Origin: a virus
Lineage: Duplodnaviria; Caudoviricetes
DNA length: 29,720 nucleotides
Strand: one strand, 5' to 3'
Virus record (IMG/VR): IMGVR_UViG_3300010286_000007
Coordinates: 1-29,720 of that record
The translations under genes were made by a program, and so were the position numbers. The notes beneath the pieces were generated by a model that made no database searches, had not been told where the DNA came from, and worked only from the letters and a program-made list of their open reading frames with translations. Shown piece by piece: positions 1 through 29,720 of the stretch; positions within the stretch are counted from its first letter, which is position 1, and each line of letters opens with the position of its first letter.

Positions 1-108
1 CCATCTGAATCTATCTTTTTTACTAGTCTTCTTAAGCTTCTTAGGTTTCTTGCCACAATCATACTTGCTATCATGTATTCTCATGCAGTATTTACAACTC
101 TTAAGCAT
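1..108 (-). CDS. HNH endonuclease (packaging-associated), N-terminal part, runs off window edge
   Basis: Manual translation MLKSCKYCMRIHDSKYDCGKKPKK...; GGAGTG RBS; CxxC..H..C start and position after the late promoter are typical of HNH genes preceding terS. Confidence 0.7.
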   Translation of the reverse strand, partial: MLKSCKYCMRIHDSKYDCGKKPKKLKKTSKKDRFRW

Positions 109-135
109 TATTATCACTCCATTTTAGGCTCCCGA

Positions 136-297
136 TCATTTCTCCCTCTCTTTAAAGCATCTTGAGAAGATGCAAAATACTTTATTCCCTTGCCAGTTGC
201 CCCACTCGCAACCATGACACTTATGCCTTTTCTTTTCTTCTTCTGCTCGTTTCTCTTGCTGTTTTTCTAGTTCTCTTAATTCATCTATATAACTCAT
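136..297 (-). CDS. small Cys4 hypothetical protein (53 aa), not in ORF track
   Basis: MSYIDELRELEKQQEKRAEEEKKRHKCHGCEWGNWQGNKVFCIFSRCFKEREK; GGGAGTG RBS. Confidence 0.7.
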   Translation of the reverse strand: MSYIDELRELEKQQEKRAEEEKKRHKCHGCEWGNWQGNKVFCIFSRCFKEREK

Positions 298-321
298 ATG
301 TTCTCACTCCCTTTTGCATAT

Positions 322-355
322 AAAAAGCCTCTACTTCTTTGAGTAAAGGCTTTTT
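322..355. terminator. intrinsic terminator-like hairpin in late leader
   Basis: AAAAAGCCT...AGGCTTTTT, T-tracts on both strands. Confidence 0.7.
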
Positions 356-508
356 GTTTTATAGAGATTGTAAGGAGGGCTTACAATGGCAAACTATTGT
401 TATTAAATCGGCAGGATATTTGGTATCCTGCCACCCCTTTTAAAGGAACCAAAGATGAATGTGTAAGTGTAAATCCGTATCTTCCTCTTGATACTTTTTT
501 ACTCTATT

Positions 509-574
509 ATTATATCACGTTTTAAAATCGAAAACTGGTAAGAAATCGGTAATTTTTCGGTAATTATTCGGTAA
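509..574 (-). promoter_or_regulatory. activator-dependent late promoter with four phased repeats
   Basis: Extended -10 TGATATAAT at 509-517; no consensus -35; CTGGTAA/TCGGTAA at 535, 546, 557, 568 (11-bp period). Confidence 0.7.
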
Positions 575-1073
575 ATTTTAATGCTAAATTTGTTTGAAAT
601 ATCATTTCAAGTTTCTTTAGAGCTTCTCTATTTATTTGTCTTATTCGTTCTTCTGTTAAGTCATTTCTCTGTTTGAACTTCTCATTAAAATTAATTTCTG
701 TATTTCTCCAAGTTAGCCCATCAAAGTACCTACACTCAATTATATATCTCTCCCATTGTGTTAATCCGTTAAGAGCGATCTCGATTTGTTTTACTTCTAG
801 CTTAAGGAAAAATATTCTTGATTCTTCCTCTTTGATCCATTCCTTTATCATTTCAGTTGTAACTTCTTTATGCTCTACAATTTTTTCTACAGGAGATTGA
901 ATATTCCTAGTCGCTGGGAACGGCATCCCTAATGGTTGAGACGGTGGTATGTAATCTTTTTCCCACATTTCCGGATGCATAAGAGCATTATTCCATGCTT
1001 CTATTCTTGCTTCCGCACTTTCTACTATTGCTTTTTTGCTTTTATACTCTTTTAAAATTTTAATAATATCCAT
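564..1073 (-). CDS. ArpU/RinA-family late transcriptional activator
   Basis: C-terminal sigma-region-4-like LTQWERYIIECRYFDGLTW...IRQINREALKKL; last early gene before the late promoter. Confidence 0.8.
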   Translation of the reverse strand: MDIIKILKEYKSKKAIVESAEARIEAWNNALMHPEMWEKDYIPPSQPLGMPFPATRNIQSPVEKIVEHKEVTTEMIKEWIKEEESRIFFLKLEVKQIEIALNGLTQWERYIIECRYFDGLTWRNTEINFNEKFKQRNDLTEERIRQINREALKKLEMIFQTNLALKFTE

Positions 1074-1074
1074 C

Positions 1075-1188
1075 TTATGCCCCCTTGTACTTCAGTCCTA
1101 ACTTCTTTGCGATTGCTTCATTTTCTTTTCTAATCTGCTCGCTCTCTCTACGATAGTATCTTTTTAACTTTTTATCCTTCTTTTTCAT
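1075..1188 (-). CDS. small basic hypothetical protein (37 aa)
   Basis: MKKKDKKLKRYYRRESEQIRKENEAIAKKLGLKYKGA; GGGGTG RBS; tightly packed. Confidence 0.5.
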   Translation of the reverse strand: MKKKDKKLKRYYRRESEQIRKENEAIAKKLGLKYKGA

Positions 1189-1292
1189 TTGTCGCTCACC
1201 CCTCTGTTGATTCTTGATTTTCAATCTATTGCTATCAGTTTTTTATATATTCTGCTGCCGCCCTAATTCTCCCTGGACTAATACCGTCATCC

Positions 1293-1703
1293 TTAACCCA
1301 TATTAACTTTACCTTTGATTTTGTAAATATCTTCTTCCTGCGTGGCTTTGACCTTGCATTCTTCGCTTTTCTCGGCATCTAATCCCCTCCACCGGAATTC
1401 TTCTTTTACCTTATCTTTTAGTAAAAGCTTTAAATGTTCTATCACTTTTTCTTTCTCTTCCTCAACTTGTTGTATCAATCCCCAGTAGTACATAAGTTTC
1501 TCGGTTGTAATTGCTACGTGCGCCATTTCTGTTGCAATCTTATTCATGTTCAATCTTTCGCTGTCATATCTCGAGAGTTCAACAATCAACTCAGCCATTT
1601 CTTCGATACATTTATTGATGTTCCATCTAACACCGCTTTGTGCGACTACATTGTTATATAGAATATGCTTATCTAAATTCTCTAGCATATTTACCTCCTT
1701 CAC
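1293..1703 (-). CDS. MazG-like nucleotide pyrophosphohydrolase fold protein
   Basis: KCIEEMAELIVELS...IATEMAHV resembles EExxE...ExxD; true start likely MLENLD after GGAGG. Confidence 0.65.
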   Translation of the reverse strand: MKEVNMLENLDKHILYNNVVAQSGVRWNINKCIEEMAELIVELSRYDSERLNMNKIATEMAHVAITTEKLMYYWGLIQQVEEEKEKVIEHLKLLLKDKVKEEFRWRGLDAEKSEECKVKATQEEDIYKIKGKVNMG

Positions 1704-1714
1704 AAAATCAAGCC

Positions 1715-2056
1715 TTAGTGCTTATCTAACTCTTTAGGTTCTTCAATTGTTAGTTCTGCTGTCATGCCTGTAGTAGTAGCCATTATAACTTCACATCCAA
1801 ATATTTCGCGTAATACCCAATCAAGTTCATCTATTACAATTTTGTCATTCCCTCTGAAAGTTCTATGTTCATAACAGTTCTTAAAATATCTCCTAGCCGA
1901 AACAACATTTACTGGATAATTCATTTCTCTAGCCATTCTTTCTACCATTCTTGCAACATCTTCTGTTGGTACTATCAAAATACTATGAGTTGAACTTGCT
2001 AATTTAATCGCTTCCGTTGTTTTCCCTGATACTCTTGAATTTGCAAATATAATCAT
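1715..2056 (-). CDS. minimal P-loop NTPase-like protein
   Basis: Walker A-like SRVSGKTT and Walker B-like IVIDE in 113 aa. Confidence 0.55.
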   Translation of the reverse strand: MIIFANSRVSGKTTEAIKLASSTHSILIVPTEDVARMVERMAREMNYPVNVVSARRYFKNCYEHRTFRGNDKIVIDELDWVLREIFGCEVIMATTTGMTAELTIEEPKELDKH

Positions 2057-2085
2057 AAATTCCCCCCTAAATTATGCCTTAGTGA

Positions 2086-2277
2086 CTAATAATAATTTTT
2101 CTTTACCCATTGCCTAAATGTTCCTATGTCACAAGTCCTCGGCAATCCTGTTCCATCTTCATAGACTACTTTAGTTGCAGTTGATTCTTCTAATACAGCT
2201 AACACTGTTCTCCAATTACCTTTAAAGTTTTTGTAAGTTTTGCCTACAATAATTTCTATTGGTATTTTTTCTTTCAT
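2086..2277 (-). CDS. hypothetical protein (63 aa; start revised to MKEKIP)
   Basis: GGAGG RBS before ATG at 2277; beta-rich GKTYKNFKGNWRTV...VVYED. Confidence 0.6.
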   Translation of the reverse strand: MKEKIPIEIIVGKTYKNFKGNWRTVLAVLEESTATKVVYEDGTGLPRTCDIGTFRQWVKKNYY

Positions 2278-2281
2278 AGCC

Positions 2282-2422
2282 TTATTCCTCCTTCCACCCC
2301 ATTTCTGATAATGGTCTGACGATATTACATTCCTCACACTCAAAACAATCTTCATCATTTAACTCACTAGATACATAAAATACTTTTTCTGATTCACAAT
2401 CTGGACACATTAATTTAATCAC
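2282..2422 (-). CDS. Zn-ribbon microprotein (46 aa), not in ORF track
   Basis: GTG start after GAGG; MIKLMCPDCESEKVFYVSSELNDEDCFECEECNIVRPLSEMGWKEE. Confidence 0.65.
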   Translation of the reverse strand: MIKLMCPDCESEKVFYVSSELNDEDCFECEECNIVRPLSEMGWKEE

Positions 2423-2453
2423 AATTACCTCTTCCCCTTCCCTAAACTGCAAT

Positions 2454-2756
2454 TTAGTAATTAATAATCGTAATAGGGAAATATCCCCTACCGTTTTTAG
2501 GTACTTCGCTAACTGTTTTTAATGTCCATCCCTTGTATCTTCCATCTTCGAATCTTCCAACTTTCTTACCATAAACGTGTCGTGGCTTACTGTTACTTTT
2601 TACTGCATTCTCGTAATCGTCAGTATCTTCTCCAAGCTCCCAAGCAATAGTTTCTAAAGATTCTGTATTGAATTTTTCTTTATCAACATGGCCTCTTGTA
2701 AATGCTGACGAAAGTTCTCCACCTTCGTAATATAAAAGTTCTATTTCCATATTCAC
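2454..2756 (-). CDS. hypothetical phage protein
   Basis: ORF with GGAGG RBS in a co-oriented block. Confidence 0.65.
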   Translation of the reverse strand: MNMEIELLYYEGGELSSAFTRGHVDKEKFNTESLETIAWELGEDTDDYENAVKSNSKPRHVYGKKVGRFEDGRYKGWTLKTVSEVPKNGRGYFPITIINY

Positions 2757-2773
2757 CCCTCCTAAGCGAATTT

Positions 2774-2938
2774 TTAGTCTTGTTCTTCTTCTCCGTTTTC
2801 TTCTACTGCATCCGGACCTTCTCCATACATTTCTGCACAGGCTTTAGAATTTGGTCTTAAGAAGACACAAGCACTGCCTGTTACTTCGCATTCCCATCCA
2901 TGGTATTCATCAGTTACCTTTGCACATTTACAACTCAT
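2774..2938 (-). CDS. Cys-rich microprotein (54 aa), not in ORF track
   Basis: MSCKCAKVTDEYHGWECEVTGSACVFLRPNSKACAEMYGEGPDAVEENGEEEQD; AGGGG RBS. Confidence 0.7.
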   Translation of the reverse strand: MSCKCAKVTDEYHGWECEVTGSACVFLRPNSKACAEMYGEGPDAVEENGEEEQD

Positions 2939-2965
2939 ATTCGTTCCCCTTTCCTAAGCCACAAC

Positions 2966-3751
2966 TTAACTCATTAAACTCTGCTGTATTGTATTGAGCA
3001 TTTTGTTTTTTGCTTCTGTATAAAAGTGTCTATCAACCTCAAATCCGTAACTATGTCTATTCAATTCTGCACTCGCTCTTAGAGTGGCTCCGCTACCAGC
3101 GCATGGATCTATTACGACATCTCCCTCGTCTGTAAAAATCTCAATCAGTCTTTTCAATACATTTACTGGTTTTTGTGCTGGGTGAATTTTTGGATATTCT
3201 TTTGGATTATCACGTTTCCACTCAAACCAATTAAAAATCATCTTTCCGTTATTTCTAAACTTTGGCAACTTTTCTCGATATAAAAGTAATGCATATTCTG
3301 TTGCACCGCATATCCTCATATTTGCTTTTAATACCTGTGGGCTATAATTTTTGCAAAATACAAGTGGTATGTTATGTTTAAACCCATACTTTTCCGCATA
3401 CTTAATTACTGGCTGAGTTTGTTCGAACGAACAAAATACTATCATGCATGGTGCGTCTGATGATTTCCCTCTACCATTGCTCTTATCAGGTTCTTTCTTT
3501 AGCAACCGGTTACAAAAATGAAAGTACTCAGCTATATTAAAATTAAAATCTGTATTAAATGCTGCCTTCCCTGCAAGCTTACTTTCGCCCTTTTTGCTGT
3601 CACCGTCCTTATACCACATGGGATTGCTGCCATAAAAATTATTGCCTATGTTGTATGGTATGTCTGCTATTACCAATTGTGCTTTGGGAATGTTGTATCT
3701 TTTGTAATTTTGAAAATTGTCATGATATAATTCAGTTTTTATATTTTTCAT
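2966..3751 (-). CDS. orphan N6A/N4C DNA methyltransferase (beta-class motif order)
   Basis: DIPY catalytic motif precedes HPAQKP and DPCAGSG SAM-binding motif. Confidence 0.9.
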   Translation of the reverse strand: MKNIKTELYHDNFQNYKRYNIPKAQLVIADIPYNIGNNFYGSNPMWYKDGDSKKGESKLAGKAAFNTDFNFNIAEYFHFCNRLLKKEPDKSNGRGKSSDAPCMIVFCSFEQTQPVIKYAEKYGFKHNIPLVFCKNYSPQVLKANMRICGATEYALLLYREKLPKFRNNGKMIFNWFEWKRDNPKEYPKIHPAQKPVNVLKRLIEIFTDEGDVVIDPCAGSGATLRASAELNRHSYGFEVDRHFYTEAKNKMLNTIQQSLMS

Positions 3752-3779
3752 ATTCGTTCCCCCTGCGTTAAATTGTAAT

Positions 3780-4544
3780 TTAATTCTTAATTGGTTCTAA
3801 TTTTCTTCTTCCTTCTGCTTGTCTAATGTAACCCAGGTGCTCTGGTTCTCTCCCTATCTCATACGCTATTTCCTTGTCGCTTAATCCCTGTCTCTCTAAT
3901 TCTCTCACCAACTCTTTTTCTTCTTCTGTCCATAAAATTTGTATTTTTTTAGGAGTTGATTTTCTCTTTTTGACTAGTCTCCAATGCCTGTGCTCTACTG
4001 ATGATTTAGTTCTTCCAAGTAGTTCAGCTATTTCTTTGTATGTTTTGCCGAGCTTTGCATACATAATTAGTCTTGAATCTTCTTCTGCTGTCCACTTTTT
4101 AAACCTTTTTTCTCCCCATTTTTCAAGCTGCATCTTAATTACTTCATCTAACCAGCTTGGTTCGGGCAATAGTAGTCCTCTTTCCATTTTTGTGAAATTA
4201 ATTTTATCTGTATGATTTTCTGCCCACTTCCAAAACTCTTCTACATCAATTCTCCAAAATTTACTATATTTTATTACTCGTTTTCTTGCTGGCATTTTAA
4301 GTTTTGCAATCCAATAATCTGTAACAGCATGATTATCAACTTTTAAAATATTTGCCAATTCGTTTGCTGTTACTTGTCCAGAATTTGATTTTGGATAAAT
4401 ACCCATTTTTCTTTCTGCATGTACTTCAATAGCATACGGAGTGCGTTTTAACTTCTTTGCTATTAATTTTATAGGCCTTCTTCCGTACCATTGTGCTAGG
4501 TATTCTTCTTCTTCCACAGTCCAAGCCTTTTTTGCCCTAGTCAA
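3780..4544 (-). CDS. multi-HTH/Myb-like repeat DNA-binding protein
   Basis: Three WTxEE repeats each followed by IAxxL/IGR-type helices. Confidence 0.65.
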   Translation of the reverse strand: MTRAKKAWTVEEEEYLAQWYGRRPIKLIAKKLKRTPYAIEVHAERKMGIYPKSNSGQVTANELANILKVDNHAVTDYWIAKLKMPARKRVIKYSKFWRIDVEEFWKWAENHTDKINFTKMERGLLLPEPSWLDEVIKMQLEKWGEKRFKKWTAEEDSRLIMYAKLGKTYKEIAELLGRTKSSVEHRHWRLVKKRKSTPKKIQILWTEEEKELVRELERQGLSDKEIAYEIGREPEHLGYIRQAEGRRKLEPIKN

Positions 4545-4559
4545 TTTACCCTCCCCCTC

Positions 4560-5195
4560 TCATTCGTTGAAAATAATTCCGTACACTTTGTATTTTTTAG
4601 CAAAGGTATCTCTACCTATCGCATGTACTTCTGTGTGATGTTTTCTGCATAGTGCTATTTTTTCGTTGTTGCTATCGTCATAGTTTTTTCTGTCGTGTCC
4701 CATTCCTATCGCTTCCCAATGGTGTATTTCTCCGTCTAACCCGCATATGCAGCATTTTTTGTGACGTAAACACATATACAAATATGTATTTATATCGTCG
4801 GTCCGTTCTAGTCCGCTCTCTTTTAAAGGAATATTCCACCTTAGGCAAAATTCAATCAAGTAATTTATGTATTCCTTTGCTGTTGTCATGCTACAGTTAG
4901 ACAAAGAGAAGTATTGCTCCCCTGTTTCCGCCATGTAATAATACTTTAATATCTCCTTTAATTCTTCTGGAATATGCCCTGTGTGTAAGGCTATATCCCT
5001 TATGGTCGCATAGGCTTTCTTTCGCTGTTCTGCCGATATGGTCCGGCCATCGTCAAGTCTTAATTCCGCCTTAACTACTCCACCATTCCCGAATTTTTTT
5101 AGGTAGTCTCCTATTGATTTTTTAGGAATAGTTACAAGTAATTCCGTTCCCTTGATTGTATGTTTGAAGTGAGTTATTTCGGCATATTCATGCAT
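4560..5195 (-). CDS. putative HNHc nuclease
   Basis: ISAEQRKKAYA; C-terminal CCICG..EIHH...IALCRKHHTEVH. Confidence 0.8.
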   Translation of the reverse strand: MHEYAEITHFKHTIKGTELLVTIPKKSIGDYLKKFGNGGVVKAELRLDDGRTISAEQRKKAYATIRDIALHTGHIPEELKEILKYYYMAETGEQYFSLSNCSMTTAKEYINYLIEFCLRWNIPLKESGLERTDDINTYLYMCLRHKKCCICGLDGEIHHWEAIGMGHDRKNYDDSNNEKIALCRKHHTEVHAIGRDTFAKKYKVYGIIFNE

Positions 5196-5203
5196 TCAAC
5201 CAC

Positions 5204-5608
5204 CTACTCTAATTTCTCTAAGATCACTTCTGCTCTTGGTGTGTCTGAATAGAACTTATCTATTGATACTCTTACAAGTTGCTTATCATCTTCGTAAGCT
5301 ATATTATTAAGTGCATCAGCAATGGATTTTACGATATTGTCGCAGTCAGGTTTTTTTACTGGCCTTATTATGCCTTGAAGCATTTGCTCTTTTTTCTTTT
5401 TACTCGCTGTTTTCGGTATCTTGAAATATGCATTTATGTGCATAGTCAAAGGCTCTGTAATCATTGTTTGTCCGAACGTTGAGAAATAAATTTCCTGTAC
5501 TAATGTTTCATAGTCCTTTGTCTTTTTCGGCGTGTATGCTATTCCTGTTTTTGTTACTCTCGGTCTTCCTTTCGCGACAGGTTCTCCAGGTATAGTGAAC
5601 TTAATCAT
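5204..5608 (-). CDS. rusA: RusA-family Holliday junction resolvase
   Basis: GEPVAKGRPR; KPDCDNIVKSIADALNNIAYEDDKQ. Confidence 0.92.
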   Translation of the reverse strand: MIKFTIPGEPVAKGRPRVTKTGIAYTPKKTKDYETLVQEIYFSTFGQTMITEPLTMHINAYFKIPKTASKKKKEQMLQGIIRPVKKPDCDNIVKSIADALNNIAYEDDKQLVRVSIDKFYSDTPRAEVILEKLE

Positions 5609-5753
5609 TTGATTCCCCCTTTGTTGCTTTTAGGACTTCCCTATGCCTTTTCAGCCATTCTGTTGTGAAAGCCAAGATGCTAAGATATCCTCCTGCTTCT
5701 CGGTATGCTAGGTAGTCTTTTTCTATTTCATCCAAAAGCTCTTTATGATCCAA
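5601..5753 (-). CDS. small hypothetical protein (50 aa), not in ORF track
   Basis: TTG start after GGGGAG; MDHKELLDEIEKDYLAYREAGGYLSILAFTTEWLKRHREVLKATKGESND; fills the gap. Confidence 0.55.
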   Translation of the reverse strand: MDHKELLDEIEKDYLAYREAGGYLSILAFTTEWLKRHREVLKATKGESND

Positions 5754-5758
5754 CTAAA

Positions 5759-6163
5759 TCACTCCCCTAACTTTAGTTGCTCTCCTTCTTTTTTCTTCTG
5801 TAGATATTTCATAGCTTCTATTAGCGATTTTCGAGTTAACTCAAGATCATCAAGTTTTTCCTTAACTCTTTGCTTTACTTCTTCTAACTTGTCAGGGTCT
5901 TCTAATATTTCTTTGTACCCATAATAGCGGGCCTCCGCTTTCCATAACTCGATTTTTGCAAGTTCTAACAAGTACTGATTTTCTGCTGTTCTATTACTTT
6001 CAAATTGTCTGCCGTAGAATGCGAGCTTATCTACGATTTTTTTAAAATAAGCAACATCCATTTGCTCGTATTCCCTTTTAATTGCTTTCATTTCCTTAGA
6101 TTCTTCTTTCGTCGCTACAACTTCTTCTGCGACATTAACCCCTTTAAACGCTGATATATCCAT
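5759..6163 (-). CDS. hypothetical helical protein
   Basis: ORF packed directly after the helicase. Confidence 0.65.
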   Translation of the reverse strand: MDISAFKGVNVAEEVVATKEESKEMKAIKREYEQMDVAYFKKIVDKLAFYGRQFESNRTAENQYLLELAKIELWKAEARYYGYKEILEDPDKLEEVKQRVKEKLDDLELTRKSLIEAMKYLQKKKEGEQLKLGE

Positions 6164-6165
6164 GA

Positions 6166-7461
6166 TTAATACATCCTTTCAGGGCAATAGAAACGAACAT
6201 ATTTCTCTTGGAATGTTAGATTGATGGTCCCTTTCCCACCATCACGGTTTTTCTTAATAATCAATTCCGTTCTTGCTCTTGTCATTTCATCCGCTGCATC
6301 ATGTTCTCTCTTTAAGTGCCATTTTTGGTCCGCATCAAAGTCTAATTGCCCACTTCCTCGGAGTTCTCCGTTTCGGCTAAGAGAAGATATTGCGATTACC
6401 GGGCAATCGAATTCACTTGCTAAATTCTTAAGCCCTCGGCAATTTCTCTCTATTCTCTCTCTATCTTCTCCTTCTCCATCCATCAACTGTAAGTAGTCAA
6501 TAACAATTAGATTGATCTTCCCGTATTTCACTTTCGCTTCTTTGCACTTTGCTCTGATCGCTGCTAAAGTCCTGCTTCTCATTTTGCTGTAGATATGCAA
6601 ATGCTTGTCCAGTATTTCATCAATATTGCAGTTCTCTATAAATTCCAAGTCCTTTTGAGTCAGATACTCTTTAGGATATTTAATCTTATTGATTTCCAGG
6701 GGCAATGCAATTGCTAGGGTTCTGTCTCCTATTTGGGCGTCATTCATTTCAAAGTTAAAATACTCCGCATTCTTCTTGTTTTTTGCAAAGTTAATAGCTA
6801 TTTGATGGGATAAAATCGACTTTCCTACGTTTGGATCAGCAGATAAGAGGACCAATTCCCCATTCTTTATTCCCCCGGTAACTTTGTCTAAATCATAGAA
6901 TCCTGTCTCGTTCCCAGGGATTTTCTTTTTTTCTGAGCTATATCGCTCTGCAATCCTTGAAACTGCTTCGTTCATAATTTCTTTTGTACTTTTTTCTTTT
7001 TCGGATGTAGAGAAATCTGGAATGTTTGATACTGCATTATACATTTCATCAATATCGTTTTCAGTTGCAGCTTGGTAAATCTGCTTTGAAAACTCTACTG
7101 CTTGTCTCCTATGCCGGAGTTGTATCAATCTTTCAATCCATTGCCCTGCCTCGGCTCCCGTGTCTGCTTCAAAGGCTATTTGTTTTATAGCCTCAATTCC
7201 TCCGATTTTGCCCGTTAAATCGTTTTGATTGAGCTCTGCTATGGTGTTTATCAAGTTAATCTCTTTACCCTCTGAAAATAGCCTTTTAACAGTATCAAAA
7301 ATAATCCGATAAACTTCAGTACCAAAATCACTTGATTCCAGGTCGACTACACTTTTTTGTGCCGCTTCTTCGTCTATCAGAATCGCACTAATGATTGAAC
7401 GCTCTAATACTGAATCATACAGCCTGTTGTGATTGTCTTTTCTTTTCATAGAGATATTCAA
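6166..7461 (-). CDS. dnaB: DnaB-like replicative helicase
   Basis: TGFYDLD; Walker A ADPNVGKS; FNFEM; IVIDYLQLM; SSLSR; LRGSGQLDFDAD; KNRDG. Confidence 0.93.
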   Translation of the reverse strand: MNISMKRKDNHNRLYDSVLERSIISAILIDEEAAQKSVVDLESSDFGTEVYRIIFDTVKRLFSEGKEINLINTIAELNQNDLTGKIGGIEAIKQIAFEADTGAEAGQWIERLIQLRHRRQAVEFSKQIYQAATENDIDEMYNAVSNIPDFSTSEKEKSTKEIMNEAVSRIAERYSSEKKKIPGNETGFYDLDKVTGGIKNGELVLLSADPNVGKSILSHQIAINFAKNKKNAEYFNFEMNDAQIGDRTLAIALPLEINKIKYPKEYLTQKDLEFIENCNIDEILDKHLHIYSKMRSRTLAAIRAKCKEAKVKYGKINLIVIDYLQLMDGEGEDRERIERNCRGLKNLASEFDCPVIAISSLSRNGELRGSGQLDFDADQKWHLKREHDAADEMTRARTELIIKKNRDGGKGTINLTFQEKYVRFYCPERMY

Positions 7462-7579
7462 TCACTCCTTCTTTCAGTTCTTCCGAGTTCATTGATAAGA
7501 CTTCATTCTGAATAGTTGCCAGTGTTAAATCTTCAAGCCGATTCCCTTTTAAAAGATTGTATAGTTCCCATCTATCCAT
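7415..7579 (-). CDS. small hypothetical protein (54 aa) between initiator and helicase
   Basis: MDRWELYNLLKGNRLEDLTLATIQNEVLSMNSEELKEGVIEYLYEKKRQSQQAV; GAGGTG RBS. Confidence 0.55.
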   Translation of the reverse strand: MDRWELYNLLKGNRLEDLTLATIQNEVLSMNSEELKEGVIEYLYEKKRQSQQAV

Positions 7580-8450
7580 TTATCCACCTCATTCTTTCTC
7601 TTTCTGCTTCTTCTTCCGCTCTTTTTATTTCTTCTGCAATCCTTTTGCGTTCTTCTTCCTCAACCTTGCGTTGTTCAATTGTTGCCATGCGTTTTGATTT
7701 GTAGTTCTCAATCTCTTCGGAAGTGGCATTCCTCATGATTCCATAACAGTAATTTTCTTTTTTGTCATGAAGCTTAGGGTTATTGATGTAAACATGAAGT
7801 GCATATATGACTTTCTCAACTGAATGCTTCTCCCACTCTTGATAGATTTTTAAAATAACGCTATTTGCTATCTTTCCGTTTCTCCTTGTCCATTGAAGAA
7901 TCTCAAAGTATTCATCTATAATCTTTAATTGTTTTTCAGAATACCTTGAGCGCAAATTGGAAATTTGCAGAGATATGTTTATATTATTCTTTTCATTCTT
8001 ATCATTCTTTTCATTCTTATCATTCTTGTTTGTGTGCGTCTGTGTCGTTTTCGTGTCGTTTTCGTGTCGTTTTCGTGTCGTTTTCGTGTCGTTTTTTATG
8101 TCGTTTATATCTTGGTATTCACTGTAATTTACTACTGTTACAACGGTTTTTTTAGTGTCGCTTTTTACAATCAACATTCCGTCGTCTTCTAAGAGTTTTA
8201 AAAAACGTTTAACTTTTGTATTCGACCAACCCCACCTTTCGCATAATTGCCTAATAGAAGTGATTCGACTACCTCTTTTAACTTCTATTAATTCATTTCC
8301 TAAAAGAATTTTTTTGTCTTCGTGGTTAACCATCATTAATATATCTATCCACGCTGAACGTTTATCGAAAGGTTTTTCGTTCCATATCCAGTGGTTTTGT
8401 ATATCTCTATGTAGTTTTATCCACCCACTCAAGCACTCCCCTCCTTTCAT
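7572..8450 (-). CDS. phage replication initiator / replisome organizer
   Basis: GWIKLHR N-terminus; wHTH SIRQLCERWGWS; central repeat linker; C-terminal YCYGIMRN; upstream of helicase. Confidence 0.85.
   Translation of the reverse strand: MKGGECLSGWIKLHRDIQNHWIWNEKPFDKRSAWIDILMMVNHEDKKILLGNELIEVKRGSRITSIRQLCERWGWSNTKVKRFLKLLEDDGMLIVKSDTKKTVVTVVNYSEYQDINDIKNDTKTTRKRHENDTKTTQTHTNKNDKNEKNDKNEKNNINISLQISNLRSRYSEKQLKIIDEYFEILQWTRRNGKIANSVILKIYQEWEKHSVEKVIYALHVYINNPKLHDKKENYCYGIMRNATSEEIENYKSKRMATIEQRKVEEEERKRIAEEIKRAEEEAERERMRWING
7986..8108. repeat. replication origin: iterons plus AT-rich repeats inside the initiator gene
   Basis: Five tandem 11-mers GTGTCGTTTT(C/T) at 8042-8096 plus a degenerate sixth; five 9-mers ATTCTTnTn at 7986-8030. 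Confidence 0.8.
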
Positions 8451-8463
8451 GCAAGTTTAAAAT

Positions 8464-9069
8464 TTAGAAAGGAGTACCTTCCATTAATGCTTTGGTAGCT
8501 TTTTCTATATCTGTGCAAATCTTTTCATAATCGCTAACTTTAACTTCTTCCGATTTGCTATATCCGTATTTCTCTATAACCGTCTTACAAATATCTGCAT
8601 TTCCATTAGCCAAAGCAAACATTCGCTTTGCTTGTGCTTTAGATATAACTTTATCGCTTTTATTTTCGCTTTCTCCATGCGTGTTTGTGCTATCACTATC
8701 TTTTGTATCATCAATGCAGAAAAGACCATTTAAAGCGTATTTACGCGCGTATGAAGATGTACTACCAGTAACTTGGCTAAGGTCCATACCTTTTTTACTT
8801 TCATCTTCTCGAGCAAAAGCTGACACAGAAAAACTTTGTCCATCTTCTACGTCTACCAATGTTGCAGTTGCTTTTATGTAAAATCTGTTTCCGACATTAA
8901 CCACTTCATCAGAAATAGTCAGTGTTGTCTTGGTTTCGCTTAGAAGGGGTTTTACCCCTTCTAAAATATCCTCGCAACTTCTATATTTGTATTTGCCAAA
9001 AGCGTTGTATTGATTTTTAGGCGCTTTAAGTTTTGATTGGATATTCATTAGTTTTTCATGTATTCCCAT
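8464..9069 (-). CDS. erf: ERF-family ssDNA annealing protein
   Basis: LKAPKNQYNAFGKYKYRSCEDI; GSTSSYARKYAL. Confidence 0.9.
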   Translation of the reverse strand: MGIHEKLMNIQSKLKAPKNQYNAFGKYKYRSCEDILEGVKPLLSETKTTLTISDEVVNVGNRFYIKATATLVDVEDGQSFSVSAFAREDESKKGMDLSQVTGSTSSYARKYALNGLFCIDDTKDSDSTNTHGESENKSDKVISKAQAKRMFALANGNADICKTVIEKYGYSKSEEVKVSDYEKICTDIEKATKALMEGTPF

Positions 9070-9620
9070 TATTCTACCTCCACTTTAATTACTATTTTTT
9101 CGGGTTGTTCTTCTACCTTTATTCCTTCTAAAATCTCTCCATCTTCTGTAACTACTTGTCCATTTACTACCTCTACAGCCTTTTTAAGCGCCGATTTATC
9201 GATTTCTTTCTTGACCCTTATTAATTCATTAAGCCCTGCGGATTCGAGTGAATTCAGCAGTTTTTCATCATCATAGGTCCATTTAGGTTGCTGTTTTCTT
9301 GACGATACTTTGCCATATGGAGTCGAGAGTTTAAACTTAGGATTTTTCTCTCTCTCCGATCTGAAATATTCTTCAAGCAGACATTCAAAGAACCGCTTTG
9401 AGAAATCAATCTTTTCCTTTTCTGATTGCTGCCAGTTTTGTATGCGCTCAATTTCTTTTTGAGCTAAAGCATCAATTTCAGATTGTTGTTTCTCAAGTGC
9501 TGCTAACTTTCTGAGACACCAGTTCGCAGCCTCCAGGCTATCAACTTTGAACCTTGATTGTTCTAATTCCTCTTTAATTTGCTCCATTTCATCCAACTCA
9601 AACTTTTCTAATGCGTTCAT
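9069..9620 (-). CDS. gam: Mu Gam-like host-nuclease inhibitor
   Basis: FKVDSLEAANWCLRKL; STPYGKVSSRK; IRVKKEIDKSALKK. Confidence 0.85.
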   Translation of the reverse strand: MNALEKFELDEMEQIKEELEQSRFKVDSLEAANWCLRKLAALEKQQSEIDALAQKEIERIQNWQQSEKEKIDFSKRFFECLLEEYFRSEREKNPKFKLSTPYGKVSSRKQQPKWTYDDEKLLNSLESAGLNELIRVKKEIDKSALKKAVEVVNGQVVTEDGEILEGIKVEEQPEKIVIKVEVE

Positions 9621-9808
9621 GCTATTACCTCCTCTTTTTTAAGCAACTTGCCGATTGCGTTATATATTTTCATTAAGTCATTCTCTGAACAAAAAAATGA
9701 TGAATCATCTATGTCAAGAGTATAAAATTCCGTGCCATCGTTTCTGTAATATTTGTTAACTTCTATATCTTCATTACCATTAAAGTGAAGAAATGCACTT
9801 ATTTTCAT
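9617..9808 (-). CDS. hypothetical protein
   Basis: GGAGG RBS; ATGA overlap with gam. Confidence 0.65.
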   Translation of the reverse strand: MKISAFLHFNGNEDIEVNKYYRNDGTEFYTLDIDDSSFFCSENDLMKIYNAIGKLLKKEEVIA

Positions 9809-9819
9809 TCTTTACCTCC

Positions 9820-9910
9820 TTGCATTTGAGAAATCATTTTGATACAATAAAAATGCGATTATATTTTTATATGGGCTTGTCCTATTTGGCGGTGGAACTA
9901 AGCCCTTTTT
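9820..9910 (+). ncRNA. putative short antisense transcript with own promoter and terminator
   Basis: TTGCAT-17-TACAAT (9820-9848, extended -10); GGGCTT...AAGCCC+T5 at 9873-9910. Confidence 0.45.
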
Positions 9911-10065
9911 CTTATGTTTTTTATTATTCTATAATCTACGTACCCCCTTTCTGAATTTAATCTTCTTTGCTTGTCCTGCCTTCGCTTGTCCAAAATCATG
10001 TCAATCAAAACCCCTATCCCTGCTGTCGCAAGACCGGCAGTGTACCCGATAAATAGTAGAGTCAT
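9898..10065 (-). CDS. small single-TM protein (55 aa), not in ORF track
   Basis: MTLLFIGYTAGLATAGIGVLIDMILDKRRQDKQRR...; GGAGG RBS; ATGA overlap. Confidence 0.6.
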   Translation of the reverse strand: MTLLFIGYTAGLATAGIGVLIDMILDKRRQDKQRRLNSERGYVDYRIIKNIRKRA

Positions 10066-10256
10066 GCAATCCCTCCTACTTGATATTTTTCAATTTCTCT
10101 ATCAATTATCTGACTTTGAACAACTAGAATAAGCCTGTCCAGTTTTTCGCTTTGCTTCAGTATTTCTATCGCATTTAAGCCTTTATCAACTATTAACTCA
10201 TTCAGTTTCATTCTCTCAACCTTGATAAAATCAATCGTTTCTGTATTAATATCCAT
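10062..10256 (-). CDS. Spo0E-like aspartyl-phosphate phosphatase family protein
   Basis: IKVERMKLNELIVDKGL...ILKQSEKLDRLI resembles the Spo0E SQELD signature; start revised to MDINTE. Confidence 0.7.
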   Translation of the reverse strand: MDINTETIDFIKVERMKLNELIVDKGLNAIEILKQSEKLDRLILVVQSQIIDREIEKYQVGGIA

Positions 10257-10306
10257 ACGATTCCCCCTATAAAACATACTATTGAGTACCGTCGTGAATC
10301 GCGACG

Positions 10307-10492
10307 CTATGCTTCTTGCAGGTTCATTTCGATAAAGAATTCAGTCAACGCAAAATTGCGTTTACCCAATATATCTGAGAAGTTTCTAATGTCTCTTAAA
10401 AGATCGCTATGTCTTTTGCCTATCATATGTGCTACTTCTCTACTATCAACCACTAACTTTCCTTGATGATTTAAAATTTGTAAATCATTCAT
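10307..10492 (-). CDS. Rha-family N-terminal domain, apparently truncated
   Basis: VVDSREVAHMIGKRHSDLLRDIR...FFIE, then an early stop. Confidence 0.7.
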   Translation of the reverse strand: MNDLQILNHQGKLVVDSREVAHMIGKRHSDLLRDIRNFSDILGKRNFALTEFFIEMNLQEA

Positions 10493-10494
10493 CT

Positions 10495-11283
10495 CTATTT
10501 CCCCTTAACCTTGTTTTCTGTTTTTGTATTTAAGAATTTATTTATAAAATACTGTTGTCCTTTACCAGTTACTTTTGGCGTCTTATTAACTGTTGTATGA
10601 CCGTCTGCGTGAGTAACAGTTGTTTCTTTAACCTCAAATAACTTTAATTCCATAGATTTTTGGGTTGGCATATTGTAATCTGTTCCTTTTCTGCTAATAA
10701 GATATCCATTTTGTCTTAACCATTTAAATAAACGATTTTGTCCTATATCTATACCATTTTGTTTTAATAATTTTGCAAGTTCTCCAACAAGAATTGAAGT
10801 TTTTGAAGAAGAAACTGCGTCTGCAAACAGTATTTTAGGCTTATCTTTTTCAATTTTTTGTTCTAATGCTTTTCTTTTTTGTTGTTCTTCCTTCAAATGA
10901 GTTGCCAATTTAATAATTGTATCTGGATTGGTTAATACTTCTTCTATCTTTTCTTCTGTCATGTATGCTCCGTGTTTACGGATAGTTGGTAGTACTTCGT
11001 GAGTTATCCACCTTTTAAACTTTTTAGCTTCTGGTTTCCTGCTAGATAAAACTAAAGCGTATAAGCCATATTCGTTCACACAAAGCATATTTTGCGTTCC
11101 TCCAGGGGTAGGAATTAAATTCGTACCCTTTTCATCTTCATCTAACCTTTGTGCTGCCTTGGATACATCTTTTATCCATAAACATTCGCATACGTCTTTA
11201 GCAACAAACCACGGCTCGTTATCAATAAGTAAAGTTCTAACTTGTCCAAATTCTGCGTTTTGGAAAACTTTTAATTCATTCAT
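10495..11283 (-). CDS. BRO-N + ANT/KilA-C antirepressor-family protein
   Basis: PWFVAKDV; NEYGLYALVLSSRKPEAKKFKRWIT; IGQNRLFKWLR; TPKVTGKGQQYF. Confidence 0.93.
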   Translation of the reverse strand: MNELKVFQNAEFGQVRTLLIDNEPWFVAKDVCECLWIKDVSKAAQRLDEDEKGTNLIPTPGGTQNMLCVNEYGLYALVLSSRKPEAKKFKRWITHEVLPTIRKHGAYMTEEKIEEVLTNPDTIIKLATHLKEEQQKRKALEQKIEKDKPKILFADAVSSSKTSILVGELAKLLKQNGIDIGQNRLFKWLRQNGYLISRKGTDYNMPTQKSMELKLFEVKETTVTHADGHTTVNKTPKVTGKGQQYFINKFLNTKTENKVKGK

Positions 11284-11295
11284 ACTAAATACCTC

Positions 11296-11625
11296 CTATT
11301 TAATTGAATACAATAATGATTTTTTATTTTCTTTAGTTGCTGGTTGTTTATTATATTTATTTTTTTGTGCTAAATCTTTTAAATATTTAATCACTTGAGT
11401 TTTTACATAACATTCGGTATTTCCTACATAAAACTTTGGAAAATTTGGGTCACTAGTTAGTTTTTTAACGCTCGCATATTTAAGCCCGATAAATTTTTCA
11501 AGATCTTTTCTTTGCCAAACTTCTTCCTTTTCCTTTTGTTGTATTTTTGAATTATTTAAACTTATTTTTTCTAATTCGTTTTTTAAATCTTTAAGTGTAT
11601 GTAGTATTTCTTCTAATATTCCCAT
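11296..11625 (-). CDS. excisionase/AlpA-like winged HTH protein
   Basis: QRKDLEKFIGLKYASVKKLTSDPNFPKFYVG...VKTQVIKYL; second gene of the lytic operon. Confidence 0.55.
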   Translation of the reverse strand: MGILEEILHTLKDLKNELEKISLNNSKIQQKEKEEVWQRKDLEKFIGLKYASVKKLTSDPNFPKFYVGNTECYVKTQVIKYLKDLAQKNKYNKQPATKENKKSLLYSIK

Positions 11626-11636
11626 ATGTCCACTCC

Positions 11637-11870
11637 TTAATTGTCGGTGTAATCGACAAAATTATTTAAAATTTTTAAATCAATATTTAATACTTTGGCT
11701 AATTTAAGCAATGTTTTAATAGAGGGGATATAGCTCCCAGTTTCAATTGAAGCTAAATGCGACCTGCTAATACCTGCCTCTTTTGCTGTTTGTATTTGTG
11801 TTTTATGCGCAGCTTGTCTATATTCTTTGATTGCCAAGCCTAATTTTTCTTTGACAACCATAATTGACAC
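11637..11870 (-). CDS. Cro-like XRE HTH regulator
   Basis: TQIQTAKEAGISRSHLASIETG...PSIKTLLKLA; divergent from the CI-like gene. Confidence 0.85.
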   Translation of the reverse strand: MSIMVVKEKLGLAIKEYRQAAHKTQIQTAKEAGISRSHLASIETGSYIPSIKTLLKLAKVLNIDLKILNNFVDYTDN

Positions 11871-11882
11871 CTCCTTTCATTT

Positions 11883-12088
11883 TTGTCTTGCCTCATCGAC
11901 AATCATATTGTACTACTGTACCGACATAAAAGTAAACTTTCGTCCTACTCGAAAAAAGGCGATATAGGTCGATTATACTAAAATGGCTTTAAATAGCTTA
12001 AATTCTCTTAAAATTTCTTGAATTTTCATTTAAAAAAAGTCTTGTATTTCTGACAACAATATGTTATATTTGTCACTGTGAAAGACAA
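11883..12088. promoter_or_regulatory. lysis/lysogeny switch: divergent promoters and operators
   Basis: Leftward TTTACT-18-TACAAT (11936-11907); rightward TTGTAT-17-TATATT (12042-12070); GTC-N9/10-GACA dyads at 11883, 12039, 12070. Confidence 0.7.
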
Positions 12089-12113
12089 ATAAAAAAGAAA
12101 GCAGGAGGGAACA

Positions 12114-12518
12114 ATGGATTTAAAAGAAATAGGAAAGGCAATAAAGCAATTAAGAAATGATAGGAAAATCACTCAAGTTGAATTAGCACAAAAAGCAAAT
12201 TGTTCACGTTCATTTATAGCCGACCTTGAACGCGGTGCTTCAAAGGCAAGTTTAGATACTTTAAAAAGCATAGCAAATGCTTTAGGCGTAAACTTATCTT
12301 ATTTATTATTAAAAGCCGAACACTCCATACCAGACGAATATGATTTGATGGTATTAAAGATAAAAAATGAATTTCCGCAAGGAATTACTATATTAAAGAA
12401 AGCTACAGAAGAATTAACAAAAAGACAAAAGAAAGATTTAGTAGAATTTATTGACTTCTTTATCAGAAAAGAAGTTGAAAAAGAATTGGCAAAACAAAAT
12501 AAAAAGAAAGGGGAGTAA
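12114..12518 (+). CDS. CI-like XRE repressor without peptidase domain
   Basis: N-terminal HTH ITQVELAQKANCSRSFIADLERG; short helical C-terminus; directly upstream of integrase. Confidence 0.85.
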   Translation: MDLKEIGKAIKQLRNDRKITQVELAQKANCSRSFIADLERGASKASLDTLKSIANALGVNLSYLLLKAEHSIPDEYDLMVLKIKNEFPQGITILKKATEELTKRQKKDLVEFIDFFIRKEVEKELAKQNKKKGE

Positions 12519-12519
12519 A

Positions 12520-13644
12520 ATGGCTCAATTTATTAAAAAAAAGAAAGGTTGGGCTGTCAGGTTTTATACTGATGAATTAGATGAAAAAGGTCAAAAGAAA
12601 AGAATATATCTTAGTGGATATAAAACTAAAAAAGATGCCGAAAATGCTATGCTAGAATATTTAAGTAACTTTAAGAAAACTGGTAGAACAATAGACAATA
12701 ACATCACTTTAAAAGAGTACTTAGAGTATTTCTTTGAGAATTATATAGTTACAAACACAGCTCCTCGCACACAAAGATATTATGCCGATATATTCAGGTT
12801 GCATATTATACCTTATATGGGAAGTATACGTCTAAATAACCTTAAGGCTTCTTTATTACAGCAGTATTATTTATATTGTTTAAATAATAAAGGTTTATCA
12901 AAAAATAGTGTTAAAAAACATCATAGAGCTTTACACTTAGCACTAAATTACGCTATGAAATGGGGATTGACTTATAACAATGTAACTGACATGGTAGAAC
13001 CACCAAAACCAGAAAAAGTAATAAAACATACTTTAAACAAAGAGCAATTAAATATGTTTTTAGAGGAAGTAAAGGGAACAAGTGTATATATTCCGTTTCT
13101 TTTATTAATTACAACTGGTTTAAGACGTGGAGAAGTGTGTGGATTACAAATAGAAGATGTAGATTTAGAAGAAGGTATGTTATATATAAGACATAATTTA
13201 CAGAGATATAACGGTAAATTAAATTTAACTACAACAAAAACACATAGGTCTAGTAGACCAATAGCACTTTTGCCGGAAACCATACCTATATTAAAAAAAT
13301 ATGAATTAGAAATAAAAAAAGCCAAACTAGCAAACCCAGCTTGGCAGGAAAATAATTTTTATTGTAAATGGTTAAATGATGGCAGACCTATAAAACCCGA
13401 ATATTTAACAAGAGTATTTAAAAAAATAATTAAAAAACTCAACTTTAACGAAGAATTGACATTGCATGATTTAAGACATTCACATGCTACTATATTATTA
13501 GAAGAAGGGAAACACCCTAAAATAGTACAAGAAAGATTAGGACATTCTACTATCAAAACAAGCATGGATTTATATAGTCATGTAACACCGCAACTTGAAA
13601 AGAAAGAAATGCAGAATGTCCATATACTTAAAAATAAATTTTAG
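12520..13644 (+). CDS. int: tyrosine integrase (start revised to MAQFIK)
   Basis: Arm-binding N-terminus (GYKTKKDA); GLRRGE, LHDLRHSHAT, RLGHS, DLYSH; GGGGAG RBS. Confidence 0.96.
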   Translation: MAQFIKKKKGWAVRFYTDELDEKGQKKRIYLSGYKTKKDAENAMLEYLSNFKKTGRTIDNNITLKEYLEYFFENYIVTNTAPRTQRYYADIFRLHIIPYMGSIRLNNLKASLLQQYYLYCLNNKGLSKNSVKKHHRALHLALNYAMKWGLTYNNVTDMVEPPKPEKVIKHTLNKEQLNMFLEEVKGTSVYIPFLLLITTGLRRGEVCGLQIEDVDLEEGMLYIRHNLQRYNGKLNLTTTKTHRSSRPIALLPETIPILKKYELEIKKAKLANPAWQENNFYCKWLNDGRPIKPEYLTRVFKKIIKKLNFNEELTLHDLRHSHATILLEEGKHPKIVQERLGHSTIKTSMDLYSHVTPQLEKKEMQNVHILKNKF

Positions 13645-13921
13645 GCACAGTTTAGGCACAAAGTTTCCAGATTTTATGCCTAAACTATTTTTTTATTTTT
13701 ACAAAACACAGTATTTAAAAAAGATACGGAGAACGCACGCAGAAGGATTCGAACCCTCGACACTCTGATCCGAAGTCAGGCAAAATGCATTTTATATTAT
13801 TAAAAATAATTTTAAATAATTTCATTTAGCTGAAAAATCAATGGTTTTAAGAAATAGAAGCTATGTATCTTTTGATATTTTTGTATATAATTTTAAAATT
13901 TTTAGGCACAGTTTAGGCACA
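13640..13921. mobile_element. attP with integrase arm-type repeats
   Basis: TTTAGGCACA at 13640, 13651, 13901, 13912; inverted TATGCCTAAA at 13675; flanking a tRNA-derived core. Confidence 0.88.
13734..13779 (-). tRNA. 3' half of tRNA-Arg(UCG) = att core (not a complete tRNA)
   Basis: CTGA-CTTCGGA-TCAG anticodon arm, GAGGG-TTCGAAT-CCTTC T arm, TGCGTGC-G acceptor 3' strand; no D arm. Confidence 0.85.
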
Positions 13922-14113
13922 TTAATCCACTACTTTACCTAAAATATTTTTATCTTGCTGATAGAAGTCAATTGTTAAATCTTTTGTTAAAACTTTATCA
14001 CCATCAAATACTTCTTGAGTTAATTCTACAGCCAATAGACGCTCATCGTCGCAAAAAAACACATAATTATTTGAAATTCTTTCTAATACCTTCTTCATTA
14101 TTGCATTATCCAT
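13922..14113 (-). CDS. small hypothetical protein (63 aa) downstream of a LexA-box promoter
   Basis: AAGGGG RBS; stop codon abuts the last arm repeat. Confidence 0.65.
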   Translation of the reverse strand: MDNAIMKKVLERISNNYVFFCDDERLLAVELTQEVFDGDKVLTKDLTIDFYQQDKNILGKVVD

Positions 14114-14238
14114 AGTATTTCCCCTTTGCTGAGTATAGTATGTGCTATCTTTTGTATATTTTACGAACCATCAACCCACCTATTCTTCCTTATTCGCTTA
14201 ATTTTAACCACCCCTTCCGTCTGTGAAGTGTTAGGTAT

Positions 14239-14267
14239 ATTATACTACAAACATATGTTCGTTTCAA
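14239..14267 (-). promoter_or_regulatory. sigmaA promoter with LexA (SOS) box in the spacer
   Basis: TTGAAA-17-TATAAT; spacer contains CGAACATATGTTTG (14248-14261) vs consensus CGAAC-N4-GTTCG. Confidence 0.8.
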
Positions 14268-14282
14268 GATTAAAGAATTTCA

Positions 14283-14323
14283 GAAAAAGAAAGGCATTAC
14301 TCCAAAAGTGAGTAATACCTTTT
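14283..14323 (-). terminator. intrinsic terminator closing the accessory operon
   Basis: AAGGTATTACTC/GAGTAATGCCTT stem (one G-U) followed by TCTTTTT. Confidence 0.8.
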
Positions 14324-14355
14324 CGTATCATTTTATAATCGGGTTTCTTCCATCA

Positions 14356-14568
14356 TCAAGAGCTATCAAAGTCCGGGTTAGTTTTATATTTCATTAAAAA
14401 TTCATTTCCTGTCATGATTAATTCTCCTTTCAATTTTTTTATCGCTTCGTCTATGATCTTGCCCTGCGGTATATTAGTTTCTTTTGAATATTCTTCTAGC
14501 CATTCGGCTAGACATTTGTCTATGCTCAAATTTTTAACTTTTCTATTCTTCAAGTCTTTAACTGCCAT
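14356..14568 (-). CDS. ribbon-helix-helix regulator (Aca-like position)
   Basis: KVKNLSID strand, LAEWLEEYSKET and IPQGKIIDEAI helices; last gene of the operon. Confidence 0.8.
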   Translation of the reverse strand: MAVKDLKNRKVKNLSIDKCLAEWLEEYSKETNIPQGKIIDEAIKKLKGELIMTGNEFLMKYKTNPDFDSS

Positions 14569-14580
14569 AACAACCCTCCA

Positions 14581-14973
14581 TTAGATGCAATAATTCTGAT
14601 TTTCTAATTTACTTATATATTCTTGGCAATATTGTTCTGCTTCTTCCATTGTTTTAAAGCTTTTCATGAGTTCATATATTGATGAACCATATTCGGAAGT
14701 CATAACTTTTTTCCTATATGAACCACGAAAACAATGGTCGGTTTTTATTAATGCGGGAAATAATTCACCACGAGGTGGATCAGGTATAATGTACACATTA
14801 TATTCTGTTGTTTCTTCAATAAGTTTCTTTCTGGCTTCTTCGAGTTCTTCATCATTTGCACATACTTTTACCAGTTCATACCTATCGCTTAGCTGTAAGT
14901 GATTTTCACTATAAACACTCAGTGTTCCGGTTATTTTGTTTCTATATATCATCCATCTTTTTTCTTGTTTCAT
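14581..14973 (-). CDS. hypothetical protein (candidate anti-defence)
   Basis: GGAGG RBS; internal repeat YELVK..EELEEA / YELMK..EEAEQY. Confidence 0.7.
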   Translation of the reverse strand: MKQEKRWMIYRNKITGTLSVYSENHLQLSDRYELVKVCANDEELEEARKKLIEETTEYNVYIIPDPPRGELFPALIKTDHCFRGSYRKKVMTSEYGSSIYELMKSFKTMEEAEQYCQEYISKLENQNYCI

Positions 14974-15010
14974 GTCAATCCCTCCAATATTATTTTTTAA
15001 TTTCTGTTAC

Positions 15011-15038
15011 GGTTGGCAACTTAAACAAGTTGCCAACC
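15011..15038. repeat. perfect 12-bp inverted repeat spanning a stop codon
   Basis: GGTTGGCAACTT-AAAC-AAGTTGCCAACC. Confidence 0.85.
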
Positions 15039-15572
15039 TGTTTCAGCCACAACGGATATAATTTTTCCGTTTGGCAATTCTTTCTTTTCTCGTTTATCGT
15101 TATGGAACACTAGAACTTGTGTTCCATACCCGATCAAAAGTCCATTGTCGCAGTTTTCCATATGCCCGTACCCTTCATAGAAGGAAAGCTGTTTCATGAG
15201 GTATGGGATAGGGCTAACAAATATCACAATGTGATGTACGAGTTTTTGAAGGATTTCGTATTGTTCTTTTAAAGTCCAACCCATTGCGGGGACTCTTATT
15301 ATTTCATAGTCCCCAATTCGATTTTCTAAAATTTCAATCTGGGCGGGTAATAAACTGTGTTGTTCATTGATTATAACAAATGCTTTTCTGTCTCTGTCAA
15401 AAGTTAAGTCAGTGTAAGTAAATGCTTTTTCTTTGGCATCTTCTTTTGTTTGAGCATATGTAAGATTTGATGGTAATTTAATAACAGTTTTACATTTGGG
15501 ACATTTTTTGTAATCAATTAATTCATTTCTTTCAAATACTTCGTTACAGAAAATACATTTATAAAATCTCAT
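15021..15572 (-). CDS. Zn-ribbon fused to a small alpha/beta domain resembling Csx20/Csx16-type proteins
   Basis: CIFC...CPKC N-terminus; FVIINEQHSLLPAQ, VIFVSPIP, VFHNDKREKKELPNGKII; family resemblance is from memory only. Confidence 0.5.
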   Translation of the reverse strand: MRFYKCIFCNEVFERNELIDYKKCPKCKTVIKLPSNLTYAQTKEDAKEKAFTYTDLTFDRDRKAFVIINEQHSLLPAQIEILENRIGDYEIIRVPAMGWTLKEQYEILQKLVHHIVIFVSPIPYLMKQLSFYEGYGHMENCDNGLLIGYGTQVLVFHNDKREKKELPNGKIISVVAETGWQLV

Positions 15573-15598
15573 ATATATTACCTCCTTAATTATATTTT

Positions 15599-15817
15599 TT
15601 AATTGTATTTTTCCGGAAAAGCTATTTCCTTAGCTTCTTCCCTATTGTCGGCTAGAACGATTGTACTGTCCCAACCAATCGAGTCTCCACAGCAAGGGCA
15701 TTCAAGCCCTTGCAATTCATTTGGCTCGTAAACGTCTTTGCAGAATATACATTTATGAAAAACATTTGCATGTTTAGCTTTATATGCATTTGATGTTTTT
15801 ACAATCAAAGATTTCAT
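15599..15817 (-). CDS. stand-alone Zn-ribbon protein, paralog of the next gene's N-terminus
   Basis: KCIFCKDVYEPNEL...CPCC...EEAKEIAF. Confidence 0.7.
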   Translation of the reverse strand: MKSLIVKTSNAYKAKHANVFHKCIFCKDVYEPNELQGLECPCCGDSIGWDSTIVLADNREEAKEIAFPEKYN

Positions 15818-16032
15818 GATTGTGATTCCTCCTCTTCTAACTTCTCAACGATAATGACGCTTTTATCATAGCAATATCCATATTGAGAGTAGTCTTCACA
15901 CTCTTGATAGTTTTCAAATGGAATGTCGCTTAAATCAATATCTTCAAAATAGAATTCTGTGTTTTCGTCAATTACTTTAAAGATAATGTAATCTTCAGTT
16001 TGCTTTAAGATTTCATATTTTTTATTTTTCAT
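15814..16032 (-). CDS. small highly acidic protein
   Basis: 20 D/E vs 7 K in 72 aa; GGAGG RBS. Confidence 0.7.
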   Translation of the reverse strand: MKNKKYEILKQTEDYIIFKVIDENTEFYFEDIDLSDIPFENYQECEDYSQYGYCYDKSVIIVEKLEEEESQS

Positions 16033-16086
16033 AATGTCCTCCTTCTTTTTCCGATTTTTATGGATAATCGGGAACCAAATTTTAAT

Positions 16087-16410
16087 TTAAAAACCAAGCT
16101 CTTTCGCAAGAGCTAAAGCTTCTTTAACTGTCATTACGCTTCTTCTTGCAAGTTCAAAAGCTACTCGGTTTCTAGTTTCATCATCATCTGTAATAACGAT
16201 GTTTACTTTCTTGTATTGAACTGCTTTGCCGGAAATACGAACTAATTTTGCGTTTCGTTCTTTTCTCCAGTCTTTTTGAGTAGAAGCTTTTGCTTCTGCC
16301 CAAGCTATTTGAAGGCAGATAGCAAAAACTGCTTTCATATTTGTATCACTGTTTGTTCTATAGATTTCCCATGCTCTTTTCATGATATTTTGTGTGTTAT
16401 ATTTTTTCAT
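16087..16410 (-). CDS. hypothetical protein, first gene of the accessory operon
   Basis: GGGAG RBS; IMKRAWEI...CLQIAWAEAK helical motif. Confidence 0.75.
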   Translation of the reverse strand: MKKYNTQNIMKRAWEIYRTNSDTNMKAVFAICLQIAWAEAKASTQKDWRKERNAKLVRISGKAVQYKKVNIVITDDDETRNRVAFELARRSVMTVKEALALAKELGF

Positions 16411-16451
16411 TTTTACTATCTCCCTTCAAATTTGTTTTTCTTTATGGTCTT

Positions 16452-16481
16452 ATTATATCATGTTGTAGAACGTTCTACAAC
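16452..16481 (-). promoter_or_regulatory. sigmaA promoter overlapped by a 20-bp palindromic operator
   Basis: TTGTAG-17-TATAAT with TG extension; GTTGTAGAACGTTCTACAAC at 16462-16481. Confidence 0.8.
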
Positions 16482-16531
16482 GTATAATTTGCACAAACTT
16501 CAATTTATTATTTTATATATTTTGCACAAAT

Positions 16532-16570
16532 AAAAAAAGGGTACTGCTCGATCGAACAGTACCCTTTTTT
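16532..16570. terminator. bidirectional terminator ending the late/lysis operon
   Basis: A7-GGGTACTG-N10-CAGTACCC-T-tract. Confidence 0.9.
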
Positions 16571-16778
16571 ATTCGTCCTTATTCTCTCTATTTGCATCAA
16601 CAAATCCTTCAGCTAATATGTAAGCGATCAGAGTTGCTCCTGACATAATTATTGAAGTCACTTGCTCTATCTCCGCATCTGCAACATTAAAAGCATAGAG
16701 TAAAGCAGATACAAAGCCGACTACTGCAACCCAGAACTTCCGACTAGATAGTTTTTGTTTCCAATCAATATTCTTCAT
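16569..16778 (-). CDS. holin (start revised to MKNIDW)
   Basis: WKQKLSSRKFWVAV, two hydrophobic helices, YILAEGFVD; GGGAGG RBS. Confidence 0.8.
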   Translation of the reverse strand: MKNIDWKQKLSSRKFWVAVVGFVSALLYAFNVADAEIEQVTSIIMSGATLIAYILAEGFVDANRENKDE

Positions 16779-17028
16779 TTTGATCCTCCCTTTGTTGTTT
16801 TGTTTTCTTAATTCCAGATAAGAACCATAACTCACCAGTTGTAAAAGCAAACCAACAACCAATCAATGTTGTTGGCTCATTCCCGGTTTGCGAAAATACA
16901 TATAAAATAGCAACAGTAAAAAGTATATTTAGTATAATTACTGTTGCTACTATTGCTTTAGAAAATCTGCCTTTTTTCTTTTCTCTCTTTTTCTTTTCTA
17001 ATAGCAATTCAACCTCTAAATCTGTCAT
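16765..17028 (-). CDS. two-TM membrane protein in the lysis cassette
   Basis: Basic N-terminus, hydrophobic segment, GNEPTTLIGCWFAFTTGELW. Confidence 0.7.
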   Translation of the reverse strand: MTDLEVELLLEKKKREKKKGRFSKAIVATVIILNILFTVAILYVFSQTGNEPTTLIGCWFAFTTGELWFLSGIKKTKQQREDQNEEY

Positions 17029-17756
17029 TGAAATAACACCACCTTACTCGCATTATCCCATCCAACTTTGAATCCAAGCGCCTCTCCTACGTCTCGAATA
17101 GGCACTTCATATTGCCCTATTTTAATGAAATTAGTACCATTTTTAATGCCTCCCGGTACTTCTCTTATCTGATTGTTTATCTTAACTTTAATCGTGCTTT
17201 TATTGCTGTTCCCGGACATTCTGGATAATACCTCCTTCTTGAACTTCTCCCACTCTGCAGGATTGTTCACAAACCACTTATGACAATCCTTCCCGGTTAT
17301 ATCATAGTGTCTATATAAATCTGACATAGGGTCCAGTTTATAGACCATACAAAGATCTTTACACAACTCTACAAGACTTTCATATGTTTCATTTGTCATT
17401 TTCCCGTTCCAATCCGTATGAGTACATTCAATGCCCAATGTCGTAGCATTAGGATAGCTTCCTAATGTCTTGACTGCTGCAGCTTTATAGCTGTTTGACC
17501 CTACATGATACGCCATTTCGGATGAAGGAATACACTGCAAAACTGAACCGTTTAAATCAATTATATAGTGCGCAGAGCCATATCCGGATTTACCGTTTTT
17601 CCGGTTTTCGAAAAAATTTCGATTGGCTTTTGCCGAGGTGTTTGGATTGGCTACCCAGTGGACTACAATTCCTTTTACTCCTTGTAGTTTGGTACCTGGG
17701 CGACTATATTCGTTGATGGTTAGCAGATCCTTGATTAAATTCATATTCATCCCCAC
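17025..17756 (-). CDS. endolysin, Amidase_2-type N-acetylmuramoyl-L-alanine amidase
   Basis: IVVHW, SAHYIID, EMAYHVG, GIEC, RHYDITGKDC; C-terminal VPIRDVGEALGFKVGWD domain. Confidence 0.92.
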   Translation of the reverse strand: MGMNMNLIKDLLTINEYSRPGTKLQGVKGIVVHWVANPNTSAKANRNFFENRKNGKSGYGSAHYIIDLNGSVLQCIPSSEMAYHVGSNSYKAAAVKTLGSYPNATTLGIECTHTDWNGKMTNETYESLVELCKDLCMVYKLDPMSDLYRHYDITGKDCHKWFVNNPAEWEKFKKEVLSRMSGNSNKSTIKVKINNQIREVPGGIKNGTNFIKIGQYEVPIRDVGEALGFKVGWDNASKVVLFQ

Positions 17757-17758
17757 CT

Positions 17759-18013
17759 TTACTTAAATATGCCCTGTTGAACAGCATAAAAAAAGAAGCT
17801 TACAAACGCTCCTACCATAAGGCCAATGAACCATTTTAACGTTGTATTCAAGGTTCCCAGCTTATCAATAAGCCCCTCTAACCTTTCTTCTAATCTTGAA
17901 TTAACTTGCTCAATTCTGTCTAATCTGCCAGAATGATTGTCAAGTCTTTTTTCAACGATCTCAAGTTTTTCATCAATTCTTTTATGTCTTTCTTTACATA
18001 GTGAATCTTCCAT
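17759..18013 (-). CDS. XhlA-like lysis protein
   Basis: Coiled coil (RLDNHSGRLDRIEQ) plus C-terminal TM helix, upstream of the endolysin. Confidence 0.8.
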   Translation of the reverse strand: MEDSLCKERHKRIDEKLEIVEKRLDNHSGRLDRIEQVNSRLEERLEGLIDKLGTLNTTLKWFIGLMVGAFVSFFFYAVQQGIFK

Positions 18014-18030
18014 AATTCTTACCTTCCTTC

Positions 18031-18062
18031 AAATAAAATTAGTGCAGATCGGCTCTGCACTA
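18031..18062 (-). terminator. terminator between tail and lysis genes
   Basis: TAGTGCAGA-N5-TCTGCACTA followed by ATTTTATTT. Confidence 0.7.
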
Positions 18063-18122
18063 TTCTTATTCCCTCTCGTTCATCTTTTGTTCGTTAAACT
18101 GACGTTTAATTATGTATCTCTC

Positions 18123-18338
18123 TTATGTCGCATTATTATCCAAAAATTCATCTAGCAAAACAAGAGAATAAGTTTTAATCTTTGTATCAAAATCATATTC
18201 GCAGGTAACTTTAACAACTCTATATCTTTTATTATCAAAACGAATACTATCCCAATCACGAGGGGCTACAGATTCCTACATTATTATTCCTTCAACTGTC
18301 TTGCTATCAGGCATAATAAATCCACATATACATTTTAT
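18123..18338 (-). pseudogene. disrupted 72-codon reading frame
   Basis: GGAGTG RBS then ATA in start position; single in-frame TAG at 18276-18278; frame then open to TAA. Confidence 0.55.
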
Positions 18339-18343
18339 TTATT

Positions 18344-18571
18344 TCACTCCTTCCCATCAGATACTGTTGGTGTATCTCCCCAAACTAACATAATTGCCGT
18401 TCGGTATGGTTCGGGAACTTTTGCATTTACTAACTCTCTTTCCGTTGTACTGTTATAATAAGTAGTTTTATGTATATTTACTAAGACAGATTTATTATCA
18501 TGTTCTATCCAAGTTTCCTTTTTTACTACTGCAAAATCCGAAGTAAGCATTTCTAGTATTATTTTATCCAT
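18344..18571 (-). CDS. small protein following the receptor-binding protein (possible chaperone)
   Basis: GGAGG RBS; position; VPEPYRTAIMLVWGDTPTV. Confidence 0.65.
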   Translation of the reverse strand: MDKIILEMLTSDFAVVKKETWIEHDNKSVLVNIHKTTYYNSTTERELVNAKVPEPYRTAIMLVWGDTPTVSDGKE

Positions 18572-18584
18572 TAAAAAACCTCCT

Positions 18585-19730
18585 TTAAACTATGTAATAC
18601 CAACCGCTTATAGTAATCTCAGATGTGTCTGTTAAATCCCTAACTTTAATAGTTTCTCCGTACCTGTTAATAATGTTATTACCTAATTTCGATAATGTTA
18701 AATAAACTGTATCAGCGAAAAATCCTACACCATCACTTATGGGTTCTACCATGTTTGCACATTTCAACATAAACATAGAATTATTTACTGTTTTCGAACT
18801 TCTAGGAAAAGGAAAGCCTATCATTGCTACCGTGTCTGTACTGTGAGATGTCGGCTTTTTAGAAAGCTGAACCCTTCCTGTAATATGAACTATTTTTCCT
18901 ACCCTAACATAATCCCCTTCTTGTAAAATGTACTCTGTTCCTGTATTATGAATTCTCGGTGTCCATGTTCCTTCTTCATAATCCTGAGAGGCTATCGCCC
19001 CCATGCCGTGTGGTCTAATTGTATCTGACGCATTTTCTGCCAAATGCGACGTAAGGTTTTGTTCGCTAGTTCCTAAGCGGTCATTTAGTAACGTATGCAA
19101 TTCATTGATTGCATTGACTAGATTTAGCTGCAGATCTTTGCTTTCTAAATTAGTCCTTATTTCCTCTACAAGCTCTTCCAAATTCCCTATCTTGTGCGCT
19201 AATTGAGGATCATCGCCTACACTAATATTTTCTATGTCTTCTTGCAATTGCTCTATTGCTTGTTCTATTTCATGTATTCGCTGTTCATCAAGTTCTAAGT
19301 CTTGTATATCTTGAAGTGCCTGTTGAAGCATTGAGAAAGTATCAGTGCTTATTACCGTCTCATCATCCTGCAGCGATTTACGAACTCTGAAATAGAACTG
19401 TGCAGATGTAAGTCTTTTATTCGCTACTTCATTGTCCCATATCTGTATTTCTGCTTTGCAAGTTCCTGCTACATTTATAGTGTCTAATTTAAGAAGTACA
19501 GATACTATCCCTTCTGTATCTACGATAGTACAATCCTGTTGTACTGTTGTTCCGTCGCTTTTCCTAACTACAAGCCTAACTACTGTATCTTCTAAATTCA
19601 CAGGTTTATATCCATCTTCTACTAATGTAATTAGAAACTTGTGTGAAGCATAATCTCCTGTAACAGTTGTTATATTTGTTGTATTAGCGCCTTTGCCTAT
19701 ATCTAATGTAAACTCATGTACCTTTTCCAT
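18585..19730 (-). CDS. BppU-like baseplate / tail fibre receptor-binding protein
   Basis: BppU-type N-terminus (TGDYAS...KSDGTTVQQ...AEIQIW...LTSAQFYF), coiled coil, EEGTWTP...GDYVRVGKIVHI head. Confidence 0.8.
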   Translation of the reverse strand: MEKVHEFTLDIGKGANTTNITTVTGDYASHKFLITLVEDGYKPVNLEDTVVRLVVRKSDGTTVQQDCTIVDTEGIVSVLLKLDTINVAGTCKAEIQIWDNEVANKRLTSAQFYFRVRKSLQDDETVISTDTFSMLQQALQDIQDLELDEQRIHEIEQAIEQLQEDIENISVGDDPQLAHKIGNLEELVEEIRTNLESKDLQLNLVNAINELHTLLNDRLGTSEQNLTSHLAENASDTIRPHGMGAIASQDYEEGTWTPRIHNTGTEYILQEGDYVRVGKIVHITGRVQLSKKPTSHSTDTVAMIGFPFPRSSKTVNNSMFMLKCANMVEPISDGVGFFADTVYLTLSKLGNNIINRYGETIKVRDLTDTSEITISGWYYIV

Positions 19731-19744
19731 ATTACCACCTCTTT

Positions 19745-19990
19745 CTATACGATTTTTCCTACTATAATAAATGTACTGCCTACTCTAGCCATAAGCACTG
19801 TATCCCCTGCTGTTACGCTTACGCTGTCTAGTTTTTTGTAACTTTTTTGTGTGGCAATGCTCTCTCCCGCAAAAATAACAGTGCAACCCTCTGTGGTTAC
19901 ACTGTCTATTGTGGCTGTAGTAAATATGTAGTTTGTTATCCACTTCTTTGTTTCTCTGTTTATTAAGTCTAAGTCGTACTGTTCTATCAT
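19745..19990 (-). CDS. small tail-tip protein
   Basis: VIFAGE...GDTVLMARVGSTFIIVGKI; position in tail-tip module. Confidence 0.65.
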   Translation of the reverse strand: MIEQYDLDLINRETKKWITNYIFTTATIDSVTTEGCTVIFAGESIATQKSYKKLDSVSVTAGDTVLMARVGSTFIIVGKIV

Positions 19991-21093
19991 AGGCTTACCA
20001 CCCTTCTCACGTTATGCGTCATTGTGTGGCTATTACAATCGATATTCCAGGAAGTTTCCTGGAATATGTCGTCTATGCCTAATGTTTCATATCTAATGTA
20101 AAGATTGTCAAGGTAATCATGAAAAGGCATAATTGCAGTAGTAAACTCTAAGTGTCCATAAACATTTGACGCATTTATTGCTATCCTGCGCACATAATCA
20201 TCTAAACTTTGCTGGTCTGCAATATCTTCTATTTCTCGCTTGTCCCATTTTTCTCTACCTATATTAATAGTAGAAATAGGACTGTAAGGACTTTCGTTTT
20301 TGTAGATACTTTTTAAGCTAGGCTTTTCTGGATTGGTGGTGTAAACTAAAAAACAATTTTTCACTTCAAACAAATCTAAACTTTCCTTCATTCCATAATG
20401 AGTAACAGATAATTCATTATCTATATAATTGTAAGTTGTTTCTCTGTTTGCAGGTTCTACATACTTTTCTGATACAAAATAGCCGTTAGCATCAGTTCGC
20501 AGGGAATAGTAATTTATCTCGTCTAACAACTCATTGATGATTTCTAGTTTATTTTTAGATATATCGAATTCCTTATCGGTTGCTAAAACCTTATCAGTAG
20601 CTTCTATATTTATATTTTCTTCACCACTGCTACTAATGATACTGGATATAGCACTAACATAGTTAGTTCCTGCGGGGATAAAATACCTTTCACTAAAGCC
20701 ATCATCTAAGAGTATTTGTAGTTTGCTGTAACACTCTATATCTCTAGTAATTTCACTGTCATTGTCTGCTCTAGTAGGACTATTTAAAAGAAATATCCCT
20801 AGTGGGAAACTTACTCTTTTCCCATTTGCTTCAATATAAAAAACAGGCTTTATTCTATCTGAAAGATAGTCTATAGCCTGTTCGCTTTCTGCTATTGTAA
20901 GTGTTGCGGTTCTTTTTATTGTTCTCAAAGACTTATACTCAATACTCAAAGATTTCACGTTTTTGAGTGTACCTTTTTCGTTCTCGTCTTTGTCAAGAAG
21001 AATAACTTCGTACCATTCTTTTCTGTTAGATGAATGTAGAATACTTACTACTTCATCATGCGTCAAACCATCTCTTGCAAGGTTAATCATCAT
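19987..21093 (-). CDS. tail hub / Tal-like minor tail protein
   Basis: IKRTATLTI, PLGIFL, IINELLDEINY; position; start revised to MMINLA after GGAGG. Confidence 0.7.
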   Translation of the reverse strand: MMINLARDGLTHDEVVSILHSSNRKEWYEVILLDKDENEKGTLKNVKSLSIEYKSLRTIKRTATLTIAESEQAIDYLSDRIKPVFYIEANGKRVSFPLGIFLLNSPTRADNDSEITRDIECYSKLQILLDDGFSERYFIPAGTNYVSAISSIISSSGEENINIEATDKVLATDKEFDISKNKLEIINELLDEINYYSLRTDANGYFVSEKYVEPANRETTYNYIDNELSVTHYGMKESLDLFEVKNCFLVYTTNPEKPSLKSIYKNESPYSPISTINIGREKWDKREIEDIADQQSLDDYVRRIAINASNVYGHLEFTTAIMPFHDYLDNLYIRYETLGIDDIFQETSWNIDCNSHTMTHNVRRVVSL

Positions 21094-23308
21094 AATCAAC
21101 CTCCGTAACTTCAAAAGACACTTCCCATATACGCGGGTTTATTTGCTCTGTTATCTGTGGTTCAGATGTTATAAATACATATTTATTTCTTCCTCTACTA
21201 TCTCTAAGTAGTAAAATTTCTTGTGTATCTACTAAATCCAGTAATGCATTTACCACTTCTTCTTTTGTTATTACAAAAGATAGTTGCATTGTCCAGTTTT
21301 GCTGTTGCCCTCTAATTACTACTGGCTTAGTTCTCCCTGCATAGTGTACTAAAGTTTTTGTATATGTTTTTGTATGCGTTCTGCTAGGATTGTATTTTAG
21401 TTCTACCCACTGCGTGTAGTCCTGTGTATTTGCTAATTGTGTGTTATTTACCTTAACAGAAGTATTTTGTATGTTGCTATCCTTATACCCACCTTCTTCG
21501 GCCATGGCTCTTACTTTATATTCATATTGCGTGTTGTGCGTTAAAGTATAGTCTATAAATTTTCCGTTTACTTCTACTTCGCCTATCTTAGTCCATTCTA
21601 TCTCGTTATATCTTTTACGATAAATCTCATTTCTTGCTATTTCAGAAGTAATTGGATTAGTAACAAGGATATGGACGCTAGCCCTAGTATAGTCTACAAA
21701 TAGCCTAAAAGAAGGTTGGTTTGGCTCTGCAAAAAATGTTGTTATTGTTTGTTCTGCCCAGTCAGACCATAAGCCAAAGCGATTTTTAATTCTTAGTTTT
21801 AATGTATAGGTTTTCTTATTTTCTAATGCTTTTTCTAGTGCATAACTTGTTGCAGTGCTGGTAATTTCTTGTGTGTCAAAGTAAATTTCTGTTCCTTCTG
21901 TAACTTGTAATCTAAAAGCAGTTTGTCCGCTTGAAATCCATGTAATTGTAGGATGGCTAATATCAAAACTAGTACCACTTGTTATTGTAGGTTTTGCTGG
22001 TGCAGTAATATATGTAAAGCTTGCTTCTGTACTCCAATCACTCCATACATTTAGAGTAGATTGTACCCTAACTTTCCATAAAACCGTTCCTGCAGTAAGA
22101 TTAGGGAAAGTATAACTACTTTCTGTTCCTCCTGTAATGGTAGTCCATTCTGCACCTTCACATTTATACATAAGTTCAAAGTTTTTTTGCGTTTCTCCTC
22201 TGCCTGTACTATTGAATGCCCATGTTGCGGTTACAGTTTCATCATCTATTTCTTGTCCAAAAGGTTGCAAATTCCCTGGGGCTACTGGCTTAGAAGTTTT
22301 ATAATTAATCTGAATTGCATCAGTAAAAGCAGAAATTCCGCCTAAGTTATTCTTAGTACGCACTCTTACATAAACCGTTCTGTTCGTTACAGTTGTATCA
22401 TTTAATATCGATTCAGCAATCGTATAAGTAGTTGTGCTTCCTGTATGACTTAGAGTATTCCAGGTCGATCCGTCAAAACTATACTGAATATCTGCCCCTG
22501 ACTGAGTGTCCGAACCATCAGTACTTTGTCTGTATGTCCAACTTACATTTACTACCCCTGCGTTCTGCACTGCTGTAAAATTTGTGGGTTGAAGAGGATT
22601 CTTACTTGCATAAGTAAGATTTACAGTATCAGACCATGCAGATATCCCGCCAAGATTATTTTTTGTTCGTACTCTAATGTCTACATTAATATCGCCTGTC
22701 GCACCTTCAAAAATACTTGAATTAAGAGTGTAATTTGTATTCGTGCCTGATACCTCTATGCTTTGCCATGTTCCTCCGCCGATCCTATATTGTATTTCAT
22801 ATCCGGTCATTGCATCTCCCGTTTGACCGCTGCCTACATAATCAAAAGAAATGTTGATATCTGTTCCGCTTTGAACCGCTGAAAGATTTTCAGGTTTAGT
22901 AGGCTCATTCCCAAGTGCATATCTTACTTCCAAGTAAGCAGGATTTGAACTATCCTTATCAGCAATTGTGAGTATAGCCCCTGTACCATAACCTAACGTA
23001 TCTAATAGAATTCGATAGTAATTCTCTAAACTTGATATTTGAGCTGAATAATATCGGTTCACTTCATCGTCGTAAATTTGTGGCAATTTTCCCACTTGTG
23101 TGAAAGTACTTTCTTTATATATCCAACCAGTCGTGTATTTAGAAGCATTCGTATCTGCAGATGTGACATATAAGTACATCTTAATATCTAAAATATTCGC
23201 ACCTGCCGGAGGAGTAAAACTCTGATAATAAAAGTTCAAATAATCATTATCATCTTTGGCTTGGATATCGGTATTTGTTTGATATAGTTTCTGTGTGTAA
23301 ATAGCCAT
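21083..23308 (-). CDS. FN3/Ig-repeat minor tail protein with probable C-terminal Dit-like domain
   Basis: Repeated FN3 signatures (VRTKNNLGGISA twice, WKVRVQS..WSDWS, YEYKVRA); C-terminal LLLRDSRGR; follows tape measure. Confidence 0.75.
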   Translation of the reverse strand: MAIYTQKLYQTNTDIQAKDDNDYLNFYYQSFTPPAGANILDIKMYLYVTSADTNASKYTTGWIYKESTFTQVGKLPQIYDDEVNRYYSAQISSLENYYRILLDTLGYGTGAILTIADKDSSNPAYLEVRYALGNEPTKPENLSAVQSGTDINISFDYVGSGQTGDAMTGYEIQYRIGGGTWQSIEVSGTNTNYTLNSSIFEGATGDINVDIRVRTKNNLGGISAWSDTVNLTYASKNPLQPTNFTAVQNAGVVNVSWTYRQSTDGSDTQSGADIQYSFDGSTWNTLSHTGSTTTYTIAESILNDTTVTNRTVYVRVRTKNNLGGISAFTDAIQINYKTSKPVAPGNLQPFGQEIDDETVTATWAFNSTGRGETQKNFELMYKCEGAEWTTITGGTESSYTFPNLTAGTVLWKVRVQSTLNVWSDWSTEASFTYITAPAKPTITSGTSFDISHPTITWISSGQTAFRLQVTEGTEIYFDTQEITSTATSYALEKALENKKTYTLKLRIKNRFGLWSDWAEQTITTFFAEPNQPSFRLFVDYTRASVHILVTNPITSEIARNEIYRKRYNEIEWTKIGEVEVNGKFIDYTLTHNTQYEYKVRAMAEEGGYKDSNIQNTSVKVNNTQLANTQDYTQWVELKYNPSRTHTKTYTKTLVHYAGRTKPVVIRGQQQNWTMQLSFVITKEEVVNALLDLVDTQEILLLRDSRGRNKYVFITSEPQITEQINPRIWEVSFEVTEVDYDD

Positions 23309-23334
23309 TTAATCACCTGCCTTTCCATATTGGA

Positions 23335-25320
23335 TTAATAGGCTCTTGCTGCTTGCTGTGCTCTTTTTTGCATTTGAGCATATTTGATAAGATCGTCTAC
23401 TTGCGATATATCTACATTGAAAACAAAGGTATCTCCTTTCCCGGCATTCCCTCTGCTGTATTCTTCATTTTCCTTTTTTGTTAGCACTCTTTCCCCTTTA
23501 TGCAATTCCGCTCGGTAACCGTCAAAAGGAACGTAGTCTAATCCACTTGCATGGCTTCCATGCACTGCATAACGAGGAAGTTCAGGTTCTTTTAATTTTG
23601 GCGGTTGAAGATTAGATATACTATTACCAATACTAGTTATTGACGATTGTAAGTCTTTGCTTCTTCCCATAATTACTGCGATAATCGCACCTAATGCTAT
23701 TAATGCTGCTACAACTAACATTATTGTTGCCACAGTTTTCATCATTGCAGGGTTCATTGTACCAATTAGGCTTGTGATATTATTTATACTCGTTGCTATG
23801 CTCCCTGCTGTTTTTAACATAGTTCCCATCACCATTCCTACGGTCCCTGCAATTACAATAAATTGTAAAAGTCCAGGGTTTATACTCCCGATCAATGTTG
23901 CAATCGGAGTTAATATATTTAAGATGCCTTCTACGAGAGGTAGAAGATTTTGCCCTGCCTTTTCCGCACTGTTTTTAATTCTTTGCATTGTTTGTTGCCA
24001 ACTATAAGATGTTGTATCTGCCATTTTACCAAATGCTTCTTCTGTTGCGCCTGTCGCATTTTGCACCTCTTGCATTGCCTGTTTAAATTGCTTACTTCCT
24101 TGTGTACTGGTTAATGCCAAAACACTATTTAAAGCTTCAACACTTCCAAACAGTATACTCATTTGCTCTGTATTACCTTTTGTTTTCCTTTGAACATCCT
24201 CTAAAAACCTTTCCCATCCTTTGCTTTGTAGAGCACTTGCAGAGAATTTTAGGCCTAATTCTTCTGCTAATTCAGATGCCTGTTGAGAAGGCTTAACAAT
24301 ATTTGATAGTGCTGCTTTTATACCTGTCATTGCTTGTGAGGTTTGAATTCCTTGTCTTGTTAATGCTGCAACTGAGCCAAATAGTTCTTCTGTACTCAGT
24401 CCTGCTTGATAGGCAAGAGGTGCAACCTGTCCTAAAGATTGTGCAAGTTGATCTATACTCGTCTTACCAAACTTTTGAGTAATAAACATCTGATCCGAAA
24501 TGTCTATAGCTTTTTCTGCAGATAATCCATAAGCATTAAGCATACTTGTCATTCCATCTATCGCTGTTGTAGTATCAGTGAATCCCCCTATAGCCACTTT
24601 TGTTGCAACACCTAAAACATTAATTGCATTTCCTGTTTCCACCCCTGCGCTAATAGTTTGATATAATGCCTCTGACAATTCTCCAGTGCTTTTCCCTGTT
24701 TGGTCAGACATAATGCGAATAGCATTTCCTAAATCTTCAATAGATACTTGGCTTTCGTCTGCAATAGTGCTTACTTTAGCCATTCCAGTTTCAAAATCCA
24801 TGGCTAATTTACTCATAACTCCTCCAGCTGCAACAATCGGAGCCGAAAACTTAATAAGCGCGTCTCCTGCACTATTTAGTTTACTGCCGACTTCTTTTGC
24901 AGACTCTCCAAAGCTCTTTATTTTTTCTTGTAACTGTGCTGTCTTGTCTGTCTGCTCTTCTAATTTTTTAGTGGTGTCATGCAAAGCAGTCTGCATTTGA
25001 GCAAGAGCCTTTTCAGCATTGTTATATTTGATTGCAAGATTTTGAGTCTCTTTTGCATTTTCGCCTTTTCCCCTTTTAGCTTGCTCATACTGTTCTTTTA
25101 GCTTCTGTACTTTCGCACTTTGCAACTCTATTTTTTTAGTTAAATTATCTTGCTTAGCTTGTAATTCTTGTGTAGTATCTCCGAACATCTTCGCCTGTGC
25201 TGAGATGTTCTTGAACTCACTATCTAAAACCCTCATTTGCCTGTTTATTTCGCTTATGCTTCCTGTAAATCCAGTGCTATCCATACCTACTTTAATTACT
25301 GTTTTAAATTCTTTTGCCAC
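23335..25320 (-). CDS. tape measure protein (TP901 family)
   Basis: Coiled-coil N-terminus, AMDFETGMAKVST, EALYQTISAG, hydrophobic segment, HASGLDYVPFDGYRAELHKGERVLT. Confidence 0.92.
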   Translation of the reverse strand: MAKEFKTVIKVGMDSTGFTGSISEINRQMRVLDSEFKNISAQAKMFGDTTQELQAKQDNLTKKIELQSAKVQKLKEQYEQAKRGKGENAKETQNLAIKYNNAEKALAQMQTALHDTTKKLEEQTDKTAQLQEKIKSFGESAKEVGSKLNSAGDALIKFSAPIVAAGGVMSKLAMDFETGMAKVSTIADESQVSIEDLGNAIRIMSDQTGKSTGELSEALYQTISAGVETGNAINVLGVATKVAIGGFTDTTTAIDGMTSMLNAYGLSAEKAIDISDQMFITQKFGKTSIDQLAQSLGQVAPLAYQAGLSTEELFGSVAALTRQGIQTSQAMTGIKAALSNIVKPSQQASELAEELGLKFSASALQSKGWERFLEDVQRKTKGNTEQMSILFGSVEALNSVLALTSTQGSKQFKQAMQEVQNATGATEEAFGKMADTTSYSWQQTMQRIKNSAEKAGQNLLPLVEGILNILTPIATLIGSINPGLLQFIVIAGTVGMVMGTMLKTAGSIATSINNITSLIGTMNPAMMKTVATIMLVVAALIALGAIIAVIMGRSKDLQSSITSIGNSISNLQPPKLKEPELPRYAVHGSHASGLDYVPFDGYRAELHKGERVLTKKENEEYSRGNAGKGDTFVFNVDISQVDDLIKYAQMQKRAQQAARAY

Positions 25321-25343
25321 GTTCTCACCTCGCTTCCGAGCAT

Positions 25344-25370
25344 AAAAATAAGCACTCTTTCGAGCACTTA
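25344..25370 (-). terminator. terminator-like hairpin before tape measure gene
   Basis: TAAGTGCTC-GAAA-GAGTGCTTA followed by TTTT. Confidence 0.6.
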
Positions 25371-25632
25371 GAAAAATGGTATATTGTCAATCGTTGTTTC
25401 AACTGTATTATTTTCGAATCCTTTTATATTTTCTTTTTCTGCTATTATTTCTTCTAAATATTTATCAATTAATGTAAATGTCTTAATTGGTGTTGATTTA
25501 AACCAGAACTCTTCTTCTGTTCTGCCTAATTTCACACAATATAAATAATATAGATGATCCCAATCTAGTTTATGATATTTTTCAGTATCTCCTGCGCCAT
25601 TTTCATAGTAGCTTTGTCCATCATTTTTTTTT
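25368..25632 (-). CDS. tail assembly chaperone GT extension via -1 frameshift
   Basis: A9 run at 25624-25632; -1 frame open: NDGQSYY...LDWDHLYYLYCVKLGRTEEEFWFKSTP...DNIPFF. Confidence 0.85.
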
Positions 25633-25957
25633 GATTTTCTTCCGGATAACCATAAAGGTTGTCTATTGCAAATTGAATTATTTCAAATAAAGTAGGAATA
25701 TCCATGTTTACTACAATCCTTTTCACATCATCAAACTTAACTGTTTCATCAACTGTTTTCATACCTGCATATATTAACTTGCATCCATTTTGATAAGGCT
25801 TTTTGAAGCTATTGAAGATAATACTCATGCTACCTTCTTCAAACTCTTCATCTAAAATTGCAACCGTATAATTTGTAAATTTTAAATCTTTTGTTTTACC
25901 ATCTTCAAATTCAAGAGACAGAGTCTGTATAGGCCTAGTTGCTATTTTCTTTTTCAT
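25565..25957 (-). CDS. tail assembly chaperone (gpG analog)
   Basis: Between major tail and tape measure genes; slippery site near the 3' end. Confidence 0.85.
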   Translation of the reverse strand: MKKKIATRPIQTLSLEFEDGKTKDLKFTNYTVAILDEEFEEGSMSIIFNSFKKPYQNGCKLIYAGMKTVDETVKFDDVKRIVVNMDIPTLFEIIQFAIDNLYGYPEENQKKMMDKATMKMAQEILKNIIN

Positions 25958-25981
25958 AATTCACACTCCTACATAAAAAGT

Positions 25982-26012
25982 AAAAAGGCTTAGATTGCAT
26001 CTAATCTAAGCC
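25982..26012 (-). terminator. terminator after major tail gene
   Basis: GGCTTAGATT-N6-AATCTAAGCC followed by TTTTT. Confidence 0.75.
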
Positions 26013-26578
26013 GTAAAAGAGCCATCATATACTTTTTGAAACCATTTTGTCTCAAGGTCTTCCGGAGCATTTTCGCTATCCTCATCTATTTTATGTCGCC
26101 AATTCCCATCTGCTCTTGCAACAAATTCAAACGGGATTTCCAACGATTTTGGCTCCTTTTTGTCTTTAATAGTTTCGTATTCTTCATTGAATATTTGCAT
26201 CTTGCCTAATAGCAACCATACAAAACGATATTTGCCATTAGCTTTTAAGGATTGAAACCCAAGTGCTATGTATGGTGGTTCGTTATGAATATTATCAGTT
26301 AAAACACCATTTTCATCAATTGCAATCCCTTTTAAAACAGCTTCTGTTTCTGTACTCATACCTTGCGTAGTTAATGTTACTGTGCAACCTTCAAATGAAT
26401 TGATTATATCAACCGCTCTATCATCTGCATAATACTTATCTGTACTTGTACTAGCACTGATTGTTATTTTTTGAAAGTCAGCAATCTTAACAGGCGAATC
26501 ATAAGTCACCGTTCCATCTTCTGCCACTGTTGCAATTGCATAATGTAAATTTTTAGCTCCTACTGTTGCTTGGCTCAT
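26006..26578 (-). CDS. major tail protein (phi13 family)
   Basis: VGAKNLHYA, YYADD, PPYIALGFQSLKANGKYRFVWLL. Confidence 0.92.
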   Translation of the reverse strand: MSQATVGAKNLHYAIATVAEDGTVTYDSPVKIADFQKITISASTSTDKYYADDRAVDIINSFEGCTVTLTTQGMSTETEAVLKGIAIDENGVLTDNIHNEPPYIALGFQSLKANGKYRFVWLLLGKMQIFNEEYETIKDKKEPKSLEIPFEFVARADGNWRHKIDEDSENAPEDLETKWFQKVYDGSFTA

Positions 26579-26580
26579 AC

Positions 26581-26910
26581 TTATTCCTCCTCACTTTCTT
26601 TTAAATAATTAAACCTAAGTACTTTATGAAAAATCTTCGTATCTTCCTCAAAATCGTCATATTCGCCGCTTCGGTAAAACTCAATTTCTCTCATTTTACT
26701 TTTTACTTGTTTAGCTAGTTCTGTATAGTCTTCTTTAGACCAGATATCTACTTGGCATACAATAGCTGTAGTAATTTCTTTATCATCTGCAAAATCTTTA
26801 CCACTTTCGGATATAAAAGAAAAAGTTAGGCTTGGAAAATTTTTTGGCCTTAATTGCCAGTAAACTTCATAGCCTAACTCTTTTAATTTGTTATATACTA
26901 AATCAATCAA
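26581..26910 (-). CDS. tail completion/terminator protein
   Basis: FADD, QVDIWSK, FEEDTKIFHKVLRF. Confidence 0.85.
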   Translation of the reverse strand: MIDLVYNKLKELGYEVYWQLRPKNFPSLTFSFISESGKDFADDKEITTAIVCQVDIWSKEDYTELAKQVKSKMREIEFYRSGEYDDFEEDTKIFHKVLRFNYLKESEEE

Positions 26911-26925
26911 TCTCTCCCACCTACT

Positions 26926-27327
26926 TTATAGGTCCAATTGTTTTTGTAATTCCTCATCAATTATTTTCTTAACTTCTTCAGACGTTTCTTCTAAGCTCTT
27001 TGTCATAAATTGATTGCCTTTCATTTTTGATGTCCCAAATTCAAGCCATTTCCACTTATATCCTGTTTTTTTGCCACCGTATATCTCTCTTACTTTGTCG
27101 CCATCTTCATCCTCTTTTAGACCACTTAATCGAACATCATCTGCCATATGAATATAATCCGGTTTATTTACATCACTTCTGCCAATATTCTTTTCTACTG
27201 CTGCTTTTATAACTTGTGCTGCTTTTAGAGTTGCTGTCTGTTCAACTTTTTCAATATCTTTACCCATTTTCTCAAGCTCATTTGTAATCTCACTAAAATC
27301 CCATTCAATATTAACTGTATCAGCCAT
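26926..27327 (-). CDS. HK97 gp10-family tail component
   Basis: HMADDV, WKWLEFGTSKMKGNQFM. Confidence 0.9.
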   Translation of the reverse strand: MADTVNIEWDFSEITNELEKMGKDIEKVEQTATLKAAQVIKAAVEKNIGRSDVNKPDYIHMADDVRLSGLKEDEDGDKVREIYGGKKTGYKWKWLEFGTSKMKGNQFMTKSLEETSEEVKKIIDEELQKQLDL

Positions 27328-27341
27328 GTGATCACCTCAAT

Positions 27342-27370
27342 AAAAAAAGAGTAGTTAATCCTACTCTTTT
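27342..27370 (-). terminator. terminator after moron gene
   Basis: AAAAGAGTAG-N6-CTACTCTTTT with T7 tract; includes the stop codon. Confidence 0.75.
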
Positions 27371-27918
27371 AACAGATCGCTAACCCAAAAAGTATAAGCT
27401 ACTTTTTTAATGCCATCAGTTGTTACAGTATCCCATTGTATTTTTTGAAAATCCTCTTTCATAATCGTAATAATTACTCCCACATCTTCGCCCTCGTTAC
27501 CATATGCATCAATCGTAGGAATAACCCATTGTACTGATATTCCATCTTGAGGCATATTCAAGAATTCTTCATCTTTAGTTAATTTATTCATAACCTGAAT
27601 GGTATTTCTAATAGCACCATTTACCATCCACTCATTAGTAAAATTTTCGTCTATGCGTAGAAATATTCTTTTAATATTATCTATATTATCTAAGTATGTT
27701 ACTCTATCTTTACCTGTGTTCGTTTTTCCTAATTCGTCTGTGAATGTAAAAACAATAAACTGATCCAAATTAAGTTTATCTCTCGAGAACTTGGATTTAT
27801 ACGACATTTCCAAGGCAATTAGGACTATGATTCCTATAATAAATAAGCCTATTAAAGCAAAAGCAATTTTTTTGAGTGTTTTTGTGGTATTTTCTAATCG
27901 TTCATTTTTCGCTTCCAT
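27361..27918 (-). CDS. moron: single-TM membrane-anchored protein
   Basis: KKIAFALIGLFIIGIIVLIAL TM; IDAYGN motif; upstream TATAAT and AGGGG RBS; interrupts conserved gene order. Confidence 0.75.
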   Translation of the reverse strand: MEAKNERLENTTKTLKKIAFALIGLFIIGIIVLIALEMSYKSKFSRDKLNLDQFIVFTFTDELGKTNTGKDRVTYLDNIDNIKRIFLRIDENFTNEWMVNGAIRNTIQVMNKLTKDEEFLNMPQDGISVQWVIPTIDAYGNEGEDVGVIITIMKEDFQKIQWDTVTTDGIKKVAYTFWVSDLLKE

Positions 27919-27999
27919 ATTTTCAACCCCTAACATATTTTTCTAATATTATACTATAATATGCTAGGTTTTTGTAGATTAATCTGAAAAATGCATTAA

Positions 28000-28329
28000 T
28001 TAATTACTAGTACTAATCATTTTACCCATAATCGCAAGCCATCTTATTTGTTTGTCTAACGGCACAGGTGGTGCAGTAATCTCATAAAAATTACCATCAA
28101 ACTTTACTCTCATATCCGCTGTAATATCTTTTCTGTACCGAATAATAAATCGTACTTCCTGCTCAGCGTTCACTGCTTTAGCAGCCCAAAACTCAGTGCC
28201 TTTGAGATATTCAACTTTTGCCCAAACTGTACAATGATTTTCGTATTCCGGATCTAAATCCGGTATGGGACCAGTTGTCTCTACTTTTTTCTGTATTTCT
28301 ATTCGATACTTCATGTCTCCAATATTCAT
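28000..28329 (-). CDS. head closure protein (SPP1 gp16-like)
   Basis: MNIGDMKYRIEIQ, VWAKV, FIIRYRKDITADMRV. Confidence 0.9.
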   Translation of the reverse strand: MNIGDMKYRIEIQKKVETTGPIPDLDPEYENHCTVWAKVEYLKGTEFWAAKAVNAEQEVRFIIRYRKDITADMRVKFDGNFYEITAPPVPLDKQIRWLAIMGKMISTSN

Positions 28330-28340
28330 AATTAATCACC

Positions 28341-28637
28341 TTATTTTGCAGGTAATAAGTTTGTACAATGCATTCCTAAAATTGTTTCAACGACTTTATT
28401 AAGATTGCTCTTGTCAACATACAGGCTTCGATTGTCGTACATATCTTGGCATAATAAATAAACAACAATTACAAAGTCTTCATGTGAATCTATTTCCGTA
28501 TCATCCAGCCCTGTATAAGACCGTATAAATGCCCTCGCTGTTGATATAAGGATTTCAATTTCTTTGTCTTGATACAAGCCTTCTTCAAGTTTTAAATAAT
28601 TAGCAACATCATTTGCTGTTATCTCGCTTACTTTCAT
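28341..28637 (-). CDS. head-tail connector (HK97 gp6-like)
   Basis: VANYLKL, ARAFIRSYTG, LCQDMYDNR; start revised to MKVSEI. Confidence 0.88.
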   Translation of the reverse strand: MKVSEITANDVANYLKLEEGLYQDKEIEILISTARAFIRSYTGLDDTEIDSHEDFVIVVYLLCQDMYDNRSLYVDKSNLNKVVETILGMHCTNLLPAK

Positions 28638-28794
28638 TCTTCTTACCACCTTTCGTGGCTTTTTCTTGCTGTACTTCTTCTATATATCCAGCTTGGAGAA
28701 GGTCTTGGAGTATAGCATTATCGCTACACTCCTTAATTTCTCCTTTATACATAGAAAAAGCACCAGAGAAACTTACTAGCGCCTTAATCTTCAT
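28609..28794 (-). CDS. small protein following the capsid gene
   Basis: MKIKALVSFSG...DLLQAGYIEEV; GGAGG RBS. Confidence 0.7.
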   Translation of the reverse strand: MKIKALVSFSGAFSMYKGEIKECSDNAILQDLLQAGYIEEVQQEKATKGGKKNESKRDNSK

Positions 28795-28804
28795 AGTTTA
28801 CCTC

Positions 28805-29720
28805 CTATGCTGACTTCATTACTAGCTTAGCAATCTTTTGAGCATTCTCTACTTTAGAATCCATTTCTAACCAACCTACTACTCCTACAGCGTGTTGGGT
28901 AGCGAATTTTTCTCTAAGTACTTCTATGTTCATTTCCTCAGACAACTTAACTGCTAAACCGCTAAAATCTCCATAATAAATTGCTGTTTTGCCGGCTTCC
29001 ATTCCTGGCATATTATCGGATACATAAACATCTTTCCCAAACAATGTATAACCCCATCTTGCAGTGGCATCTTTGTTTAGGATATAGTTACCATCATTAT
29101 CTTTTAATTTTCTAATTGCTGTTCTGGTAGCTTTGTTCATAATCCAAATAGCATTGGCCTGATATATGTCAGGGATAGATTCTTGTAAGTCGATAAGTTC
29201 ATCAGCAGTAATAGCATTCGAACTTGCAGCAGTTACGGTTTGCGTTACAGTACTAAGACCAGCAATCTTATTAGAAGTACCGTTTAGCAGCTCTCTTTCG
29301 ATCCATCGCGCAATAGACTCAGCCATTGCATCTATTACAAAGGGCACTATAGCAAATTGAGAATTATTAACTAAGGATTTTGAAACTTTAGTTAATACTC
29401 CAGCTAAAAATCCTTTTAGTTCTATGCTAGCAAATTTGCCTGAAGTTGATTCTAGTTCAGTGAATTCAGTTGCATAAGCCATTGTAATGCTTTGAGTTGA
29501 TTCATCATAATAAGGAATATTTAACGTTCCACCTACATTGTAACGAGTAGCAAGTTGATAAATTGGCGAAATGTCATAAACTTTCTTTATGATCTTGTTT
29601 GCTATTGATGATGGAATAACTGCTCCATTATCACCAGTAGTCATGTTGACATCTGCTCTTTCTTCAACAATTCCCCTAATATAGCACTCAAATGCTCTTT
29701 CTTCTGCTAATGCTCTTTCC
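28805..29720 (-). CDS. major capsid protein, HK97 fold (5' part outside window)
   Basis: GAVIPSSIA, VSKSLV, LLNGT, WIMN...IRKLKDNDGNYI, YGDFS; frame stays open to the window edge. Confidence 0.95.
   Translation of the reverse strand, partial: ERALAEERAFECYIRGIVEERADVNMTTGDNGAVIPSSIANKIIKKVYDISPIYQLATRYNVGGTLNIPYYDESTQSITMAYATEFTELESTSGKFASIELKGFLAGVLTKVSKSLVNNSQFAIVPFVIDAMAESIARWIERELLNGTSNKIAGLSTVTQTVTAASSNAITADELIDLQESIPDIYQANAIWIMNKATRTAIRKLKDNDGNYILNKDATARWGYTLFGKDVYVSDNMPGMEAGKTAIYYGDFSGLAVKLSEEMNIEVLREKFATQHAVGVVGWLEMDSKVENAQKIAKLVMKSA

Follow-up and report, generated by a model that had tools for sequence, protein, structure and literature searches.

A six-gene phage operon of variable content with a predicted Csx20-like protein and an RHH regulator

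The six minus-strand genes located between the lysis module and the attachment-site region of a temperate phage form a self-contained operon of variable gene content, which is very probably a counter-defence cassette, since its fourth gene, orf4, encodes a predicted Csx20-like domain. The explanation that accounts best for the whole, and that we regard as moderately probable, is a variable operon repressed by its RHH protein, which would counteract host defence via the Csx20-like orf4 product acting on the type III CRISPR alarm. New are the divergent and unannotated orf4 family, the evidence for an RHH operator and a leader stem in the orf1 mRNA.

The window, i.e. the whole stretch of DNA analysed here (29,720 nucleotides, 29.7 kb), is part of a temperate phage whose virus record is about 50% complete. 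It carries genes for replication and recombination, an antirepressor, two HTH repressors and a tyrosine integrase (12451-13644), followed by tail and capsid genes, and gene relatives suggest a Clostridia-like host. Between the integrase gene and the cassette there are repeated AGGCACAGTTTAGGCACA boxes as well as part of a tRNA gene, namely its 3' half, and together these are taken for an attachment site that is intact. The other side of the cassette is occupied by the amidase-holin module. A search of Rfam returned no family over threshold. An earlier note on this DNA had described an insulated unit of six genes between two terminators, with an extended -10 promoter of its own and an RHH gene at its end, and this anatomy was borne out. 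The two terminator-like hairpins, both on the minus strand, lie at 16533..16570 (17 pairs and a T tail, closing the lysis module and kept in the related phage L002) and at 14290..14322 (13 pairs and a T tail, closing the unit), whereby a scan for such hairpins gave 10 sites in 7 kb versus 3.0 expected. The minus-strand promoter consists of TTGTAG (16480-16475), a spacer of 17 nt and TG-A-TATAAT (16457-16452), corresponding to TTGTAG-17-TGnTATAAT; it was missed by the automated scan because its -35 element matches at only 3 of 6 positions. Upstream of the -35 element two copies of TTTGTGCAAA, 33 bp apart, are found on the same strand (16483..16530, repeat D20), which are also kept in L002.

All six open reading frames, each preceded by a purine-rich SD-like stretch, are present on the minus strand at the lengths claimed. 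These are orf1 (16087..16410; 107 aa, basic), orf2 (15814..16032; 72 aa, an acidic orphan with a pI of 4.05 and 20 D/E), orf3 (15599..15817; a 72-aa zinc-ribbon protein with CxxC..CPCC), orf4 (15021..15572; 183 aa, a candidate ring nuclease), orf5 (14581..14973; a 130-aa orphan in a variable slot) and, last before the terminator, the RHH gene (14356..14568; 70 aa, Pfam RHH_3 PF12651, E 6.8e-8). The orf2 product resembles a DNA mimic in composition only. The first five had been described as orphans, a status which orf4 lost: its last 124 residues have 309 relatives among 336 candidates.

The earlier note held that a gene content fixed across related phages would speak against its reading; the content was found to differ in all three alleles available (the window, L002 and L268). 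In L002, whose lysin, holin, promoter and orf1 share 93-98% DNA identity with the window, the order is orf1, orf2, a stand-alone Csx20-like gene (63% identical), an unrelated 84-aa gene in the slot of orf5 and the RHH gene. In L268, from which orf2 is missing, orf1 is directly followed by a stand-alone Csx20-like gene and then by a third cargo ending in an orf3-like zinc ribbon. For orf5 two near-identical relatives were found among 8 candidates. Profile searches including Pfam and NCBIfam assigned no family over cut-off to orf2, orf3 or orf5, with NF001606 as a weak match of orf3 (E 0.0056), and no ORF of the operon reaches a curated Acr cut-off in Pfam, NCBIfam or PADLOC. We treat orf1, orf2, orf3 and orf5 as candidate inhibitors without an assigned target.

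The orf4 product comprises a zinc ribbon at about residues 1-55 fused to a C-terminal domain of 124 residues, predicted to be a Csx20-like domain of the CARF type. As this domain stands alone in L002 and L268 and as orf3 is paralogous to the N-terminus of orf4 (phmmer E 2.3e-9; repeat D1), we consider that in orf4 an orf3-like zinc ribbon has been fused to the domain. One contig from an RNA library (X2 record 11) crosses the fusion joint with a 12-base in-frame gap, thus an assembly error is unlikely. The orf4 family amounts to 529 clusters at 50% identity, of which the best 150 were listed, and 457 of the 529 lie at E <= 1e-10. Of the 119 relatives listed, 98 were aligned together with the query (99 members). 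The family has a near-invariant set of N69, H72, Q78, G98, S120-P-x-P, N158, R161, K163 and G179-W180. Three plasmid copies that were inspected are all annotated as hypothetical. A tblastn search of GenBank phages gave nothing for orf4, orf1, one orf4-family member or a true Csx20, and when orf4, the orf4 alignment, orf1 and the RHH protein were compared by sequence with solved structures, nothing useful emerged. Crn4 and AcrIII-1 were considered as identities of orf4 and found no support; no sequence similarity to either was detected. Neither the orf4 family nor the orf1 leader stem is reported in the literature searched, which comprised the main text of mostly open-access papers; among the csx20 homologues given in Supplementary Fig. 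S7 of PMC13551039 there may be members of the family.

For comparison, the orf4 domain and a true Csx20 were modelled (pLDDT 92.9 and 94.3, respectively). Both models exhibit the element order strand-helix-strand-helix-strand-helix-strand-hairpin, to which Csx20 adds one helix. In a search of BFVD each model had a single match at E <= 0.001, which was the same unnamed 128-residue entry, A0A5Q2WBQ4 (E 5e-4 for orf4 and 1.5e-5 for Csx20), with TM-scores of 0.39 for orf4 versus 0.68 for Csx20; two more entries are common to the top sevens of both models. Foldseek against the PDB gave no match at E <= 0.001. In the comparison with solved structures LacI-type folds came first for orf4 (Z 6.5), followed by full-length matches to the CARF domains of Csm6, Csa3, Can2 and Cdn1 (Z 4.6-5.0), whereas for the Csx20 control CARF domains ranked first but reached only Z 6.3. 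The models therewith point to a derived Rossmann (CARF-like) fold with a C-terminal beta hairpin, as in Csx20, for which the PDB search alone is not decisive.

On the sequence level, 21 true Csx20 proteins scoring over the NF040559 cut-off (70 bits) served as reference. HHalign relates the orf4 family to Csx20 with a probability of 53-73%, resting on an N-terminal motif of 27 columns; the score of 32.8 compares with at most 21.3 in 40 column shuffles and was beaten by one of 30 block shuffles, and in global mode the probability was 1.3%. No Csx20 model in NCBIfam or PADLOC, NF040559 included, matched orf4 itself. Among the 99 family members one touched NF040559 (E 0.083) and nine matched a PADLOC Csx20 model weakly (best E 0.0026), the commonest PADLOC match being the unrelated PDC-M13A (10/99). 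Furthermore, the ESM Atlas leads to PF27247 (MJ1673) at 0.84-0.86, which is under the Atlas mark of 0.9, and the Pfam search did not match even three true Csx20 proteins. Of the conserved Csx20 residues tested (H6, Q12, P29, QGDFGAT, R97 and H116), the H, Q and P align in the orf4 family and the R by eye, whereas QGDFGAT and the C-terminal H116 have, as judged by eye, no like-for-like counterpart. Taken together, homology of the orf4 domain to Csx20/CARF is quite probable. Cleavage of cA4 by orf4 would lie only slightly on the probable side, because orf4 departs from Csx20, by eye, in the central motif and at the C-terminal His.

The foremost alternative keeps the anti-defence role but supposes that the orf4 family has left the Csx20 chemistry and would act on another nucleotide signal (cA3 or cGAMP of CBASS, the signals of Thoeris or SAM-AMP) or as a non-catalytic sponge. 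That the family is a tight one of its own, with its own near-invariant residues, that Tad3 lies near one member and that no member was seen in a cas locus at the genome loci inspected would agree with such a departure. It is nevertheless unlikely in our view, as 99% of 144 members retain the His and the Arg which, by eye, correspond to those of Csx20, and these are residue types named for ring-nuclease chemistry in the accessible parts of PMC8284326 and PMC12830947.

The neighbourhoods of the relatives bear on the same question. Around 17 of 18 genome loci of the orf4 family 109 ORFs were collected, of which 88 were searched against Pfam after exclusion of family members and overlapping frames. 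No Cas family was found among these 88 neighbours at the 17 loci, and this missing association with type III cas genes is expected for a phage-borne copy. Pfam identified ArdC, LPD29, RadC-JAB and the above-mentioned Tad3, and among 44 hand-picked ORFs at viral loci ArdA and RadC-JAB were found besides ordinary replication and metabolic genes. For orf1, 80 of 329 relatives were kept (39 non-redundant). Most of them stand first behind a strong promoter, and in many cases small orphans and an HTH gene come next. At one of these loci (L147) the operon led by the orf1-type gene contains an AcrIII-1-family gene (PF08960, E 9e-28) and cas5. Moreover, a Crn4 homologue lies 310 bp from a relative of the RHH gene (L181); Crn4 and predicted ring nucleases are treated in the accessible parts of PMC12830947 and PMC8284326. 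The counter-defence reading of the earlier note is thus partly supported, namely by the variable content, the Csx20-like orf4, the anti-defence neighbours and the layout of the operator.

The RHH protein matches the Arc-like repressor phrog_3180 (E 5e-12) and has a 55-aa orthologue in L002; its last 19 residues, preceded by an internal SD and ATG, may be what is left of a lost gene. By tblastn against GenBank phages only Bacillus phage LY4 was found. In promoters of the RHH family a weak -35 element is spanned by a hexamer that recurs every 10 bp. Within the 39 of 49 RHH loci that entered the operator scoring, 14 promoters carry such a repeat at a score of at least 5 of 6, compared to 1 of 37 control promoters of the orf1 type (Fisher p 3e-4, relatedness ignored), and 25 score below 5. 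The window and L002 score 5, the predicted operator of the window (16452..16484, minus strand, overlapping the promoter) being composed of TACGTT, AACGTT and AACATG at 10-bp spacing in the arrangement TACGTT-gtag-AACGTT-ctac-AACATG. By eye the hexamer differs between RHH subgroups with different beta-strand residues. The promoter also overlaps with a perfect palindrome of 20 bp (16462-16481); no other perfect gapless palindrome in the window has arms of at least 8 bp. As this palindrome gains a mismatch in L002 while the third hexamer improves to AACGTG, we favour the phased repeats as operator. Autorepression of the operon by the RHH protein is accordingly predicted and appears likely.

The acr-aca-like architecture proposed before thus holds as far as an inverted repeat in the promoter and an RHH gene at the end of the operon are concerned. 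The RHH family is not Aca-specific. After 80 of 128 viral relatives had been kept (49 non-redundant, 6 of them without a called ORF), the nearest upstream gene turned out to lie on the opposite strand in 46 of the 49 loci, encoding TnpB in 10. The RHH family by itself is consequently no Aca marker, since its members mostly stand alone opposite a single cargo gene. The statement that Aca10 is an RHH protein conflicts with PMC13551039, in whose accessible part Aca14 is the RHH-type Aca, which represses the csx20-aca14 operon and is distinct from the earlier Aca families of the HTH type.

The solo, divergent habit of the family leads to a second alternative: with the cargo unchanged, the RHH gene would travel along as a passenger, and control of the promoter would fall to another factor or solely to the stem in the orf1 mRNA. 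In L002 the RHH gene has a terminator-like hairpin in front of it, which speaks against strict co-transcription there, and RNA contigs of relatives have other sequence upstream of the RHH gene (loose end at 14581). On the other hand, the RHH gene is kept in L002 although the preceding gene is swapped, and the family-type repeat occurs at the cassette promoter and at none of the 22 other promoter-like sites of the window (1/23). We therefore rank a passenger RHH gene next to a changed orf4 chemistry and regard it as doubtful.

At the other end of the operon, residues 1-42 of orf1 form an N-terminal module that resembles AcrIIA3/Gp111, while the remainder is unique (alignment A3); the match is weak (NF033948, E 5.7e-5, 23.1 bits versus a cut-off of 70; PF07410, E 0.0013). 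A long-range stem is predicted in the minus-strand mRNA (16307..16431), in which the orf1 SD region (16431-16410) pairs with the coding sequence at 16328-16307. Its arms are 22 nt long and 91% complementary, the partner being located about 80-100 nt downstream. The stem has a z of -5.5, was matched by 0 of 200 shuffles and reaches -29.0 kcal/mol, compared to -13.3 kcal/mol for synonymous nulls (p 5e-4) and -14.5 kcal/mol for the best of the 27 other genes of the window. Folding of the growing transcript predicts the orf1 SD to be open up to 90 coding bases and closed from 100. A pairing of the SD with different letters was seen at 20 of 39 loci of orf1 relatives versus 6 of 142 control genes, a count that is inflated by one clade of 19. 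By cluster, 4 of 19 stand out (binomial p 0.013), and the Wilcoxon test falls short of significance (p 0.18); RNAalifold on 30 of the 39 loci gave no single consensus long-range stem. On account of the inflated count and the non-significant cluster test a family-wide stem is rejected; the leader stem is a feature of some lineages, as judged from sequence, and may act as a translational brake.

Combined, these observations suggest the following course. At DNA entry the repressor would be absent and the extended -10 promoter would fire, with the ribosome-binding site of orf1 predicted to stay accessible only as long as the coding part of the transcript does not exceed about 90 nt. RHH dimers would subsequently bind to the 10-bp-phased hexamers across the -35 element and damp the operon. 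The orf4 domain, as a putative CARF-like dimer using His72, Ser120, Asn158 and Arg161, would act on the alarm molecule of type III CRISPR, cyclic oligoadenylate, by cleaving or binding it.

The weakest alternative is an accessory cassette expressed in the lysogen (for superinfection control or host modulation), with orf4 as a Rossmann-like domain of unrelated function. A position beside the attachment site and the possession of a promoter and terminators fit accessory genes as well, generic Rossmann folds top the PDB search, and RNA-library contigs of relatives span 14340-16423 but not the flanking lysis or repressor genes, which would fit expression in the lysogen. This coverage is no evidence of expression timing, because this stretch itself served to select the RNA runs, three of the four with small word shares, which biases the coverage, and because the contigs show neither strand nor level; lysogen expression would in any case be compatible with an anti-CRISPR role, as known from the acr operons of Listeria, and the shared unique BFVD match of the orf4 and Csx20 models as well as the anti-defence neighbours in unrelated elements render an accessory cassette improbable.

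Returning to the repressed counter-defence operon, a wider version of it may be put forward tentatively. The orf4 family would be a large unnamed enzyme family of mobile elements (the 529 clusters at 50% identity), descended from Csx20 and with an active site rebuilt to remove cyclic-nucleotide alarms, possibly beyond cA4. The operon would then possess two brakes: a portable RHH repressor, from a family that in other places governs TnpB and further cargo, and a stem that the AcrIIA3-like leader gene forms in the mRNA with its own coding sequence, by which its ribosome-binding site is shut soon after the start of transcription.

Should orf4 prove to cleave cyclic oligoadenylates, phage and plasmid proteins that so far lack an annotation would, by the hundreds, become candidate anti-type III CRISPR enzymes. 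As such proteins are mostly missed by the Csx20 profiles tested, viral ring-nuclease counts would be too low; the 2024 survey, in its accessible part, found Csx20, which cleaves cA4, in 5 of 28,114 phage genomes (bioRxiv 10.1101/2024.09.24.614671). In phages of Clostridia-like hosts, anti-defence genes could furthermore be sought with two new markers, the RHH family and the leader gene of the orf1 type; and with an operator predicted, an RHH-type Aca outside Pasteurella is open to a direct test.

With regard to known systems, orf1 falls below the AcrIIA3/Gp111 cut-off; the weak match covers residues 4-79 with residues 1-42 as the conserved part, and its C-terminal half is unrelated to that of 8 more distant relatives. 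AcrIII-1 (PF08960) and the Crn4b viral ring nucleases share with orf4 the proposed role, i.e. the removal of cyclic oligoadenylates, without detected sequence similarity. Csx20 (NF040559) has in common with orf4 its size, the predicted element order, the N-terminal H-x-L-x3-Q..P motif, the Arg before the C-terminal hairpin (by eye) and the same top viral-structure match. In contrast to Csx20, orf4 gives no NF040559 match and falls outside the Csx20 profiles, has one helix less and possesses a zinc ribbon; by eye, QGDFGAT is replaced by S-P-x-P and the C-terminal His is missing. Its family is seen in phages and plasmids rather than in cas loci. The system that the cassette most resembles is the csx20-aca14 operon of Pasteurella multocida: according to the accessible part of PMC13551039, Csx20-type and RHH genes are united in one operon there as well, with an inverted repeat in the promoter and on a mobile element. 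The two differ in the host group and in the operator, which consists here of phased hexamers over the -35 element and the spacer and there of an AT-rich repeat over the -10 element.

The RHH_3 family, to which the last gene of the cassette belongs (14356-14568, minus strand; 70 aa, predicted autorepressor), is a portable divergent module. Analysis of the intergenic gaps preceding the RHH genes in loci L188-L263 revealed that about 90 bp with phased repeats separate the RHH gene from a swappable cargo gene, and in 10 of 49 loci this gene opposite RHH was TnpB. Furthermore, the beta-strand of the RHH protein and the repeat sequence of the module appear to covary. A literature search returned no description of the RHH_3 divergent module. 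In the window, the RHH reading frame extends through an internal Shine-Dalgarno sequence and ATG (14356-14430, minus strand) and thereby gains a 19-residue tail, which is missing in L002, a related phage locus with another cassette allele, and which is possibly the remnant stump of a deleted gene.

For orf1, the first cassette gene (107 aa), a small hairpin, YCATG-AAAAGAG-CATGR, at codons 9-14 (columns 55-71 of the alignment A6) is conserved across 30 relatives with few exceptions. No compensatory changes were observed in the hairpin among these relatives, and its conservation may be due only to the peptide motif by which they were collected.

Immediately outside the unit lies a 63-aa orphan gene (14113-13922, minus strand), whose promoter (14267-14239) matched at 11/12 positions and obtained the top score of the promoter scan in the region. 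The promoter spacer contains CGAACATATGTTTG (14261-14248), in agreement with the Firmicute LexA box; the gene is likely SOS-induced. The adjoining stretch, 13636-13921, is likely an intact attP. Two AGGCACAGTTTAGGCACA boxes flank a tRNA gene's 3' half, located at about 13728-13779; the anticodon, assigned by eye, is TCG. At 13779 a contig from RNA-library reads of relatives runs on into a complete tRNA.

Loci with relatives of orf4 (183 aa; zinc ribbon and predicted Csx20-like domain) were also inspected. In L029, a second orf4-like domain (6260-6532), shortened and further diverged, was noticed by eye 900 bp from the first. Upstream of a cluster with an orf4-family gene and ArdA, L007 carries tandem repeats (2480-2800) that are irregular and have a period of 68 bp; on inspection they were not CRISPR-like.

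An operon headed by an orf1-type gene (L147:4001-7077) carries a member of the AcrIII-1 family together with a radical SAM gene and a homologue of cas5. On a short contig, a Crn4 homologue and an RHH_3 relative are convergent (L181:82-495 and 804-971), and this Crn4 homologue matches PDB 9r7b with an E value of 2e-15.
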